Source of the DNA: Thermoplasmatota archaeon
GTDB taxonomy: Archaea; Thermoplasmatota; JASEFT01
Direction: 5' to 3'
Assembly: GCA_030018475.1 (NCBI GenBank)
Contig: JASEFT010000004.1
Coordinates: 1 to 46,559 of the forward strand
DNA: 46,559 nt
Shown: piece after piece, positions 1 through 46,559 of the stretch
How positions within the stretch are numbered: position 1 is the stretch's first letter
How the letters are laid out: each line of letters starts with the position of its first letter
Translations under genes and position numbers: made by a program
Notes under the pieces: generated by a model
What the model saw: only the letters and a program-made list of their open reading frames with translations
Database searches by the model: none
Told to the model about the DNA's origin: nothing

Positions 1-265
1 CCTAACGATTTAGTAGTTTTTCCAGATAACTGAACAGCTCCCATTGTAGAGAGAAGAAGCATTGATATTATTAAAACAAAGCATAAGGTAGCAACGATGA
101 ATCTCAGCTTTTTTTGATAACTCTTCATTAATTTGATTATTGGTTTTAGTATGTAATAAACATTTCCGCAAAAGTACACCATATTTTTCTCTCGTCACCA
201 TATTTTTTCAGATGCTTTGTTGCACAATTAAGCGATTTTTAGTCTTTCACTTAATCTGAGTTAGA

Positions 266-583
266 GTGGGCGTATATCGAGATACCGTACGATCCGAATA
301 CTCCGCCTGCGGGTATAAAGAAGCAGAGCTTAGAATGTACTATTGGACTGGCTCAGAATGGAAGAAATGCAATAATACAAATGTTGACACAGAACGAAAT
401 GTTGTATGGGCAAATGTGACCCATCTAACAATATTCGCACCAATGGCTGAGAAAATATCCGCCGAACCTATGGCACCAGCTTGGATGCTCTACACAGGTA
501 TCGTGGCGATTATAGTACTATTAGCAGTATCTTTTGCAGTGATTGCGAAGAAGAGAAAGAAATTAAAAGGAACAAAACAGTAA
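266..583 (+). CDS. small C-terminally membrane-anchored protein; resembles the C-terminal end of a larger archaeal surface protein (possible gene remnant)
   Basis: GTG-start ORF. In-frame TGA at 257-259 blocks upstream extension. C-terminal hydrophobic helix (WMLYTGIVAIIVLLAVSFAVIA) followed by KKRKK. No signal peptide seen. Confidence 0.3.
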   Translation: MGVYRDTVRSEYSACGYKEAELRMYYWTGSEWKKCNNTNVDTERNVVWANVTHLTIFAPMAEKISAEPMAPAWMLYTGIVAIIVLLAVSFAVIAKKRKKLKGTKQ

Positions 584-737
584 ACCATCTGACCGCCCAC
601 AAGTTGTATAGAAAGTTTGAACTTTTTATATGTATAAAAAATTAGTAAGTTTCTGCCCAGAGATGTATAGTTATTCTGTGAACAATATATACCAATCTGA
701 AAGTTAAATTTAATAACCAAAAAGAAGATTTACGAAC

Positions 738-2156
738 ATGCCAGAAATTTCTAAACTTGAAGAAAAGCTAGCTTTGAGAAAGGAGAGCATTTGGCTGAAG
801 GCGGACAAAGCGAAAAAGAATAAGATATTCGAGTTTGCAGAGTGCTATAAAAAATTTATTGATGAATGCAAGACAGAGCGTCAAGCAGTAAAATATATTG
901 TTGAGCTTATAAGAAAGAAAGGTTTTAGAGCTTTGAATGAATTAAAAGAATTAAAGCATGGCGATAGAATTTATGAAGTCAATCGTCATAAAAATATCAT
1001 TCTAGCAGTTATTGGTACTGAAAGTTTAGAAAAAGGTCTTAATATAATAGTTGCTCATTTAGACGCCCCCAGATTGGATTTGAAGCCAAATCCTCTTTAC
1101 GAAGATAAAGATTCTTATCTAGGGCTTTTCAAAACCCACTACTATGGTGGTATAAAAAAATATCACTGGGTGAATATACCGCTTGCTTTGTATGGTAAAG
1201 TAATTAAAAAAGACGGTAAAGAGCTAAATATCAAAATAGGCGAGGATAATGACGAGCCTGTACTTGTCATTCCTGATTTATTACCTCATCTGTCTAAAAA
1301 AATTCAAGATGAGCGCAAACTTAGTGAGGGTATAAAAGGTGAGGAGCTTAATATAATTGTAGGCAGTATTCCTGTGAAAGATAAAAAGGTAAAAGAGAAA
1401 ATCAAGTTGCAATTGCTCAACGAGCTAAACAAAAAATACGGCTTGGTTGAAGAGGATTTTGTATCTGCTGAGTTAGAGTTTGTACCCGCAGGCAAATCTA
1501 AAGATGTGGGATTCGATTGCTCTTTAATAGGCGCTTATGGGCAGGATGACAGAATATGCGCTTATACTTCATTACAAGCTATTCTTGAACTGAAAAGCCC
1601 TAAAAGAACTTGTATTGGTTTGTTTGTAGAGAAGGAAGAGATAGGCAGTGAAGGCGCTACAGGTATGAAATCAATGTTCTTTGAGGATTTTGTGAGTAGA
1701 CTATTAAGCCTAACCGGAAAATATGACGAATATATTTTGAAAAATGCGCTTGCAAACTCAAAAGCAATTTCTGCAGATGTAAATGGGGCACTTGACCCTT
1801 CTTTCAAAGAAGTGCATGAAATTGCAAATGCAGCCAAACTTGGCTTAGGAGTTGTTATTACAAAATATACGGGTGCCGGTGGCAAGTTCATGGCTAGCGA
1901 AGCTACTGCAGAATATGTTGGCGCAGTTCGTAACTTGCTAAACAGAGAGAAAATCGCTTGGCAGGCAAGCGAACTTGGTAAGGTAGATGAAGGCGGTGGT
2001 GGCACAGTAGCTAAATACCTTGCAGAATATAATATGGACGTTATAGATATGGGGCCACCTATTTTGAGCATGCATTCGCCATTCGAGATTTCTAGTAAAG
2101 CAGATATTTACGAAAGTTATAGAGCTTACAGAGCTTTTTTCAGTTCGATGGAGTAG
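738..2156 (+). CDS. M18-family aminopeptidase (aspartyl aminopeptidase-like)
   Basis: 472 aa. AHLDAPRLDLKPNP motif and overall layout typical of peptidase M18. Confidence 0.8.
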   Translation: MPEISKLEEKLALRKESIWLKADKAKKNKIFEFAECYKKFIDECKTERQAVKYIVELIRKKGFRALNELKELKHGDRIYEVNRHKNIILAVIGTESLEKGLNIIVAHLDAPRLDLKPNPLYEDKDSYLGLFKTHYYGGIKKYHWVNIPLALYGKVIKKDGKELNIKIGEDNDEPVLVIPDLLPHLSKKIQDERKLSEGIKGEELNIIVGSIPVKDKKVKEKIKLQLLNELNKKYGLVEEDFVSAELEFVPAGKSKDVGFDCSLIGAYGQDDRICAYTSLQAILELKSPKRTCIGLFVEKEEIGSEGATGMKSMFFEDFVSRLLSLTGKYDEYILKNALANSKAISADVNGALDPSFKEVHEIANAAKLGLGVVITKYTGAGGKFMASEATAEYVGAVRNLLNREKIAWQASELGKVDEGGGGTVAKYLAEYNMDVIDMGPPILSMHSPFEISSKADIYESYRAYRAFFSSME

Positions 2157-2160
2157 AAAG

Positions 2161-2925
2161 GTGACTGATTATTACAAGCGAATAATTCCATGTCTTGACA
2201 CGCACCATGGTAAATTGGTTAAAGGTGTGAGATTCAAAAGTTTAATAGAAATAGGCGATCCTGTAGAATATGCCGAGCTATATGAAGAGCAAGGAGCTGA
2301 CGAACTCGTGCTTTTAGACATAGCTTCAACTCCTGAAGGCAAGCCTACATTGTTAGAACTCGTTCGAAAAGTAGCAAGCATAATTTCAATACCATTAACA
2401 GTGGGCGGTGGTATAAGGAGCATAGAGGATGCTAGAGCGATTCTAGACTGCGGGGCATCTAAAATCTCAGTTAACACTGCCGCAGTAAAAAGGCCCGAAT
2501 TAATAAGAGAACTTTCTGACGAGTTTGGCACACGCTCTGTGGTTTGCGCTATTGACGGCAAACTTGTAAGGGAAGGCAAGTGGGAGGTATATATCTCAGG
2601 AGGCTCAGAGGGTACAGGTATAGATATGCTCGAGTGGGGTAAGCAAGTTAAAACTTTAGGCGCTGGTGAGATTCTTTATACAGGTATACATACAGACGGC
2701 ACTGAGGAAGGCTACGATGTAGAAGGTACTCGTGCGCTGGCAGTATTTACAAATCTGCCTATAACCGCCTCGGGCGGCGCAGGTAGTTTAGAGCATATTT
2801 TTGAAGTTTTAAGTGAAGGCAAAGCATCAGCGGCACTTGCAGCTAGCATTTTCCATCACAGAAAATACACTGTAAAAGAAGCAAAGGAATACTTGCACAA
2901 ACGAGGAATTCCAGTTAGACTCTAG
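2161..2925 (+). CDS. hisF: imidazole glycerol phosphate synthase, cyclase subunit HisF
   Basis: IIPCLD...LVKGVRF, GADELVLLDI, PLTVGGGIRS and ASGGAG motifs; 254 aa. Confidence 0.9.
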   Translation: MTDYYKRIIPCLDTHHGKLVKGVRFKSLIEIGDPVEYAELYEEQGADELVLLDIASTPEGKPTLLELVRKVASIISIPLTVGGGIRSIEDARAILDCGASKISVNTAAVKRPELIRELSDEFGTRSVVCAIDGKLVREGKWEVYISGGSEGTGIDMLEWGKQVKTLGAGEILYTGIHTDGTEEGYDVEGTRALAVFTNLPITASGGAGSLEHIFEVLSEGKASAALAASIFHHRKYTVKEAKEYLHKRGIPVRL

Positions 2926-2967
2926 GAACGAAAAACTTAAACTCTTTCAAATTGATATTTCCTAAAC

Positions 2968-3927
2968 ATGAGAGTTAAAGAGCCAGAAAATTTAGATATA
3001 GAAGATTTTATAAAAAGGAAGGTGGAGGAAATTTCTTCTGCTGTTGGAAACGGTATTGCGATTAGTGCACTCTCAGGAGGCGTAGATTCTTCAACAGCTA
3101 CTTTATTAGGCTATAGAGCTTTGGGCGAAAGACTTAAAACTTATTTTATTGACAGTGGTTTAATGCGCGAGAACGAGCCTCAAAAAGTAGCTGAGCTTTT
3201 CAGAAAGCTTGGCGTGAAAGTTGAAATAATAGATGCGAAAGAGCAATTTTTTAAAGCTTTAAAAGGGGTAGTGGACCCAGAAGCTAAAAGGGAATGTATC
3301 ACACAAACTTTTTACAAAAATGTATTTGCCAAGCTCATAAAAGAAAGCGGCGCTAAATATCTTCTGCAAGGTACTATACTCACAGATATAGAGGAGACTG
3401 TAGCAGGTATAAAGCGCCAGCATAACGTTTTCGAGCAGTTGGGCATAAATCCCAAAGAGGCTTTTGGATACAAAATCGCAGAGCCTCTTAAAGAGCTTCG
3501 TAAAGATGGCGTAATAAAAGTAGCTAAAGCTTTAGGGCTGCCTGAAGAATTATATGCAAGAATACCTTTTCCAGGACCAGGCTTGGCTGCAAGAGTTATA
3601 GGCGAAGTTACTCCTCAAAGAATAGAGCTTGTAAGGAAGGCAACGAGCATTGTCGAAGAAGAGTTAGCACATACAAAAGCATTCCAGTATCTAGCAATCT
3701 TGCATGAAGATAGAGTTACAGGAATAAAAGAAGGCAAAAGAAAATTTGGCTATCAGATTGAGGTAAGATGCTGGGAAAGTAAAGATGCAAGAGTGGCAGC
3801 GCCTACAAAAATTAAGTTTGAAACTTTAGAAAAACTAGCTAAAAGAATAGTAACCGAACTGCCTGAGATAGTTTCCGTCACCTATAACATAACTCCCAAA
3901 CCACCTTCAACTATAGAGGCAGTATAG
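2968..3927 (+). CDS. guaAB: GMP synthase subunit B (ATP pyrophosphatase subunit, archaeal split GuaA)
   Basis: PP-loop SALSGGVDSS; length and C-terminal dimerisation region typical of archaeal GuaA subunit B. Confidence 0.85.
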   Translation: MRVKEPENLDIEDFIKRKVEEISSAVGNGIAISALSGGVDSSTATLLGYRALGERLKTYFIDSGLMRENEPQKVAELFRKLGVKVEIIDAKEQFFKALKGVVDPEAKRECITQTFYKNVFAKLIKESGAKYLLQGTILTDIEETVAGIKRQHNVFEQLGINPKEAFGYKIAEPLKELRKDGVIKVAKALGLPEELYARIPFPGPGLAARVIGEVTPQRIELVRKATSIVEEELAHTKAFQYLAILHEDRVTGIKEGKRKFGYQIEVRCWESKDARVAAPTKIKFETLEKLAKRIVTELPEIVSVTYNITPKPPSTIEAV

Positions 3928-3937
3928 GAGCTTAAAA

Positions 3938-5329
3938 ATGACCGGATTGTTTGGAGTTGTTAGTAAAGAAGACTGCGCTAAAACGCTGTTTTATGGTACT
4001 GACTATCACACTCATTTAGGCGCAGGCTACGGGGGATTAGCGATATGGAGCGACAAACTCTACAGAAGTATTCATAACATATCACAAGCGCAATTCAAAT
4101 CTAAATTCGTTGATGAATATAAAGAAATGAAGGGCAATATAGGGATAGGTGTTATTAGTGATAGAGATGTACAACCGATAACTCTAGCTTCACAATTCGG
4201 TACTTTCGCAATAGCTACCGCAGGATTGGTTGAGAACGCTGACGAGCTAGCCCAGTCTCTTCTAAAAAAGGGCGAAGCTTTTGCAGAAGTTGGTGAAGGT
4301 GTTATTAATACTACAGAGCTTGTTGGAAGGTTAATAGTTCAAAGCGATAGCATTGTAGAGGGCATTGAAAAAGCGCTCTCTTCAATTAAAGGCTCAATAT
4401 CACTTTTAATTCTTGCTGAAGAAGGTATTTATGCGGCAAGAGACGAGAGAGGGCGCTTGCCATTAGTAATAGGAGAAAGAGGAAAAGACATTGCCATAGC
4501 TTCAGAATCCTGCTCTTTTTCAAATTTAGGGTTTAAAATAAAAAAATACATTCAGCCTGGTGAAACAATATTGGCAACTAAAGAAGGACTTAAAACTAAA
4601 AAAGGTGGTAGTGGCGAAGGCAAGCTTTGCGCGTTTTTGTGGATCTATACAGGCTATCCAGCCTCCAGTTATGAAGATGTGTGTGTAGAGTCAGTAAGGG
4701 AAAGGTGCGGAAGAGCGCTAGCAAAAAAAGATAATTTCAAGGCAGACCTTGTTGCAGGAGTGCCTGACTCAGGCACTGCCCACGCTATAGGCTATGCAAT
4801 GGAATCAAAGCTACCTTTTAGAAGACCTTTAGTTAAATATTCGCCAAGTTGGGATAGGAGCTATACTCCGCCTTCGCAAGAAATCAGAGAGCTAGTTGCT
4901 AAAATGAAGTTAATTCCTATCAGAGAAATAATCGATGGTAATAGAATAGTATTATGTGAAGATTCTATTGTTAGGGGTACACAGCTAAAAAATCTAGCAA
5001 TTCAAAAGCTCTGGGAGAACGGCGCTAAGGAGATACATTTAAGACCTGCATGCCCTCCTTTGCTCTATCCTTGCAAATTTTCACTTACTACTAGAACAAT
5101 CCAAGAGCTTGTAGCTCGTAGAGCTATAAGAGCTATTGAGGGTAAGGATATAGAAGATATAACAGAATATTTAAATCCAGCCTCCAAAAAATATTATCAA
5201 ATGGTAGAATGGATTAGAAATGAACTTAACGTTACTACTCTGAGATATCAAACTTTAGATGACATGGTAGAAGCAATAGGCTTACCAAAAGACAAATTAT
5301 GCCTTTATTGCTGGTGTGGAGAGGAATAA
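3938..5329 (+). CDS. amidophosphoribosyltransferase (PurF)-like protein lacking the N-terminal Cys nucleophile
   Basis: Ntn-type N-domain plus PRTase motif (IVLCEDSIVRGTQL) and C-terminal CLYCWCG cysteines. N-terminus reads MTGLFGV instead of MCG(I/V)FG. Confidence 0.65.
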   Translation: MTGLFGVVSKEDCAKTLFYGTDYHTHLGAGYGGLAIWSDKLYRSIHNISQAQFKSKFVDEYKEMKGNIGIGVISDRDVQPITLASQFGTFAIATAGLVENADELAQSLLKKGEAFAEVGEGVINTTELVGRLIVQSDSIVEGIEKALSSIKGSISLLILAEEGIYAARDERGRLPLVIGERGKDIAIASESCSFSNLGFKIKKYIQPGETILATKEGLKTKKGGSGEGKLCAFLWIYTGYPASSYEDVCVESVRERCGRALAKKDNFKADLVAGVPDSGTAHAIGYAMESKLPFRRPLVKYSPSWDRSYTPPSQEIRELVAKMKLIPIREIIDGNRIVLCEDSIVRGTQLKNLAIQKLWENGAKEIHLRPACPPLLYPCKFSLTTRTIQELVARRAIRAIEGKDIEDITEYLNPASKKYYQMVEWIRNELNVTTLRYQTLDDMVEAIGLPKDKLCLYCWCGEE

Positions 5330-5351
5330 TTAGATATCTTAAAATATCGAG

Positions 5352-5591
5352 CTAGCTCTTGCTATACTCAATAATTCTAAGAGCGCACTCTATCCATCTC
5401 AAATATGAATTGATTGCAGCTCTTAAAGCGCTTGTATCATGCGCCTCTATTCTCACTAAAAATTTATTTTTTTCAGCTTTTATTTCTATTTTAGTTCTTG
5501 GAATCTCGCGTCTGCCTTCTGGTATTAGAGCTTGCCTTAAAATCTGAGCTTTATTATTGTCAAGCTCCAAAACAAAGTTTGCAATTTTCAT
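5352..5591 (-). CDS. pcc1: KEOPS complex subunit Pcc1-like
   Basis: 79 aa. The ...IEAHDTSALRAAINSYLRWI... pattern is typical of Pcc1/CTAG. Position in the archaeal exosome superoperon fits. Confidence 0.65.
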   Translation of the reverse strand: MKIANFVLELDNNKAQILRQALIPEGRREIPRTKIEIKAEKNKFLVRIEAHDTSALRAAINSYLRWIECALRIIEYSKS

Positions 5592-5593
5592 AT

Positions 5594-5734
5594 CTAATTT
5601 GTCTTGATCTTCTTCGTTCCGCTAGGTCTCTCTTTATAAAAAATTCTAGATCCGCATTTATCGCACTGTATACCAGGAATGTTTAAATCTATCTCTATAG
5701 GGTTTTTGCAAATAGCGCATTTATATCTATCCAT
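5594..5734 (-). CDS. rpoP: DNA-directed RNA polymerase subunit P (Rpo12)
   Basis: 46-aa ORF below the ORF-track cutoff, translated by hand: MDRYKCAICKNPIEIDLNIPGIQCDKCGSRIFYKERPSGTKKIKTN. Has the CxxC...CxxC zinc ribbon and sits tightly between rpl37ae and pcc1. Confidence 0.8.
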   Translation of the reverse strand: MDRYKCAICKNPIEIDLNIPGIQCDKCGSRIFYKERPSGTKKIKTN

Positions 5735-5736
5735 TT

Positions 5737-5988
5737 TTATTTCCTCTCCTGCTCTTCTTCAACCTTTGCCATAGTTATTGGTGTATAGGCAGCGCCGGCA
5801 AATTTAGTATTGCAATGCCTGCACTTCCAAATGCCACTTGCCAATCTTTTGACTGCAATATAGTTGCAGGAAGGGCATAGATATTTTGAACGTGTTTTTT
5901 GCTCTATATCTTTAACTCGCAGTCTAACGCTGACGCCGTAGCGTGCTCCAAACCTAGCCACAGAACCTACTTTTTTAGCTGCACTCAT
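5737..5988 (-). CDS. rpl37ae: 50S ribosomal protein L37Ae (eL43)
   Basis: FGARYG, CPSC...CRHC zinc ribbon, GAAYTP. Confidence 0.9.
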   Translation of the reverse strand: MSAAKKVGSVARFGARYGVSVRLRVKDIEQKTRSKYLCPSCNYIAVKRLASGIWKCRHCNTKFAGAAYTPITMAKVEEEQERK

Positions 5989-6749
5989 TTTATTAACTTT
6001 CTAACCTCATTACTTCTTCGTTTAGAAATTTCAAGTATTTTATTGACTTCTTCTTGAGTGAAACTTCCTTTTAAGCCCTTCTGGGTAGCGCATATATTGT
6101 TATTTTCGTCTAGTACTACAGTAATTCTTGCTGAGGCAGCTCTTTCTTCGTCTAAGCAAGGGTCGAGCATTATTGCCTCACCCAATTTTATAGAGGTGCA
6201 TGAAATTGGGAAATGCTCTAAAGGGAGATTAAAAGGTTCGCCGAGCCCGAATCTGTCGGCAGGTACGCGAGTAGTGGTTAGAGCTGCAATAGCTGCTAAA
6301 GCACTTGCATCGAAAAGGTTGCCGTCATAATCCAGCACATGGATATCTACAAACACTATCCAAACTTTTTCTTTGGGAGTTATGCAAAGCTTAGCTAAGT
6401 TTATACTTTCACTCTCTCTTATCCCTCTATCTACTACACGCGCAAGCTCTATAGCTTCCGGCGAGGGCGGACCAGACTCGAACGCCGGCGAAGCTATAGG
6501 TACCAGCTCTGCAGAGGTAGTCAACACTCCTTTTTCTGGTGCGTCTGGATAAGGCTCGCCCAACTCTAATTTTATTCCTACCAGTACGTCTGTATTGCCC
6601 AGCCCAACTCTTGCAGACCCTTCAGCATTAGCTATCAGGTTTTTTTCTAACGAAATTTTTCTGTACTCATCAAATTTTCTACCGTCCGCTCTTTTCCCAC
6701 CCTCTACGAGTTCGTACAGATAATCTTTTTTAAGTTCTGCAATAGCCAT
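5985..6749 (-). CDS. rrp42: exosome complex component Rrp42
   Basis: RNase PH-like fold sequence, follows rrp41. Start moved to MAIAELKK (6749) so it no longer overlaps the rrp41 stop at 6752. Confidence 0.85.
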   Translation of the reverse strand: MAIAELKKDYLYELVEGGKRADGRKFDEYRKISLEKNLIANAEGSARVGLGNTDVLVGIKLELGEPYPDAPEKGVLTTSAELVPIASPAFESGPPSPEAIELARVVDRGIRESESINLAKLCITPKEKVWIVFVDIHVLDYDGNLFDASALAAIAALTTTRVPADRFGLGEPFNLPLEHFPISCTSIKLGEAIMLDPCLDEERAASARITVVLDENNNICATQKGLKGSFTQEEVNKILEISKRRSNEVRKLIK

Positions 6750-6751
6750 TT

Positions 6752-7456
6752 TTATATTCCACTTGAGTACTTTTTTCTTAATGACTGCTTCTGTAGCTCG
6801 TATATTTTGCTGCAAGCCTCAAAGCCCATTTTCAATGCTCTATCAAATTCTTCAAAACTTAATTTTCCATCCATTTGCAGTAATAATATTTCTTTAGTTC
6901 TGGGAATTATTGCAAGTGGCATATCTGCTTCGCCATTATTATCTTCTTCTTTACAAAGGTCAACGACTAGCTTGCCATCTACTTTACCTACTGCGCAAGC
7001 AGGAATTAAATCGCGCATTGGCACACCAGCATCTGCTAGCGCAACACTAGCTGCAGTAATACCACTGCAACGAGTACCTGCATCTGCTTGTAAAACCTCT
7101 ATAAAGAAGTCTATAGTAGTTCTAGGAAACTGCTCTGTAAATATCACGTTTTCAAAAACCTCAGAAATAATCTTAGAAATTTCTACAGAGCGTCTATCAG
7201 GTCCTGGCTTCTTGCGCTCTGTAACAGAGAAAGGTGCCATATTGTAGCGGCATTGCACCAAAGCCTTAGTAGGGTCTTGTAAATGCCTTGGATGCACCTC
7301 TCTAGGCCCGTAAACAGCTGCTAGTATTTTGTTTTTACCCCACTCTATGTATGCGGAGCCATCTGCACGCTTTAAAATTCCAGCCTCTATTTTAATAGGG
7401 CGAAGTTCGTCTAAATTACGGCCATCCAATCTTTTACCGTCTTTTATTAGCTCCAT
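6752..7456 (-). CDS. rrp41: exosome complex exonuclease Rrp41 (RNase PH family)
   Basis: DGRxxDELRP, ADAGTR motifs. Confidence 0.9.
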
Positions 7457-8160
7457 TTTTCACCTTTTACAGAAATTTCTAAAAATTTCTGTATTCTCTC
7501 CGTAAGCCCTGTTGTATAAGACTCTTTCTCTATTTTCTTTATCGCCATAACAGCAAGCCTTACGTTCTCAGCCCCTCCTTCAAGCCATATTCTACCGTTT
7601 TGAGCTACGAAAATCCTGCATTTAGTATAATTTTTAATAAGTGTGAGCATTGAAGCGCTTTTACCTATTACTCTAGGCACTCTAGAAGGCGCCACTTCTA
7701 TAATCTGTCCTCCAACGAGCTTTTTACTGCCTTTAGTCATAGTAACTTGCACTCTTTTAGCTTCGTCTACAGAAAGTACATCGCAAAGTATTGTATCGTT
7801 AATATTCAAAAATTTTGCTGTATTGCCAAACTCGACTCGCCAAGGCACTTCAGTAATATACAAAACTGCAGTATAAGGTGAATTAATATCTACAATCCAT
7901 AGATTTGGAGTAACATCTATAATTTTGCCTACCAAAGAATCGCCTACTTTAGGTATGTATCTGCCCTCTAAAGGTATAACACTCACATAATTCGCTCTTA
8001 TATTTTTTATCCCTACTATAGAAGCATATATATTGTTTGCTACTTTATACGTGCCTGAGCCGTGCATGAGCTGCTCATTACCAATGAGTTCGCCGGGAAG
8101 TACAATTTCACGGCTCTTAAACTCTTTATCCTTATCACCCTCTTCTTCTGAAACTATCAT
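7447..8160 (-). CDS. rrp4: exosome RNA-binding subunit Rrp4 (S1/KH)
   Basis: S1 domain ([11 protein letters not shown]) plus C-terminal KH-like region; operon context. Confidence 0.85.
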
Positions 8161-8852
8161 TTTATAATCTTAGTCTCTATATTTCCTTTAGTGAACTGAT
8201 TTAACTTATCATAGAACTCAGTTTGCAACCCAGCAGGTATTTCTATATGACAAATCAAAAACCCATCTTTAGTCCACTCTTCCTTCTTTATTGCTCCGCT
8301 TGCTTTTATATAGTTGTAAATTTTACCGTAGCTTGCAGCTTCTACTTTTATCTCAACAGTGATTTTTTCAAATCTTATCGGCAGTATTGGCTTTAGCGCA
8401 TCTAGCACATCTTTTAGTTGCACTTCTGTAGCCTTAAAAGGGTCTATCCTAACTTTCGCCTGCTCGAATGCTAGCTCTATCCTTTGAATTGGATGCGGTA
8501 GATTCGTTCTAGGATCTATAGCATTTCTAGCAATTGTAGCTATAATCTCCTTTCTTTTGGTCTCTATCATTTTTCTTCTCTGCTCCGTTGTAATTTGCAA
8601 CTCGCCCTTCAAAACTATTTCTCTAGCTACTTTCTCTATGTCCGTAGTCCCAAATATTTTTGCTAAAGATTCTTCAGAAGCTCTTGTGCCTTTGCTCGAA
8701 TCTCTGAACACAGTATCAATCACAAGATTTTCAAGTATGTTGACAGACTCGTTGTTCCTTAATTTCTGAGCAGCTTCAGGCGCTATTAAAATTTCAAACT
8801 TTTCACCTTTAGCTTCATATCTTGCGATAACTGAGTCTTCTAACCTCACCAT
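8157..8852 (-). CDS. sdo1: SBDS-family ribosome maturation protein
   Basis: 231 aa. N-terminal FYSH-like region ([14 protein letters not shown]) and conserved superoperon position. Confidence 0.85.
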
Positions 8853-8859
8853 TTTTGGT

Positions 8860-9585
8860 TTATTCGCTCTTCTTTTTCAGTTTTGCGATGTACTCATGAA
8901 CTTCTTCTGGGCTAAATTTTCTGAAAACCTCACCTTTCCTAATAATACCTATCTCTATTGTATGCGGCAAAAGCTCGCCTTCAGTTGCTTTACGCAAAGC
9001 TTCTAAAGCTAACAATATAACTTCTTCTTCACTTATTTCATCTCTATATTTCTTTTCGAAAATTTCTAGTACTGTATTTCTTCCCTCGCCTATAGCTCCA
9101 GCTTTGTAAGCCATTAGCGCTCCACTGGGGTCTGTCTCAAAAAGCTGTACACCTTGATCGTCAATACCTGCGATGAGGAGAGCTGTGCCGAAAGGCCTTA
9201 CACCGCCAAACTGTGTATAAGTCTGCTTGAAGTCGCACAGCCTTTTCACTAGTAGTTCTACCGGTATTTTTTCATCGTAATAAATTTTGTTGATTTGCGC
9301 TTCTATTCTAGCCCTATCCACGAGCACTCTGGCATCTGCAACTAAGCCTGAGGTTGCGCATCCTATATGGTCATCAATTTGATAAATTTTTTCAATAGAG
9401 ACAGGCTCTATAAGTCTTGAAGTTACTCTTTTATCTATTATGAGCACAGCACCGTCTTTGAATTTAGCACCTACTGCTGTTGTACCTCTTTTTACAGCTT
9501 CTCTTGCATACTCTACTTGAAATAGTCTACCGTCTGGCGAAAACACAGTTATAGCCCTATCATAGGCCAAATTTGCAGGTTGCAT
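8860..9585 (-). CDS. psmA: proteasome subunit alpha
   Basis: [20 protein letters not shown] signature. Confidence 0.92.
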
Positions 9586-9607
9586 TTTCTATCACCTTTT
9601 TCAGTAT

Positions 9608-9952
9608 CTATAAACACTGATTGGAATATAAAGGTTTTTGCCCCCTTTTAAGATATTTTCTAGTAGCGCATTTAATAGTTCCTGAAGTACCTATAGTCTT
9701 TATTTTAATTTCTTCGCTACCTAGACACCCTATCGAAGTTAGTATCTTTATGGCTTCTTCCTTTTTTGTATGCTTGCATCTAAGCAGGCCTTTGTTAGCT
9801 CTATATTTTACTACCCAAGGATTTATTTCATGCGCAAGTTTACCGAAAGCAGAGGCAACAAGCCTAACAATTTCCGCTTTACCTATCTTTCTAGCAGCAA
9901 TAACTTCAAATGCAATGTATCTTTTCCTGCCTACTTTGTCTTTTACAACCAC
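9608..9952 (-). CDS. rnp2: RNase P protein component 2 (Pop5 homologue)
   Basis: RYIAFEV N-terminal motif, ~114 aa, immediately upstream of psmA as in other archaea. Confidence 0.7.
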   Translation of the reverse strand: MVVKDKVGRKRYIAFEVIAARKIGKAEIVRLVASAFGKLAHEINPWVVKYRANKGLLRCKHTKKEEAIKILTSIGCLGSEEIKIKTIGTSGTIKCATRKYLKRGQKPLYSNQCL

Positions 9953-10002
9953 AAAAATATTAATAGTCTTCGAGGTTATTTATTTGTTTAGGCAAGCGAG
10001 AA

Positions 10003-11559
10003 ATGAGAAAAATCATAATGCTAATGCTTACCACCGCTTTGATTTTTAGCTCCTGCACTTTTGTTTCTGATAAAGTGGAAGGAGCAGAGCAACAGCAAAG
10101 AACTGTTTTAGCAGAACTGTTTACAGGCACTTGGTGCACGTATTGTCAGGGTGGAGAAGGTGCTATGGACAGACTTGCAAAAGAGTATCCAAGAACAAAG
10201 CTAACGATCATTGAGTGGCATAATGGCGATGATTATGTTACTGCAGACAACTCAGGCAGTGAGAGGGAAGACTTCTATGACCCACGTATGTCATTTCCAA
10301 CTGCATATTTCGATGGCACGAGTAGAGTTGTTGGAGGCTCAGAAGATCCTGATAATGGGACGGTATATAACAATTACAAAAGCAAAATAGAGGAGAGACT
10401 AGCCATACCCTCACCACTGGTTATAACTTCTACAGGCTATATTGAGGGAGCCAAGGCGGTAATAGCTGTAGAAATAAAGGCGATAGGCGATATAGGGCTA
10501 AGCAATCTTTATGCCCACTTTGTACTTTATAGTGATCATAATGAGACTGCATACGTTGATGGGAGAGAGTATAGATTAAGGTACACGGCGTTAAAAAGTG
10601 TAGCCGAGCCAATTTCGCTGTCAAAAGGAATGAGTTTAGCAATTTCGAAGAATTTCACGCTCCAAGTAGGTTGGGATAGAGACAAACTCGGTGTTGTAAC
10701 ATTCGTTCAAACACATGATAGGGAGACACACTCAGAGACAGATTTGCCACCATATTATTACACCGCAGAGATTTTACAATCAAACGATTTCAGATACATT
10801 AATGTTGAGCTTAAGCCTGACCAAACAGTTACTGAAGTTAGTATAGGAGGCACTGCTAATTTTAATGTAGTATTGAAGAATACCAGAAATGAGGCTGATA
10901 CTTATACATTACGCTTATTAAAGTCTTTACCGCAGGGATGGAGCGCTAATCTCTGTATTGACGGCACTTGCTACCAATCTGTAGCATCTATATCTCTTGA
11001 GAGGCAAGCAAGTAAATCGATAAATATCAGCGTGATAAGCGCTTCCGATGCGGAAAGGGGGGCAATAGGTATTGTAGAGCTGATTGTAACTTCTAGCTTA
11101 ATGCCTGAAGGTAAAAGCTCTGTTGTTTTAAAAGCTCTTACAGTTTCTGCACCTACACCTGTAGTACTTGAGTGCAAGTCAACATATAAAACGTCAGTAA
11201 CTCTTTCTTGGAGCAGGAATACAGATGCCAATTTTCTTAGATATGAGATTCATAAAGGAACTGTACAGAACTTTACCATCAGCGATAATACTTTGGTAAC
11301 TGCTATAACTACGCAGAGTAAAACTTCTTACGACGTTACAGGACTGCTTCCAAATACAGACTATTACTTCAAAATTAGAGTTGTAAATGATTATGGTTAT
11401 AGCGATTCCGAGGAGGTTCATGCTAAAACTTTGCTTTCACCGAAAGGCGAAGTTGCTCTACCATTAACTATTTGGATAGTTGTAATAGCGATGGTCGCAA
11501 TTCCTGTTATTGTAATACCAATTGTTTTAGTTAAAGTAATGAAAGGTACTAAAAGATAA
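10003..11559 (+). CDS. secreted/membrane-anchored surface protein with thioredoxin-like CxxC domain and fibronectin type III domain
   Basis: N-terminal signal/lipobox-like LIFSSC, WCTYCQ motif, FN3-like region (VTLSWSRNTD...YYFKIRV), C-terminal TM helix plus basic tail. Confidence 0.6.
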   Translation: MRKIIMLMLTTALIFSSCTFVSDKVEGAEQQQRTVLAELFTGTWCTYCQGGEGAMDRLAKEYPRTKLTIIEWHNGDDYVTADNSGSEREDFYDPRMSFPTAYFDGTSRVVGGSEDPDNGTVYNNYKSKIEERLAIPSPLVITSTGYIEGAKAVIAVEIKAIGDIGLSNLYAHFVLYSDHNETAYVDGREYRLRYTALKSVAEPISLSKGMSLAISKNFTLQVGWDRDKLGVVTFVQTHDRETHSETDLPPYYYTAEILQSNDFRYINVELKPDQTVTEVSIGGTANFNVVLKNTRNEADTYTLRLLKSLPQGWSANLCIDGTCYQSVASISLERQASKSINISVISASDAERGAIGIVELIVTSSLMPEGKSSVVLKALTVSAPTPVVLECKSTYKTSVTLSWSRNTDANFLRYEIHKGTVQNFTISDNTLVTAITTQSKTSYDVTGLLPNTDYYFKIRVVNDYGYSDSEEVHAKTLLSPKGEVALPLTIWIVVIAMVAIPVIVIPIVLVKVMKGTKR

Positions 11560-11691
11560 AAAAAGAGTGAGCTAACGATATTTTCGCAGCAATAAAATTG
11601 CTGCTGCGCTGAGAATAATTGCTATCGCAGCTATTGCAACAGTCACAATAGTTTTGTCATCGAAATATATTAGATCTGTAGTTCACTTAAT

Positions 11692-12897
11692 TTAGAACAG
11701 CTTCACCTCTACCTCTTCTCCCTTTTCTAAAACATCTACGTTTTCAGGTATTTCGATATAGCCTTGCGCTTCACTCATACTCGTAATCGCGCCTGACTCT
11801 TTGAATACAGGTATTGCAAGCCCTTTTTCTAATCTCACAGTTAAAAAGAATCTTCTCCCTAAACTGCCATGGACTCTTTTAGCCAGCTTAGCTTTTACAA
11901 CAATTTCCTCTTTCTTAGGCAATCTAGCAAGCTTTCTTAGCGCGGGTGCGAGGAGAAGATAGGCGTTAAGTAAGCAAGAGGTAGGATAGCCCGGCATACC
12001 GAAAATAGGTTTTCCTTTAATTATACCAAAGAGTGTAGGCTTGCCAGGCTTCATCTGAATACCGTGAAATTTTATTTCGCCAAGCTCTTGCACTACATTT
12101 ACGAGGAGGTCGCGCTCGCCTACAGAAGACCCTCCTGAGAATACTATCAAATCGCACTTCAAACTCTTAATTACTGCTTTTCTTAGAGCTTCAAGTTTAT
12201 CAGGTATTATTGGAAATATCAAGCTCTTGCATCCGTTATTTTTTACAATAGCAGAAATTGTATGCGTATTAATATCATAAACTTGCCCTTCTTTTAGCTC
12301 TTTGCCAACTTCACAAACTTCTTCCCCAGTAGGTATTATTGCAACTTTTGGCTTTTGCCAGACTTTTATTTTACTAATACCTAATCCTGCAACTACTCCA
12401 ATTTTGCTTGCAGTAATAAAATCCTCTTCCTTTATTACCAAAGAGCCTCTCTTTATATCTTCTCCTCTCAGCCCAATATTTTCTTTAGGCGCTACAGACT
12501 TGAAAATCTTTAATTTTTTATTTTTCTCCTCAGCGTTTTCAGCCATTACCACGGCATCTGTACCCTGAGGCAATTTAGCTCCTGTAGCTATTCTAACAGC
12601 CTCTCCCTTCATTACTTTGATGCCAAGAGTTTTTCCCACCTCTGCAGTCCCAACAATTTTCAAAATTTTAGGTCTGTATTGCAATGCCCCGAAAGTATCT
12701 TTTGCTCTTACTGCATAGCCATCCATAGCAGCGCGGTCGAATGACGGCAGATCAAAATTTGCATAGATATTTTCTGCATTTACTCTATCAAGTGCTTGAG
12801 AAATGGGAATGTTAGTTTTACTTTTTATTGGGTTGATATTTTCTAGAATTATTTTCTTTGAATCTTTAAAGCTTACTAAATAACCGAACAATTTCAT
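11692..12897 (-). CDS. moeA: molybdopterin molybdenumtransferase MoeA
   Basis: MDGYAV, SGGSSVGERD, MKPGKP motifs. Start set at MKLF (12897), abutting the moaB stop. Confidence 0.85.
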   Translation of the reverse strand: MKLFGYLVSFKDSKKIILENINPIKSKTNIPISQALDRVNAENIYANFDLPSFDRAAMDGYAVRAKDTFGALQYRPKILKIVGTAEVGKTLGIKVMKGEAVRIATGAKLPQGTDAVVMAENAEEKNKKLKIFKSVAPKENIGLRGEDIKRGSLVIKEEDFITASKIGVVAGLGISKIKVWQKPKVAIIPTGEEVCEVGKELKEGQVYDINTHTISAIVKNNGCKSLIFPIIPDKLEALRKAVIKSLKCDLIVFSGGSSVGERDLLVNVVQELGEIKFHGIQMKPGKPTLFGIIKGKPIFGMPGYPTSCLLNAYLLLAPALRKLARLPKKEEIVVKAKLAKRVHGSLGRRFFLTVRLEKGLAIPVFKESGAITSMSEAQGYIEIPENVDVLEKGEEVEVKLF

Positions 12898-13403
12898 CTT
12901 TGTAACGACCAAATCAAATGTTTCGCTTGCGGTAGAATTAATTTTTCTATTGCAAGCTTTACAGCTTTCTTGCTACCGGGTAGGCAGAAAATAAGCTTTT
13001 TATTTGCAACCCCTGCGAAAGCTCTAGATAGCATGCTTGCACTACCTATCTCTTGATAGCTTAACATTCTAAAAAGCTCTCCGAAGCCCGGAAGCTCTTT
13101 TTCGAGTAACGGCTTTATAGCTTCAACAGCAATATCTCTACTTCCTATACCTGTGCTGCCGTTCGTAATTATTATTTGGATTTTGTTAAAACTCAATAGC
13201 TTCTTTATTTCATCCTTAACATCTTTTATGTCATCTTTAACAATATTGTAATACTCAGTTTTATTGTTAGTATCCTCTACACTCTTCATAATTATCTCAC
13301 CTGATTCATCGTTTTCTTTAGTTCTCGTATCGCTTATTGTAACTACTGCAAACCCCATGCTACTTAGTTTTAGAGCTTCATTTTCATGCTCTTTATAACT
13401 CAT
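12894..13403 (-). CDS. moaB: molybdenum cofactor biosynthesis protein MoaB/Mog family
   Basis: TNGSTGIGSRD and LPGSKKA motifs. Confidence 0.8.
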   Translation of the reverse strand: MSYKEHENEALKLSSMGFAVVTISDTRTKENDESGEIIMKSVEDTNNKTEYYNIVKDDIKDVKDEIKKLLSFNKIQIIITNGSTGIGSRDIAVEAIKPLLEKELPGFGELFRMLSYQEIGSASMLSRAFAGVANKKLIFCLPGSKKAVKLAIEKLILPQAKHLIWSLQR

Positions 13404-13846
13404 CTTTTCTTTTCCTTCCTTGTAACCTCTATGTTAGTTATTCTAGTAAATGGATATTGACCTTCTTTATCCTTTTCTAGATATTTCACAAGATCCCAAA
13501 TAGTGAGAAGAGCTGTGGTAACACCTACTAGCGCTTCAAGCTCCACGCCTGTTTTGTATTCAGCTTTCACCTCGCATTTGCAGATTATTGAGCTTTCTTT
13601 CAAATCAAAATCAACTTTTACAGAGCTTAATGGTATTTGATGGCAGAATGGAATGAGTTGAGAGGTGTTTTTTACAGCGCTAATGCAAGCTACTTTTGCG
13701 CACGTTAATACATCACCTTTCTTTACAGTTTTTTTACTAATTGCTTCTATAGTTTCTTTTCTCAGTTTGATTTCGCCCTTTGCAACAGCGCATCTTGATA
13801 CAATCGGCTTCTCAGAGATATCTATCATTTTGTTTCTTCCTTCCAA
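13400..13846 (-). CDS. moaC: cyclic pyranopterin monophosphate synthase MoaC
   Basis: IPFCHQIPL, TGVELEAL motifs. Confidence 0.85.
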   Translation of the reverse strand: MEGRNKMIDISEKPIVSRCAVAKGEIKLRKETIEAISKKTVKKGDVLTCAKVACISAVKNTSQLIPFCHQIPLSSVKVDFDLKESSIICKCEVKAEYKTGVELEALVGVTTALLTIWDLVKYLEKDKEGQYPFTRITNIEVTRKEKKR

Positions 13847-14190
13847 ATAGGCACAACTTTCTTTAACTCATCGATAAGCCATTCACAGGCTTTAAAAGCT
13901 TGCTCTCTGTGCTCTGAGGCTACTGCTATAAGTGCAATATTATCAGAAACTTTTAGTTTGCCTATCCTGTGCACAATAGAAATCTTATGAATATCAAATC
14001 TCTTCTCAGCTTCTTGCACTAATTTTCTGAGCTCCTTTTTCGCCATTTTTTTATAACACTCTATCTTCATCGATCTTATTTTATCGTTTCTAACAATGCC
14101 TAAAAAGCAGACAATAGCGCCTGCTCTTGAAGATTTTATTTTTTCTATTATTTTTTCAACTGAAAATTTCTCGGCTGTGATTTTTATCAT
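13825..14190 (-). CDS. moaE: molybdopterin synthase catalytic subunit MoaE
   Basis: GAIVCFLGIVR...HR(I/V)G...VPIWK pattern; clustered with moaC/moaB/moeA. Confidence 0.75.
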   Translation of the reverse strand: MIKITAEKFSVEKIIEKIKSSRAGAIVCFLGIVRNDKIRSMKIECYKKMAKKELRKLVQEAEKRFDIHKISIVHRIGKLKVSDNIALIAVASEHREQAFKACEWLIDELKKVVPIWKEETK

Positions 14191-14231
14191 GACTTAATTA
14201 TATCTAGCTCAAAAACTATCAATTTAACGTT

Positions 14232-15164
14232 TTATTGTAGTTTGCCTAAACTCGAGTAAAATTTAATTTTAACTCCGCAACTCTTGCACTTAGCGAACCT
14301 TTTTCCAATCATAAAATCTCCTTTGCATCTCAAGCATTTAGCGCTTTTAAAAAATTCTTCTAACCAAACTCTTCTTATCTCTTCCAAATCTTCAGCTTTT
14401 ATTTTAGCAATAAGGTTTCTAAGCTCCTCTTGCATTTCAGCTATTTTCTCCAACTCTGCGAATTTTATTCCTTTCAGTTGAGCAGCCAATTTAAATTTAA
14501 GTACTGGTGCTATACAAATACCTGCAATTGCGCCGCCGAGATGTGCAATATGACCGATACTATCTGAGACGCGCATGACTGTATACAAGGTTTCTATTCC
14601 AAAATAAAGAGCTGCAACTATAATTATAGGAACTCTAGGAAGCCATACAAAGCCCAAAGGAGCTGCAACTTCATCTTTAGGATAGAGAAATGCGTAAGAG
14701 CACATAATTCCAAATATAGCGCCACTCGCTCCTATACCGAGATCGTCTTGCGCAATACTGCCTTGCGAAAGATAGAAAATTAATGCGTTGAACAATACCG
14801 CAAAAATACCTGATACAAAATATACGAATGCAAATCGTGGAGAGCCAACTCTTTCTTCAAAAGGCAACCCTATAAAAATCAAAAAAAGCATGTTTATCAG
14901 TATATGGAAAATACTGCCGTGTAAATATAAATGTGTTAACACAGTATAGAATTTAGCGCTTGAAATATAGCTAGGTTTGCAACCCAAAGTTAGTATAGCA
15001 TCGTTTAAAAGCTCGTAATATTGTAAAAAATTTGCTGAGATTAAAATTAAAAAAATAATGAAATTTGCAATTACTATTGTAAGTGGGAGCGACAGCCTCT
15101 TTATTGCTGAGTAGATAAAGCTTCCAATTATTACTAAAATTATTGCTAAGAGTAGAGCATTCAT
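14232..15164 (-). CDS. rhomboid-family intramembrane serine protease with C-terminal zinc ribbon
   Basis: GASGAIFG catalytic Ser motif, HLGGAIAG His motif, multiple TM helices, C-terminal CxxC...CxxC. Confidence 0.8.
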   Translation of the reverse strand: MNALLLAIILVIIGSFIYSAIKRLSLPLTIVIANFIIFLILISANFLQYYELLNDAILTLGCKPSYISSAKFYTVLTHLYLHGSIFHILINMLFLIFIGLPFEERVGSPRFAFVYFVSGIFAVLFNALIFYLSQGSIAQDDLGIGASGAIFGIMCSYAFLYPKDEVAAPLGFVWLPRVPIIIVAALYFGIETLYTVMRVSDSIGHIAHLGGAIAGICIAPVLKFKLAAQLKGIKFAELEKIAEMQEELRNLIAKIKAEDLEEIRRVWLEEFFKSAKCLRCKGDFMIGKRFAKCKSCGVKIKFYSSLGKLQ

Positions 15165-15166
15165 TT

Positions 15167-17065
15167 TTATTTTTTCAAATCTCTGATTACGGAGAGAGTT
15201 ATTATTACTATTAAAATTATCGTAATCGAGTAAGGCAGCGAAATTTTTTCGTTGTAATTGCTATCATTATCATTATTATGCTCTATTGTCCAATCGAAAA
15301 TAAAAACATCTTCAAAATATTTTGCTGTATCTCTATTCTCTATAATCACACCTGCTTCTCTATTCTTAGCTACTGAGTTGTAATTCCAATTGATACTTGA
15401 AATCAAGACTTTTTCTCCATCCACAACTATACCTTTATTGTGAATTTTAGCTAAATAATTTTTTTCAAATACCAGTGCTTTCGCCTCTAAATTCAGATTT
15501 TCTCGCCGTGCAATTCCATTTACATACGCTACAGTATCTAAATTATCTTGCTTGTTTATTTCATTGCTTACATATTTTCCGTCAAGTAAAATTTTAACTT
15601 CGCAACCACGCCTTGCAGCATCAATTACGCTTTCTAAATATAAGTTTGGATAAGAGCTCCAATTAAGTTTGCACGATAGTAGCTCAATATAGATATATTT
15701 TTTAGCTGAATTGATTAGCCCAAGAACTGAGCTGTTTTCAAGTAACGAGCTGTCTGGCGAAAGTACGGGCGAGATATTAAATGAAGAGTTGGTTATTTTA
15801 ACTCCAAATTTAGGTTTGTAGTGGGTAGTAGGTCTTCCTTCCTCGCTTACTACGAACCAGTTGGGGGGCAAGTAGCGCTCATCGTTTAAATTCATCTGGA
15901 TAATATCGTTCTTGCTCAAATTAAAATCTTCAAAGAACACATCTGCAAAATATCTTGCTACTTGCGAGCTTTTTATAACAACTCCCCAGCCCCTATCGCC
16001 ATAAGTATTATCCATAGGAATACCAGTAGGCTTCCAGTTTTCAGAAGAAATTATTAGTGTGTGATTATCGATAACAGCATATTTCGAGTGTAGATAATTG
16101 TAGCGTGTAGGAATATTTCTCTCGCTATCTGATACCATAAATCTAATCTCGCAACCTTTTTCGAGGAGCATGCTACAAATGTACTTCTCCAGATATGCCT
16201 CTCTATAAGCGTTTATTCCCTCGTAATACTCCTGCTCATCTACATTACTAAAATTCCAGCCGACTGGCGAGCCCTCAAGAAGTATTTTTATATCTACATT
16301 TCTTTCGCTTGCGTTAATTAAATATTTCGCTAGCTGATAGTTTGTCAACTGATAGAGGCTCAAATATACAGATTCTTTTGCTTTTTCTAACTCTTCTTTG
16401 ACTACTTGGAAGCTACTATCAGGCGATACGAAAGCTACAACGGTAGTATTAAGTTGAAAAGTTTTATATTCGAAATTTGACTGCCCAACCTTATAAATTC
16501 TTGGGCTATCCCAATCGGACGCGCTATCGCTGTCTAAATATAGCCCAGAGACCTCAGAAATTTTCCTTTTCAGTATAGTGCCTTCACTAACCGCTCTAGC
16601 AGGCTTGCCAACCCAGCCTTCGCCATTATAATTTGAATTTCCATAAATGATAGCATCAATAACATTTCCACGTGCATCTTTGAGTATAACATCATCGCCA
16701 GAATTTGCAAGCTGAAATTTATTATTGACCTCGAAGTTTGCTGTAAAACCAAGCTCGCTGTTGAAAGCGCTACTATTCCTTGTAACGTAGATACTTTCTT
16801 TTGATTTTAAAATAGTACAGTTTGGAAATACAAAATTTCCTTCTAAATCAGTTAATTCCCAGTTACTAATATCAATATTATTCTCAGTAGGATTGTAAAT
16901 TTTAATGTATTCTTCAGGCTCGTAAGGAAGATAAGTATCGTAATAGATTTCTATTATGAGAATTGAGCTCGTAGGATTTTGCAAATTAGCTTTAATACTG
17001 TAGGCAGAGCTTAAAGTAAAAAAGAGAATAACAATGCTGTAGATGGCTAATGAAGCTTTAGTCAT
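15167..17065 (-). CDS. secreted phospholipase D-superfamily protein with N-terminal lamin-tail (LTD) domain and two HKD motifs
   Basis: N-terminal signal/TM. LTD-like EYIKIYNP...ISNWELTD. HSKYAVIDN...SSENW and HNKGIVVDG...SSINW HKD motifs. C-terminal TM. Confidence 0.75.
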   Translation of the reverse strand: MTKASLAIYSIVILFFTLSSAYSIKANLQNPTSSILIIEIYYDTYLPYEPEEYIKIYNPTENNIDISNWELTDLEGNFVFPNCTILKSKESIYVTRNSSAFNSELGFTANFEVNNKFQLANSGDDVILKDARGNVIDAIIYGNSNYNGEGWVGKPARAVSEGTILKRKISEVSGLYLDSDSASDWDSPRIYKVGQSNFEYKTFQLNTTVVAFVSPDSSFQVVKEELEKAKESVYLSLYQLTNYQLAKYLINASERNVDIKILLEGSPVGWNFSNVDEQEYYEGINAYREAYLEKYICSMLLEKGCEIRFMVSDSERNIPTRYNYLHSKYAVIDNHTLIISSENWKPTGIPMDNTYGDRGWGVVIKSSQVARYFADVFFEDFNLSKNDIIQMNLNDERYLPPNWFVVSEEGRPTTHYKPKFGVKITNSSFNISPVLSPDSSLLENSSVLGLINSAKKYIYIELLSCKLNWSSYPNLYLESVIDAARRGCEVKILLDGKYVSNEINKQDNLDTVAYVNGIARRENLNLEAKALVFEKNYLAKIHNKGIVVDGEKVLISSINWNYNSVAKNREAGVIIENRDTAKYFEDVFIFDWTIEHNNDNDSNYNEKISLPYSITIILIVIITLSVIRDLKK

Positions 17066-17138
17066 TTAATAGCTGGATTTCTCACAAATGACAATTTAAA
17101 CCTATCGTGTACAGAACTCTAGCAGAACATTGTATACC

Positions 17139-17159
17139 AATAAAAGCCCGAAGTGGAGA
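17139..17159 (-). terminator. T-rich stretch after tRNA-Ala (GGGCTTTTATT on the minus strand)
   Basis: Oligo-T tract directly downstream of the tRNA-Ala discriminator base. Confidence 0.3.
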
Positions 17160-17173
17160 TGGACCCGTCGGGA

Positions 17174-17284
17174 ATCTCGATCTCCAGATGAAATACGATT
17201 TATTCTGCACAAAAATGCTTGCGCATTTTTGTGATTCGGATGAGAGCGGAGCTCTCATCCTCTCTCGCATTTCCTTCGGAAATG
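17174..17284 (-). other. tRNA-Ala intron 2 (111 nt, T-loop position 59/60)
   Basis: hBHBh': T-stem TCGGG/CCCGA, central helix UUCG/CGAG, bulges AGC and AUU, inner helix AUUUCC/GGAGAU. The body holds three perfect hairpins: GCATTTCC/GGAAATGC, GGATGAGAGC/GCTCTCATCC and CACAAAAATGC/GCATTTTTGTG. Confidence 0.75.
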
Positions 17285-17306
17285 CTCGAACCCGAGTCCT
17301 CCACAT

Positions 17307-17366
17307 ATCTGGGAAAAGAATGGATTAACCACCGTTTTTCTTTCTTCCCCTGAAAGGTTCCTTTCT
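17307..17366 (-). other. tRNA-Ala intron 1 (60 nt, canonical 37/38 position)
   Basis: hBHBh' layout: anticodon stem, CUUG/CCAG central helix (one mismatch), 3-nt bulges CAA and AUA, inner helix GAAAGG/CUUUUC. Confidence 0.75.
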
Positions 17367-17403
17367 TGCAAGTGTGGCGATCTTCCACTGATCTACGGGC
17401 CCG

Positions 17404-17485
17404 AGCCCTTTCTTTCTCTTTTTCAAAGAGAAAGAAAGCGTTCACGGAAAGAAAGAGAAACTAGGTTATCCTGTAAGGGATAACC
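17404..17485 (+). repeat. three-strand homopurine/homopyrimidine module A (hairpin + mirror-repeat third tract + flanking 8-bp hairpin)
   Basis: AGCCC; Y 17408-17421 CTTTCTTTCTCTTT; loop TTC; R1 17425-17438 AAAGAGAAAGAAAG (perfect complement); linker CGTTCACG; R2 17447-17460 GAAAGAAAGAGAAA (exact reverse of R1); then GGTTATCC-TGTAAG-GGATAACC. Confidence 0.8.
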
Positions 17486-17550
17486 TTAACCATCGTTTGT
17501 TGCTACGCAATCAGTATTCGCAGTTGCATTAACAACCTTCGTATTCTCAA

Positions 17551-17628
17551 GGGTTACAAAGTAACCCTTGCTTCTCTTCTTTTTCCGTCAACGCTTTTTC
17601 TTCTCTTCTCAAGAGAAGAAAAAGGGCT
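17551..17628 (-). repeat. three-strand homopurine/homopyrimidine module B (same architecture as A, inverted orientation)
   Basis: On the plus strand: GGGTTAC-AAA-GTAACCC; Y2 17572-17585 TTCTCTTCTTTTTC; linker CGTCAACG; Y1 17594-17607 CTTTTTCTTCTCTT (exact reverse of Y2); loop CTC; R 17611-17624 AAGAGAAGAAAAAG (perfect complement of Y1); GGCT. Confidence 0.8.
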
Positions 17629-17649
17629 GTAGCTGATAAAGATTTTCTA

Positions 17650-17657
17650 ATATTAAA
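17650..17657 (-). promoter_or_regulatory. TATA-like box TTTAATAT (minus strand), 21 nt upstream of the AGCC that opens module B
   Basis: A/T octamer at archaeal TATA-to-start spacing. The same octamer at similar spacing precedes module C (44063-44070). Confidence 0.3.
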
Positions 17658-17694
17658 TAGGTTTCTAGAAAAATATTTTAGTGGGCCCGATGAG

Positions 17695-17745
17695 ATTTTC
17701 AAGCCGCAACTACGGGTTGAAAATGTAGTGGACGTAGTCCACGGC
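17695..17745 (-). other. tRNA-Ile intron 2 (51 nt, T-loop; exact junction ambiguous within the repeated AAT)
   Basis: TTCGAAT|GCCGTGGACTACGTCCAC...TTGAAAAT|CTCAT. UUCG/UGAA central helix and GCCG/CGGC inner helix with one extra nucleotide (relaxed BHB). Confidence 0.7.
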
Positions 17746-17768
17746 ATTCGAACTCATGACCTCCCGGT

Positions 17769-17916
17769 CACTCACAGCCCTTTCTTACTAAGGAGTGGGA
17801 AGCACTCCTTACGTTCCTAGGAATTGCCTTAGGCAATTCCTGCGGATCTTTTTCACAAAAAGAAAGAAACTGACTGGCGTTTTTCTTTTCTCTTCCAGAG
17901 AAAAGAAAAAGGCTGC
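17769..17916 (-). other. tRNA-Ile intron 1 (148 nt, 37/38)
   Basis: hBHBh': CCCGG/CCGGG stem, CUGA/UGAG central helix (one G.G mismatch), bulges UAG and UGA, inner helix CAGCC/GGCUG. The body holds the AGCC-TTTTTCTTTTCTC-loop-GAGAAAAGAAAAA hairpin plus AGGAATTGCC/GGCAATTCCT and TAAGGAGTG/CACTCCTTA hairpins. Confidence 0.8.
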
Positions 17917-17975
17917 TATCAGCCGGGCGCTCCAACCATGCTAAGCTACGGGCCCACGTTAGCAGGTATGTATGC

Positions 17976-17983
17976 TATATATT
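17976..17983 (-). promoter_or_regulatory. TATA box (AATATATA on the minus strand) about 20 nt upstream of the tRNA-Ile 5' end
   Basis: A/T octamer at the expected archaeal promoter distance, directly after the mutL stop codon. Confidence 0.45.
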
Positions 17984-17984
17984 A

Positions 17985-19709
17985 CTAAGTTCTTTTAAAC
18001 ATTCTGTCAAGCTCTTTTCTACTCAGTTCTATAATTGTAGGTCTGCCGTGAGCACATGTATAAGGCTCTTCTAAAGAGCCCAGCTCTTTTATTAATTTCT
18101 CAATTTCTTGAATGCCTAGCTTTTCGTTAGCTTTAATTGCAGATTTACATGCCAATAGCTCTATTAGTTTGCGTCTCGTCCCTTCACCCGCTTCCAATTT
18201 GCCAGCACTTGCAAGTTCGTCAATAACATCTACAAAATCTTCTTTCTTCTTCAATTTTCCTAAGAGAATTGGCACTGTACTTAACTTATACATAGCTCTA
18301 CCGAAATTTTCTATTTTAAAGCCAAGCTCTTCAAATATTCCTAAATTGTTTCTCAGTACAAACTCTTCCTTAGGGTTGAGTTCCAGGACCAAAGGCTCAA
18401 GTAACTCTTGAATCTCAATATTCTCACTTTGAGCTTTCAATTTCTCCAGCATTATTCTTTCATGAGCTGCATGCTGGTCTATAACTAAAATAGCGTTTCG
18501 AGCCTCTGCAACTATAAAACTATCCAAAGCCTGTCCAACAATTCTAAGTTCAGGCAGTTTGCGACCCTCTTTTAAAACAGTAATTCTTTCTTCCTGCAAA
18601 TATTGTGGCTTGATAAGCTTTACACCTTCTTTGGGCAAGTGCGGCAATGGCTTTAGCTCAGGTGCTTTGTAAATTTCACTTATCAGTTTAATTTCTTCTC
18701 TTTTAGGCTCAGGAATTAATTTTTCATGGCTCAATGCTTCCCTAACGCAAGCGACTACAGAACCGTAAATTTCAATTTCATTGCTGAACTTGAGCTGGCT
18801 TTTTGTAGGATGTATGTTCACATCAACTAGTTTGGGATCAATTTTAATAGCCACTACTGCTACTGGGTATCTATCTTTAGTTACCAGTCTGAAATAGGCA
18901 TCTTTAATTGCATCGCTAACTATCCTGCTCGTTATATACCTCCTATTTACATAAATAGATTGGTGCGAAGGAGTAGCTCTTGTAAGCGAAGGTTTTGATA
19001 TATAACCTGAGATTGCAATTGTTTCTGTCTTGTAACTCAAAGGTATCAAAGCTCTTCCATACTCTTTTCCATAAATTGCAGTAATAGTTTCTAGCATGCT
19101 TTTAGAGCTTGGTGAGAATAGAAGCTCTTCATTGTTACTAACTAATTTAAATGTTTTATGGTAATGTATAAGCGCATATCTAGTAACAACATCAATTATA
19201 TGACTCAACTCTATCCTTCTGGATTTCAAGAATTTTCTTCTTACAGGTACATTATAGAATAGATTTTTTACGGTAACAGTTGTGCCAACTGGCGAGCCTA
19301 TATCTTTTGTTTCCTTCGGTTTGCCATATTCTACTGCAATGTAAGTGCCGACTTCGCATTCTTGCGTTTTAGTTACCATTTCCGTAAAACTCACAGATGC
19401 AATACTTGGTAAAGCTTCTCCTCTAAACCCTAAAGTTTCAAGTTTCTCTAAATCTTCTATTTTTTCTAGTTTGCTTGTAGAATGCCTTTCAAAAGCAAGC
19501 TTTGCGTCTTCTCTACTCATTCCGCAACCGTCATCGCGAACCAATATTTTTTTCAGTCCCGCATCTTCTACCTCAATATAAATTTTACTCGCGCCTGCGT
19601 CAAGGGCGTTTTCTACAAGCTCTTTCACGACACTTGCAGGTCTTTCTATAACTTCTCCGGCAGCAATTTTAGAAATTGTCTCGCTATCAAGGATTTTTAT
19701 TTTCTGCAT
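17985..19709 (-). CDS. mutL: DNA mismatch repair protein MutL
   Basis: GHKL ATPase motifs (AGEVIERPASVVKELVENALDAG, DDGCGM), C-terminal dimerisation domain with QHAAHER. Confidence 0.92.
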   Translation of the reverse strand: MQKIKILDSETISKIAAGEVIERPASVVKELVENALDAGASKIYIEVEDAGLKKILVRDDGCGMSREDAKLAFERHSTSKLEKIEDLEKLETLGFRGEALPSIASVSFTEMVTKTQECEVGTYIAVEYGKPKETKDIGSPVGTTVTVKNLFYNVPVRRKFLKSRRIELSHIIDVVTRYALIHYHKTFKLVSNNEELLFSPSSKSMLETITAIYGKEYGRALIPLSYKTETIAISGYISKPSLTRATPSHQSIYVNRRYITSRIVSDAIKDAYFRLVTKDRYPVAVVAIKIDPKLVDVNIHPTKSQLKFSNEIEIYGSVVACVREALSHEKLIPEPKREEIKLISEIYKAPELKPLPHLPKEGVKLIKPQYLQEERITVLKEGRKLPELRIVGQALDSFIVAEARNAILVIDQHAAHERIMLEKLKAQSENIEIQELLEPLVLELNPKEEFVLRNNLGIFEELGFKIENFGRAMYKLSTVPILLGKLKKKEDFVDVIDELASAGKLEAGEGTRRKLIELLACKSAIKANEKLGIQEIEKLIKELGSLEEPYTCAHGRPTIIELSRKELDRMFKRT

Positions 19710-22300
19710 TTCTTTTTTAGCTCCCCAATTTTTATAAGAGCTTCTAAAGGCGTTAGTTTATTAATATCAAGCTCTTTCAACTCTTTGATTACTTCGCTAT
19801 CTTCGCTACTAAGTGAAGGTAGTATAAGCTGGGTATATCTAGGAGAAATAGTCCTTATTTTTTTATCTTCGCTAACAACATCTATCATACTTTCATACTC
19901 TAATTTTTTTAATATCTCTTCAGCATGCTTTACTAATTCTTTAGGTAAGCCTGCAAGCGCAGCTACCTTTACTCCATAACTTTTATTTGTACCTCCTGGT
20001 ATGAGCTTTCTCAGAAATATTATTTCGTCTTTCTCTTCTTTAACTGCAATATTGTAATTCACTACGCCATGGAGAACTTCTGCAAGCTCTGTTAAATGAT
20101 GATAATGTGTGGCGAACATTGTTTTTGCACCTATTTTTTTGCTATGAATATACTCCGCAACAGCCCATGCAATGCTCAAGCCATCAAAAGTACTAGTTCC
20201 TCTACCTATCTCGTCAAGTAGAATCAAAGATTTAGAAGTTGCATTCTTTAAAATATTAGCAACTTCTGTCATTTCTACCATGAAAGTAGATTGCCCTCTA
20301 ACTAAATCATCGAAAGCGCCAACCCTTGTGAATATTCTGTCCACAATTCCAATGCTGGCATATTTAGCAGGAACGAAACTACCTATCTGCGCAAGTAAAG
20401 TTATAAGAGCTACCTGGCGCATGTATGTAGATTTTCCAGACATGTTAGGCCCCGTGATAATCATCATTTTGTTCCCTCTGCAATCTAGCAAAGTATCATT
20501 AGGTACAAAGCTCTGAGTAGCACGCTCCACTACAGGATGTCTTCCATCTACAATTTTAATAATATCATCTTCGGTAATCTCAGGCTTGGTATAATTATTT
20601 GCAACTGCAGTAACTGCTAAAGAGTAAATAGTATCTATTACCCCGACAGCTTTTGCAGTCTCTAACACTCTATTAGCTTGCTCTGCTATACTTTTACGCA
20701 CTTTCTGAAAAAGCTCAGCTTCTAAATTTTTCACACGCTCTTCTGCAGTTATTATGAGGGCTTCTTTCGCCTTTAGCTCTTCAGTTGTAAATCTTTCTGC
20801 GTTAGCTAGAGTTTGCTTTCTAATATAATCTTGAGGCACTAATTTTAAATTAGCCCTACTCACTTCAATATAATATCCGAAAATACTTGTATAGCCCACT
20901 TTAAGCGATTTTATGCCTGTTCTTGCTCTTTCCCTTGCTTCTAGCGTGGTTATCCAATTCTTGCCTCCTTGAAGCTCGTTCCTTAAGCTATCAAGCTCTT
21001 TATCATAACCTTTTCTGATAATACCAATTACTTCTTTGATGTGCGTGGGGGGCTCTTCAACGATAGCATTTTCTATAAGCTCAGCAATATCTTCAAGGCT
21101 ATCTATTCGCTCAGCTAACTCCTTTAGAATGCTAACCGCCAATAAATTATCAGGAATGCTAAGAACGAGCTTTTTCAGCTCTTTCGAAAACTTAACTGAG
21201 TTTTTTAAGTTTATAATATCTCTAGGAGTAGCATTACCGTAAGAAATTCTAGTGATGAGCCTCTCTAAATCTTTTATTTTGCTCAACCGCTCTTCTAAAT
21301 CCTTTCTTAAAAAAATATCTTTAACTAAAATTTCAACTGCATTCAAACGCTTTATGATTTCAGATTTGTCTATTAAAGGACAGAGAAGCCACCTTCTTAG
21401 AGTTCTTGCACCCATTCCTGTGAGAGTGCTATCTAAAACAGCAACTAACGTATTATTCTCGCTGCCGTCGCGCACATTTTGCAAAAGCTCTAAATTCCTT
21501 GCTGTGGTAGCGTCTAGCCCCATGTATTGAGTTGATAAATAATGTTTTATTTTAGCGATATGTGGAATTGATTTTTGAGTCTCTTCTAAATATGAAAGTA
21601 CAGCTCCTGAAGCTCTTATAGCAAGCTCCAGATTCTCAATTTCCAAAATCTCTCCTTTAAAAAGCTCTTTTAGCTTTCTTAGCGCTTTCTCATACTCAAA
21701 TTCTTTCTCAGAATATTCTGTTATGTATATGCTACGAGCTACGAAAAGCTCCTTCAACTTACTGTTCTCAATTATTGTGTGAGGTGCTATAACCTCAGAG
21801 GGCTTAAATCTAGAAATCTCAGAGCTTAGCTTCTCATAGCTACTATCTAGCTCTAGTTGAGTAGTTAGAAACTCGCCTGTAGAAATATCTACGAAAGCGA
21901 CTCCTAAACCATTATTAGATCCCACCATCGCCATCAAATAGTTATTAGCTTTCTCTGACAGTATAGAATCTTCAAGTATCGTCCCTGGCGTAATTACTCT
22001 AACTACATCTCTTTTAACGACTCCTTTCGCTAGTTTAGGATCTTCTAACTGCTCACAAATAGCTACTTTATAGCCTTTTCTAACAAGTCTATTGAGGTAG
22101 GCATCGAGCGCATGATAAGGCACGCCTGCTAAAGGCGCATTTTCACGAGATGTTAATACAATATTAAGCTCTTTTGAAACGAGCTGAGCATCTTCATAAA
22201 AAGTTTCGTAGAAATCACCAACTCTAAACAATAATATTGTATTTGGATATTTCTGCTTGATCGCTTGATATTGCGCCATCATAGGCGTAAGCTTTACCAA
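19697..22300 (-). CDS. mutS: DNA mismatch repair protein MutS
   Basis: TPMMAQY N-terminus, Walker A GPNMSGKST, DEIGRGTST, TH(Y/F)H motifs; overlaps mutL by 13 nt. Confidence 0.92.
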   Translation of the reverse strand: MVKLTPMMAQYQAIKQKYPNTILLFRVGDFYETFYEDAQLVSKELNIVLTSRENAPLAGVPYHALDAYLNRLVRKGYKVAICEQLEDPKLAKGVVKRDVVRVITPGTILEDSILSEKANNYLMAMVGSNNGLGVAFVDISTGEFLTTQLELDSSYEKLSSEISRFKPSEVIAPHTIIENSKLKELFVARSIYITEYSEKEFEYEKALRKLKELFKGEILEIENLELAIRASGAVLSYLEETQKSIPHIAKIKHYLSTQYMGLDATTARNLELLQNVRDGSENNTLVAVLDSTLTGMGARTLRRWLLCPLIDKSEIIKRLNAVEILVKDIFLRKDLEERLSKIKDLERLITRISYGNATPRDIINLKNSVKFSKELKKLVLSIPDNLLAVSILKELAERIDSLEDIAELIENAIVEEPPTHIKEVIGIIRKGYDKELDSLRNELQGGKNWITTLEARERARTGIKSLKVGYTSIFGYYIEVSRANLKLVPQDYIRKQTLANAERFTTEELKAKEALIITAEERVKNLEAELFQKVRKSIAEQANRVLETAKAVGVIDTIYSLAVTAVANNYTKPEITEDDIIKIVDGRHPVVERATQSFVPNDTLLDCRGNKMMIITGPNMSGKSTYMRQVALITLLAQIGSFVPAKYASIGIVDRIFTRVGAFDDLVRGQSTFMVEMTEVANILKNATSKSLILLDEIGRGTSTFDGLSIAWAVAEYIHSKKIGAKTMFATHYHHLTELAEVLHGVVNYNIAVKEEKDEIIFLRKLIPGGTNKSYGVKVAALAGLPKELVKHAEEILKKLEYESMIDVVSEDKKIRTISPRYTQLILPSLSSEDSEVIKELKELDINKLTPLEALIKIGELKKKCRK

Positions 22301-22757
22301 ATTATACTCCTACCCACTACCTATTCCAAAATAGATTTGAGAGTATTTATTGTTTAAGGATATTAACTACTAGAAAGCCACTCAAGCGCTATGGCTACAG
22401 TTGCGGAGAAGAACTTGCAAAAAGAATCGATATTGTTTGTAGTAGCGCATACATTATAAAAAGGAGAGCTATAGTCACTCACAGCTTTAAAGGTCTTGTG
22501 ATTACGAGGTCTAAGTCTGAAGATCTTACAAATTTAGAAGTAGCTAACGGAGTTAGCCCTACTGAGTTGTCAAGATTATATTACGAACTTGTAAACTTAG
22601 ATTTTTACAGCTGACTAGGGATCAAGTAACTGTGAGCGAATCAATACTACTATTACCTGTAAATCCTGCTATAGTGGAGGAAAAGGAACTGAGAATAACA
22701 GAGAGCGAGCTGAAGGTTATTGGAGTAGTTTACTTAAACTCAGCGGATAAACTCACC

Positions 22758-22796
22758 TAAAAAGCCGGTCAAAAAGGACTTCGTCGCTGAGTTTAC
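22758..22796 (-). repeat. 39-nt post-stop element, copy 1 (GTAAACTCAGCGACGAAGTCCTTTTTGACCGGCTTTTTA)
   Basis: 35/39 identical to 43867-43905. Begins one base before the TAA stop of yjbQ. Contains two T5 tracts. Confidence 0.6.
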
Positions 22797-23209
22797 TCTC
22801 CTATAATTTGAACTTCTATTCTTCGCTCTCTTGCACGAACATCAAGCTCAATAAAAACAATCTGTTGCCATGTGCCTAAAGTCAATTTGCCGTTCTTTAC
22901 AGGTATTGTTAGACTAGGCCCTATAAAAGAAGCTCTTACATGGCTATGCCCGTTATAATCGTGCCATGTCTCGTGATGCTTGTACTCTATATCTCTAGGA
23001 AAAAGTCTCTCGAGCGCTTTAGGTAAGTCTTTAAGTAACCCTGGCTCGTATTCTAAAGTAGTCAGAGCGCCTGTAGAGCCAGGCACGAAAAGCACGAGAA
23101 TACCTTTTTTTAGTTTAGCTTTCTCTATAAGCGAGGAGACTTTTTCAGTTAAATCTATAATTTCAATCTCGCCTTTGGTTTTTATAACAATTTCGTCGCT
23201 TACAATCAT
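22793..23209 (-). CDS. YjbQ/UPF0047 family protein (secondary thiamine-phosphate synthase-like)
   Basis: GSTGALTTLEYEPGL, NGHSH, LGTWQQI(V)F.ELD motifs. Confidence 0.8.
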   Translation of the reverse strand: MIVSDEIVIKTKGEIEIIDLTEKVSSLIEKAKLKKGILVLFVPGSTGALTTLEYEPGLLKDLPKALERLFPRDIEYKHHETWHDYNGHSHVRASFIGPSLTIPVKNGKLTLGTWQQIVFIELDVRARERRIEVQIIGE

Positions 23210-23463
23210 TTTTTCTTTCGTCCCTTCTCCTCCCTTTCTTTCATTTTCTTTTCGAAATACAATCTAACCCTTTCTAATCTTTTAATTTTAGTCCTTAGAT
23301 TGCTTGCTTTCAGCGCCAGCGCTTTTTTTCTACGTTCTATCTCCGCTTTTATAACTTTGCCTTTGTATTTATCCTCTAGCTTATCAGCTTTCTCCTCCAG
23401 CTTGCCAATTTTAACCTCTAACTTCTTAATAATTTTACCTATCTTTTCTATTTTTCCTATCAT
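23206..23463 (-). CDS. small Lys/Glu-rich coiled-coil protein, unknown function
   Basis: 85-aa ORF translationally coupled (4-nt overlaps) to both neighbours; heptad-like KLE repeats. Confidence 0.4.
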   Translation of the reverse strand: MIGKIEKIGKIIKKLEVKIGKLEEKADKLEDKYKGKVIKAEIERRKKALALKASNLRTKIKRLERVRLYFEKKMKEREEKGRKKK

Positions 23464-24311
23464 TTACTCCACAACTCCTTTCTACGAGCTTCGAGCATGT
23501 TTAATGCTACTCCTAAATACTCAGCGCACGATTTCACATTACCTTTAGCATACACTCTGCTTAAAAGCTCTTTGTACCTTAAATCCCTCAGTAAATGGTG
23601 GTCCAGAATTATTTCGCAGTTCAGCTCTTTTATTATTCTAAGTAAGTTTTCTATAGCTACTTCTAAATTCTTGTAGCTGAACTTCCAGCCCAAAAATAGC
23701 GTTGGTGGGCCATCGACATAAAGCAAATCCGGCTTTTCTTTAATTATATACTCACAGCATTGCTTGCTTACAGGGCCTTGCACATCAGAAGTGTACAGGA
23801 ACTTAAATTTGTTATTCTCTTCTATGGAAGTCATCAACACAAAACCGAGTCTTGTCCTTTCTACGCCATGATAGAAAGGCTCTGAGAATTTTATTTTAAG
23901 ATTTTTAAATTCAAACTCTTGCGAATCGCAATAAACGAGTTTGCATTTCTCAATTACTCGCTCTTCAAAATATTTGCCTCTCTCTTTCTGGCTAAGATTT
24001 ATGTTTTCCAATCTATTTTTGGCGAATACCTTTTTGCCTTTGTAAAAATCGCTGTTTGGGTCGTGATGATCGTAATGATAATGTGAGATTATCAAAACAT
24101 CGCAGAGCTTTGCAACCCTGTCAATTTCTTGATATGCTTTGTCTAAAGCTTGCCATTCTTCTTTTGCAGGCGGCAAGCCGTAGCGTGAAGGTCCCAAAGC
24201 AGCGCCTGGATCAATGAAAATTTTCAATTCTTTTGTTTCTACATAGGTAGCCATTGAGCGCACTCCTAGGGAATCGGCAGCTATGGGTATGACTTTCATC
24301 TGAGTTAGCAA
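23460..24311 (-). CDS. MBL-fold metallo-hydrolase
   Basis: SHYHYDHH metal-binding motif, 283 aa. Confidence 0.7.
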   Translation of the reverse strand: MLTQMKVIPIAADSLGVRSMATYVETKELKIFIDPGAALGPSRYGLPPAKEEWQALDKAYQEIDRVAKLCDVLIISHYHYDHHDPNSDFYKGKKVFAKNRLENINLSQKERGKYFEERVIEKCKLVYCDSQEFEFKNLKIKFSEPFYHGVERTRLGFVLMTSIEENNKFKFLYTSDVQGPVSKQCCEYIIKEKPDLLYVDGPPTLFLGWKFSYKNLEVAIENLLRIIKELNCEIILDHHLLRDLRYKELLSRVYAKGNVKSCAEYLGVALNMLEARRKELWSK

Positions 24312-24603
24312 AAGTATTAGGGCGATAAAAATATATCGAACTCGTAAGAAAAATTAGTGAAAAAATTAAACTTTCAATTTTTAACTAGTAATCAGAATTT
24401 TTGCTCAGGCTGGCGAATTGCGAGCAAAACGCTTTGAATGATTTTTTTCTACTTACAATGACGAGGGGGTTGTAGAGGATTGGAGTTAATTGAAGTGGTT
24501 GGTTGATAGAAAGGCGGGAGTTTGAGCAAAGAGAATAAAAAATATTTGCGTGATGACGGGGGAGAGTTTCTCAAAACAGAGTCGGAGAACTTGTTAAATC
24601 ATC

Positions 24604-25074
24604 TCAATGAGCAACGTCTATCTTATAATCAATCATCTTTTCAAACTTCTCACTAAAATAGAATCTTCCTACAAATTTTTTGCGCTTTAAAAGTAAAGGC
24701 ACCCAAATTCTATCATCTTCCCACATCTCATCGTATGGTAAATTATCTTCGTCAAACCATTTCAATTCGCCTTCAAAATAATTATTTTTTAATTTTCTGC
24801 TAAAATCTGTTGTAAGAAAAACATAAACTATCCAGCAGGGCGTTTCGTTCTCATCAGTATAAAAAATCAATTTTCCAATTTTTTCTAGTTTATTTACTCT
24901 GAGCCCCGTCTCCTCAAAAACTTCTCGAACAGCACATTTTTCAGGAAGTTCATTTTCTTTTAGTTTTCCGCCTGGCGCATTCCATTTTCCACTACCAAAT
25001 AATCCTTTGGATTTTTTCTGAAGTAATATTTTATTATCTTTTTTAATGTAACAAAGGGTCGCGAAAGTTGTCAT
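24604..25074 (-). CDS. NUDIX hydrolase (MutT-like)
   Basis: Nudix box GGKLKENELPEKCAVREVFEETGL. Confidence 0.8.
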   Translation of the reverse strand: MTTFATLCYIKKDNKILLQKKSKGLFGSGKWNAPGGKLKENELPEKCAVREVFEETGLRVNKLEKIGKLIFYTDENETPCWIVYVFLTTDFSRKLKNNYFEGELKWFDEDNLPYDEMWEDDRIWVPLLLKRKKFVGRFYFSEKFEKMIDYKIDVAH

Positions 25075-25326
25075 GGAAGACTCATATATCGACAGATTGC
25101 CTTAGAAAGAGATAAAACTTTCAGAGCGAAAAGCGATAGTAAAGCACATTCTCACTAACGTCTAAAACAAATTCGTAAGTGTGCGTACTGTACGGTACAC
25201 GCAACTAATAAAAATATCCAAATGCTACAATAGAAAATGTCGCGCTTCCCAGAAAATAAAGCGCTCTAAGGTGGGCTCTGAGAGAAGCGCAATAGATTTA
25301 TTTTGTTAAAACGTTATTGTACCAAT

Positions 25327-26298
25327 ATGCTTCAAGGCGCGCTAAACGTATTAAAAGTAGTATTGAGTTTAAGTGAGAATGAAAAAGTGCTCGTAATTAC
25401 GGATGAGAAGAAAAAAGAGATAGGGCAGACTTTTTGTGAAGCTTCTGAGAAATTGGGTGCGAGCGCTAAGATTTATATTATTCCTGAGAAGTTGCGCCCT
25501 CTCAAAGAATTGCCTAAGGAGCTGAGCGCGCTTATTCCCAATAACGATGTAATAGTGAACGCATTTGAAGGTTTTGCAGAAGAGACCCCTTTCAGAATAA
25601 AGTTAATAAAAGCTGAGATTGCAACAACTGCTAGAGTAGGTCATGCGCCCGGTATAACAAAAGAGATGATGCTAGGTGCTATGGGCGCTGATTACCAAAA
25701 AATTGCTGAAAATGTCGATGCTGTAATAAAAAAATTTAAAAATGCAGAAGAAGTTCACATTACAGCGCCAAGCGGTACAGATATTGTTTTGAATATAGCC
25801 GGCAGAGCATTTGAGAGTGATGTAAAAATCAAGCCAAGTACTTTTGGCAATTTGCCTGCAGGCGAAATATGGTGCGCGCCAGTAGAGGATAAAGCTAATG
25901 GTATTCTCGTTTGCGATGGTAGTATCGGTGATTTAGGGCGGGTAAAAAATAAACTGAGAATAGAGGTGAGAGGCGGCAAAATTGCAGCTCTTGAGAGCGA
26001 GGACAGAGCACTCGTTGATAGGGTGAGAGAGCTAACTTCTATTGATGACGAGGCAAGCGTTATTGGCGAGCTCGGTATCGGTTTAAATCCTAAAGCAAAG
26101 CTTTCCGGAATTTTGCTAGAGGATGAGAAGGCAGGCGGCACTGCTCATATTGCTTTCGGCAATAACGAGAACATGCCTGGCGGTAGAAACAAATCAAAAA
26201 CACATAGAGATTTCCTTTTCTACAAACCTACTTTTGAAGTGCGTGATAAGAGCGGAGAGAAGAAGATTATAATAAAAGACGGTACGATTAGTTTTTAG
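25327..26298 (+). CDS. M29-family aminopeptidase (AmpS/PepS-like)
   Basis: PAGEIWCAPVE, GGTAHIAFGNN, HRDF motifs. ATG at 25327 preferred over the TTG at 25303. Confidence 0.75.
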   Translation: MLQGALNVLKVVLSLSENEKVLVITDEKKKEIGQTFCEASEKLGASAKIYIIPEKLRPLKELPKELSALIPNNDVIVNAFEGFAEETPFRIKLIKAEIATTARVGHAPGITKEMMLGAMGADYQKIAENVDAVIKKFKNAEEVHITAPSGTDIVLNIAGRAFESDVKIKPSTFGNLPAGEIWCAPVEDKANGILVCDGSIGDLGRVKNKLRIEVRGGKIAALESEDRALVDRVRELTSIDDEASVIGELGIGLNPKAKLSGILLEDEKAGGTAHIAFGNNENMPGGRNKSKTHRDFLFYKPTFEVRDKSGEKKIIIKDGTISF

Positions 26299-26316
26299 TA
26301 AATCGAGTAACCACTC

Positions 26317-27591
26317 TTAGAGATAGTCCTCAACCTTTAGCTTCATTGGCAATGCTGGCTTCTTGAAGCCCTCTTTATCCATTTCCCAAGGTATTGTTGC
26401 ATCAAAGCCGACTTTAGTAGTTTCGCGTGTGGCTAAATCTGAAGAAGGGTCTAACGAAGAGCCTTTCTCCTTGACTCTCACAACTAAATCTTTAGAGCCT
26501 TGGAATCTTGTAGCCATCGCCCATTCTACCTCGTTTGGATTGTGTATGTCTATATCGTCATCCACAATCCAAACATGTTTTAGAGAAGCATGCCCCCTAA
26601 ATGCAGCTTCTATAGCTTTTTTACCGTCATCAGCATTTTTTTTCTTTATACTCACAACTGCATGCAGCCAAGAGCAACCGCCTGGCGTAATAAGAACTTC
26701 TTTGCATTCGCATACTTTATTTACTTCTCTAAATATAGTAGGTTCGCGCGGCATGCCCATAAGTATTTTATGCTCTAAGCCACCAGGTAGAAGAGCATGA
26801 AAAGCAGGATTCTTTTTGGTAAAGATTTTTTTTATTCTAGCAACTTTTTGCTTTCTCACAATGTCAGGCGTCTCTGTCAAATCAAGGAACGGACCCTCAT
26901 CGTGCTCTTCACCGGTCATTTCTGCAATCATTATTATCTCAGCCTGAGGAACTTTATGACCGTCAAGCAAAATCAGATTTGTTTCCTCCAAAGCATTTGC
27001 TATGCTCAGCTCGCTTTTTCCTAGCTCTGCAGAAACTGCAGAAGCAAGTAAGACAGGCATGCTGTTGCCTATACAAATTGCAAACTCAGTATTTCCTCTT
27101 TTCAAAAATTCGTCAAAATGTCTTGGAAGTATTCTGAGCACGAGTTTATCTTTTCCCAGAACCATCATTCTGTGATAAGATGCATTCAAGCCAAGCTCTT
27201 TATCATTTGCTATAACAATGCCAGATGTTATATAGGGTCCGCCATCAAATGGATAATATGTTAGGATAGGAATTTTTGTTAGATCAGGTGCAATTTCTTC
27301 ATAGCCTTTCCCTTCTACAATTTTCGGCTCTTTTGGATTATCAATAGCTTCTGCTAGCTTAGATACAAGCTCATTTTTACTTACACCCAATCCAAGCGCG
27401 ATAAGCTCTCTTGTAGAGCATATATTCGCTACCACTTTCATCGAAAAACCTTTAACCTGCTCAAACAAAATTGGTTTCCCATCAAGGAGCTTCATTAATG
27501 TTGATATCTCATACTTTACATCTACTGGCCTCTTGATTTTTACCAAAACTCCTTTTTCATCCAGAACGTTAACAAACTCTCGTAAGCTCAT
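26317..27591 (-). CDS. UbiD-family (prenyl-FMN-dependent) decarboxylase; candidate anhydromevalonate phosphate decarboxylase
   Basis: UbiD-like sequence over the full 424 aa. Lies two genes from mevalonate kinase on the same strand. Confidence 0.7.
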   Translation of the reverse strand: MSLREFVNVLDEKGVLVKIKRPVDVKYEISTLMKLLDGKPILFEQVKGFSMKVVANICSTRELIALGLGVSKNELVSKLAEAIDNPKEPKIVEGKGYEEIAPDLTKIPILTYYPFDGGPYITSGIVIANDKELGLNASYHRMMVLGKDKLVLRILPRHFDEFLKRGNTEFAICIGNSMPVLLASAVSAELGKSELSIANALEETNLILLDGHKVPQAEIIMIAEMTGEEHDEGPFLDLTETPDIVRKQKVARIKKIFTKKNPAFHALLPGGLEHKILMGMPREPTIFREVNKVCECKEVLITPGGCSWLHAVVSIKKKNADDGKKAIEAAFRGHASLKHVWIVDDDIDIHNPNEVEWAMATRFQGSKDLVVRVKEKGSSLDPSSDLATRETTKVGFDATIPWEMDKEGFKKPALPMKLKVEDYL

Positions 27592-27595
27592 TTTA

Positions 27596-28147
27596 TCACC
27601 TCATCATACCTTCTTTACCACAAGATGGGCATTTGACTTTAAAAGGCTTTTCTCTGGATTCAACTTTAAAAGTTGTCTTGCACTGAGGGCAGCGGAGAGT
27701 TAGAGTTGGTACTGCGGCTGGAGGAGGCCAAACTTCTTCTACCGGTTTTTTAAGTTTGGCTTTAGCTCCGCAAACGGGACATTTAGCGGTTATTCTCTCC
27801 CTATATCGCATACTAATCGGTATACCGAATATAGTAGTGGCACTACCTGTCGCCCATTTTCTACCTGCTCTAGTATCAATTAACGCGCCGCAAATTTCAC
27901 ATCTTATCTTCGTTACTTGAGGTGCTTCTAGTTTCTCACTGTGCCTTACTCGCAAGCCGTAAGTAATTATCACAGCACCAGAGATTGCTAAAATAATTGC
28001 TGGGATGAGCCCACCCAAAGATAAAATAACTTCCCAAGGGCGCTTTGCTCCTGACAACACACCGATTAAGGATAAAATACTACTCCATATAAATATCGCT
28101 CCTACTGCTACGATCATTTTCCCTTTTGTCCATTCCATAGATATCAC
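27596..28147 (-). CDS. membrane protein with tandem zinc-ribbon motifs
   Basis: Two or three N-terminal TM helices, then CEICG...CPVCG and CPQC...CPSCG. 4-nt overlap with mvk. Confidence 0.5.
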   Translation of the reverse strand: MISMEWTKGKMIVAVGAIFIWSSILSLIGVLSGAKRPWEVILSLGGLIPAIILAISGAVIITYGLRVRHSEKLEAPQVTKIRCEICGALIDTRAGRKWATGSATTIFGIPISMRYRERITAKCPVCGAKAKLKKPVEEVWPPPAAVPTLTLRCPQCKTTFKVESREKPFKVKCPSCGKEGMMR

Positions 28148-29070
28148 CCTATCCTCGTTCTAACAACTTCAAACCCTTCTCTTTCTATAGCTTTCGCAAC
28201 TTTTTCCTGTAGCTCTTTACCAGGTGTTAGCGCAATCATATTGCCTCCTAAGCCACCGCCAGTAAGCTTTGCACCATAAGCTCCATGCTCAAGCGCTAAC
28301 CTAACCAAGAAATCAAGCTCTTTAGATGAAACCTCTATTTGCTGTAATAACAAATGATTTTTATTCATCAGCTCGCCAACTTTTCTCAGATCAAAAGCCT
28401 CTAACGCTTTTCTTGCTTTATAGGCCAATTCCTCAGCCTCTTTAAATAATTGGCTATACTTATCAACTTCTTTCTCTTTTCTTTCGCGCACGCCAGCAAC
28501 TGCTTTGCTCGTATCAGCAACTCTACCAGTATTGCCAAGAACTATCTCAACAGGTTTCTTCAAACTAATTCTCTCAATCACGTTAGGCTCTCCTTTCTTA
28601 AACCAAACTAATCCTCCGTAAGTAGCTACTGTATTATCAATCCCAGAAGGTGTACCATGATACCCTTTTTCACCTTCATATGCAAGCTCGTTTATTTTAT
28701 CATCGTCAAAGTTTAAATTGAAGTAGGCTGATAATGCACGAGCAATTGCAACACAGGAGGCAGCCGAAGCGCCAATACCACTAGCTGCAACTAAATCCCC
28801 TCCAAGAGCGATCTTAATCGGATTTTGCTCTACATCAATTCCAGCAGCTTTTAGTATTCTTTCCACAGAATCTTTCTGCTGCTCTAGCTTCTCTTCCTTG
28901 TAGCCTGGGGTAGCGAGTCTCTTATCACTTAAGCTCCAGCCTTTGCCTTCAAAGCGCTCTATAGTAGCTGTGGTCTTCAAATCAATAGCACTTGCAATTG
29001 CAGGTATTCCATAGACAACAAAATGCTCGTTAAAAAGAATGACTTTGCCGTAACCTAAGCCTTTAGCCAT
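28144..29070 (-). CDS. mvk: mevalonate kinase
   Basis: GHMP kinase motifs: GKVILFNEHFVVYG, ASGIGASAASCVA, KLTGGGLGG. Confidence 0.88.
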   Translation of the reverse strand: MAKGLGYGKVILFNEHFVVYGIPAIASAIDLKTTATIERFEGKGWSLSDKRLATPGYKEEKLEQQKDSVERILKAAGIDVEQNPIKIALGGDLVAASGIGASAASCVAIARALSAYFNLNFDDDKINELAYEGEKGYHGTPSGIDNTVATYGGLVWFKKGEPNVIERISLKKPVEIVLGNTGRVADTSKAVAGVRERKEKEVDKYSQLFKEAEELAYKARKALEAFDLRKVGELMNKNHLLLQQIEVSSKELDFLVRLALEHGAYGAKLTGGGLGGNMIALTPGKELQEKVAKAIEREGFEVVRTRIG

Positions 29071-29310
29071 GAGACAAAAATAATTTTCCTGGATATTAAC
29101 CCCTTCCCCAAAAGGCTTCTTTCAGTAACTTTATTAGTTTGAAAAATATTATTCTAAATGAGTGACGGAAATTGAGGACAGATTTAATGAAAGCACTGAA
29201 GCGAAAAGACCTTGAAATTCAGAAGCTCCGCAATCTTTGCGCAGAATTAAGGGAGAGAATAGCTAAGTTAGAAGTAGAAAATGCAAGACTGAAAAAACGA
29301 CTATAAAAGA

Positions 29311-29625
29311 ATGTACTCGTGTGTTTATGTGACTACAAAAGCTAAAAAAGAAGCGCAGGCAATAGCAAAATATTTGCTGACGAAAAGGTTAGTAGCATGC
29401 GCTAATATTTTCCAAATAAACTCTCTTTACAGATGGAAAGGAAAACTAGAAAGTGCAAATGAGTATGCAATGATTTTGAAAACGAGAACTGCAAATTTAG
29501 ATAGTGTAATAAACGAAATTAAGAGCAAGCATTCCTATGAAGTCCCATGCGTAATTTCTTTTGCTATTAATAAAGGTAACAAAGAATTTCTAGATTGGAT
29601 TTGCAGCGAGACCTCAAAGCAGTAA
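29311..29625 (+). CDS. cutA: divalent-cation tolerance protein CutA
   Basis: 104 aa. LVACANI...Y.WKG...E pattern and SKHSYEVP. Confidence 0.8.
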   Translation: MYSCVYVTTKAKKEAQAIAKYLLTKRLVACANIFQINSLYRWKGKLESANEYAMILKTRTANLDSVINEIKSKHSYEVPCVISFAINKGNKEFLDWICSETSKQ

Positions 29626-30271
29626 TTAGCTTCTCAGCCCATTTTAATTTCTTTAGCTTTAGTGTTCTTTTCTTTCCCCTACAAAGCTCTCCAACTTTTT
29701 TAAAATCAAATCCTACAAGAAAAATCTTTTTAGCTTTAAAATGCTCTGCAAGAAAGACAGCTCTATCGCCGTCAGTAAATCCTCCGAAATTATAGATACC
29801 GTCGAAAGGACTGGCTTGAGTAGTACCAATAACCTTACCTTTAAATTTACCCACATACTTCTTTAAAATTTCTATATTATCGCCATGCGCATGAATGATC
29901 GCTATAGAACCTTTTTCATTTGCGCGAAGCAAATCTTTAATGTTGCCATCAAGGTCGGTAACTATAATGTCAGGAATTTTGTTGTCATTGATTAATAAAG
30001 AAGTTGCAGCGTCTGCGGAAATAAAAACATCTTTTTCAGATCTATGAGTTTTATTGATACCCAACTTTAAGCTATTGGCAGCACCGAACACATATACATT
30101 TTTATCTCTGATTAATTTCTCTAGCTCTTTAATAGTTACTTTCAGCTTAGGGCTTAAAAGCTTTGCTAAAACTCTAGCTGCAAACTCATCCTTAGCTTTT
30201 GAGTACCCAAAATCATTTAAAATTTTATTATACCAAGGTAGCCAAGCAGAGTAGTTCATTAATAACGCCAC
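29567..30271 (-). CDS. mptE: 6-hydroxymethylpterin diphosphokinase MptE-like (DUF115)
   Basis: VYVFGAANSL, ISADAATS, IVTDLDG, IHAHGDN motifs. Confidence 0.65.
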   Translation of the reverse strand: MALLMNYSAWLPWYNKILNDFGYSKAKDEFAARVLAKLLSPKLKVTIKELEKLIRDKNVYVFGAANSLKLGINKTHRSEKDVFISADAATSLLINDNKIPDIIVTDLDGNIKDLLRANEKGSIAIIHAHGDNIEILKKYVGKFKGKVIGTTQASPFDGIYNFGGFTDGDRAVFLAEHFKAKKIFLVGFDFKKVGELCRGKKRTLKLKKLKWAEKLITALRSRCKSNLEILCYLY

Positions 30272-31368
30272 GCAATATCTCTTTCTTCTTTGGTCATATG
30301 CCTCCTCATGTACTTATATGTTATGACTCCTACAGAGCCTATAACTATTGCCAAAGAAAATTTTCCAACCAAATACCAGAACAGAGGAGGTTTAATTAAA
30401 GCGCCTATACCTCCACTTATATTATCTACCACGTCCTTGACCGCAAGAACAACCAATCCGAAAGTAACAAGTGAGAAAGGTACGATCCAGTAAGACCACA
30501 AAATCTCGCCTTCCACTATGTATTTATCAAATATTCTGCCGGAAATTCCCACTATTAGTGCGCCAACAGTCCACAAAATAATTGTAGTAAACGCTGAGAA
30601 GACCATTTGAAATGACAAAGGGCTATTAACGTTTTCTGTATAGGCGAAAGCAAATCCCACTAAAATCATAAATCCTGCAAGCACCCAAGTAAACAAAGAG
30701 AGTCTTCCTGCAACAAGACCTTCTTTAAAATCTTTAGCAGCCCTTGCTAGAGCGGGCTCTAAATTGAAGGCACTCACTAGCAGATATATACCAATTACGA
30801 AGCATACAGTAGCTAAGCCTATTACAGGATATCCTAAAATAGCGCTTATAGAAATAATAAGTAAAAACAGTCCTAATGGTACGATAAATTTTCTCTGTAC
30901 CCTTTCATCTTTCAAAGCTTTTGCCAAAAAGTAATAAGAAGACTCAATATTTTGTGCCTGTCTCATTACTACTCTTTTTACAGAAGCAACTTTCACTCTT
31001 GAAGTTATTATTGGAAGTACATGCTCGTCATCGGCGCCGTCCGATACAAAAAAAGCCTCTTCAGGCATTAGCTTAGTCAGTACCTCCTCAAGTTGCCTCG
31101 CTATCGTTTGATCTGAGACAAGCCCTACTTGGGGAGCGCCACAAATAGTAGCAATCTCAACCTCTCTGCCACTTTTTACAAGCTCATCGTAAATTTTTAT
31201 TGCGCTGAGAGCTGTGTTTGCATCAGGCTCTTCTGGATCAGCGAGTCCGAGCGCAATAGCGGCGTTAAGATTAGCCTCCCTACCAACGATCGGCGATTTT
31301 ATACCTGCTTTTGTACCGAAATCATCGTCTCGATCTATGCATAGTATGAGAGTAGTCACAATAGCCAA
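30259..31368 (-). CDS. DUF373-family integral membrane protein
   Basis: LCIDRDDDFG...GREANL...LADPEEPDANT N-domain followed by multiple TM helices. Confidence 0.65.
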   Translation of the reverse strand: MAIVTTLILCIDRDDDFGTKAGIKSPIVGREANLNAAIALGLADPEEPDANTALSAIKIYDELVKSGREVEIATICGAPQVGLVSDQTIARQLEEVLTKLMPEEAFFVSDGADDEHVLPIITSRVKVASVKRVVMRQAQNIESSYYFLAKALKDERVQRKFIVPLGLFLLIISISAILGYPVIGLATVCFVIGIYLLVSAFNLEPALARAAKDFKEGLVAGRLSLFTWVLAGFMILVGFAFAYTENVNSPLSFQMVFSAFTTIILWTVGALIVGISGRIFDKYIVEGEILWSYWIVPFSLVTFGLVVLAVKDVVDNISGGIGALIKPPLFWYLVGKFSLAIVIGSVGVITYKYMRRHMTKEERDIAWRY

Positions 31369-31594
31369 TATTGAGCTACAGTATATTTAAATTTCCTGAA
31401 AGCAGAGCGAAGATTATAAATATAAGTTATTACATAATATAAGACAGCTAAAAAATCGCAACCAGCTGTGTAAAATATTGAGAGTAGGCCTGAAAAAGCT
31501 ATCGATGAGTATTCAAAATCCAGGTTGCGATAAAAGTGAGATGGGGATTCGAGAAAGCAAGTCTTCTTAGTTTAGGGCTTGGTACCTCTTGAAT

Positions 31595-31629
31595 CTGACG
31601 TTTGGAAGCTCTGTGTAAAACCCCACCAA
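31595..31629 (+). promoter_or_regulatory. 5' strand of the 16S rRNA processing stem
   Basis: CTGACGTTTGGAAGCT...CCCCACCAA is complementary to 33340-33368 (TTGGTGGG...AGCTTTCAAACGTCAG). Confidence 0.75.
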
Positions 31630-31965
31630 ATCTAAGTGTAGTGATCGTATTGAACTCTGGTTGATCCTGCCAGAGGTCGCCGCTATTGGGATACGCTTAA
31701 GCCATGCGAGTCTAAGGAACGCAAGTTCCTTGGCGTACTGCTCAGTAACACGTGGATAATTTACCCTTAGGTGGGGAATAACTTCGGGAAACTGAGGATA
31801 ATACCCCATAGGCTTAGAATGCTGGAATGCTTCTAAGCTCAAAGCTTCGGCGCCTAAGGATAAGTCTGTGGCCTATTAGGTTGTAGCAAGTGTAACTTAC
31901 TTGCTAGCCTACGATGGGTACGGGCGCTGAGAGGCGTTGCCCGGAGATGGACTCTGAGACATGAG

Positions 31966-31997
<32 letters not shown>

Positions 31998-32384
31998 ACT
32001 CCACAATGTGCGCAAGCACGATGGGGGAATCCCAAGTGCCTATACTTAATGTATAGGCTGTTCCCTTGTCCAAAAAACAAGGGGAGTAAGGGCTGGGTAA
32101 GACGGGTGCCAGCCGCCGCGGTAATACCCGCAGCCCAAGTGGCGATCACTTTTATTTGGTCTAAAACGTCCGTAGCTGGTTCAGTAAATTTTTGGGTAAA
32201 TCGAAATGCTTAACATTTCGAATTCCGAGAAGACTGCTGGACTTGAGACAGAGTGGGGTCAGAAGTACTCCTGGGGTAGGGGTGAAATCCTGTAATCCTA
32301 GGAGGACTACCAGTGGCGAAGGCGTCTGACTAAAGCTGCTCTGACAGTGAGGGACGAAGCCCTGGGGCGCAAACGGGATTAGAT

Positions 32385-32483
32385 AGAAGCCTTTCTTTCT
32401 CTTTTCGGAAAAGAGAAAGAAACTCTTCAGGGAAAGAGAAAAGAAAATTTCTTTTTTCTTTTCCCCTGAAGGACTTCCTAGAT
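32385..32483 (+). other. 16S rRNA mini-intron (99 nt) in the 790 loop, with a canonical BHB
   Basis: GGGATTAGAT|A...AT|ACCCCGG. Outer helix CGGG/CCCG, central helix UUAG/CUAG, bulges AUA and AUA, inner helix GAAGCC/GG(A)CUUC. Splicing restores GGATTAGATACCCCGGTAGTCC. Confidence 0.8.
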
Positions 32484-32582
32484 ACCCCGGTAGTCCAGGG
32501 TGTAAACGCTGCAGACTTGGTGCAGGGGAAGCTACGAGCTTGCCCTGTGCCGGAGAGAAGTTGTTAAGTCTGCTACCTGGGG

Positions 32583-32629
<47 letters not shown>

Positions 32630-33036
32630 GCAACGGGTGGAGCGTGCGGTTTAATTGGATTCAACGCCGAGAAGCTTACCGGGGGCGACGGATATATGAA
32701 GGTCAAGCTAACGACTTTACCAGATTATCCGAGAGGTGGTGCATGGCCGTCGTCAGTTCGTACCGTAAGGCATTCTGTTAAGTCAGATAACGAACAAGAC
32801 CCCTGCTTTTAGTTGCAAACCGGAGCTCCGGCTCTGGTGCGACACTAAAGGGACTGCTGGCGCTAAGTCAGAGGAAGGAGGGGGCTACGGTAGGTCAGTA
32901 TGCCCCTAATCCCCCGGGCTACACGCGCGCTACAAAGGCTGGGACAATGGGCTACGATGCCGAAAGGCAAAGTCAATCCCTAAACCCAGTCATAGTTCGG
33001 ATTGAGGATTGCAACTCATCCTCATGAAGCTGGAAT

Positions 33037-33086
33037 TCGCAGGAGTAAACTCCTTCTCTCAGCAGTTTGCTCCGCAAACAGCAGAT
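33037..33086 (+). other. second ~50-nt insertion in the 16S rRNA (between GGAAT and CCGTAGTAATCGCG); boundaries approximate
   Basis: Conserved GCTGGAAT(C)CGTAGTAATCGCG is interrupted. The insert folds into AGGAG-TAAA-CTCCT and CAGCAGTTTGC-TCC-GCAAACAGCAG (two A.A mismatches). Confidence 0.65.
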
Positions 33087-33339
33087 CCGTAGTAATCGCG
33101 TATCAAAAATGCGCGGTGAATATGCCCCTGCTCCTTGCACACACCGCCCGTCAAGCCATCCGAGTTGTGTCTAAGTGAGGGTGAAGTTATTGCTTCGCTC
33201 AAACTTGGGTTCAGCGAGGAGGGCTAAGTCGTAACAAGGTATCCGTAGGGGAACCTGCGGATGGATCACCTCCTACGTTATAGAAAGGTGTGATTCGAAG
33301 CTGCTTGCAATGCAGCTAATGACGCAGGTCTGCCTTGAA

Positions 33340-33368
33340 TTGGTGGGTAAAAAGCTTTCAAACGTCAG
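33340..33368 (+). promoter_or_regulatory. 3' strand of the 16S rRNA processing stem
   Basis: Complementary to 31595-31629. Confidence 0.75.
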
Positions 33369-33487
33369 TGTATTTTTTCAAGCGTCCGGCGAATCGGCGT
33401 TTAGAAGTTTGAACACTAGGTTAAGGTATAGAAAAATTTGCGATTTAACACTCAAAAATTATCTTTTTCGTCTCCGATTTTATTCTA

Positions 33488-33973
33488 CTAAATCTCACTA
33501 ATTCTCCTCAGGACATCTCTGTAAAGCAGTGCGTTTATTCTAAAATCACTTTCAACTAATTTGTGAATTATATCTAATGCTTTCTTCTTTTTAACTTTCT
33601 TACTCTCAACAGCGCCAACTATCAAACCTAACAGCTCCGTGTACTCTCTCTTTTCAATATCTGCTATCCGCCTTGCACTTAATTCATCAATAATTAGTCT
33701 ATTGCCTTTAGGAGTAAGAAACAGTGTAGCTTCACCTTTATCAAGACCGTATTTCGTAAATTTAGTTACATTGACACTAGTTATTACTGATATTATCCAA
33801 TCACCAATCGCACTCTTGATACGCTCGTTTTCCGGAAAATCGTAGCGCAAAAGCCCTTTCTCAATCGTTTTCGTTATATACACCTTACCAAACAACTCTT
33901 TTAAAAACTCGAGCTCTCCAATTTTAGCTAATGCAATTAGAGTGGAGGAATCTACAAAAGTACGCATAATCAC
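33488..33973 (-). CDS. PIN-domain protein (DUF3368/COG2405-like), putative toxin
   Basis: N-terminal FVDSSTLIALAKIG PIN-type acidic motif, 161 aa, 4-nt overlap with the upstream small gene. Confidence 0.65.
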   Translation of the reverse strand: MIMRTFVDSSTLIALAKIGELEFLKELFGKVYITKTIEKGLLRYDFPENERIKSAIGDWIISVITSVNVTKFTKYGLDKGEATLFLTPKGNRLIIDELSARRIADIEKREYTELLGLIVGAVESKKVKKKKALDIIHKLVESDFRINALLYRDVLRRISEI

Positions 33974-34284
33974 CGCTTAAGCCACTTTTTAGATTTTTCG
34001 ATATCGCGCGCTAATTCAGTTGCAGAATATCTAAAAAACGGTATTTCCCTTCTCGCTAGGTAATCACACATCTCCTGAATACTTACATCTGCAAACTCTG
34101 CAGCTTTACAAAGAGTAAATTCGTTACTCAGATATTTTTTCATTGCAATTTCAAGTTTCAAAGCTTTTATACCCTCATGAAGCGCATTGCGAGCCACTTC
34201 CGATTTTGACATATGCAGAACTTTTGTAAGCTCTTCTACGTCCTCAACTTCCTCTTCCGGCAATCGTATCTGTAAATTCTCCAT
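33970..34284 (-). CDS. UPF0175-like antitoxin with N-terminal ribbon-helix-helix
   Basis: RHH-like LQIRLPEEEVEDVEEL...SKSEVARNAL, then a UPF0175-like helix region (LCKAAEFADVSIQEM); paired with the PIN gene. Confidence 0.6.
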   Translation of the reverse strand: MENLQIRLPEEEVEDVEELTKVLHMSKSEVARNALHEGIKALKLEIAMKKYLSNEFTLCKAAEFADVSIQEMCDYLARREIPFFRYSATELARDIEKSKKWLKR

Positions 34285-34343
34285 TTTAATCCCTCATTAC
34301 AATATAATCATTTGTGATGATATAAAGATCGTGGTTTGGCGCA

Positions 34344-35729
34344 CTAAAATCCAAAATTCTCCTTACTCCACTTCTCATCTATCCCCTCCCAGAGTAGTAA
34401 GCTTGCTATCAACAATAGTCCACAGCCAAAAACAATAAAAATTATTGCAATAAAGCTTGGTGCGAAAGAAAGTATAGCCAAGGGCACTTGCGGTAATAGC
34501 GCGAAAACACAGAATTTTACTAAAATTTTAGGGTTGAAAAGATAAACATTTACTCTCAATCCAGTAAGCCATGCAACCGCAAGCGAAATATAAACAAGGT
34601 TAGAGAAGCCAACGAATAGCGCTATAGGTAATAAAAAAAGCTCATTAGCAACAGCGCTAACTCCCAAAATAAATACTGGTATGAACAGCAGAGCAATGTA
34701 AAAATGGGCTTTCACTTTAGTTTTTATAATTTCAGGCACAGATATAGGCAGTAAATTGTAAAACTCGAGCGCTTCAATATTGTTCAACCATGAATAAATC
34801 ACAAGGCAGAAAAAGCCTGTGAAAATAGCGTAAGATACTGAGCTAAAGCCAATTTTAATATTCCTTTCTATAAACCAGAACAGCAAGCTCAAAAATATTA
34901 AAGGAAATAAAAAAGAAAATAAAATCTTGGGTAAAGTATTGCTTCTTTTCAAATCTAGAAATTCTTTTATTAGAAAAGGAGAAATTTTTAGTTTGAGATA
35001 TTTTGGAGCTACTACCTGCGTAGGCTTAAACTTCTCAATTTCTTCTTCACTAATTGCAATTGTCCCTATTAAGGAATTAAATAAAATAAAAGCCAGAGCG
35101 TAAATGAAGTCTCCAATTTCCCTCAGAAGTAAAGTATTATAGAGCTTGAAGATAAGAGTTGAAAGTATAATTGAAAGTGTGTAAGCACCAGTTAACAGCA
35201 GATAAAATTTTGAGTGCCTTCTGTAGAGGTTAGCGATAAAATAAGAAAATGACATTCCAGCAATGAAAGAAATGCTTAGCATAGCAAAAAATACTAGCAC
35301 AAAAATCAAGGAGAGTTTAGATAGCGGTAAGGAGAGCGTTAGCCCAAGAGTCAATGGAACTACAGTTAAAGATAGGTAAAATAGAATCTCTCTTATGTAC
35401 AACGATAGAAAAATTGTTCTGAGGTTTAGTGGCAAATGCTCATGGGTATGAACTAAAAATTTTACGCCAGAAAATCTCTTCATGGATTCCTTACCCAAAA
35501 ATCCGAAATAGCCTGCAACTAGCCCATAAAAGAAAATTGAGATGCTAACTGAAAGTTGTAGTTGAGGAATTGCTACATGTTTGGCTAAGTCACTAACGCT
35601 TGCTCCTGCAAAAAAGCCGATGAGCATTATGATAAATGGGAAGAACAAGAATGCCAATTTACTAGTATAGCTTGTATGGAATCTGTATTCTTCTTTTAGC
35701 ATTAATTTGATTAAATCCTGAAATTTCAT
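34344..35729 (-). CDS. ABC-2-type transporter permease (multi-pass membrane protein)
   Basis: About 12 hydrophobic segments; 4-nt overlap with the upstream ABC ATPase. Confidence 0.6.
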   Translation of the reverse strand: MKFQDLIKLMLKEEYRFHTSYTSKLAFLFFPFIIMLIGFFAGASVSDLAKHVAIPQLQLSVSISIFFYGLVAGYFGFLGKESMKRFSGVKFLVHTHEHLPLNLRTIFLSLYIREILFYLSLTVVPLTLGLTLSLPLSKLSLIFVLVFFAMLSISFIAGMSFSYFIANLYRRHSKFYLLLTGAYTLSIILSTLIFKLYNTLLLREIGDFIYALAFILFNSLIGTIAISEEEIEKFKPTQVVAPKYLKLKISPFLIKEFLDLKRSNTLPKILFSFLFPLIFLSLLFWFIERNIKIGFSSVSYAIFTGFFCLVIYSWLNNIEALEFYNLLPISVPEIIKTKVKAHFYIALLFIPVFILGVSAVANELFLLPIALFVGFSNLVYISLAVAWLTGLRVNVYLFNPKILVKFCVFALLPQVPLAILSFAPSFIAIIFIVFGCGLLLIASLLLWEGIDEKWSKENFGF

Positions 35730-36436
35730 CGCTCGCCTAAGATAACTCTTTGAAATATCTGCTCTAAGTTCTCATGCTCATGAGTTCTCAAATCTTCCAC
35801 TCTACCTATTGCTACAATTATGCCATTATTGATAATGCCTATTTTAGAGCATAGCTTCTCTGCAACCTCAAGCACATGAGTGCATAGAAAAATAGTCTTC
35901 CCACTATTTACAAATTCTTTAAAATAGTTTTTTAGTTTAGCTTGATGCAAAGGGTCAAGATTGGATAAGGGCTCATCTAGAAATAAAATTTCAGGCTCGT
36001 GAATCAAAGCGTTTGCAATTTGCAGTTTCTGTCTTGCACCTCTTGATAAATCTTTAATCAACTTGTTTTCCTCGCCTTCCAACTCAAAGAATTCTAGCCA
36101 GTACTCTATTTTATCAAACCTCAAATTCCTAGCTCTACATACGAACATAAGGAATTCTTCTGAGGTTAAAAAGCTAGGTAGAGCCTCTATCTCAGGCACT
36201 ACTCCTATTCTGCGCTTTAGCTCTAGTTTATCATTTACATTTATACCTAGAACATAAGCCTCGCCGCTCGTTTGAGCTAAACTTCCTGATAAAATTTTTA
36301 AAAGTGTAGTTTTACCTGCGCCGTTAGGACCAAATAGCCCGAAAAAATCGCCAGCTTCTATTTCTAGATTTATGTTTTGTAGGGCAGTAATTTCACCGTA
36401 CTTCTTGCTGATATTTTCTGTTTTTATTACAGGCAT
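35726..36436 (-). CDS. ABC transporter ATP-binding protein
   Basis: Walker A GPNGAGKTT, signature LSRGARQK, Walker B ILFLDEP. Confidence 0.88.
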   Translation of the reverse strand: MPVIKTENISKKYGEITALQNINLEIEAGDFFGLFGPNGAGKTTLLKILSGSLAQTSGEAYVLGINVNDKLELKRRIGVVPEIEALPSFLTSEEFLMFVCRARNLRFDKIEYWLEFFELEGEENKLIKDLSRGARQKLQIANALIHEPEILFLDEPLSNLDPLHQAKLKNYFKEFVNSGKTIFLCTHVLEVAEKLCSKIGIINNGIIVAIGRVEDLRTHEHENLEQIFQRVILGER

Positions 36437-36582
36437 TCCATTCTTAAAATGAAATTGGCGTAATTAAGGTTTTCTTTTCTTTAATGAAAGAAGAATGATA
36501 GCTACTATCTATCGCGCTTACGGAATTATACAGAAAGTTAGGTAATGAATTAAAAGCCAGAGAGGTAGAGAAAGAGCTTGGG

Positions 36583-36813
36583 CTATAAACTTTTCCGCTC
36601 CCAAACTAACTCATTATCATAAAATATTTTTCTAATTCTGTGATATGGTATACTAGCTTCACCGGTCTCGAAAAATGATTTACCAAGCGCTAAAATTTCA
36701 CTGCCAGAAATTATTTTAGTATCGTTTTTCGCACCCCTATGCAAATACCAAATTTCTGCTTTCTTTATATCCTTAGTCCATTTGAGTTTATTTAGTATCT
36801 CTTTTGCAGTCAT
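36583..36813 (-). CDS. DUF504 / MJ1316-type RNA cyclic-end recognition domain protein
   Basis: 76 aa. LNKLKW...YLHRGA...IPYHRIRKI pattern. Confidence 0.55.
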   Translation of the reverse strand: MTAKEILNKLKWTKDIKKAEIWYLHRGAKNDTKIISGSEILALGKSFFETGEASIPYHRIRKIFYDNELVWERKSL

Positions 36814-36953
36814 AAAGCAGAAAAAAATAAGGAAGTTGAGCTAGCCTTTATCACGGACGCTTCTAACTTCTCTATTCTGAACGCATCGCCCCTTTTCTCC
36901 AGTTTTGCCATTTTTACCATTGAAGGATATATTTTTCAGAGTATTAACATTTT

Positions 36954-37598
36954 CTAAAATCCTTCTAAAAACTCTAATGCAAGCTTTATATGCTCTTTAC
37001 CATTACCTTCTACAAACCTACCATGCCCAGGGTAGAGATTCTCAACTTCGAGCAAAGAGAGCTTTTTTACTGAGCTCAATAACGCTTCATAACCACCGGT
37101 AGGCAGATCCCATCTACCTGTAGCACCATCTGCAAAAACAGTATCGCCGGAAAACAGAGATTTATTTTTATTATCGTATAAAGAGACACTTCCTTTTGTA
37201 TGCCCTGGAGTATGAATAACCTTAAGTTTTATATTGCCCACTTCAATCTTTTCGCCTATCTTCTTTACTTCCAAAGGCTCTTGACTGCCACCAAACCAAC
37301 GAGCGCCTGTAATAACGTTATCACCTATTCTTATTGCATTAAAATCTAGCTCGTGAATTAAAACATCAGCTTTTGTTAAATTCCGCAGTTTCTCAGCACC
37401 TCCGCAATGGTCAAAATGGCAATGGGTCAAAATTATTTTAGCTATTTTTTGCAGATCGCAAATTTTCTCAATGCCCCCTGCCAATTTCTTAAAATGAGCT
37501 CCTTGACCTGTGCCTGTATCTATAACGACAGCTTCTTTATCCAAAATCAAATAAACATTGGAATCGTAGCCAGAACTAATATATTTATGAATTTCCAT
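36954..37598 (-). CDS. MBL-fold metallo-hydrolase (glyoxalase II-like)
   Basis: THCHFDHCGG motif, HTPGHT. ATG at 37598 (MEIHKY) preferred to the upstream TTG. Confidence 0.75.
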   Translation of the reverse strand: MEIHKYISSGYDSNVYLILDKEAVVIDTGTGQGAHFKKLAGGIEKICDLQKIAKIILTHCHFDHCGGAEKLRNLTKADVLIHELDFNAIRIGDNVITGARWFGGSQEPLEVKKIGEKIEVGNIKLKVIHTPGHTKGSVSLYDNKNKSLFSGDTVFADGATGRWDLPTGGYEALLSSVKKLSLLEVENLYPGHGRFVEGNGKEHIKLALEFLEGF

Positions 37599-37629
37599 AT
37601 TTGAAAAGAAAGCGAGGGACAATATTTGC

Positions 37630-37650
37630 TTTTCTAGAAAATTTTATATA
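37630..37650 (+). promoter_or_regulatory. perfect palindrome TTTTCTAGAAAA abutting a TATA-like TTTTATATA in the divergent MBL/thermosome promoter region
   Basis: 12-bp palindrome at 37630-37641 followed by an A/T box at 37642-37650, 36 nt upstream of the thermosome ATG. Confidence 0.4.
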
Positions 37651-37685
37651 GAAGGGCAAATATATCAAGTTAGGGTGACGAAAAT

Positions 37686-39329
37686 ATGATAGGTCAAGGC
37701 ACTCCTATTTTAGTATTAAAAGAAGGGACTACTAGAGAAAAAGGCAAGAGTGCGCAGAGCGCAAATATCACAGCTGCAAAGGCAATTGCAGACGCTGTAA
37801 GAAGTACATTGGGTCCTCGCGGTATGGATAAAATGCTTGTAGATAGTATGGGCGATGTTGTGATAACTAACGACGGAGTAACTATACTTAAAGAAATAGA
37901 TGTAGAGCACCCAGCTGCTAAAATGCTCGTAGAAGTTGCTAAAACACAGGATCAGCAATGCGGTGATGGTACAACCACAGCTGTAATACTCGCTGGAGAA
38001 TTGCTGAAAAACGCAGAAAGTTTGGTTGATCAGAACATTCATCCAACAATAATAGTTAGCGGCTATAGACTTGCATCTAACAAAGCTTGCGAAATACTAG
38101 ATAAAATTGCAGAGAAAGTAAGTATTAAAGACAAAGAAATACTGCCTAAAATTGCAGCTACTGCAATTATGAGCAAGAGCGCTGCAGCAAGTAAAGACTT
38201 ACTTGCAGATATTGCAGTAAAAGCGGTTACGAGCATTGTTGAAGAGCGCGACGGAAAAATAATTGCAGATACAGATAACGTGCAGATAGTGAAGAAGCAT
38301 GGCGGCTCTATAGACGATACAGAGCTTGTTGAGGGCATTATTGTAGATAAAGAGGTAGTGCATGCAGGAATGCCTAAAAGAGTAGAGAATGCGAAAATAG
38401 CACTGCTAGATTGCGCTCTTGAAATAAAGAAGACAGAAGTAGATGCTAAAATAGAGATTACAGATCCAAAGCAGTTACAAGCGTTTCTTGCAGAAGAAGA
38501 GAATATGCTGAAGAGAATGGTTGATAAAGTCAAAGCCAGTGGCGCAAACGTAGTGTTCTGTCAGAAAGGAATCGATGATCTTGCTCAGCACTATCTTGCA
38601 AAAAATAATATCTACGCAGTAAGAAGAGTAAAAGAGAGTGATATGAAGAAACTTGCAAAAGCGACTGGCGGTAAGTTAGTTACTAGAATTGACGATTTAA
38701 CGAAGGAAGATTTAGGCAATGCGAAGGAAGTTTATGAAAAGAAAATAGGCGAAGATAATCTTACTTTCGTTACAGGCTGCAAGGAAGCGAAAGCAGTTTC
38801 AATATTGCTGAGAGGCGGTACTGAACACGTGGTTGACGAAATGGAGCGCTCGGTACACGATGCACTCAGTGTAGTTTCCTGCGCTCTAGAAGACGGTAAA
38901 ATAATAACAGGCGCTGGAGCTGCAGCTACAGAAATAGCATTAGCGCTTAGAGATTATGCCTCCACTGTTGGTGGCAGAGAGCAAATGGCTATCGAGAGTT
39001 TTGCAGATGCAATTGAAGTAGTGCCTAGAACACTTGCTGAAAATGCAGGTATGGATCCTATAGATACACTTATAGAGCTAAGGAAAGCGCATAAGGAAGG
39101 TAAAGGGACTGTAGGCGTAAACGTGCTTGCAAACAAAATCAGTGATATGAAAGGTATTGTGATAGAGCCTATTCGTGTAGGCAGACAGGCAATACTCTCT
39201 GCTACAGACGCTACGGTAATGATCCTTAGAATTGACGATATTATTGCTGCTAAAGCGCCTAAAGCGGAGGCTCGTCCTCCAACGCCTCCAGGAGGCCCAG
39301 GAGGCCTGGGCGGGGAAGAAGAATACTAA
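37686..39329 (+). CDS. ths: thermosome subunit (group II chaperonin)
   Basis: [27 protein letters not shown] and VGGREQ motifs; Gly-rich C-terminal tail. Confidence 0.95.
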
Positions 39330-39356
39330 ATTATTTTTTTGCATATTTACTTTATA

Positions 39357-39872
39357 ATGGCAACTAGTGAACCGAAAAAGGTAAGTAGCTACCAGCGTAT
39401 CAAATCGAAGTTTGCAGAAGCAATAAAAGGGCTGGAGGCACAGAAAAAACTTAGCAATGAGTATTTAGAAAAGCTACAGTGGGCTCAGTCAGAGCTTGAG
39501 AATCTAAGGAAGTGTTTCGAAAAGGAGAGAGAAAACTACTTGAGAACTGCTACTGATAAGTTAATCTTAGAGCTCCTGCCTGTGCTAGACGGTTTCGATA
39601 GAATAATTACTAATCCTGTAGGTATAGAACGAAAAGCTCTTGAAGGTTTGGAGTTGCTGTATAAAGAGCTATTGGGAGTTTTAGAAAAAGCAGGCTTAGC
39701 GCCTGTAAAGGCAGTGGGCGAGAAATTCGACCCTTTCATGCATGAAGCTGTAATGCAGGTAGTTGATAATAATTGGGAAGATAACACTGTAGTAGAAGAG
39801 TTACAGAAAGGGTATACGTTAAACTCAAGAGTTCTAAGAGCTTCTAAAGTTAAAGTTTCAAAGAGGGGATAA
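39357..39872 (+). CDS. grpE: nucleotide exchange factor GrpE
   Basis: [19 protein letters not shown] motifs. ATG at 39357 preferred over 39339. Confidence 0.85.
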
Positions 39873-39874
39873 AA

Positions 39875-41803
39875 ATGGCAAAAGAGGAGCTTAAGAAAAG
39901 AGAGAAGATTATTGGTATAGATATAGGCACTAGCAACTCAGCAGCAGCTGTTATGATCGCAGGAAAGCCTACAATCATACCAAGTGCTGAAGGCACAATT
40001 GTTGGCGGCGGTAAAGCATTTCCATCATTCGTTGCCTTCACCAAAGATGGTCAAAGGCTACTTGGCGAGCCTGCGCGCAGACAAGCTATCACAAATCCTG
40101 AAGGTACAGTTACTGCGTTCAAGCGTAAAATGGGCACTGATTACAAATACAAGATTTACGGTAAGGAATATACTCCCCAGCAGCTTACTGCTTTTTTATT
40201 ACAAAAGATAAAGCAAGATGCAGAAGCTTATATTGGCGAGGAAATTAAGAAAGCGGTTATTACGTGTCCAGCTTATTTTGACGATAACCAGCGCACTGCT
40301 ACCAGAGATGCTGGTATTATTGCAGGCTTAGATGTCGTGCGCGTAATAAACGAGCCTACAGCAGCATCTTTAGCTTACGGTATCGATAAACTAGAAAAAG
40401 AGCAGCGCATATTGGTATTTGATTTCGGTGGCGGTACCCTTGATGTGACTGTAATGGAGTTTGGCGGCGGCGTTTTTGAAGTTAAATCGACAGCGGGCGA
40501 TACCCAGCTCGGCGGCACAGATATGGATAATACTATCGTTGATTATCTAGTAGCCCGATTTAAGAACGATACTGGCATTGACTTAAGCAAGGATAAAATA
40601 GCTATGCAGCGCTTGCGCGAAGCTGCGGAAAGGGCAAAGATAGAGCTTTCTACAACTCTAACTGCTGATATTAATTTACCTTATATTACGGCAGATGCTA
40701 CAGGGCCTAGGCATCTTACTACAACGCTTACGAGAGCGAAGCTAGAAGAGCTTGTCATGCCTACAATTAATCGCTGTAGTGGGCCTGTGGAGCAAGCTTT
40801 AAAAGATGCTAAAATAGAGCCTAAAGATATAGACAAAATAATTTTAGTTGGCGGGCCTACAAGAATGCCTTGCGTGCAAAAATTTGTAGAGGAAGTTATA
40901 GGTAAGAAGGTAGAGCGCGGTATCGATCCCATGGAATGCGTAGCACTAGGCGCTGGAATACAAGCTGGCGTTTTGGCAGGTGAAGTAAAAGAATTATTAT
41001 TGCTTGACGTAACGCCTCTTTCGCTTGGAGTAGAAACTTTAGGAGGTATTTTCACTAAACTTATCGAGCGCAATACAACTATACCTACAAGGAAATCGCA
41101 AATATTTTCTACAGCTAGCGATTTCCAGACTGCTGTTACAATTCATGTGCTACAGGGAGAAAGACCAATGGCACAAGATAATACTTCTCTGGGAATGTTT
41201 AATTTGGTAGGCATACCTCCAGCACCAAGAGGTATACCGCAAATAGAGGTAACTTTCGACCTGGATGCAAGCGGTATATTGAACGTTACTGCAAAAGATT
41301 TGGGTACAGGCAAAGAGCAGAAAATCACAATTACAGCTTCAACCAAACTCCCCAAAGAGCAGATAGAAAAAATGATGAAAGAAGCAGAGCAATTTGCAGA
41401 GAAGGATAGGCGTAGAAGGGAGGAAGCAGAACTCAGGAACAACGCTGATTCTTTACTTTATACAGCCGAGAAAACTAAAAAAGATTTGGAGGAGAAACTA
41501 ACCAAAGAGCAGAAAGCCCAGATTGATAAAGAATGTGAAGAGCTGAGAAAAGCGCTTGAAGGCAAAGATATTGCAGAGATTAAGCGCAAAATGGAAGCAC
41601 TATCGAAAACTCTGCAAGAAGTAGGCGCAAGTATTTACAGAGAAGCAGCTGAGAAATATGTAAAAGAGAAAGCAAGAGAGCCTGAGGAAGGTAAAGTCTG
41701 GAAGGGTAAGCCTAAAGGTGAAGAAGAAGAAAAGAAAGAAAAAGTAGTAGAAGCAGAGTACGAAGAGGTAAAGGAAGATGAGGAGAAAAAGGGTGAAAAG
41801 TAG
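39875..41803 (+). CDS. dnaK: molecular chaperone DnaK (Hsp70)
   Basis: [27 protein letters not shown] motifs. Confidence 0.95.
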
Positions 41804-41806
41804 TTC

Positions 41807-41968
41807 TCAACAAGCCTCTACCACGAGCTTATGCTTGCCACCTATCGTCACAAAAACCTCTTTGCCTTTATCTAATTTTAGAAATTTTACTATATCTTTT
41901 GGTATCCTAACCACCAAAGAATTACCTGCGTAAGCGAGCTTTGTTTTTCTACCAATTATCTGTATATA
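41807..41968 (-). pseudogene. AbrB/SpoVT-like small ORF without a canonical start codon (possibly frameshifted)
   Basis: Hand translation gives ...GRKTKLAYAGNSLVVRIPKDIVKFLKLDKGKEVFVTIGGKHKLVVEAC*. The nearest ATG (41981) is in another frame and stops after 10 codons. Confidence 0.4.
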
Positions 41969-42130
41969 TTATTTTTGTCATATTCTTTTTCATCATTAAA
42001 CCCCGTTATAAGCAGAGAATGAAGAGGTAAAGGAAGAAAGTAAACAATTAATGTGCAAATAAATTGTCAAACACAAACAGAAAAACAAAACCTTTTTAAG
42101 CCAGACAATACCTATAATTATTAAGAGAAT

Positions 42131-43213
42131 ATGCCAAAAAGAGATTATTACGATATACTCGGCGTACCTAAAAATGCGAGCAAAGAAGAGCTTAAAAGAA
42201 AGTATAGAGAGCTAGCTAAAAAATATCATCCTGATTTGTGTAAAGAAGCTGATGCTGAGGAAAAATTTAAAGAAATTTCAGAAGCGTATGCAGTCCTTTC
42301 TGATGACGAAAAAAGAGCGCAGTACGATATGTACGGTCATGAAGGTATTGCAGGGCGCTATACCTACGATGATATCTTCAGAGATTTTGATTTCGATATA
42401 TTTCGCGACTTTGGCTTCGGCGACGTAGACAGAATATTTGACATGTTCTTTGGAAGGAGCCCTACTTTCTATAGCTATCGTGAAGGTTCTGTACGAGGCG
42501 AGGATTTAACTTATAATTTAGAAGTAGAGCTTGAAGATGTTGCGTTCGGCAGAGAAAAATTTTTTTCAGTTTTGAAGAGGGAGCCTTGCGGTGCCTGTAA
42601 TGGTAGCGGAGGCAAGAGCTTTACAACATGCAGTTACTGCCAAGGCACAGGGCAGTTAAGAGATGTTAAGACAAGAGGCTTTTCACAGTTTATAACTATC
42701 CGTACATGCCATAAATGCAATGGCGAAGGTAGAACTATTGAAGAGCTTTGTAGCGATTGCAAAGGCAAAGGGTTAATTAAAAAAGAAAAAAAGCTAAAGT
42801 TAAAAATTCCAGCAGGTGCAGAGAGCGGTAGTACACTGAGAATACCTAAAGAAGGAGGAGTTATTAAAGGCTCTACTCCGGGCGATTTGTATGTGGTACT
42901 AAAGGTGAAGGAGCATCCCGTCTTTAAACGCGAAGGTAGTAATATTTTATGCGAAATGCCAATTTCTTTCGTACTAGCTGCTTTGGGTGGTAACCTGGAG
43001 GTGCCTACACTTGACGGTAAGGCAGAGATTAAAATCCCAGCAGGCACGCAGAGCAATACAGTGTTTAGGCTCAGAGGTAAGGGCTTGCGCGAGTTAGCGT
43101 CCTCTCACAGAGGCGATGAGCTTGTTAAAGTTGTAGTTACAGTACCAACGAAACTTACAAAAGAGCAGGAAAGATTGCTGAGAGCCTTTGAAGCGGCATC
43201 TGAAAAAACTTAA
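42131..43213 (+). CDS. dnaJ: molecular chaperone DnaJ
   Basis: J domain with HPD (KYHPDL), four CxxCxGxG-type zinc-finger repeats. Confidence 0.92.
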
Positions 43214-43285
43214 TATTGAGAATGAGTATTCCTGTTATTAGCTGTTAAAATAGTTGAAAGAAACGAACAGAGTAGGTGAGGCAAA

Positions 43286-43870
43286 ATGGCTAAAAAGGGA
43301 GAAGAAAACGATAACAATGAAGAATGGCCTTTCTGGCGAAGGAAGAAGCGAAAACAGCGCTGGCCTTTCAACGAGTTTGACGAGCTTTTCGGCGATGAGT
43401 TTGAGCGCGAGTTCGAGCGAATGCGCAAGCATTTAGATGAACTAATGGAAGAGCTCTATAAAGCCGAAGTTAAACCAACTCTACTTGGACCTTTTGTATA
43501 CGGCTTTTCTATGAGAATAGGTGCTGACGGCAAGCCTCAGATTCAGCAGTTTGGTAGCACTCCTAAGAAAGGCTTGGAAATTGCAGAGCGTGAGCCTCTA
43601 ACTGACGTACTTGAAGGTGAAGAAGTAGTTACTGTCACTGTAGAGCTTCCAGGGGTGGCGAAAGAAGATATTGATCTTACTGCTACTGAGGATGTGCTAA
43701 CTATAGATGTAGCTGCCGAGAAAAGAAAATACCATCGCGATATTAAGCTACCTTGCAGAGTATTGCCTGACACAACAACTGCAACTTATAAAAATGGAGT
43801 TCTCGATATAGTAATAAAGCGTGCTGAGAAGAAGGAGAAGAAGCCTGGTAAGAAAGTAGAGATAAAGTAA
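43286..43870 (+). CDS. hsp20: Hsp20/alpha-crystallin family small heat-shock protein
   Basis: Alpha-crystallin domain: VTVELPGVAKEDIDL...LTI......Y.R.I.LP...........YKNGVLDIVI. Confidence 0.85.
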   Translation: MAKKGEENDNNEEWPFWRRKKRKQRWPFNEFDELFGDEFEREFERMRKHLDELMEELYKAEVKPTLLGPFVYGFSMRIGADGKPQIQQFGSTPKKGLEIAEREPLTDVLEGEEVVTVTVELPGVAKEDIDLTATEDVLTIDVAAEKRKYHRDIKLPCRVLPDTTTATYKNGVLDIVIKRAEKKEKKPGKKVEIK

Positions 43871-43905
43871 ACTCAGCGACGAAGTTCTTCTTGACGAGCT
43901 TTTTA
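43867..43905 (+). repeat. 39-nt post-stop element, copy 2 (GTAAACTCAGCGACGAAGTTCTTCTTGACGAGCTTTTTA)
   Basis: 35/39 identical to the reverse complement of 22758-22796. Begins one base before the TAA stop of hsp20. Confidence 0.6.
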
Positions 43906-44062
43906 ATGGTATCATTGACAAGAGCACAAAACGGTATAACTAAAAATCTTGGGAGTACTGTTTATTTAACTTAGCTTTTCTTTACAAAACTCATTTCTCG
44001 CGTCTCTAGACTTAGTAGAATCTATCTTTAGTCTGGATAAAAAACGATAATTTTCTAATCAT

Positions 44063-44070
44063 TTTAATAT
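44063..44070 (+). promoter_or_regulatory. TATA-like box TTTAATAT, 23 nt upstream of the AGCC that opens module C
   Basis: Same octamer and similar spacing as upstream of module B. Confidence 0.3.
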
Positions 44071-44093
44071 CCATACTTGGATTAAATGAAAGA

Positions 44094-44152
44094 AGCCCTT
44101 TTCTTTTTCTTCCAAAGAAAAAGAAAAGTCCTTCAGGGGAAAAGAAAAAGAA
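44094..44152 (+). repeat. three-strand homopurine/homopyrimidine module C
   Basis: AGCC; C98+Y 44099-44111 TTTTCTTTTTCTT; loop CCA; R1 44115-44128 AAGAAAAAGAAAAG (perfect complement); linker TCCTTCAGGG; R2 44139-44152 GAAAAGAAAAAGAA (exact reverse of R1). Confidence 0.8.
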
Positions 44153-44188
44153 TAGAACAATATGCGAACTTGATTAGAAGGATATTAA

Positions 44189-44770
44189 ATGAAATATCTA
44201 ATTATTACATGTGGAGTAATAGGTACGGGCAAGAGTACAATTGCAAAAGCTCTTGCAAAGAGGACAGGTATGAAAGTCATATCCTCAGATTATGTCAGAA
44301 AGAGCATTGTTGCAGGTATTCCACCTGAAGCTCATAGATATGAAAAATTTGGTGAAGGCATATACTCGAAAGAATTCTCAGAAAGAACTTATCTAAAAAT
44401 GCTGGAGCTTGCAAAAGTGCAATTAACCAGAAACAAATCTGTTATTTTAGATGGCGCTTTTAGCAAAAGATGGCAACGCGTTAAAGCTTATGAGACTGCA
44501 AAAGAAACTGATGCAAGATTCTTGTGCGTTGAGTTCATATGCAGTAAAGAAGAGCTGATAAAGAGGCTTGAAAAAAGAGCTCTGAGCAAAAGAGGCGTTT
44601 CAAACGGAAGGATTGAGATACTAGCTGAGCATGAAGCTAGCTTTGAAAAGGTATCGGAATTTTCGGAAGAGCTGCACATTATAATTGATACCACATGTAG
44701 GAAAGAAGATTGCGTACAATCTGTTTTGGCTAGGCTGAACGAAAAGTTAAAGTTGAAACATTGCTATTAA
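44189..44770 (+). CDS. P-loop kinase (AAA_33/gluconate-kinase-like fold), substrate unknown
   Basis: Walker A GVIGTGKST near the N-terminus; 193 aa. Confidence 0.55.
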   Translation: MKYLIITCGVIGTGKSTIAKALAKRTGMKVISSDYVRKSIVAGIPPEAHRYEKFGEGIYSKEFSERTYLKMLELAKVQLTRNKSVILDGAFSKRWQRVKAYETAKETDARFLCVEFICSKEELIKRLEKRALSKRGVSNGRIEILAEHEASFEKVSEFSEELHIIIDTTCRKEDCVQSVLARLNEKLKLKHCY

Positions 44771-44787
44771 TAAAAAAGTGGTAAAAA

Positions 44788-45090
44788 ATGGAGATAAGAG
44801 CGGCTAAAGAAAGCGACAGAAGCGCTTTAGAGCTATTGGCTTCTGAAAACGGGTTAAAGTTCAAATCTTCTATAGAGCATACTTTGATAGCTGAGCAGAA
44901 TGGCAAAATTATAGGATATGTTTCATACACCCCCGAGCTTAAGCAAGACAAATGGTTTGGAAAGCATTACGAAACCAACGCTTTAGTTGTAAAAGAAGAA
45001 TATTTAGGTGAAGGTGTAGTTACTAAACTTATAGAAGAGGTTACTGAGCTCGCAAAGAGTAAAGGAGTAAATCTAAAACTAAGGCACTAG
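44788..45090 (+). CDS. short GNAT-family N-acetyltransferase
   Basis: IRAAKESD..., acetyl-CoA motif-A-like LGEGVVTKLIEEV. Only 100 aa, shorter than typical GNATs. Confidence 0.5.
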   Translation: MEIRAAKESDRSALELLASENGLKFKSSIEHTLIAEQNGKIIGYVSYTPELKQDKWFGKHYETNALVVKEEYLGEGVVTKLIEEVTELAKSKGVNLKLRH

Positions 45091-45122
45091 CTAAACCAAA
45101 ATCAATATTTGTTTTATTTACA

Positions 45123-45845
45123 ATGGTAAAATGCCATAAATGCGGTTATGAGTTTATAGCTGAAGAAAAACTTACTATCTGCCCTCAGTGCTTCTATCAG
45201 TTTGATACAGGCAAAGAGTATAGAATCGAGCCTAAAAAGAGCTCTGCAAAACCAATTATAGCAGGAATTTTATTAATTATAGTCTCTCTGTCCACATTAT
45301 TTATAGTAATTGCCTTATATGCAGCTCCTACTTTGCTAGAGCATTATCATTTGGAGCAAATGCAATCTTCGCTTTACGGTAGGGTAGTCGATAAAAATGG
45401 TACTGGTATAGAAGATGTAACTATAGAACTTAATGATTTAGTAGTTAAGACAAACTCTACAGGCTATTACAAGCTGGAAAATGTCCATGGTGGGCTACAC
45501 AAAATAAAAATTTATAAGCCCAATAATAAAACAATTATTGCTAAAATATTTGTTCTGCCTAGAAATGAGGCTGAGAATTTCGAACTCATACCTGGTGAGG
45601 GGATTATAGAAGAAGACCGTACTTTAGAACTATTTGCAGTTTTGTATAGCTGTGCAACTATAGAACTAATATTCTCTGTTTTTGCTTTGGTTGGAGGCGT
45701 GCTAGCAATTAAAAGAAGACATTTTGCCGTTTGCGTTGTAGGCTCTGTAGTTGGATTGCTGTCGTTATTAGTAGTTGTTGGTACAATCATGAGCATCGCT
45801 GCCCTAATATTGCTTGCACTTTCAAAGGAGGAGTTTAAAAGTTGA
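45123..45845 (+). CDS. membrane protein with N-terminal zinc ribbon and carboxypeptidase-regulatory-like beta-sandwich domain
   Basis: CHKCG...CPQC, TM helix, GRVVDKNGTGIEDVTIEL...TNSTGYYKL, C-terminal TM helices. Confidence 0.5.
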   Translation: MVKCHKCGYEFIAEEKLTICPQCFYQFDTGKEYRIEPKKSSAKPIIAGILLIIVSLSTLFIVIALYAAPTLLEHYHLEQMQSSLYGRVVDKNGTGIEDVTIELNDLVVKTNSTGYYKLENVHGGLHKIKIYKPNNKTIIAKIFVLPRNEAENFELIPGEGIIEEDRTLELFAVLYSCATIELIFSVFALVGGVLAIKRRHFAVCVVGSVVGLLSLLVVVGTIMSIAALILLALSKEEFKS

Positions 45846-45846
45846 T

Positions 45847-46380
45847 ATGAGCAACGAAAATCGACTTTCAATTCCAAAACTGCTCTTCTATTTAATATGC
45901 CTTATTTGGCTCCTGCTCCAGATTGTAGCACCGCTAACGCTCAAGTCGGGCTCTTTAAATTTAGGCGAAGAAGGTAGAGTAGGAACTCGCGAATATGAGG
46001 GAGTTTATGAAAATTTTAATCCAGTTGCAAAATTTATGTACTCTAGTGGCGACACTCTATGCCATCAGAAAGCCAGCAGGTCTTTCTTTATTAATGGAAA
46101 TCAATTGCCGTACTGCGCAAGATGTACTGGGATATTCTTAGGCGTTCTGCTAGGCTCTTGCATTGGAATATTGCTGACCGTCGAGCTCAAATGGTATTGG
46201 GTTGTACTAGGCCTTTTGCCAATAAGTATAGATGGGACAGGCCAATTGTTTAATTTATGGCAAAGCTTTAATTTGATAAGACTTATTACTGGCATTGCTA
46301 TTGGTATAGTAGCAGGCTTGGCTGTATGCATGCTAATCCAAGAACTTTCAGGTAAAAGAAAAAATGATAGCTTTGGATAA
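45847..46380 (+). CDS. DUF2085-family membrane protein
   Basis: CHQKASRSF...QLPYCARCTGIFLG motif, TM helices. ATG at 45847, directly after the upstream stop, is preferred. Confidence 0.6.
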   Translation: MSNENRLSIPKLLFYLICLIWLLLQIVAPLTLKSGSLNLGEEGRVGTREYEGVYENFNPVAKFMYSSGDTLCHQKASRSFFINGNQLPYCARCTGIFLGVLLGSCIGILLTVELKWYWVVLGLLPISIDGTGQLFNLWQSFNLIRLITGIAIGIVAGLAVCMLIQELSGKRKNDSFG

Positions 46381-46498
46381 GAAAGAGCGTAGGATATTAA
46401 GGGTACTCCAAGAGAACTGCAGAAAAATCAACCAAGCAAATGGCCTAGAGATTTGGTGTGCGGAACATTCCGTGTTGGTGAAATTTTCTGATTTTTAG
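46364..46498 (+). CDS. 44-aa Lrp/AsnC-type HTH-only ORF (possibly a truncated regulator)
   Basis: Hand translation gives MIALDKKERRILRVLQENCRKINQANGLEIWCAEHSVLVKFSDF*. LD..(D/E)R.IL..LQEN is the Lrp/AsnC N-terminal signature. No ligand-binding domain follows. Confidence 0.3.
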   Translation: MIALDKKERRILRVLQENCRKINQANGLEIWCAEHSVLVKFSDF

Positions 46499-46559
46499 AG
46501 CCTTAAAACCGAATGAGTAGTCTGTTGAGTGTTTTTGCATTGTTCTATAATTTCACGCC

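Follow-up and report, generated by a model that had tools for sequence, protein, structure and literature searches.

The locus raises the question whether two mirror-repeat modules in the spacer between the genes for tRNA-Ile and tRNA-Ala of a Thermoplasmatota archaeon arose by chance in an AT-rich genome, travelled there as a mobile repeat, or were selected as a three-stranded structure, and if so, on which strand. The window, i.e., the whole stretch of 46,559 nucleotides that was analysed, had been described in a first-pass annotation as carrying the two modules in opposite orientation within a 279-nt spacer. Re-checking the sequence reproduced the spacer length (17403–17681) and, to the base, the coordinates and sequence relations of both modules.

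Module A (17403–17460) lies on the plus strand, opposite to both tRNAs, and begins with the 5' strand of a clamp (GAGC, 17403–17406) and a single C (17407). The pyrimidine arm Y (17408–17421) is the reverse complement of the purine arm R1 (17425–17438), from which it is separated by the loop TTC (17422–17424), and the linker CGTTCACG (17439–17446) leads to the mirror tract R2 (17447–17460), which is R1 exactly reversed. Module B (17572–17629) is encoded on the minus strand, which it shares with the tRNAs, and comprises the clamp CAGC (17629–17626), C (17625), the pyrimidine arm (17624–17611), the loop GAG (17610–17608), R1 (17607–17594), the linker CGTTGACG (17593–17586), and R2 (17585–17572). 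Read on the plus strand, Y2 (17572–17585) is the exact reverse of Y1 (17594–17607) across the linker CGTCAACG, and R (17611–17624) is the reverse complement of Y1 across the loop CTC.

Clamp, flanking tRNAs, and further hairpins in the window

Each linker had been suggested to close as a 2-bp CG/CG turn. It does not merely turn: linker positions 2–5 pair with the 5' flank, namely with the 4 nt located 5' of the C that precedes the pyrimidine arm (GAGC/GUUC in module A, CAGC/GUUG in module B, one G.U in each). The main conserved role of the linker is this 4-bp clamp helix, a part of the module that had gone unnoticed before. The capping hairpins described earlier were present on the inner side of both modules, with 9 bp at module A (AGGTTATCC/GGATAACCT, 17463–17486) and 10 bp at module B (CAAGGGTTAC/GTAACCCTTG, 17548–17570). 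The spacer centre between them (17487–17547) had no Rfam match and no recognisable gene, and neither C/D-box nor other small-RNA signals were seen there by eye or with Rfam. A TATA-like sequence (TTTAATAT, 17650–17657, minus strand) is situated 21 nt before the module B clamp and is possibly the promoter of the spacer and tRNA-Ala. The ends of the A/B spacer (AGCCC/GGGCU) can pair; on manual inspection of the sequence no bulge-helix-bulge (BHB) motif could be drawn with the flanks, and the spacer was rejected as an archaeal BHB intron. As an inverted module doublet it resembles a REPIN. In the minimum free energy (MFE) fold of the whole spacer (−100.8 kcal/mol), the two third tracts are paired through G.U-rich helices; the linker and R2 of module B pair with the complement of R2 and linker of module A.

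Both flanking tRNA genes are located on the minus strand, contain two large introns each, and were missed by ARAGORN at default settings; the in-silico spliced products were called as tRNA-Ile(GAT) and tRNA-Ala(TGC). The gene for tRNA-Ile(GAU) (17682–17955) has a 148-nt anticodon-loop intron (17916–17769) and a T-loop intron of ~51 nt (about 17745–17695), and that for tRNA-Ala (UGC, G3:U70; 17160–17402) an anticodon-loop intron (17366–17307) and a T-loop intron of ~111 nt. Module E (17880–17916, minus strand; GCAGCC-TTTTTCTTTTCTCT-GGA-AGAGAAAAGAAAAA) is located at the 5' end of the tRNA-Ile anticodon-loop intron and has the hairpin of module B (81% identical) without a mirror tract. This intron has a BHB (H CUGA/UGAG with 3/4 pairs, bulges UA¦G and UG¦A), and the AGCC of module E pairs with the intron 3' end GGCU as the BHB h' helix.

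Two further hairpins lie on the plus strand outside the tRNA locus. Module D (GAAG-CC-TTTCTTTCTCTTTT-CGG-AAAAGAGAAAGAAA-CT-CTTC-AGGG, followed by a second R/Y hairpin) is part of a 99-nt insertion in the 790 loop of the 16S rRNA (32386–32484) with a TAGATA repeat on the flanks; its third tract is no mirror and pairs with a downstream pyrimidine tract of the same insertion. Module C (44092–44152) consists of the clamp GAAG (44092–44095), CC, a pyrimidine arm (44098–44111), the loop CCA, R1 (44115–44128), the linker TCCTTCAGGG (44129–44138), of which CUUC pairs with GAAG, and a perfectly mirrored R2 (44139–44152). A TATA-like sequence (TTTTAATAT, 44062–44070) precedes its start by 22 nt, and 37 nt separate its end from the start codon (ATG) of an AAA_33 kinase-like open reading frame (ORF). 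Stable-RNA genes or spacers hold four of the five hairpins of the window.

Such arrangements could be a low-complexity coincidence in an AT-rich genome: the window contains 156 uninterrupted purine or pyrimidine stretches of 10 nt or more, and the commonest tract (AAAAGAAAA) reads identically in both directions. This reading is already refuted. The pattern AGCC-Y14-N3-R14 occurs five times in the window and was found 0.00 times on average in 100 dinucleotide shuffles (no match in any of them). Three of the five hairpins (A, B, and 44092–44152) are followed by a perfect 14/14 mirror tract in addition to a 14/14 Watson-Crick helix, the odds of finding the one given order among purine tracts of the same composition being ~1/1001, 1/1001, and 1/364. 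Chance was likewise rejected by the register, permutation, and re-pairing controls given below and by the occurrence of the module at 137 independent loci.

Three-strand co-variation in an archaeal family

A and B are opposite-orientation copies of a short, non-coding module with a wide distribution among uncultured archaea. A search with one linker pattern yielded 137 loci (71 from genomes and 66 from metagenomes) vs ~0.1 expected by chance; this census is biased to the CGTTSACG linker class, other linker classes entering only as neighbours within the same loci. Nearly all loci belong to uncultured archaea (ANME-1, Syntrophoarchaeum, Methanosarcinales, Altiarchaeota, and DPANN), to which the window adds the lineage Thermoplasmatota. 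The spread is patchy, with nearly identical sequences in DPANN, Altiarchaeota, and Halobacteriota, and copies are numerous within genomes, i.e., several family loci per MAG and five hairpins per 46.5 kb in the window.

The copies mark the edges of RNA segments that are excised or trimmed. Twenty are located in tRNA introns, starting 1–3 nt past the 5' splice site, 18 lie at most 70 nt downstream of a tRNA 3' end, and 23 at most 8 nt downstream of a stop codon, and the module was also found in leaders, spacers, an rRNA insertion (intron), and 3' UTRs. Some sites are retained at orthologous positions across species, namely an archease 3' UTR (five species), a tRNA-Tyr intron, and a tRNA-Gly trailer. 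At one locus (L079) a tRNA 3' end is duplicated in direct orientation on either side of the module, in an att-like manner. A general role as terminator was rejected, as an oligo-T follows R2 in only about 1/4 to 1/3 of the copies in any context. Orientation relative to stop-to-stop ORFs (19 same-strand, 13 opposite-strand) was too noisy to be used because purine tracts create spurious ORFs.

The family is apparently undescribed. In Rfam 15, only the SSU rRNA reached its gathering score in the window, with nothing but miRNA noise added at E-values up to 10, and tRNA was the sole match in six family loci. A full-text literature search by sequence and by triplex, mirror-repeat, and tRNA-intron terms in archaea retrieved no description. 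Orthologous spacers were sought via MutL, whose nearest relatives (73–53% identity) are encoded on short contigs without the tRNAs, and via thermosome relatives, whose contigs stop before any module.

Co-variation of the three strands conforms to what an intramolecular triple helix demands. It was counted with register-anchored scripts, because variable stem and loop lengths in the low-complexity arms would make MAFFT alignment unreliable. Across 116 unique copies, canonical T-A·A or C-G·G triples make up 93% of the 1178 aligned positions (847 T-A.A and 250 C-G.G); the arms are Watson-Crick paired at 1139 of the 1178 positions, and the third block matches the second block reversed at 1102 of these 1139. 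In the outer 6 nt, which the search pattern left free, 59 of 73 copies have a perfect mirror, with 415 of 438 matches vs 323 ± 6.6 after re-pairing of tracts between copies. The register is sharp: mirror identity peaks with 0.83 at shift 0 and does not exceed 0.565 at any other shift, and P(G|G) is 0.74 in register vs at most 0.30 elsewhere. A direct-repeat model reaches at most 0.38 and was rejected. Hairpins with unrelated linkers had 28 perfect mirror tracts vs 2.5 expected, and the three-strand register proposed for the spacer is accordingly conserved beyond the locus, in many archaeal phyla and also with unrelated linkers, rather than being no more frequent than shuffled tracts or lost from conserved hairpins. 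About 40% of the R/Y hairpins, window copies D and E among them, have no mirror tract.

The module agrees with the definition of an intrastrand triplex (Hoyne & Maher; ITxF) in that blocks 1 and 2 are complementary in antiparallel orientation and block 3 is block 2 backwards in register. Loop 1 has 3 nt and loop 2 has 8–10 nt, loops of 1–6 nt (ITxF) or 0–10 nt (Hoyne) being counted as short; loop 2 is not a free loop because four of its bases pair with the 5' flank. This clamp co-varies across the family (98 of 106 Watson-Crick, with C-G and G-C pairs both present), mostly as CAAC/GUUG (58) and GAAC/GUUC (27), with GCAC/GUGC, CAGC/GCUG, AAAC/GUUU, AGAC/GUCU, AGAG/CUCU, GAAG/CUUC, and CAAG/CUUG as further variants.

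Natural triple helices with more than a few consecutive triples are rare, the best-known being the MALAT1/PAN ENEs. The exact-register three-strand co-variation found here extends over 8–14 positions in more than 100 independent copies from at least five archaeal phyla, and no comparable three-strand evidence was found described for an archaeal element. Triplex formation itself is suggested by the like-with-like co-variation.

Strand preference and possible role

The strand order had been said to give the correct polarity for a triplex in either reading, a symmetry at odds with two asymmetries in the family. The module strand is the tRNA strand in 41 of 42 relations, with all 14 intron copies of that analysis in sense, and on the Y-loop-R1-linker-R2 strand G.U-type mismatches outnumber A.C-type mismatches 18:7 in the R/Y helix and 8:0 in the clamp (26:7 in total). 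Both point to selection on the Y-loop-R1-linker-R2 strand, i.e., on the purine-motif reading; this strand is transcribed together with the tRNA next to it. Relative to the tRNA strand, module A has the rare, inverted orientation.

The reading preferred here, at a probability of about 0.4, is that the module serves on one strand, probably as RNA, as a three-stranded structural cap or insulator. From 5' to 3' it is composed of the 4-bp clamp, a C.C (or CC/YC) mismatch, an 8–14-bp R/Y helix with a loop of ~3 nt, a 3-nt connector, and the reversed purine tract. Acting most likely as RNA, it would first form the hairpin and the clamp, upon which the second purine tract would dock antiparallel on the purine arm with G on G and A on A (reverse-Hoogsteen), yielding a compact three-stranded rod like a polypurine reverse-Hoogsteen (PPRH) hairpin with its pyrimidine target in cis. 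The last linker bases would compete with the clamp, and docking of R2 might consequently free 4–5 nt beside a processing site. Copies would be self-contained end-caps or insulators, possibly conferring nuclease resistance, which could not mispair with the tRNA because they are built from purine-only and pyrimidine-only tracts. Modules A and B would then bracket a spacer RNA of ~230 nt between tRNA-Ile and tRNA-Ala. The positions of the copies are what suggests a cap or insulator function.

Several observations sit uneasily with this reading. All-RNA triplexes of the purine motif are considered weak and A.A-U triples poor, DNA providing the best-documented cases. A closed clamp leaves a connector of 3 nt (1 nt in the ccttgg class), with which R2 can hardly reach the major groove, so that clamp and triplex may alternate. 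In the minimal T-loop introns (L039, L048, and L054), GGGUUG follows almost directly after R2 and must return to the helix base, which is topologically incompatible with a docked R2. The frequency of hairpins without a mirror tract and the minority orientation of module A also count against an RNA cap, and the patchy spread of near-identical sequence across phyla suits a mobile element equally well.

A wider reading is that the family represents a natural, domain-wide class of long (8–14 triples) intramolecular triple helices in archaeal RNA processing, that A and B cap both ends of a stable spacer RNA, and that cleavage by RNase P leaves a 3' end locked in 14 U.A-U/C+.G-C triples, as an archaeal counterpart of MALAT1/mascRNA; we consider this quite unlikely. 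On the tRNA strand, module A reads U-rich tract, 3 nt, clamp, U-rich tract, GAA, A-rich tract, and GGCUC, followed by the RNase P site of tRNA-Ala, and in this Y-Y-R orientation a 3-nt connector over a 5-level clamp would fit deep-groove geometry, like loop 1 of an H-type pseudoknot. RNA triple helices of the ENE/MALAT1 type have U-rich strands that clamp a 3' A-rich tract, with RNase P making the 3' end beside a tRNA-like structure. Module A is similar in its order of U-rich tract, linker, U-rich tract, loop, and A-rich tract 5 nt before an RNase P site, but the module has no U-rich internal loop in its stem, contains 3–4 C+.G-C triples, and shows no sequence relation. The family as a whole was rejected as ENE/MALAT1-like (two U-rich strands and one A-rich strand): its usual orientation is reversed and places one pyrimidine and two purine strands on the transcribed strand, and the Y-Y-R layout on the tRNA strand was found only in module A and in one locus abutting tRNA-Glu (L044).

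Competing explanations and related systems

The co-variation could instead reflect an element acting as DNA. Transcription, an R-loop, or use as lagging-strand template would expose the non-template strand in single-stranded form, which would then fold into an intrastrand triplex of the purine motif; alternatively, the R1/R2 mirror would form H-DNA. Either structure would modulate polymerase passage or genome stability, as proposed for TMECO/BoxC of E. coli. Triples of the purine motif are firmly documented in DNA but poorly in RNA, G.T is the least harmful DNA mismatch, purine-rich RNA from R1 and R2 would favour R-loops, and the strand bias fits as well because the sense strand is the non-template strand. 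The strand order matches that of TMECO, which forms a stable ssDNA triplex in vitro (PMC4666352), and an antiparallel triplex is known for the DNA of a related, G-rich repeat of archaea (PMC8044849). Against this, a block to polymerase would be harmful in tRNA introns and between co-transcribed tRNAs, where many copies reside, and R2 is not consistently followed by an oligo-T or a terminator context. The homopurine/homopyrimidine mirror repeat is long enough for H-DNA (at least 10 bp with a short spacer; here 14 nt, an 8-nt spacer, and 14 nt), yet classical H-DNA is strand-symmetric and needs neither an upstream complementary arm nor a clamp, both of which co-vary here on a strand that is the tRNA strand in 41/42 relations; strand-symmetric H-DNA without a further arm was rejected on these grounds. 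An element acting as DNA is, overall, rather unlikely in our judgement.

The same low standing is given to a selfish repeat (REP/MITE-like, or cargo of transposing BHB introns) that spreads horizontally among co-habiting archaea and survives at tolerant sites such as introns, spacers, and 3' UTRs, its fold serving a mobilising enzyme or an RNA intermediate and not the host. Multiplicity per genome, the patchy restriction to uncultured lineages with nearly the same sequence in distant groups, the REPIN-like doublet of the window, and the att-like duplication at L079 favour it, as does the transposition of tRNA introns documented in Thermoproteales (PMC4033280). Modules A, B, and C, in contrast, differ in tract and clamp sequence within one genome and keep a perfect register, which is unlike recent transposition and speaks for long-term structural selection; orthologous sites are retained across species, no RAYT or IS200-like transposase was found among the 20 ORFs scanned in the window, and a scan of 2.9 million viral contigs gave no match to the module. 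Should the module turn out to be selfish DNA, archaea would have a new kind of repeat that moves between phyla. Very improbable, finally, is a third tract without third-strand contact, acting as an ordinary Watson-Crick partner over long range or in a two-hairpin switch, with the other module or the pyrimidine arm as alternative partners. The MFE fold of the spacer, the third tract of the 16S insertion, and the minimal T-loop introns with self-mirror tracts, in which the pyrimidine arm can pair with R2-GGGUUG, agree with it. Such alternative pairing would require a direct repeat, however, and asymmetric tracts obey the mirror rule and not the direct rule; moreover, most family members are single modules without a downstream pyrimidine partner, and module C has no partner within 125 nt.

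That no archaeal element of this design had been described holds insofar as neither a paper nor an Rfam family was found, but intrastrand-triplex precedents exist in BoxC/TMECO (PMC4666352) and in a repeat of Methanomicrobiaceae (PMC8044849). The nearest kin are the bacterial BoxC/TMECO repeats. TMECO (within the enterobacterial BoxC; CCCTCNCCC-N3-6-GGGNGAGGG-N3-GGGNGAGGG; Hoyne & Maher 2000/2002; Holder et al. 2015, PMC4666352) shares with the module the order of pyrimidine arm, loop, purine arm, loop, and second purine tract on one strand, and likewise is a non-coding repeat with many copies that has been interpreted as a purine-motif triplex; it differs in being G/C-rich, in its 9-nt blocks and 3-nt second loop, and in its occurrence in Proteobacteria. 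It was studied as ssDNA and linked to genome instability, and the sections consulted report no clamp helix and no link to tRNA/rRNA processing sites or to the transcribed strand. The Methanomicrobiaceae repeat, a recurrent G-rich sequence with an adjacent C-tract (PMC8044849, 2021), is archaeal and intergenic as well, and its ssDNA can form a hairpin with an antiparallel purine third strand. Unlike the module, it is G-quadruplex-capable and G/C-rich, has the order R-R-Y, and is confined to a single family of methanogens; its description reports neither a tRNA or intron context nor an analysis of three-strand co-variation.

PPRH hairpins have polypurine mirror-repeat arms held by reverse-Hoogsteen bonds and bind a pyrimidine strand by Watson-Crick pairing (PMC8525393). 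R1-linker-R2 together with the pyrimidine arm reproduces this geometry exactly and in cis, whereas PPRHs are man-made, DNA only, with a 5-T loop and a target in trans. Transposed BHB introns of archaeal tRNAs (Fujishima et al. 2010, as cited in PMC4033280) are similar in that introns of different tRNAs have related sequence in common; module copies likewise start at the 5' splice site, and their AGCC/AACC can be the BHB h' strand. The module differs in being only part of an intron, in occurring also in trailers, leaders, 3' UTRs, and an rRNA insertion, and in its hosts (Thermoplasmatota, Halobacteriota, DPANN, and Altiarchaeota instead of Thermoproteales). REP, BIME, and BoxC elements are multi-copy too, but copies of the module differ from each other, and those of the window are concentrated in stable-RNA genes and spacers.

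The module keeps a fixed position, 1–5 nt away from 5' splice sites, tRNA 3' ends, and stop codons, and adheres to the transcript strand. This leads to the question whether introns, trailers, and 3' UTRs of archaea are capped or insulated, or their processing timed, by switching of triplex or clamp. There are consequences for annotation, too. Combined with multiple large introns, the modules keep standard finders from recognising tRNA genes; they also insert into 16S rRNA and break assemblies, contig L001 terminating inside module B.

Modules in the tRNA spacer and elsewhere in the window

Modules A and B, the inverted pair in the tRNA-Ile/tRNA-Ala spacer (17403-17681, 279 nt), were checked against the window sequence and read exactly as in the first-pass annotation. 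On the sense strand, a pyrimidine arm (Y) is followed by a loop, a purine arm (R1), a linker, and a second purine tract (R2), i.e., CTTTCTTTCTCTTT-TTC-AAAGAGAAAGAAAG-CGTTCACG-GAAAGAAAGAGAAA on the plus strand for module A and CTTTTTCTTCTCTT-GAG-AAGAGAAGAAAAAG-CGTTGACG-GAAAAAGAAGAGAA on the minus strand for module B, R2 being R1 reversed at 14/14 positions in each. The host is an uncultured Thermoplasmatota archaeon (GC content ~38%; thermosome 99% identical to a 'Candidatus Thermoplasmatota' MAG protein). Both flanking genes, tRNA-Ala(UGC) (17160-17402) and tRNA-Ile(GAU) (17682-17955), lie on the minus strand and each carry two large introns, in the anticodon loop and the T-loop. Default ARAGORN called zero tRNAs in the whole window, and an Rfam search of the window returned 16S rRNA only, with both tRNA genes missed by the tRNA models. 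Relaxed ARAGORN recovered tRNA-Ile(GAT) with a 148-nt anticodon-loop intron, and in-silico spliced products were called tRNA-Ile(GAT) and tRNA-Ala(TGC).

The pattern AGCC-Y14-N3-R14 was found five times in the window (0.00 in 100 shuffles), and four of the five copies reside in stable-RNA genes or their spacers. Beside A and B, both hairpins with mirror tract, module E (hairpin only) forms the first 37 nt of the tRNA-Ile intron, and module D lies within a 99-nt insertion (32386-32484) in the 790 loop, a universally conserved part of 16S rRNA, between GGATTAGATA and CCCCGGTAGTCC. A TAGATA direct repeat borders this insertion, which takes the form of a three-way junction bearing two R/Y hairpins and presumably represents a mini-intron that is spliced out; the third tract of module D is no mirror and pairs with a pyrimidine tract just downstream. 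The 16S gene exceeds the Rfam model by 143 nt, so that ~44 nt of further insertions are located elsewhere in it. Module C (44092-44152) is intergenic, with a perfect 14-nt mirror tract. A TATA-like TTTAATAT precedes the start of modules B and C by 21-22 nt, a spacing that would place the transcript start point at the start of the module. In this region (44062-44188), module C stands between the TATA-like box and an AAA_33/KTI12-like kinase ORF (44189-44770) that begins with ATG, and it would thus form the mRNA 5' leader, a context not seen among tRNA-linked copies.

The tRNA-Ala anticodon intron (17307-17366, minus strand) holds a degenerate purine arrangement, AGAAAGGAA-CCTTTCAGG-GGAAGAAAGAAAAA, which lacks a pyrimidine arm and has 82% complementarity to module A over R1-linker-R2. 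A tRNA-Ile intron hairpin, GGAATTGCCT-A-AGGCAATTCC (17819-17841), resembles the GGAATTnnn...nnnAATTC hairpins directly 3' of R2 at several Altiarchaeota loci (grouped here: L026, L050, L056, L067, L071, L132), which hints at a larger shared unit. L001, a Logan contig (SRR23186779) from a near-identical strain, differs from window 17594-17960 at a few intron positions, e.g., in the GGAATT hairpin, and terminates within module B; short-read assemblies seem to be interrupted at the modules. The contig of a 53%-identity MutL relative, L003, encodes an Arf/Ras/Roc-type small GTPase (851-1366).

An archaeal family with a clamp helix and a mirror rule

Searching with the linker and its purine flanks, RRRRRRAAAGCGTTSACGGAAARRRRRR (chance expectation ~0.1), yielded 71 stretches in species-representative genomes and 66 further ones in metagenomes. 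All but two of the 71 were archaeal (ANME-1/Methanophagales, Syntrophoarchaeum, Methanosarcinales, Methanomicrobiales, Halobacteriota MAGs, Altiarchaeota, and Micr-, Iain-, Woese-, Nano-, Parv-, and Aenigmarchaeota). The two bacterial matches, from Chitinophagales and Acidobacteriota (L024 and L053), lack the pyrimidine arm; at least L024 resembles coding sequence, and L053 has a perfect 10-nt mirror, GAAGGGAAAG..GAAAGGGAAG. The family consensus is (C/G)AACC-C-TTTTCTTTT-loop-AAAAGAAAAG-CGTT(G/C)ACG-GAAAAGAAAA.

Folding of family members paired the four bases 5' of the C(C) before the pyrimidine arm with linker positions 2-5. This clamp co-varies nearly perfectly (CAAC/GUUG in 58 copies, GAAC/GUUC in 27), its variable position comprising 67 C-G, 31 G-C, and 8 non-Watson-Crick pairs. 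The same rule holds in other linker classes (GCAC/GUGC, CAGC/GCUG, AAAC/GUUU, AGAC/GUCU, AGAG/CUCU, CAAG/CUUG), in modules C and D (GAAG/CUUC), and, with one G.U apiece, in modules A (GAGC/GUUC) and B (CAGC/GUUG). The module thus consists of clamp helix, C.C mismatch, R/Y helix, 3-nt loop, 3-nt connector, and mirror tract. The linker is also self-complementary at 1-8, 2-7, and 3-6 (CG..CG vs CC..GG; U-A vs C-G), in agreement with the small turn proposed in the first-pass annotation, so position 2 can pair with either the flank or position 7.

Being self-mirrored, the most frequent tract carries no information on the mirror rule; the asymmetric variants all mirror (AAGAGAAAAG..GAAAAGAGAA; GAAAGAAAAG..GAAAAGAAAG; AAAGAAAAAG..GAAAAAGAAA; AAGAAAAAAG..GAAAAAAGAA). 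At the six outer positions per side, left free by the search pattern, 59/73 copies were perfect mirrors, and 415/438 positions matched compared to 323 +/- 6.6 after random re-pairing of left and right halves; mirror identity was 96.8%, and the best-fitting direct-repeat register gave 81.6%. Across 116 unique copies aligned outward from the linker, T-A.A (847) and C-G.G (250) were counted among 1178 positions. Sliding the register by 1-4 nt lowered identity from 0.83 to <=0.565 and P(G|G) from 0.74 to <=0.30, and a direct-repeat model reached <=0.38. Other perfect pyrimidine/purine hairpins at the same loci, with unrelated linkers and outside the search pattern, were considered in 246 strand readings: a mirror tract without mismatch occurred within 3-12 nt in 28 of them, where permuted tracts gave 2.5 expected, and nine had direct repeats. 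The proposed design, staked on mirrors exceeding shuffled tracts and on hairpins keeping the mirror register, thus came through the re-pairing, register, permutation, and unrelated-linker controls.

Strand and placement

Within 400 nt of a module, as counted with intron-tolerant ARAGORN, the module was on the strand of the tRNA in 41 of 42 relations, and 14 modules lay in tRNA introns. By placement, 20 of the 120 unique copies are in introns, beginning 1-3 nt past the 5' splice site in anticodon-loop and T-loop introns alike; 18 follow a tRNA 3' end at <=70 nt, often at 0-5 nt, two lie just upstream of a tRNA, and 23 lie <=8 nt past an ORF stop codon, with 57 unclassified. The upstream ORFs are varied (archease in five ANME-1/Methanosarcinales species, TrkH, Rce1-like, Sec61-beta, others). 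Behind archease, the cofactor of the tRNA-splicing ligase RtcB, modules begin 1-5 nt past the stop codon (L009, L045, L052, L064/L077, L104), a placement that may be fortuitous or may reflect regulatory coupling to splicing.

Read on the Y-R1-R2 strand, non-Watson-Crick pairs are predominantly of the G.U type (R/Y helix, 18 vs 7; clamp, 8 vs 0). Together these results show selection on the sense strand, as RNA or non-template ssDNA, and not on the duplex or the antisense strand; the two readings offered in the first-pass annotation are thus not symmetric. Module A, before tRNA-Ala, has the minority orientation relative to its tRNA, and a second case is L044 (reverse complement, ~5670-5850), where Y2-linker-Y1-loop-R adjoins the first base of tRNA-Glu(CUC).

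Structural reading and alternatives

In the purine (reverse-Hoogsteen) triplex motif, purine strands pair antiparallel and like with like, one of them being Watson-Crick paired as well. Two-fold-symmetric proteins are expected to select direct, not mirror, repeats, and we know of no polymerase that copies a strand backwards. Since the mirror tracts suit purine-motif pairing and neither protein symmetry nor copying offers a route to them, we consider folding of the sense strand into a three-stranded structure the best reading of these sequences. Purine triplexes made up of RNA alone are considered weak, which counts against an RNA triplex; further weak points are minimal introns with too few bases 3' of R2 for a docked strand and the ~40% of hairpins without a mirror tract. 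A strand folding back from a helix 3' end occupies the shallow groove, like loop 3 of an H-type pseudoknot. On such helix topology, a closed clamp and R2 in the major groove would be difficult to combine, and the module may therefore alternate between two states. With the same lengths, a deep-groove crossing would fit on the opposite strand (Y-Y-R order). The like-with-like geometry of the purine motif is exactly that of synthetic PPRH hairpins (PMC8525393).

Anatomy, co-variation, strand, and placement are direct results of this analysis; that a triplex forms, and in RNA rather than DNA, we infer. Because the modules border on RNA segments that are excised or trimmed, their function may be that of a self-contained cap or insulator, possibly with clamp and triplex handing over the bases beside the cleavage site. 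An intrastrand triplex at the DNA level is unlikely, for all the likeness to the Methanomicrobiaceae repeat (PMC8044849) and to TMECO (PMC4666352). A horizontally spreading selfish repeat would account for the patchy distribution across phyla, for A and B forming an inverted doublet, and for an att-like tRNA-end duplication around one module; we consider it improbable, however, as copies within one genome are diverse in sequence, copies are retained at orthologous sites, and the linker pattern had no match in viral contigs. The minimum-free-energy fold of the spacer pairs the third tracts of A and B with each other, but modules that occur singly elsewhere lack such a partner, and the tracts do not obey a direct-repeat rule, making plain Watson-Crick partners without third-strand contact a very remote prospect.

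The module matched no Rfam family, and the literature search returned no paper with its sequence and no account of such an element in the introns or flanks of archaeal tRNAs; a 2026 review of RNA triple helices treats archaea only in passing and unconnected with such an element. The general kind, repeats in prokaryotic non-coding DNA that are able to form intrastrand triplexes, is already known (PMC8044849; for TMECO, PMC4666352). The archaeal module is set apart by A-rich tracts, the clamp helix, strand coupling to transcription, fixed position at tRNA/rRNA processing sites, cross-phylum spread, and an unusually clean three-strand co-variation. At L079 (~1800-2040), a tRNA 3' end (GAACCTCGTCCCCCGCAAACTTT) is duplicated in direct orientation on either side of a module, which looks like an att-type trace of an integration event.

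Follow-up and report, generated by a model that had tools for sequence, protein, structure and literature searches.

The window analysed here is a stretch of 46,559 nucleotides from a member of the Thermoplasmatota (assembly GCA_030018475.1, contig JASEFT010000004.1). ARAGORN called no tRNA in the unspliced window sequence. After in-silico removal of two predicted introns each, it called a tRNA-Ile(GAT) gene (17682..17955, minus strand) and a tRNA-Ala(TGC) gene with G3:U70 (17160..17402, minus strand); the elements described below mask tRNA genes from standard finders. Intron 1 of tRNA-Ile (148 nt, 17769..17916, minus strand) is inserted at position 37/38, its in-silico splicing yields tRNA-Ile, and it coincides exactly with the stretch singled out in the preliminary description of this DNA. 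Intron 2 is located in the T-loop (about 17745..17695, minus strand). The tRNA-Ala introns extend from 17366 to 17307 (intron 1, 60 nt) and from 17288 to 17180 (intron 2), both on the minus strand. A 16S rRNA gene was identified with Rfam at 31654..33274 on the plus strand, with no linked 23S rRNA gene beside it. It is interrupted at 32385..32483 (plus strand) by an intron of 99 nt in the 790 loop of helix 24, a site that falls in the primer region 785F/806R, and removal of the intron restores the conserved sequence, in which GGGATTAGAT is joined to ACCCCGG (the junction may also be written as GGAUUAGAU joined to ACCCC).

An exhaustive scan of the window revealed exactly five perfect homopyrimidine/homopurine (Y:R) hairpins, all of them 14+3+14 nt long (14 bp, 3-nt loop), at 17408-17438, 17594-17624, 17880-17910, 32392-32422 and 44098-44128. 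They reside in tRNA-Ile intron 1, in the 16S intron and in three intergenic modules, A, B and C. The scan and direct reading bear out the earlier count of five AGCC-flanked hairpins, the strand assigned to AGCC was right for each of them, and the linker TCYTTCAGGG(G) is indeed common to module C, the 16S intron and tRNA-Ala intron 1. Y-loop-R hairpins of at least 10 bp occur at 107 per Mb in the window versus 0.7 per Mb in a control of 1.34 Mb of unrelated genomes, where the single match is GC-rich. The composite module pattern matched three times in the window and never in 100 shuffles, and the only purine mirror repeats in the window (n = 3) are modules A, B and C. The coding DNA is rich in purine or pyrimidine runs (106 runs of at least 11 nt versus 54 expected). 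In the window, Rfam returned SSU_rRNA_archaea as sole match, at the gathering threshold as well as at E ≤ 0.1, and the elements have no family there.

A single full-length element of 225 nt on the minus strand (17404..17628, read from 17628 to 17404), with a predicted folding energy of −100.2 kcal/mol (z = −9.9), has module B at one end and module A at the other. It consists of AGCCC, the 5' module (B), three central hairpins, the 3' module (A) and GGGCU, and stops 1 nt short of G1 of tRNA-Ala. Module B (17572..17628, minus strand) reads AGCC-CUUUUUCUUCUCUU-GAG-AAGAGAAGAAAAAG-CGUUGACG-GAAAAAGAAGAGAA; here the third tract mirrors the purine arm perfectly over 14 nt. Module A (17404..17460, minus strand), the 3' module on the element strand, reads UUUCUCUUUCUUUC-CGUGAACG-CUUUCUUUCUCUUU-GAA-AAAGAGAAAGAAAG-GGCU, and its third tract, made of pyrimidines, mirrors the pyrimidine arm without a mismatch over all 14 nt. 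A had been described as the one hairpin of opposite orientation. It had been read on the plus strand, and appears reversed simply because it is the 3' end of one minus-strand element. Module C (44094..44152, plus strand; AGCC-CUUUUCUUUUUCUU-CCA-AAGAAAAAGAAAAG-UCCUUCAGGG-GAAAAGAAAAAGAA) is a solo 5' module between an HSP20 gene and an AAA_33 kinase gene. Its mirror is perfect over 14 nt, it is built like the 5' two thirds of the 16S intron, and it recurs in GCA_030019275.1 with a different left flank. Modules B and C are both preceded by a TTTAATAT box, 21-23 nt upstream of AGCC; a promoter role of this box is weakened, since it is absent upstream of module C in GCA_030019275.1.

The intron copies are more diverse. 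In tRNA-Ile intron 1, the 14-bp hairpin (17880..17910, minus strand; UUUUUCUUUUCUCU-GGA-AGAGAAAAGAAAAA) is at the 5' end of the intron, directly preceded by (C)AGCC. The order is G-CAGCC, Y:R hairpin, linker CGCCAGUCA, a decayed hairpin, a two-hairpin central cassette and finally GGCUG-UGAG-UG; the fold has a z-score of −5.9 with GCAGCC:GGCUGU as closing helix. The hairpin arms are identical to those of the 3'-module hairpin of locus L142. Because a mirror tract is absent (5/14 positions match), the intron looks like a rearranged copy of the element, and evidently the hairpin alone is sufficient for what reads as a spliceable intron. The 16S intron contains the Y:R hairpin (32392-32422), a linker and a third tract at 32432-32442 (GAAAGAGAAAA) that is a perfect mirror over 11 nt and matches at 12/14 positions overall. 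The view that the third tracts of introns are imperfect mirrors is therefore not tenable for the 16S copy, and in tRNA-Ile it understated the case, there being no mirror at all. As had been proposed, the 16S third tract can pair, as an alternative fold, with 32448-32463 to give a second hairpin. The 16S intron is not alone in this: some DPANN-type copies likewise offer the third tract or the linker an alternative Watson-Crick partner. Intron 1 of tRNA-Ala is a module remnant truncated at its 5' end, in which the linker CCUUUCAGGGG and the purine tract are kept and AGCC and the Y arm are gone. The truncation had been suspected, and the orthologous tRNA-Ala of L126 has a complete module at 37/38. 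With this module and its homologous intron 2, L126 shows that intron bodies in relatives are related and not unrelated.

AGCC and GGCU have a clear place in the splicing motif: they form the inner helix (h') of a bulge-helix-bulge (BHB) structure. Read by hand, the motif of tRNA-Ile intron 1 comprises the anticodon stem, a bulge UG/A, helix H CUGA:UGAG with one G.G mismatch, a bulge UA/G and h' CAGCC:GGCUG. In the 16S intron, read in the same way, h is GGG:CCC, followed by a bulge AU/A, H UUAG:CUAG, a second bulge AU/A and h' GAAG(CC):(GG-A)CUUC, and one additional unpaired A faces the 3' bulge. L143 has a perfect hBHBh' motif, again hand-read, with AGCC:GGCU as h'. The splicing endonuclease EndA releases BHB introns, the ligase RtcB makes the joins, and the excised intron is often circular. 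We infer from this established pathway that the element-derived introns are cleaved likewise; the part read directly is the sequence motif. The host stem would supply helix h and the element ends h', so that endonuclease and ligase could remove the element as an ordinary archaeal intron. The insertion sites known in RNA genes are the D, anticodon and T loops of tRNAs and the helix-24 loop of 16S rRNA. The 16S and tRNA introns interrupt stable RNAs; the A+B element and module C lie outside genes. Outside RNA genes, the element stays unspliced, as in the tRNA-Ala leader, in gene spacers and in a spacer between divergent promoters. Neither the A+B element nor the intergenic copies L086, L118 and L120 have a BHB at their flanks. 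Thus, splicing cannot be the sole reason for the persistence of the element.

A metagenome scan with the module pattern (16 fixed bases plus purine/pyrimidine classes, the inner 8 nt being free of any demand for complementarity or mirror symmetry) uncovered 65 loci. They come from uncultivated Thermoplasmatota and from at least one genome of the DPANN (Diapherotrites). The idea of an Asgard organism, raised by an Arf/Ras GTPase that neighbours a MutL relative, was dropped as thermosome and HisRS assign the carriers to the Thermoplasmatota. A search of genome contigs for MutL gave a best match of 43% identity and no relatives; in the MutL relatives L082 and L083 (53-59% identity) no tRNA is found beside mutL, and L081 is a near-identical strain. 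Modules were found in the D, anticodon and T loops of tRNAs of many isotypes, in 5S rRNA flanks, in intergenic DNA and in the loop of another Y:R hairpin. Insertion positions were obtained by brute-force excision followed by ARAGORN, a procedure with noisy isotype calls that is workable for single-intron hosts only, and place copies in the D-loop (L103, L106, L117), at 37/38 (L085, L089, L095, L099, L120, L126, L137, L143) and in the T-loop (L097, L109, L124). Judged from these sequence-derived positions, related introns are present at differing positions of differing tRNA genes, which is the hallmark of transposed introns.

Taken together, the loci lead to a common body plan. The element is a modular, strand-symmetric insertion of about 60 to 350 nt with the hairpin as terminal module. 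A complete copy starts with AGCC, the Y:R hairpin, a short self-pairing linker and R', which mirrors R. Its centre is made up of one or several hairpin cassettes richer in GC, and then come Y' (the next Y mirrored), a linker, the second Y:R hairpin and GGCU. A segment of one element, about 100 nt long, recurs virtually unchanged in the anticodon-loop intron of a tRNA and at two sites between genes, the similarity beginning exactly at AGCC. At one orthologous site between genes, one relative has no insert and four others have different versions of it. One insertion occupies the spacer between two divergent promoters, upstream of the TATA box of each, and a relative has the empty allele. The earlier suggestion that introns and intergenic modules belong to one spreading family is supported by the 65 loci and their contexts, by this near-identity of intron and intergenic copies and by the empty site. 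Altogether, we regard an element family with evolutionary mobility and a BHB role of AGCC:GGCU as very probable.

All insertion targets are centres of inverted repeats. At the intergenic HisRS site no target-site duplication was found, the flanks being inverted and not direct repeats. The 16S copy (UAGAUA) and the L103 copy (GGCCAAC) do lie between direct repeats, each a palindrome plus 3 nt, which build the BHB; L143, tRNA-Ile and the intergenic site have none. Target-site duplication at 16S and L103 was not adopted as explanation, since the repeats may reflect BHB symmetry and not transposition. Asymmetric elements have a single fixed orientation in four tRNA-hosted copies; two of these, L097 and L109:4290, agree almost completely in their flanks and may represent one and the same tRNA. 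Contigs of carrier genomes break at modules, and the elements seem to disrupt metagenome assembly in these lineages. An origin from a virus or plasmid is unsupported: a search of viral contigs gave no module, and the 11 matches to a 17-mer of the linker are chance hits lacking the tracts.

The most striking property of the modules is a three-way covariation. A perfect hairpin with a perfect full-length mirror was seen in 44 of 48 unique modules selected by pattern. In bystander hairpins not selected by the pattern, the mirror is perfect in 14/30 and has one mismatch in 9/30; the cross-module null for a perfect mirror is 1.2%. Over 56 unique modules, 672 of 710 positions (95%) are consistent C-G•G or T-A•A triples, though the sequences differ, and both triple states are found in nearly every column (29 versus 25 in column 6), with errors clustered at the two ends. 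In the homologous 3' modules of L086 and L109, a C is displaced by one position in all three tracts, and the two modules within one element always differ in sequence, each being self-consistent. GG is found in 1/42 distinct purine arms; a rough chance estimate is about half. In about 20 of 28 linker types a mini-hairpin of 2-3 bp is possible, CC[UUCG]GG among them. The stems are almost devoid of G.U pairs, and a comparison of G.U with C.A mismatches, which would point to the transcribed strand, had few informative cases as nearly all stems are perfect. Pairing between R' of the 5' module and Y' of the 3' module (complementarity 0.80-0.92) was judged uninformative, this being about chance level for A/T-rich tracts by a rough estimate.

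These data would fit an end module shaped like a paper clip: because the linker turns the chain, the third tract could run back along the hairpin to give an intramolecular triple helix of 11 to 14 triples, Pu•Pu:Py in the 5' module and Py•Pu:Py in the 3' module. Given the three-way covariation, we consider it rather likely that the modules form triple helices. To our knowledge, 11-14 consecutive triples would exceed any natural RNA triplex. A literature search revealed no link between archaeal introns and triplexes or mirror repeats, and ends apparently built for three-stranded helices appear to be new for archaeal introns. A triplex in the sense RNA would need the purine motif in the 5' module and 2 to 4 protonated cytosines in the 3' module. 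RNA third strands are reported to form purine-motif triplexes poorly, and A/T-rich arms in which G/C is isolated are suited to the pyrimidine motif but not to the purine motif. Since both module types are equally conserved despite this arm composition, a constraint at the DNA level fits better than a purely RNA-level one. Mirror-symmetric homopurine/homopyrimidine tracts with a short spacer are the sequence signature of H-DNA.

As best overall explanation we favour, with some reserve, modular insertion elements with triplex clips that act as BHB introns. The clips would let each end of the element fold locally and rigidly; this would prevent a long insert from disturbing the host RNA and hold AGCC and GGCU together for the BHB. 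They would probably also stabilise the RNA after its excision, or the DNA when single-stranded or extruded, and unusual stability would favour persistence of the element and its spread into other hairpin loops. This role as folding clamp and stabiliser is a tentative suggestion, which we would rate as rather doubtful. A bolder reading, possible but less likely than not, is that true triple helices, with a purine-motif version in the 5' module, are the functional core of a cross-phylum element that enters hairpin loops and makes its own BHB introns, some introns thus being tamed DNA insertions. If so, the AGCC/GGCU ends would make a BHB intron wherever a host loop offers a short palindrome, and some archaeal tRNA and rRNA introns would have begun as DNA insertion elements neutralised by the splicing endonuclease.

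The most serious competitor, possible though in our view not the likelier reading, is that the selected structure is in the DNA. The inverted repeat plus mirror repeat would extrude as a cruciform whose arms capture the neighbouring strand, and the resulting H-DNA or 'nodule'-type double triplexes would be recognised by the recombination or transposition machinery, splicing only allowing copies to survive in RNA genes. This would agree with the strand-symmetric architecture and equal conservation of both module types, the probably untranscribed insertion between divergent promoters with its empty allele, the location of every target at an inverted-repeat centre, the near absence of G.U pairs, the contig breaks at modules, and a mirror symmetry that is exactly what H-DNA requires (PMC11667243). 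However, several linkers are tetraloops of the YNMG or UUCG type on the AGCC-sense RNA strand only, asymmetric elements keep one orientation in the four tRNA-hosted copies (with L097 and L109:4290 perhaps being the same tRNA), the RNA role of AGCC:GGCU as h' is clear, A/T-rich 14-bp tracts with spacers of 8-13 nt are short for H-DNA extrusion, and no enzyme using such a structure is known. It is less probable still that AGCC plus hairpin is the recognition site of a transposase encoded elsewhere, a tyrosine HUH enzyme (RAYT, IS200/IS605-type) or another, which mobilises a REP/REPIN- or MITE-like non-autonomous element with the mirror tract in the single-stranded DNA substrate. A conserved tetranucleotide abutting a palindrome, the inverse pairing of two modules, the multicopy state with presence/absence polymorphism and the intergenic insertion lacking a target duplication are all reminiscent of such elements, but a site-specific enzyme needs a constant sequence and the arms differ between ends and among copies. 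Moreover, the covariation indicates structure and not sequence recognition, the 20 window proteins scanned include no transposase, and many copies are clean BHB introns.

The favoured reading of triplex-clip insertion elements is hardly challenged by the two remaining proposals. Stems might have arisen convergently beside h' in a purine-loaded genome, the intergenic modules being unrelated terminators or 5'-UTR elements. The excess of purine and pyrimidine runs (106 versus 54 expected), the hairpin standing alone in tRNA-Ile intron 1 and the TTTAATAT box 21-23 nt upstream of modules B and C are in line with this, yet we consider it very improbable: intron and intergenic copies have the geometry, AGCC flank, linker types and central cassettes in common, the identity over about 100 nt between an intron and two intergenic copies already contradicts it, a terminator has no use for a mirror tract, and the box is missing at module C of GCA_030019275.1. 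That the motif is generic low-complexity sequence with no biological meaning, a view that the simple A/G and C/T composition of the tracts might suggest, is refuted by the density in the window (107 versus 0.7 per Mb in unrelated genomes), by 0 matches in 100 shuffles and by perfect mirrors in 47 to 92% of modules against the null of 1.2%.

The origin and multiplication of archaeal tRNA and rRNA introns is a long-standing question, and intron 'transposition' has so far been inferred solely from similar introns at differing tRNA positions. Here, a recognisable body plan can be traced across a spliceable intron, a leader insert and an intergenic insert with an empty allele, which makes the question of intron origin directly testable. 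In addition, hairpin and mirror modules with three-way covariation would be a new natural triple-helix motif, be it in RNA or DNA.

How does the element relate to known systems? Fujishima et al. (2010) reportedly described intron 'transposition' among tRNA genes in Thermoproteales. BHB introns of archaeal tRNA and rRNA genes and their transposition have been reviewed (PMC4090602), and intron-rich tRNA sets are found in Atabeyarchaeia and Freyarchaeia (PMC11291895). As in these introns, splicing would be by proteins at an h-B-H-B-h' motif, a tRNA may have several introns, also at non-canonical positions, related sequences occur at different positions of different genes, and rRNA mini-introns lack a homing endonuclease. 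Unlike known BHB introns, those described here have Thermoplasmatota and DPANN hosts and share a modular, strand-symmetric body with hairpin and mirror-tract ends, and the element is also present unspliced in intergenic DNA, with an empty orthologous site. Neither the modular body nor unspliced intergenic copies nor an empty site is reported in the BHB-intron literature that we found.

With REP/REPIN and MITE elements the family shares a short, multicopy and palindromic nature, two inverted units, a tetranucleotide beside the hairpin, presence/absence polymorphism and intergenic insertion. In contrast to these, the terminal sequences are inconstant, only AGCC/GGCU and the architecture being inverted; there is no target-site duplication at the intergenic site and no known cognate transposase, and many copies are spliceable introns in essential RNA genes.

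Among RNAs, the closest parallel is the ENE with its A-rich tract, which forms transcript-stabilising triple helices in MALAT1, MEN-beta and PAN RNA. ENE-like elements in transposable-element RNAs of plants and fungi are said to have been described by Tycowski, Steitz and colleagues, a link to selfish elements that is also seen here. The 3' module has the same strand order (Hoogsteen pyrimidine, Watson-Crick pyrimidine, purine) and would contain mostly U•A-U with isolated C+•G-C triples, and module A is directly upstream of the tRNA 5' end, as the MALAT1 triple helix is upstream of mascRNA. The likeness is confined to strand order and tRNA adjacency, Rfam giving no ENE match in the window at E ≤ 0.1. 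Unlike the ENE, the modules lack a U-rich internal loop that would clamp a poly(A)-like tail at the 3' end; a plain hairpin of 11-14 bp provides the duplex, a mini-hairpin connects the third strand, the opposite end has a purine-motif counterpart, and most copies are internal to introns and not at transcript 3' ends.

On the DNA side, 'nodule DNA' is a related triplex form. In H-DNA, homopurine/homopyrimidine mirror repeats give rise to intramolecular triplexes (PMC11667243); the modules likewise have tracts in exact mirror symmetry, separated by a short spacer, and Py•Pu:Py as well as Pu•Pu:Py would be available. Unlike in H-DNA, the tracts are short (11-14 nt), and fusion of the mirror repeat with an inverted repeat would allow one strand to form the whole triplex. 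And where eukaryotic H-DNA is a simple repeat, the tracts described here are a conserved, covarying part of what appears to be an archaeal mobile element.

An exhaustive search of the 46.6 kb window found about 12 perfect hairpins, five of which combine a homopyrimidine arm (Y) with a homopurine arm (R), each with 14 bp and a 3-nt loop (17408-17438, 17594-17624, 17880-17910, 32392-32422 and 44098-44128). AGCC lies directly 5′ of all five, on the strand named in the preliminary description, which is confirmed on this point; the linker it reported as shared by module C, the 16S intron and tRNA-Ala intron 1 (TCCTTCAGGGG, CTCTTCAGGG, CCTTTCAGGGG) is also present as described. Purine or pyrimidine runs of at least 11 nt number 106 in the window versus about 54 expected, mostly in coding DNA. 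The Y:R hairpins themselves are not generic low-complexity sequence: their density is 107 per Mb, versus 0.7 per Mb in 1.34 Mb of unrelated bacterial and archaeal DNA, where the one case is GC-rich. The composite module pattern had no match in 100 shuffles.

In the intergenic modules A, B and C, the hairpin is followed by a linker of 8-10 nt and a purine tract R′ that repeats R in reverse order across the full 14 nt (3/3); they are the only purine mirror repeats of this kind in the entire window. Modules B and A belong together: read on the minus strand, they form the ends of a single 225-nt unit (17628->17404) with the layout AGCCC, [Y:R], CGUUGACG, R′, three hairpins, Y′, CGUGAACG, [Y:R], GGGCU. 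Its 3′ module has the mirror-image design, with a pyrimidine tract Y′ ahead of the hairpin that mirrors the pyrimidine arm. GGGCU is followed by one C and then by G1 of tRNA-Ala, and the predicted fold of the unit has −100 kcal/mol (z = −9.9). The 16S intron starts with the layout of module C (GAAGCC, hairpin, YC-CUUCAGGG, purine tract); the third tract of this intron is a mirror of the purine arm over 11 nt (12/14 positions) and can alternatively pair with a pyrimidine tract downstream. tRNA-Ile intron 1 (17769-17916, minus strand, position 37/38), the exact region singled out in the preliminary description, consists of hairpin, 3′-type linker (CGCCAGUCA) and central hairpin cassettes and contains no mirror tract, so it looks like a rearranged copy. 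tRNA-Ala intron 1 is a remnant without AGCC and Y arm.

A TATA-like box, TTTAATAT, is identical at 17650-17657 (minus) and 44063-44070 (plus), 21 and 23 nt upstream of the AGCC of modules B and C, respectively, so transcription might start at AGCC; in a second assembly (L169), module C is not preceded by this box. The two-hairpin central cassette of tRNA-Ile intron 1 (17790-17860; GAUCCG-CAGG[hp]CCUAGGAACGUAAGG[hp]CCUUAGUAAG) recurs in L090, L109, L120, L124 and L137, in other genomes as (A)UGCGACGGAAAA..UUUUCCUAGCAACGUAYGGAAU..AUUCCRUAGUA. It is also found alone, 3′ of tRNAs and within a Y:R hairpin loop, and may be mobile or functional as a unit of its own.

The window is archaeal, with a G+C content of about 38%. 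Its thermosome gene (37686-39329) is 99% identical to that of a 'Candidatus Thermoplasmatota archaeon' MAG (NCBI) and 73-79% identical to those of Thermoplasmata MAGs; judged by these identities, the source organism is an uncultivated member of the Thermoplasmatota. The unlinked rRNA genes agree: the 16S rRNA gene (31654-33274), the sole Rfam gene in the window, has no 23S or 5S rRNA gene within 31 kb upstream or 13 kb downstream. ARAGORN called no tRNA gene on the raw window sequence; after in-silico removal of two predicted introns each it called tRNA-Ile(GAT) (17955..17682) and tRNA-Ala(TGC) (17402..17160), both on the minus strand. Their second introns (~17745..17695 and 17288..17180, minus strand) lie in the T-loop and carry other hairpin cassettes; a homologue of that of tRNA-Ala is present in the tRNA-Ala of L126. 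The tRNA locus adjoins a bacterial-type mutS-mutL pair (17985-22300), whose MutL is at most 45% identical to everything beyond a few short contigs, and a DnaK/DnaJ/HSP20/thermosome cluster is located at 37.7-43.9 kb.

We are highly confident that AGCC...GGCU is the inner helix h′ of the bulge-helix-bulge (BHB; h-B-H-B-h′) splicing motif, with junctions as read from the sequence. For the 16S intron (32385-32483, 99 nt, 790 loop of helix 24) the motif reads h GGG:CCC, bulge AU|A, H UUAG:CUAG, bulge AU|A and h′ GAAG:CUUC, and in-silico removal restores GGGAUUAGAU|ACCCCGG. For tRNA-Ile intron 1 it reads anticodon stem, UG|A38, CUGA:UGAG (one G.G mismatch), UA37|G and CAGCC:GGCUG, and a metagenomic tRNA (L143) has a perfect motif with AGCC:GGCU as h′. 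Neither the A+B element nor module C forms a BHB with its flanks; both are free-standing copies. Since the common 785F/806R primers bind in the 790 loop, where the 16S intron sits, amplicon surveys may miss this lineage.

A metagenome scan with AGCCCTTT-Y8-N{3,9}-R8-AAAG-N{6,14}-GAAA-R8, a pattern in which 16 bases are fixed and the interior of each of the three tracts is free, gave 65 loci from many groundwater or sediment projects, three of them resembling eukaryotic low-complexity sequence. A perfect 11-14-bp hairpin plus perfect full-length mirror is present in 44 of the 48 unique modules selected by this pattern. The majority lie within tRNA genes, directly after exon sequence, for example in the anticodon loop (L095 Pro, L126 Ala(TGC), L120, L137, L143), the D-loop of tRNA-Leu (L103, L106, L117) or the T-loop (L097, L109, L124); others follow 5S rRNA (L087, L127) or are intergenic (L086, L088, L096, L107, L139, L141). 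A Y:R hairpin of L137 has a cassette nested in its loop. The two-module, strand-symmetric plan of the A+B unit is shared by full-length elements (160-350 nt), and within any one element the two hairpins are never identical in sequence, each matching its own mirror tract. Carriers of the commonest linker, CGWCUGGCG, are Thermoplasmatota (L118 HisRS, L143, L088); one carrier of the CCCUYGNG linker, L099, clusters with a Candidatus Diapherotrites (DPANN) protein. In the DPANN-type copies L099 and L089 the linker pairs with sequence beyond R′. The viral contigs searched held no module, and neither modules nor elements matched Rfam.

Hairpin arrays of the type ..ACGAGGAAUUUUGC-loop-GCAAAAUUCCGAAGU.. 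stand 3′ of many tRNA genes in these Thermoplasmatota contigs (L095, L103, L124, L136, L143, L145); the hairpins have tandem G-A beside the stem, resembling a K-turn or loop-E motif. An AT-rich archaeal contig (32% G+C) has a complete module inside an ORF (L091:371-430; same region in L084) that would translate as SPFFFSRKKESLRGKKKS; this stretch is part of a tail rich in Lys and Glu, and the gene for ribosomal protein L29 follows downstream. The module there could be an mRNA intron or else an insertion that is translated. On another contig, one that has a module-bearing tRNA, the gene for RtcB, the tRNA-splicing ligase, carries an intein (L133:1291-4161; DINC|LAAGS...VVSN|CGVR).

No copying process can produce a mirror, so the mirror relation must be maintained by selection. 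Among 30 bystander hairpins, which the search pattern had not selected, 14 have a perfect mirror and 9 one with a single mismatch, and a module flank compared with the mirror of another module's arm is perfect in 1.2%. When 56 unique modules were oriented and stacked, 672 of 710 positions (95%) were consistent triples, C-G*G or T-A*A; both states occur in nearly every column, each in many modules, and inconsistent positions are concentrated at the two ends. In the homologous 3′ modules of L086 and L109 a C is shifted by one position in Y′, Y and (as G) R, which amounts to six coordinated substitutions. The purine arms contain 24% G, yet GG occurs in only 1 of 42. About 20 of 28 linker types are self-complementary mini-hairpins (CG[UCUGG]CG, CC[UUCG]GG, CC[CUCG]GG, CCC[UUUA]GGG, CG[UUCA]CG, CC[UUCA]GG), which would reverse the chain and thus place the third tract antiparallel to the like strand of the hairpin. 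Mirror covariation, scarce GG and mini-hairpin linkers together are the textbook design of an intramolecular triplex. Y-R-R′ would adopt the Pu*Pu:Py (reverse-Hoogsteen) geometry and Y′-Y-R the Py*Pu:Py (Hoogsteen) geometry, in which adjacent C+ triples need to be avoided and isolated C/G fits. On these features, we lean towards the view that the modules form triple helices.

One module type occupies differing positions in different tRNAs, even in paralogous tRNA-Leu genes (D-loop in Leu(TAA) and Leu(GAG), 37/38 in Leu(CAA)). About 100 virtually identical nt, beginning exactly at AGCC between unrelated flanks, are common to a tRNA anticodon-loop intron (L109) and two intergenic copies (L086, L120). 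Relatives differ in the spacer that separates the genes for a GT4 glycosyltransferase and, in divergent orientation, HisRS: L156 (HisRS 73% identical) has an empty spacer of 79 nt, L118 and L086 have a full element, L150-L155 an element with the 3′ module alone and a hairpin-cassette array that varies, and L157 and L149 further variants. The insertion splits a small dyad (TTTTTCC-ATGA-GAAAAC) at its centre, on the upstream side of both TATA boxes, and has no target-site duplication; all insertion sites seen are hairpin loops or inverted-repeat centres. L150 and L154 are otherwise identical contigs that differ by 134 nt of cassettes inside this element, separated by palindromic spacers such as UAACAUGUUA; cassette arrays therefore expand and contract. 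Module C (within 44084-44152) is also present in GCA_030019275.1 of the same species (L169:2094-2165), where the downstream kinase gene is identical and everything left of AAATGAAAGA|AGCC differs (a 330-aa ORF and AdoHcyase, not HSP20/DnaJ/DnaK), either by rearrangement or by mis-assembly at the module. Short-read contigs of the species end at or inside modules (L170:1-30, L171 end, L081 end), which may be recombination points or assembly breakpoints.

Shared layout, the ~100-nt identity and the empty/filled site support the earlier proposal that introns and intergenic modules belong to one element family, and we hold this interpretation, together with the BHB assignment, with high confidence. 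Of several conceivable roles, the most likely is that of a self-folding clamp that would present the BHB and stabilise the excised or extruded element. The main rival is a structure at the level of DNA. The strand-symmetric layout would fit it, as would stems nearly without G.U pairs and one insertion in a promoter spacer that is probably untranscribed; moreover, the purine-motif module is as well conserved as the pyrimidine-motif module, and RNA is reported to form the purine-motif triplex poorly. Other points favour RNA: AGCC:GGCU is a BHB helix made of RNA, the AGCC-sense RNA is the only strand in which UUCG and YNMG-type linkers are special, and asymmetric elements share one orientation in the four tRNA-hosted copies found, two of which (L097 and L109:4290) are possibly one tRNA seen in related genomes. 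In a literature search, no paper came up that links triplexes or mirror repeats to archaeal introns. The structural module of the family appears undescribed, and the known kind to which the elements belong is that of mobile BHB introns.

Follow-up and report, generated by a model that had tools for sequence, protein, structure and literature searches.

A probable ORF-less bulge-helix-bulge mini-intron in the 790 loop of an archaeal 16S rRNA gene

[quoted passage not shown] The published archaeal 16S rRNA intron loci are 374, 548, 722, 781, 803, 901, 908, 919, 978, 1093, 1205, 1213 and 1391 (Jay & Inskeep 2015, PMC4496867), and 16S insertions were reported only in Crenarchaeota, Aigarchaeota and Micrarchaeota (Sakai et al. 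2022). BHB introns have been described beside group I introns in archaeal rRNA genes, the group I hosts including Micrarchaeota and Woesearchaeota (Nawrocki et al.). The types of EndA have been reviewed (PMC5829648), and DPANN EndAs carrying an L3 loop correlate with disrupted tRNA genes. Archaeal pre-tRNA BHB introns include multiple and non-canonical ones, for which transposition among tRNA genes has been proposed.

In the window studied here (the whole stretch of DNA that was analysed, 46,559 nucleotides), positions 32385-32483 are read, with a probability of roughly 0.85, as an ORF-less archaeal BHB intron that is excised from the 790 loop of the 16S rRNA with ligation of the exons. The segment resembles the short 'hairpin' class of Thermoproteales, Desulfurococcales and Aigarchaeota introns in its conserved 16S position, its BHB junctions, its non-coding body and its disruption of primer sites (PMC4496867). 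It differs from those introns in lying at 793/794, outside the 13 published loci, and in having a body built from a purine/pyrimidine hairpin repeat that is shared with the tRNA introns of its own genome; its host is an uncultivated archaeon of ~39% G+C, with relatives in groundwater and hot-spring metagenomes, whereas the published hosts are TACK hyperthermophiles (PMC4496867). The preliminary description had mentioned a reported insertion site near position 781, and the present site is near to, yet distinct from, that locus, 793 not being among the 13 (PMC4496867).

The motif and the cut rule are those of archaeal pre-tRNA BHB introns, and double introns and related bodies occur in the same genome, but the host RNA is an rRNA and the outer helix is a native rRNA stem, not the anticodon stem. 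EndA and RtcB also act on rRNA precursors at BHB motifs in the processing stems (PMC7714728; bioRxiv 10.64898/2026.03.23.713588); such motifs flank and release the whole rRNA, whereas the motif described here stands inside the mature sequence and needs exon ligation. The insertions of Micrarchaeota (ARMAN-2, ARM-1) likewise lie in the 16S of uncultivated or symbiotic archaea outside TACK, but they measure ~500 bp, have E. coli 1093 as their site, code for a hypothetical protein and were stated to be of uncertain splicing, whereas the present segment is 99 nt, ORF-less and has a clear BHB (PMC8784108). In the literature searched, whose coverage was incomplete, neither an intron at site 793 or 1339 nor DPANN-type archaea with multi-mini-intron 16S genes were described. 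A BHB is absent from bacterial rRNA intervening sequences and CPR 16S insertions, which either are excised by RNase III and left unligated or are group I or group II introns that splice themselves; in common with them, the segment would be missing from mature rRNA, lies in a conserved rRNA region and belongs to a kind of insert that has escaped primer surveys. The ORF-less BHB rRNA intron is a known entity; the novelty here lies in its site, in the lineages that host it and in its connection with a dispersed hairpin repeat.

The archaeal 16S rRNA gene occupies 31654-33274 on the plus strand (1621 nt) and was matched by Rfam RF01959 with 1452.5 bits over model positions 1-1478. The alignment to the Rfam archaeal SSU model contains two inserts, of ~100 and ~50 nt. 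The first falls inside GGAUUAGAU-ACCC, between ...GGAUUAGAUA and CCCGGUAG..., with a posterior probability of ~1 on either flank, and the second falls inside GCUGGAAUCCGUAGUAA. Read directly from the sequence, the junctions of the first are ...AACGGGATTAGAT / AGAAGCC...CTTCCTAGAT / ACCCCGGTAGTCC..., so the universally conserved sequence is split into GGGATTAGAT and ACCCCGGTAGTCC by 99 nt, just as the preliminary description had it; the alignment places the insert in the 790 loop and leaves the rest of the 16S intact and high-scoring. Excision of 32385-32483 restores GGAUUAGAUACCC together with the conserved gene length, which is 1472 nt after subtraction of both introns, compared with the 1478-position model. 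The insertion point is between E. coli U793 and A794, on the basis of primer 806R, which we take to cover E. coli 787-806 and which makes U793 the end of exon 1 and A794 the start of exon 2. The insert is as tiny and ORF-less as first described: the window ORF list holds no ORF, LAGLIDADG or other, inside the 99 nt, and the sole ORF overlapping it (32161-32595, minus strand, TTG start) runs antisense through the rRNA. The features of the gene and of the insert, all on the plus strand, are as follows.

31654-33274, plus strand: 16S rRNA gene, Rfam RF01959.
32374-32377, plus strand: outer helix h, 5' strand CGGG, part of the native helix-24 stem; pairs with 32486-32489 and is covarying or conserved in 7 sequences.
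32379-32382, plus strand: central helix, exon strand UUAG, E. coli 788-791; pairs with 32478-32481 (4/4) and is invariant in 7 same-site introns.
32383-32385, plus strand: 5' bulge AU-A (here and below the hyphen marks the cut), with the predicted cut after 32384 (E. coli U793).
32385-32483, plus strand: mini-intron, 99 nt, without ORF, from the Rfam alignment and the register test; the equivalent 32380-32478 is missing in a relative (X2 record 8, below).
32386-32391, plus strand: inner helix h', 5' strand GAAGCC; pairs with 32471-32477 around bulged A32473, and the homologous helix covaries.
32392-32422, plus strand: hairpin 1, with a CGGA loop between a pyrimidine run and a purine run, from folding; paralogue at 17407-17438.
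32424-32472, plus strand: hairpin 2, CUCUUCAGGGAAAGAGAAAAGAAAA / UUUUUUCUUUUCCCCUGAAGG, from folding; 24-nt exact match to 44126-44149.
32478-32481, plus strand: central helix, intron strand CUAG, from the register test and the same-site alignment.
32482-32484, plus strand: 3' bulge AU-A, with the predicted cut after 32483; A32484 is E. coli A794.
32486-32489, plus strand: outer helix h, 3' strand CCCG, from sequence and fold; C32485 faces A32378.
33035-33084, plus strand: second mini-intron, 50 nt, without ORF, between E. coli A1339 and A1340; an insert in the Rfam alignment.

The surroundings of the gene were also inspected. There is no 23S gene after the 16S at 33275-34284, and the rRNA genes are therefore taken to be unlinked. 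Directly 3' of the 16S, on the opposite strand, the same interval holds an RHH/UPF0175 and PIN-like pair resembling a toxin-antitoxin module. A second assembly covering this 16S was sought through the neighbouring proteins and was not found, the three upstream proteins tried giving no record. The downstream PIN protein matched a 1350-nt contig (SRR23186779) that ends within the 16S 3' region, and contig JASEIT010000004.1 of GCA_030017735.1 starts ~455 nt past the 16S.

The sequence TAGATA stands at both junctions (32380-85 and 32479-84), so there are seven boundary registers with one and the same spliced product. A BHB was formed by one of the seven only, that with exon 1 ending at 32384 and the intron at 32483. 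This register scored 4/4 in the central helix, 5/6 in the inner helix and 4/6 in the outer helix, while the remaining six reached at most 3/4 in the central helix and at most 3/6 in each flanking helix. A loose BHB scan of the whole window (G.U allowed, spans up to 300 nt) gave ~3000 hits on two strands and was non-discriminating, and a conditional shuffle test was used in its place, in which the exons were fixed, the 99 nt were shuffled and any insertion point within +/-8 nt was allowed. Equal BHB quality was found in 0.13% of 200,000 composition-matched shuffled inserts.

The structure comprises two 3-nt bulges on opposite strands, a 4-bp helix between them and helices outside, and the bulge geometry is canonical, each bulge lying 3' of its central-helix strand and being cut after the second base, as at tRNA 37/38. 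The preliminary description had called the motif textbook. The motif is a good one, with a unique register, but it is slightly relaxed: the central helix includes a wobble pair (U32379.G32481), and an A32378.C32485 mismatch, which is the closing pair of the native 790 loop, stands between the central and outer helices beside the 3' bulge. Within the proposed inner pairing GAAGCC/GG(A)CUUC, GAAG/CUUC is secure and the rest competes with an extension of hairpin 2. Folding with the BHB enforced cost 1.3 kcal/mol relative to the MFE (-52.1 versus -53.4), and the 4-bp central helix was not produced by unconstrained or soft-constrained folding of the window sequence. Free folding yielded two internal hairpins, 32392-32422 and 32424-32472 (z = -3.4), and the two purine/pyrimidine hairpins first noted in the body are therefore real. 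A C/D-box guide was looked for in the intron by eye, and CUGA was present while the RUGAUGA box was absent. The SSU rRNA was the sole Rfam family above threshold in the window, with no group I or group II ribozyme, and 99 nt is also far too short for membership of either group.

These features suggest the following route. In the primary transcript, the penultimate CUAG of the intron would pair with exon UUAG, the two intron ends would pair mutually as GAAG(CC)/(GG)ACUUC, and the native helix-24 stem would close outside, a pairing that would present two 3-nt AUA bulges four base pairs apart. EndA, the tRNA-splicing endonuclease, would then cut after the second base of each bulge, that is after 32384 and 32483, and the RtcB ligase would join the exons, exactly restoring GGAUUAGAUACCC with a ligated junction reading GGGAUUAGAU-ACCCCGG. 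The intron would be released, probably as a circle.

Among the 30 window ORFs scanned against Pfam, EndA and RtcB were absent. Both enzymes presumably exist in the host, because four tRNA introns in the window imply splicing enzymes. These introns lie in two tRNA genes.

17680-17955, minus strand: tRNA-Ile(GAU) with two introns, 17916-17769 (148 nt, at 37/38) and 17746-17696 (51 nt, in the T-loop).
17160-17402, minus strand: tRNA-Ala(UGC, G3.U70) with two introns, 17366-17307 (60 nt, at 37/38) and one of ~110 nt in the T-loop.

Both tRNAs were missed by ARAGORN on the genome and were recognised after in-silico splicing, and Rfam searches of the tRNA region at E <=10 returned only spurious miRNA-like hairpin hits. 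In both genes the central helix of the 37/38 BHB is mismatched at nucleotide 34. The introns of both tRNAs carry related purine/pyrimidine hairpins, and the intron bodies of this genome are mutually related in sequence. The second 16S insert (33035-33084) has a BHB of its own, with GCUG/CAGC as the central helix and bulges GA-A and AG-A. It has one valid register (4/4, 4/6, 4/6), a shuffle frequency of 0.3-0.5% and junctions that share only a 2-nt repeat, and its site is that of the P-site contacts G1338/A1339. Taken together, the second 16S BHB intron and the four tRNA introns indicate that the splicing route is heavily used in this genome.

Immediately upstream of tRNA-Ala, at 17403-17630 on the minus strand, lies a hairpin-packed element of ~225 nt (MFE -103.5 kcal/mol, z = -8.4) with no Rfam match. 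Its two ends, AGCCCUUUUUC... and ...GAAAGGGCU, pair with each other and adjoin the tRNA 5' end, and the element may represent a structured leader or a segment that is excised.

The same insertion site was searched for in other genomes with the pattern GGATTAGAT, gap, YTAGATACCC. Across 185,579 species genomes 112 stretches matched, three of them in archaeal 16S context, namely L023, L052 (Aenigmatarchaeota) and L070; three others were duplicated bacterial 16S segments, and the remaining ones inspected lay outside rRNA genes. A scan of JGI metagenomes with the pattern plus TAGTCC returned L114, L116, L117, L118 and L120, plus two bacterial assembly duplications. As L120 is identical to L023 and L118, these are six further distinct same-site inserts, 47-82 nt long, in archaeal 16S genes, and their lengths are as follows.

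L023, L118 and L120: 74 nt.
L052: 66 nt.
L070: 65 nt.
L114: 47 nt.
L116: 82 nt.
L117: 67 nt.

The host 16S genes are 73-75% identical to that of the window (four complete genes compared). Each of the six introns has A as its first base and CUAGAU as its last six, UUAG/CUAG and the AU-A bulges are retained throughout, and the same-site introns share a body architecture in which a pyrimidine run, loop and purine run precede CYUUSRGGRAAA. In a 64-column core alignment of the seven same-site introns, 97% of cells were paired. Both sides had changed in 6/8 pairs of the inner helix and in eight pairs overall. The observed pairing or covariation was reached by none of 500 column shuffles, and shifting the partner by one column cut pairing to 63-67%. 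Structure is thus conserved over sequence, in a set of few sequences (seven) from which the structure was itself derived. The BHB-enforced fold was 0.5-2.8 kcal/mol from the MFE in 6/7 introns, and for L116 it scored below the free MFE.

Relatives of the window 16S are present in two DNA metagenomes, X1 and X2, the latter from groundwater. A contig of 1839 nt in X2 (record 8) aligns to 32111-32379 and, with no break in its own sequence, resumes at 32479-32603; identity to the window is ~94-98% over the three pieces that align. It is without exactly 99 nt, and its sequence is the same product as that of excising 32385-32483. Record 11 of X2 jumps from 33034 to 33085 and is without the second insert (50 nt). 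In X1, a 1389-nt contig passes from ...GGGGAGCGAACGGGAT directly into TAGATACCCC, so that intron 1 is absent, while the second insert is present. From their sequences, the X1 and X2 contigs are read as intron-less alleles. The interrupted conserved loops differ between close relatives, which is the behaviour of introns and not of functional rRNA segments. The unique register, the shuffle test, the alleles without the 99 nt and the six same-site introns with covariation together bear out the initial proposal that a BHB cut after the second bulge base restores the loop.

The X2 relative's 16S also has 58 extra nt at window 32111/32112 (E. coli ~520/521, in the 515-533 region), where the window has none.

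The same comparison bears on whether the mature rRNA could retain the 99 nt as an expansion of helix 24 specific to this lineage. Expansion segments occur in archaeal rRNAs, and the two stable local hairpins could point away from the ribosome. The insert, however, splits the loop itself without extending the stem, is precisely absent from close relatives and has ends constrained to a BHB that a retained expansion would not need. The RNA of relatives is also at odds with retention. In groundwater and sediment metatranscriptomes, the exons of L120 reached an RNA depth of 1e4-1e5 at >=97% identity, while every insert had zero depth. Retention is accordingly considered extremely improbable.

Joined exons were found in RNA for two of the same-site relatives. 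In L117, metatranscriptome contigs skip 2619-2694 (76 nt), 2543-2585 (43 nt) and 2411-2477 (67 nt), the last being the 793-site intron, and one RNA contig of 151 nt covers three exons with a single mismatch. The three joints coincide with BHB-predicted boundaries, within a repeat ambiguity of 2-6 nt. In L120, an RNA contig of 391 nt reads GGGGAGCAA / CCGGGATTAGAT / ACCCCG across its joints. These RNA contigs are short unitigs and, around the universal 790 loop, are not assignable to one strain, so that an intron-less source is possible. Among RNA runs queried with the whole 16S of the window, the best matched 15% of its words, all from conserved stretches, and no run matched the sequence of intron 32385-32483; runs X3 and X4 yielded only short contigs, from conserved 16S stretches. 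As the RNA evidence comes from relatives only, we infer cleavage and ligation in the window's organism from sequence.

In L120, 7585-7703 (minus strand) contains twin introns, one of 33 nt at the known locus E. coli 781 and one of 74 nt at E. coli 793, with a micro-exon of 12 nt, CCGGGATTAGAT, between them; both introns are missing from RNA contigs.

Alternatively, cleavage at the bulges, or at the hairpins by a different RNase, might release the insert while the exons stay unjoined, leaving a 16S fragmented in the 790 loop. Bacterial 23S and 16S intervening sequences, which are well known to be excised without ligation, offer a precedent in their removal by RNase III, and the ligated junction was seen in relatives' RNA only. 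Nevertheless, the 790 loop contacts the P site and the large subunit and would be severed by a break at U793/A794, BHB cleavage products are natural RtcB substrates, and relatives' RNA contigs cross the junctions continuously at the BHB-predicted positions. Fragmentation is therefore regarded as very unlikely, and splicing with ligation remains the preferred reading.

The preliminary description had assigned the intron body to a module family, and significant paralogues were indeed found by BLAST against the window. A copy at 44126-44149 matches 24/24 nt (E = 1.4e-8), and copies upstream of tRNA-Ala lie at 17409-17438 (E = 2e-4) and 17407-17422 (E = 8e-4), together spanning 17407-17438. A weaker match, at 17881-17909 in a tRNA-Ile intron, is exact over 14 nt (E = 0.013) and 80% identical over 25 nt. 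The 44.1-kb copy extends beyond the exact match.

44092-44155, plus strand: partial intron-body copy comprising GAAGCCC, hairpin 1 and the hairpin 2 left arm, and not part of an RNA gene; E = 1.4e-8.

This copy lies between two copies of GGAT(A)TTAAATGAAA, at 44079-44091 and 44180-44194 (a ~13-nt direct repeat), the second of which includes the start codon for a P-loop kinase ORF. On its upstream side the copy is flanked by GGATTAAAT, which is similar to the 16S exon GGATTAGAT, and no BHB was obtained at 44079-44194. In X1 and X2 the word depth over 32369-32478 was ~40-48, compared with ~8, which suggests that the hairpin module is multi-copy in the relatives' genomes.

In L117, one intron body (A-AGCUUUUUC...GAAAAAGCU) was found at three 16S sites. 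The three copies end in CUAGAU, CGGUAU and GCGGAU, each end being complementary to four exon bases two nucleotides upstream of the 5' cut, and among these three sites a direct repeat occurs at 793 only. The TAGATA repeat at 793 is accounted for by the near-palindromic UUAG/CUAG together with the constant first A and last AU. A target duplication was a serious candidate, given the identical bulge bases and the direct repeat around the 44.1-kb copy. A MITE-like target duplication was rejected as a general rule on account of the L117 copies without repeats (CGGUAU and GCGGAU), and the early view that the repeat is no target-site duplication holds, since the L117 paralogues at two other sites are exon-complementary without one.

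These data also bear on an accident at the DNA level, either a MITE-like repeat that inactivated the 16S with duplication of TAGATA or a repeat-driven mis-join by the assembler. The body does belong to a repeat family with further members in the window and, apparently, multiple copies in relatives, and direct repeats flank both the insert (6 nt) and the 44.1-kb copy (~13 nt). Against this, six distinct sequences share the exact position with different bodies and the same BHB, the terminal CUAG is exon-complementary, as are the ends of paralogues elsewhere that have no direct repeat, and the remaining gene is an intact, high-scoring 16S; nor is a precise, restorable junction expected from a mis-join. 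Such an accident is judged highly improbable, and an intron removed at the RNA level is again the better account of the insert.

A broader and more tentative reading, held at somewhat less than even odds, is that 32385-32483 is one member of a mobile, ORF-less, modular family of mini-introns colonising the most conserved functional rRNA loops, as well as tRNAs, in several deeply divergent uncultivated archaeal lineages. The proposed formula for this family is a 5'-A, an inner-helix strand, pyrimidine/purine hairpins, the second inner-helix strand, 4 nt complementary to the exon and AU-3', and the rRNA loops concerned may be those at about 520, 781, 793, 1339 and others. It is supported by the recurrence of one body at several sites, where just the terminal 'guide' bases differ, and by the many inserts in the 16S genes of some relatives (below). 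That the body is a dispersed repeat in the window's lineage and that closely related strains differ in the sites occupied points to recent gain by a mechanism without a homing endonuclease.

Several same-site hosts have 16S genes of 2.3-3.5 kb (L117 560-3576, L070 814-4270, L052 5012-7645 and L114 2485-4742). Each contains 4-17 inserts of at least 15 nt, with several sites common between lineages, and most of the short inserts have good BHB motifs.

It had been predicted that the intron would defeat universal primers spanning the site, and this was true in part. The 806R target in the gene reads CCTAGATACCCCGGTAGTCC and, because of the TAGATA repeat, keeps 18/20 matches; both mismatches fall at the primer 3' end. 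For forward primers with the ending ...GATACCC, at least the last three bases are lost in the gene. The spliced RNA sequence matches 806R perfectly. Since the junctions damage 806R/785F-type primer sites, amplicon surveys would under-count such organisms, and rRNA and tRNA finders mishandle such genes, ARAGORN having missed both window tRNAs.

Nearly all catalogued endonuclease-spliced rRNA introns come from hyperthermophilic Crenarchaeota and Aigarchaeota, where they occupy 13 sites in the 16S. The present work would add a tiny ORF-less case at 793/794 and a second at G1338-A1339 in an unrelated, AT-rich uncultivated archaeon, the 793 site being occupied also in Aenigmatarchaeota-like and other lineages. 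With strain-variable sites, recurring bodies and a dispersed repeat, both the origin and the spread of BHB introns without homing endonucleases may become directly testable in these archaea.

Follow-up and report, generated by a model that had tools for sequence, protein, structure and literature searches.

Among the systems already described, those closest to the repeat considered here are the intrastrand triplex elements of bacteria. In the PIT architecture, as the work of Hoyne et al. 2000 is relayed by Holder et al. 2015 (PMC4666352), three tracts stand on one strand; the sequence definition asks for more than seven perfect triplets made by a pyrimidine tract (Y), a purine tract (R) and an antiparallel-identical R tract. 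As quoted in the same source, loops may be 0-10 nt long by the Hoyne limit and 1-6 nt by that of ITxF, purine-motif triplexes are reported to be unable to form in RNA while pyrimidine ones can, and TMECO loci are more often rearranged among E. coli strains.

Four other systems bear on the locus. H-DNA has a homopurine/homopyrimidine mirror repeat as its sequence criterion and does not need a third, inverted tract (PMC11667243). The transposition of archaeal BHB introns is thought to occur at the DNA level, and its mechanism is given as unknown in PMC4090602, which also summarises Fujishima et al. 2010. With RNA, the relevant case is the ENE plus A-rich tract of MALAT1 and MEN-beta, the 3′ end of MALAT1 being made, according to PMC6379651 and PMC8457004, by RNase P cleavage beside a tRNA-like structure. 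Lastly, MITEs and REP-like repeats are short, non-coding and multi-copy, with inverted termini and strong hairpins.

The window, a term used here for the whole 46,559-nt stretch analysed, is ordinary chromosomal DNA from an uncultured member of the archaeal phylum Thermoplasmatota. It encodes exosome subunits, Pop5, a proteasome subunit and Moco biosynthesis, as well as MutS/MutL, a thermosome and GrpE-DnaK-DnaJ-Hsp20, and no transposase, integrase or reverse transcriptase is found in it. The MutS-MutL pair of this archaeon (17985-22300, minus strand) is of bacterial type, and the best match for its MutL in GTDB species genomes, from Methanoperedens, has only 43% identity. The subject here is a 61-nt module upstream of a kinase gene, the repeat family to which it belongs and what its third strand may be for. 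An A/T-rich archaeal triplex repeat with three-strand covariation that forms BHB introns is unreported in the literature searched.

Module C and its third tract

Module C lies on the plus strand at 44092-44152 and reads GAAG-CC-CTTTTCTTTTTCTT-CCA-AAGAAAAAGAAAAG-TC-CTTC-AGGG-GAAAAGAAAAAGAA. Its left terminus, GAAGCC (44092-44097), is also that with which an intron in the 16S rRNA gene begins. There follow Y1, the pyrimidine strand of a 14-bp stem (CTTTTCTTTTTCTT, 44098-44111), a 3-nt loop CCA (44112-44114) and R2, the purine strand (AAGAAAAAGAAAAG, 44115-44128), which is the exact reverse complement of Y1. A 10-nt linker (TCCTTCAGGG, 44129-44138), of the same type as the CTCTTCAGGG of the 16S intron, leads to the third tract, R3 (GAAAAGAAAAAGAA, 44139-44152), and this is the exact mirror, i.e. 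the reverse, of R2. An earlier note on this DNA had described both the perfect stem (44098-44128) and the reversed third tract, and direct reading bears it out on each; where it fell short was the extent of the hairpin, as GAAG (44092-44095) pairs with CTTC of the linker (44131-44134) and so adds to the 14-bp stem. The same note took the open reading frame at 44086-44328 for an artefact of the element, a judgement shared here because the frame is without a Pfam hit and is not called as a gene in L001, a strain introduced below.

Only three sites in the window give the order Y, loop, R, linker and mirrored R, namely module A (17408, plus), module B (17624, minus) and module C (44098, plus), together with a case in the 16S insert that, at 11/12 and in shifted register, is the weakest of the four. 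The pattern AGCC-Y14-N3-R14, which all five module hairpins fit, has five matches in the window and none in shuffles, and the six longest tight hairpins of the window are all module hairpins. Given the composition of the third tracts, an exact mirror is expected with a probability of 1/1001 in A and again in B, and of 1/364 in C. Across these three modules the mirror rule is obeyed by every one of 42 triples, with variation in 7 of the 14 columns. In the five hairpins all 70 stem pairs are Watson-Crick with 11 of 14 columns variable and not one G.T pair. The covariation was counted in a fixed register, a MAFFT alignment of the hairpins having shifted it, and the copies at hand number five to six, all from one genome lineage. 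That the three strands had changed together from module to module was an assertion of the earlier note which thus stands, as does its point that such a register is unlikely to arise by chance. Its counting of A, B and C as three independent cases needs correcting, A and B being the two inverted arms of one 225-nt element and not separate loci. Nor do these modules make up the full set, further copies being present in the 16S intron and in a tRNA-Ile intron.

The possibility that all of this is a chance product of low-complexity A/G-rich sequence, or an artefact of assembly, derives what plausibility it has from the low complexity of the tracts and from the occurrence of 12/14 near matches between unrelated purine tracts. 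It is effectively refuted by three exact 14/14/14 modules where shuffles have none, and by 1.71 Mb of unrelated loci, searched on either strand as negative controls and including 80 loci from a MutL search, in which the only three-tract module is the same locus in strain L001. Modules are moreover seen in independent assemblies, module C in L001 and module D with the start of module B in L084. Module C is real.

Modules C, A and B have the three-tract sequence of a PIT, each with 14 of 14 triplets. Loop 1 is 3 nt, and loop 2, which measures 10 nt in C as against 8 nt in the other two, is within the Hoyne limit and beyond that of ITxF. With PIT, BoxC and TMECO elements the modules share the consecutive Y, R and reverse-Hoogsteen R tracts of class II, the complement being class IV, and also a dispersed, multi-copy and mostly intergenic distribution tied to rearranged loci among close strains. 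There are also differences. TMECO elements are G/C-rich, with 9-nt stems and a fixed consensus (CCCTCNCCC...), whereas the archaeal modules are A/T-rich, have stems of 14 nt and a second loop of about 8-10 nt, and vary in tract sequence from copy to copy without loss of register; copies moreover occur within BHB introns and as arms of a larger element. Membership of BoxC/TMECO was considered and rejected, module C being A/T-rich, unrelated and without a match to the consensus CCCTCNCCC-N3-6-GGGNGAGGG-N3-GGGNGAGGG.

In Watson-Crick folds of either strand, as DNA or as RNA, the third tract is left unpaired. A search for a Watson-Crick partner gave only partial self-mirror overlaps of 7-11 nt that follow trivially from G-A(n)-G segments. 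To our knowledge a mirror repeat is meaningless for Watson-Crick pairing and for symmetric protein binding, and is the product of no copying mechanism. A triple helix is the one established structural meaning for it. Because the mirror is otherwise without meaning for pairing, protein binding or copying, the three-strand register is, as far as sequence can speak to it, best explained by an intrastrand triple helix. The plus strand has the order Y-R-R, so R3 would serve as the reverse-Hoogsteen strand, antiparallel to the purine strand (A.A-T and G.G-C; purine motif, class II). On the minus strand, with the order Y-Y-R, the complement of R3 would act as the Hoogsteen strand, made of pyrimidines and running parallel to the purine strand, with 11 T.A-T and 3 C+.G-C triplets (class IV). 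Neither is without cost: A-rich purine-motif triplexes are weak and the pyrimidine-motif strand requires cytosine protonation.

Relatives in introns and a tRNA spacer

The family is bounded by the motif (GA)AGCC...GGCU(UC). A 920-nt gap at 17066-17984 holds two minus-strand tRNA genes that ARAGORN did not find in the raw window and that Rfam also missed. After splicing by hand according to the BHB rule, with two introns removed per gene, ARAGORN accepts tRNA-Ile(GAT) and tRNA-Ala(TGC), the latter carrying G3:U70. The genes lie at 17682-17955 and 17160-17402 respectively (both minus), their introns being at positions 37/38 and 59/60. Between them, on the minus strand, is a two-armed element of 225 nt, AGCCC...GGGCT (17404-17628), whose left arm is module B (17572-17628) and whose right arm, module A (17404-17460), ends 5 nt before the 5′ end of tRNA-Ala. 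Pairing between the third tracts of the two arms, at 13 of 15 positions, was set aside as not significant for the composition.

Intron 1 of tRNA-Ile(GAT), 148 nt at position 37/38 (17769-17916, minus), starts G-CAGCC-Y14-GGA-R14 and ends GGCUG-UGAG-UG. The AGCC...GGCU ends of the family are therefore here the inner helix of the BHB (CAGCC/GGCUG). It contains the module D hairpin (17880-17914), for which the third tract is a pyrimidine tract and not a mirror. Intron 1 of tRNA-Ala(TGC), 60 nt (17307-17366, minus), is a degenerate relative in which CCTTTCAGGGG stands between two purine tracts (AGAAAGGAA-CCTTTCAGGGG-AAGAAAGAAAAA). The 59/60 introns of both tRNAs (17174-17284 and 17696-17746, minus) have a well-formed BHB and no purine/pyrimidine tracts, so the family does not take in every intron of the genome.

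The closest relative of module C is a 99-nt BHB intron in the 790 loop of 16S rRNA (32385-32483, plus). Rfam places the 16S rRNA at 31654-33274 (plus) and aligns a 100-nt insert against one consensus nucleotide in the helix 24 loop, GGAUUAGAUA[..]CC. The insert follows the scheme A-GAAGCC-Y14-CGG-R14-CTCTTCAGGG-R14-A-Y15-CCCCTGAAGGA-CTTC-CTAGAT, or, read out, A-GAAGCC-TTTCTTTCTCTTTT-CGG-AAAAGAGAAAGAAA-CTCTTCAGGG-AAAGAGAAAAGAAA-A-TTTCTTTTTTCTTTT-CCCCTGAAGGA-CTTC-CTAGAT, and is flanked by the direct repeat TAGATA. Drawn by hand, the BHB is GGGA / UUAG / AU|A / GAAG ... CUUC / CUAG / AU|A / CCCC, with a UUAG/CUAG helix, two AUA bulges and a GAAG/CUUC inner helix, and cutting at both bulges yields exactly GGGAUUAGAUACCCCGG. 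With either gathering or permissive thresholds, Rfam finds the 16S only, and its matches to the modules are spurious miRNA-hairpin hits. The 16S gene is without an adjoining 23S gene. Just downstream of it is a PIN-like / ribbon-helix-helix (UPF0175) pair (33488-34284, minus) that is probably a toxin-antitoxin system. Exact-protein look-ups for the genes beside the 16S and at the left window edge returned nothing on record.

In both intron copies the element follows GAUA within the loop of a hairpin that has a G/C stem (16S, 32375-32385; tRNA-Ile, 17917-17927), the insertion sites being CGGG-AUUAGAUA^C-CCCG and CCCGG-CUGAUA^A-CCGGG, respectively, which suggests either a shared target or a shared constraint. 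The two copies, 32385-32483 and 17769-17916, lie in RNA genes, have BHB junctions and on removal restore the RNA. They resemble the transposing archaeal BHB introns of PMC4090602 and the Thermoproteales 16S introns of PMC4496867 in that similar introns occupy different sites (16S 790 loop, tRNA 37/38) with BHB junctions and no encoded protein. They depart from them in phylum, Thermoplasmatota, in having copies also outside RNA genes, in their triplex-type arms and in a member, module C, that is not an intron. A BHB intron at module C was rejected on the grounds that its central helix cannot form (AAUG versus AGGG) and that no RNA gene is detected there.

Module C and the 16S insert have in common GAAGCC and the CTTCAGGG linker, in the form YCTTCAGGG, while a 13-bp stem sequence is common to the 16S insert and module A. 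Module C aligns with the first ~60 nt or so of the 16S-type element and is without its fourth tract and right end; no right-hand arm for it is present downstream to the window end or in the next 6 kb on contig L085. This bears on the decidedly unlikely alternative that module C is a dead relic, a recently truncated and inactive intron element of 16S type with a register inherited from the master copy. The truncation accords with it, as does the fact that by hand analysis no BHB can be drawn around module C, and the strains differ there by a single linker G only. The mirror of module C (14/14) is, however, better than that of the complete 16S copy (11/12), and the alternative is in any case compatible with the explanation preferred below for the family, denying only a function at this locus.

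As with MITEs and REP-like repeats, the members of the family are short, non-coding and multi-copy, with inverted termini AGCC...GGCU, strong hairpins and contig breaks at them. Unlike in those repeats, the arms of a single element lack mutual complementarity, each being internally self-consistent, a clear target duplication is absent save TAGATA at the 16S copy, and no partner transposase is seen in the window. Module C itself is one-ended.

The kinase gene, neighbouring strains and the RNA alternative

Module C is followed by a P-loop kinase gene (AAA_33; 44189-44770, plus), with the perfect 14+14 purine mirror repeat of R2 and R3 ending about 36-37 nt 5′ of its ATG at 44189. The earlier note proposed that the module could be a structured 5′ leader or a promoter-proximal site of H-DNA formation. 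Exact or 99% identical copies of the kinase gene are on four other contigs. In L001 (GCA_030019275.1), from a strain 99.4% identical, module C is present with one extra G in the linker. Homology with L001 ends on the left at 44083, 9 nt left of GAAGCC, which is either a synteny break or an assembly join; the breakpoint could reflect joining at a repeat by the assembler instead of rearrangement. On the left L001 has another gene, and its stop codon stands 6 nt from GAAGCC. Where the window has hsp20 (43871-44082), L001 has AdoHcyase and a 330-aa ORF (1-2093). Contigs L002 and L085 start 9-10 nt right of module C, L083 ends at the hsp20 stop codon, and L084, which has module D and the first part of module B, ends inside the B hairpin.

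The one more distant kinase ortholog found, L086 (67% identity, JGI 3300038440), has the same downstream genes and upstream no purine/pyrimidine module, so that among the strains compared module C precedes the kinase only in those that are near-identical. At the same upstream position (60-120) L086 has an unrelated GC-rich pyrimidine/purine hairpin (CTCCTCCCCCACCAAACC...GGTTTGGGAGGGG); with this different hairpin there and the module absent, a conserved cis-regulatory kinase leader was rejected. The idea of a kinase-specific leader or promoter device is not supported by comparison with this ortholog, and it sits no better with an architecture that recurs in the 16S intron, the tRNA-Ile intron and the tRNA spacer. 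Because L086 lacks the module, the left flank of L001 is different and the family is found in introns and a spacer, module C is held not to be kinase-specific, and it is probably not a dedicated regulator of that gene. More widely, the C/16S-type pattern GAAGCC-Y14-N3-R14-NN-CTTCAGGG has no match in GTDB species genomes, JGI metagenomes or IMG/VR. A metagenome scan with the 16S exon-intron junction GGGATTAGATAGAAG gave no 16S gene among the 120 matches listed, all of which are random, and MutL relatives at 73%, 72% and 59% identity are without a tRNA cluster downstream.

A promoter-proximal role could still be imagined for the DNA, with the R2/R3 mirror extruding as H-DNA under negative supercoiling to tune kinase transcription. 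The purine mirror repeat, with 14-nt arms and a 10-nt spacer, is perfect and close upstream of the ATG, and the BRE/TATA of a short-leader mRNA would be expected in a position that the A-rich R3 overlaps. Since the ORF before the module stops 6 nt short of it in L001, a promoter for the kinase has to overlap with the module in that strain. We nevertheless regard this as very unlikely. For H-DNA the mirror repeat suffices, yet here the inverted repeat provided by Y1 is equally perfect, and with this additional exact inverted repeat both strands would be able to fold completely, no half being left unpaired. The same module also occurs in introns and beside tRNAs, places without a promoter, and it is absent from the ortholog. 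A 10-nt spacer is long for H-DNA by non-B DNA criteria.

A different alternative, which we consider rather unlikely, operates with RNA. Transcription from the TATA-like TTTAATAT at 44063-44070 (plus), 29 nt 5′ of the module start, would make module C either a small RNA or a structured 5′ end for the kinase mRNA, and the family would be of structured RNAs freed from host transcripts by the splicing endonuclease, in the case of introns, or by RNase P, in the case of the tRNA-Ala leader. The closing helix, the hairpins and, in the class IV arm, a U.A-U/C+.G-C triple helix would guard the ends. There are only eight occurrences of TTTAATAT in the window, both strands together, and yet one is 29 nt upstream of each of the two non-intron element starts (44063-44070; 17657-17650), preceded in each case by TTTTCTAR. 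All four elements are in sense orientation relative to the host transcript, the AGCC/GGCU ends coincide with the BHB inner helix and the RNase P subunit Pop5 is encoded in the window. On the kinase side of module C stands a third TTTAATAT (44189-44182, minus strand), directed towards the module; it could drive an antisense RNA of ~80 nt corresponding exactly to the class IV module.

Module A also speaks for the RNA alternative, as its tRNA-sense RNA has the order H-Y-R, i.e. Hoogsteen U/C, Watson-Crick U/C and A/G tracts, a topology resembling the MALAT1 ENE plus A-rich tract; and, with its end 5 nt before the tRNA-Ala 5′ end, the module stops just short of an RNase P site. Module C differs from MALAT1 and MEN-beta, its kinase-sense RNA having the opposite, purine-motif order and H-Y-R being found only antisense. 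A stem-flanked U-rich internal loop and an Rfam match to the ENE are both absent, and its host is prokaryotic. An ENE-type RNA triple helix for module C was accordingly rejected, the order being Y-R-R in kinase sense and an Rfam hit being absent. For the RNA alternative as a whole the difficulty is that C, B and the 16S copy are all Y-R-R in the sense RNA, the motif reported not to form, which leaves their exact mirrors unexplained. The TATA box is missing in L001, the ortholog is without the module, there is no Rfam match and, among the 70 stem pairs, none is G.U.

A DNA-level reading and what it would mean

The reading that we prefer, and to which we give an even chance, is that module C is a truncated solo left arm from a family of non-autonomous and probably mobile elements, with the triplex acting on DNA. 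In each arm a short linker joins a 14-bp pyrimidine/purine hairpin to a third tract that keeps the mirror register, and each of the two DNA strands could, after opening of the duplex, fold back to form an intrastrand triple helix. A structure at the DNA level is favored on three grounds: modules B and C are perfect in spite of being class II in the sense transcript, the arms of the spacer element are equivalent to each other only when taken as DNA, and G.T is absent from the stems. We infer triplex formation, its seat in DNA over RNA and the mobility of the element. Selection for the triplex would then have acted on the element itself, via its propagation or its persistence as DNA. A replication or recombination hotspot may be a side effect, and the kinase would not be acted on, its nearness appearing incidental. 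Where an element landed in an RNA gene with a junction capable of forming a BHB, it could have survived as an intron, as with 16S and tRNA-Ile. The published view of archaeal intron transposition as a DNA-level process (PMC4090602) fits a family found both in and outside RNA genes.

Against this explanation, the sense orientation of four elements out of four and the TTTAATAT boxes 29 nt upstream fit an RNA role better than random insertion of DNA. Mobility is likewise to be read with caution, as no insertion polymorphism is seen, the 16S copy alone shows a target duplication (TAGATA), and the family is known from a single genome lineage.

A bolder proposal, on the unlikely side in our estimate, is that insertion of protein-less mobile DNA elements with intrastrand-triplex ends creates new BHB introns in archaeal rRNA and tRNA genes. 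In the 16S case both AUA bulges and the UUAG/CUAG central helix would come from the TAGATA repeat, and the inner helix from the GAAG/CUUC termini of the element; module C would be a copy of this element found outside an RNA gene. In a variant of this reading the class IV arm beside tRNA-Ala would be a prokaryotic MALAT1-like 3′-end triple helix made by RNase P.

For the kinase gene the consequence is probably small. The family is distinct from known intrastrand triplex motifs in being A/T-rich and archaeal, in its 14-nt stems, in its three-strand covariation and in constituting a BHB-intron family. Natural triple helices have usually been inferred from a single sequence, and here differing paralogous copies keep all three strands in register; such covariation is the sort of evolutionary evidence by which RNA secondary structures were established, here applied to a triplex. 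With the same elements being both the cores of introns in essential RNA genes and present outside genes, the spread of archaeal BHB introns becomes testable in one genome. Should the proposal that these elements make mobile introns be true, it would provide a concrete mechanism for archaeal intron transposition and the first natural case of three-strand covariation.
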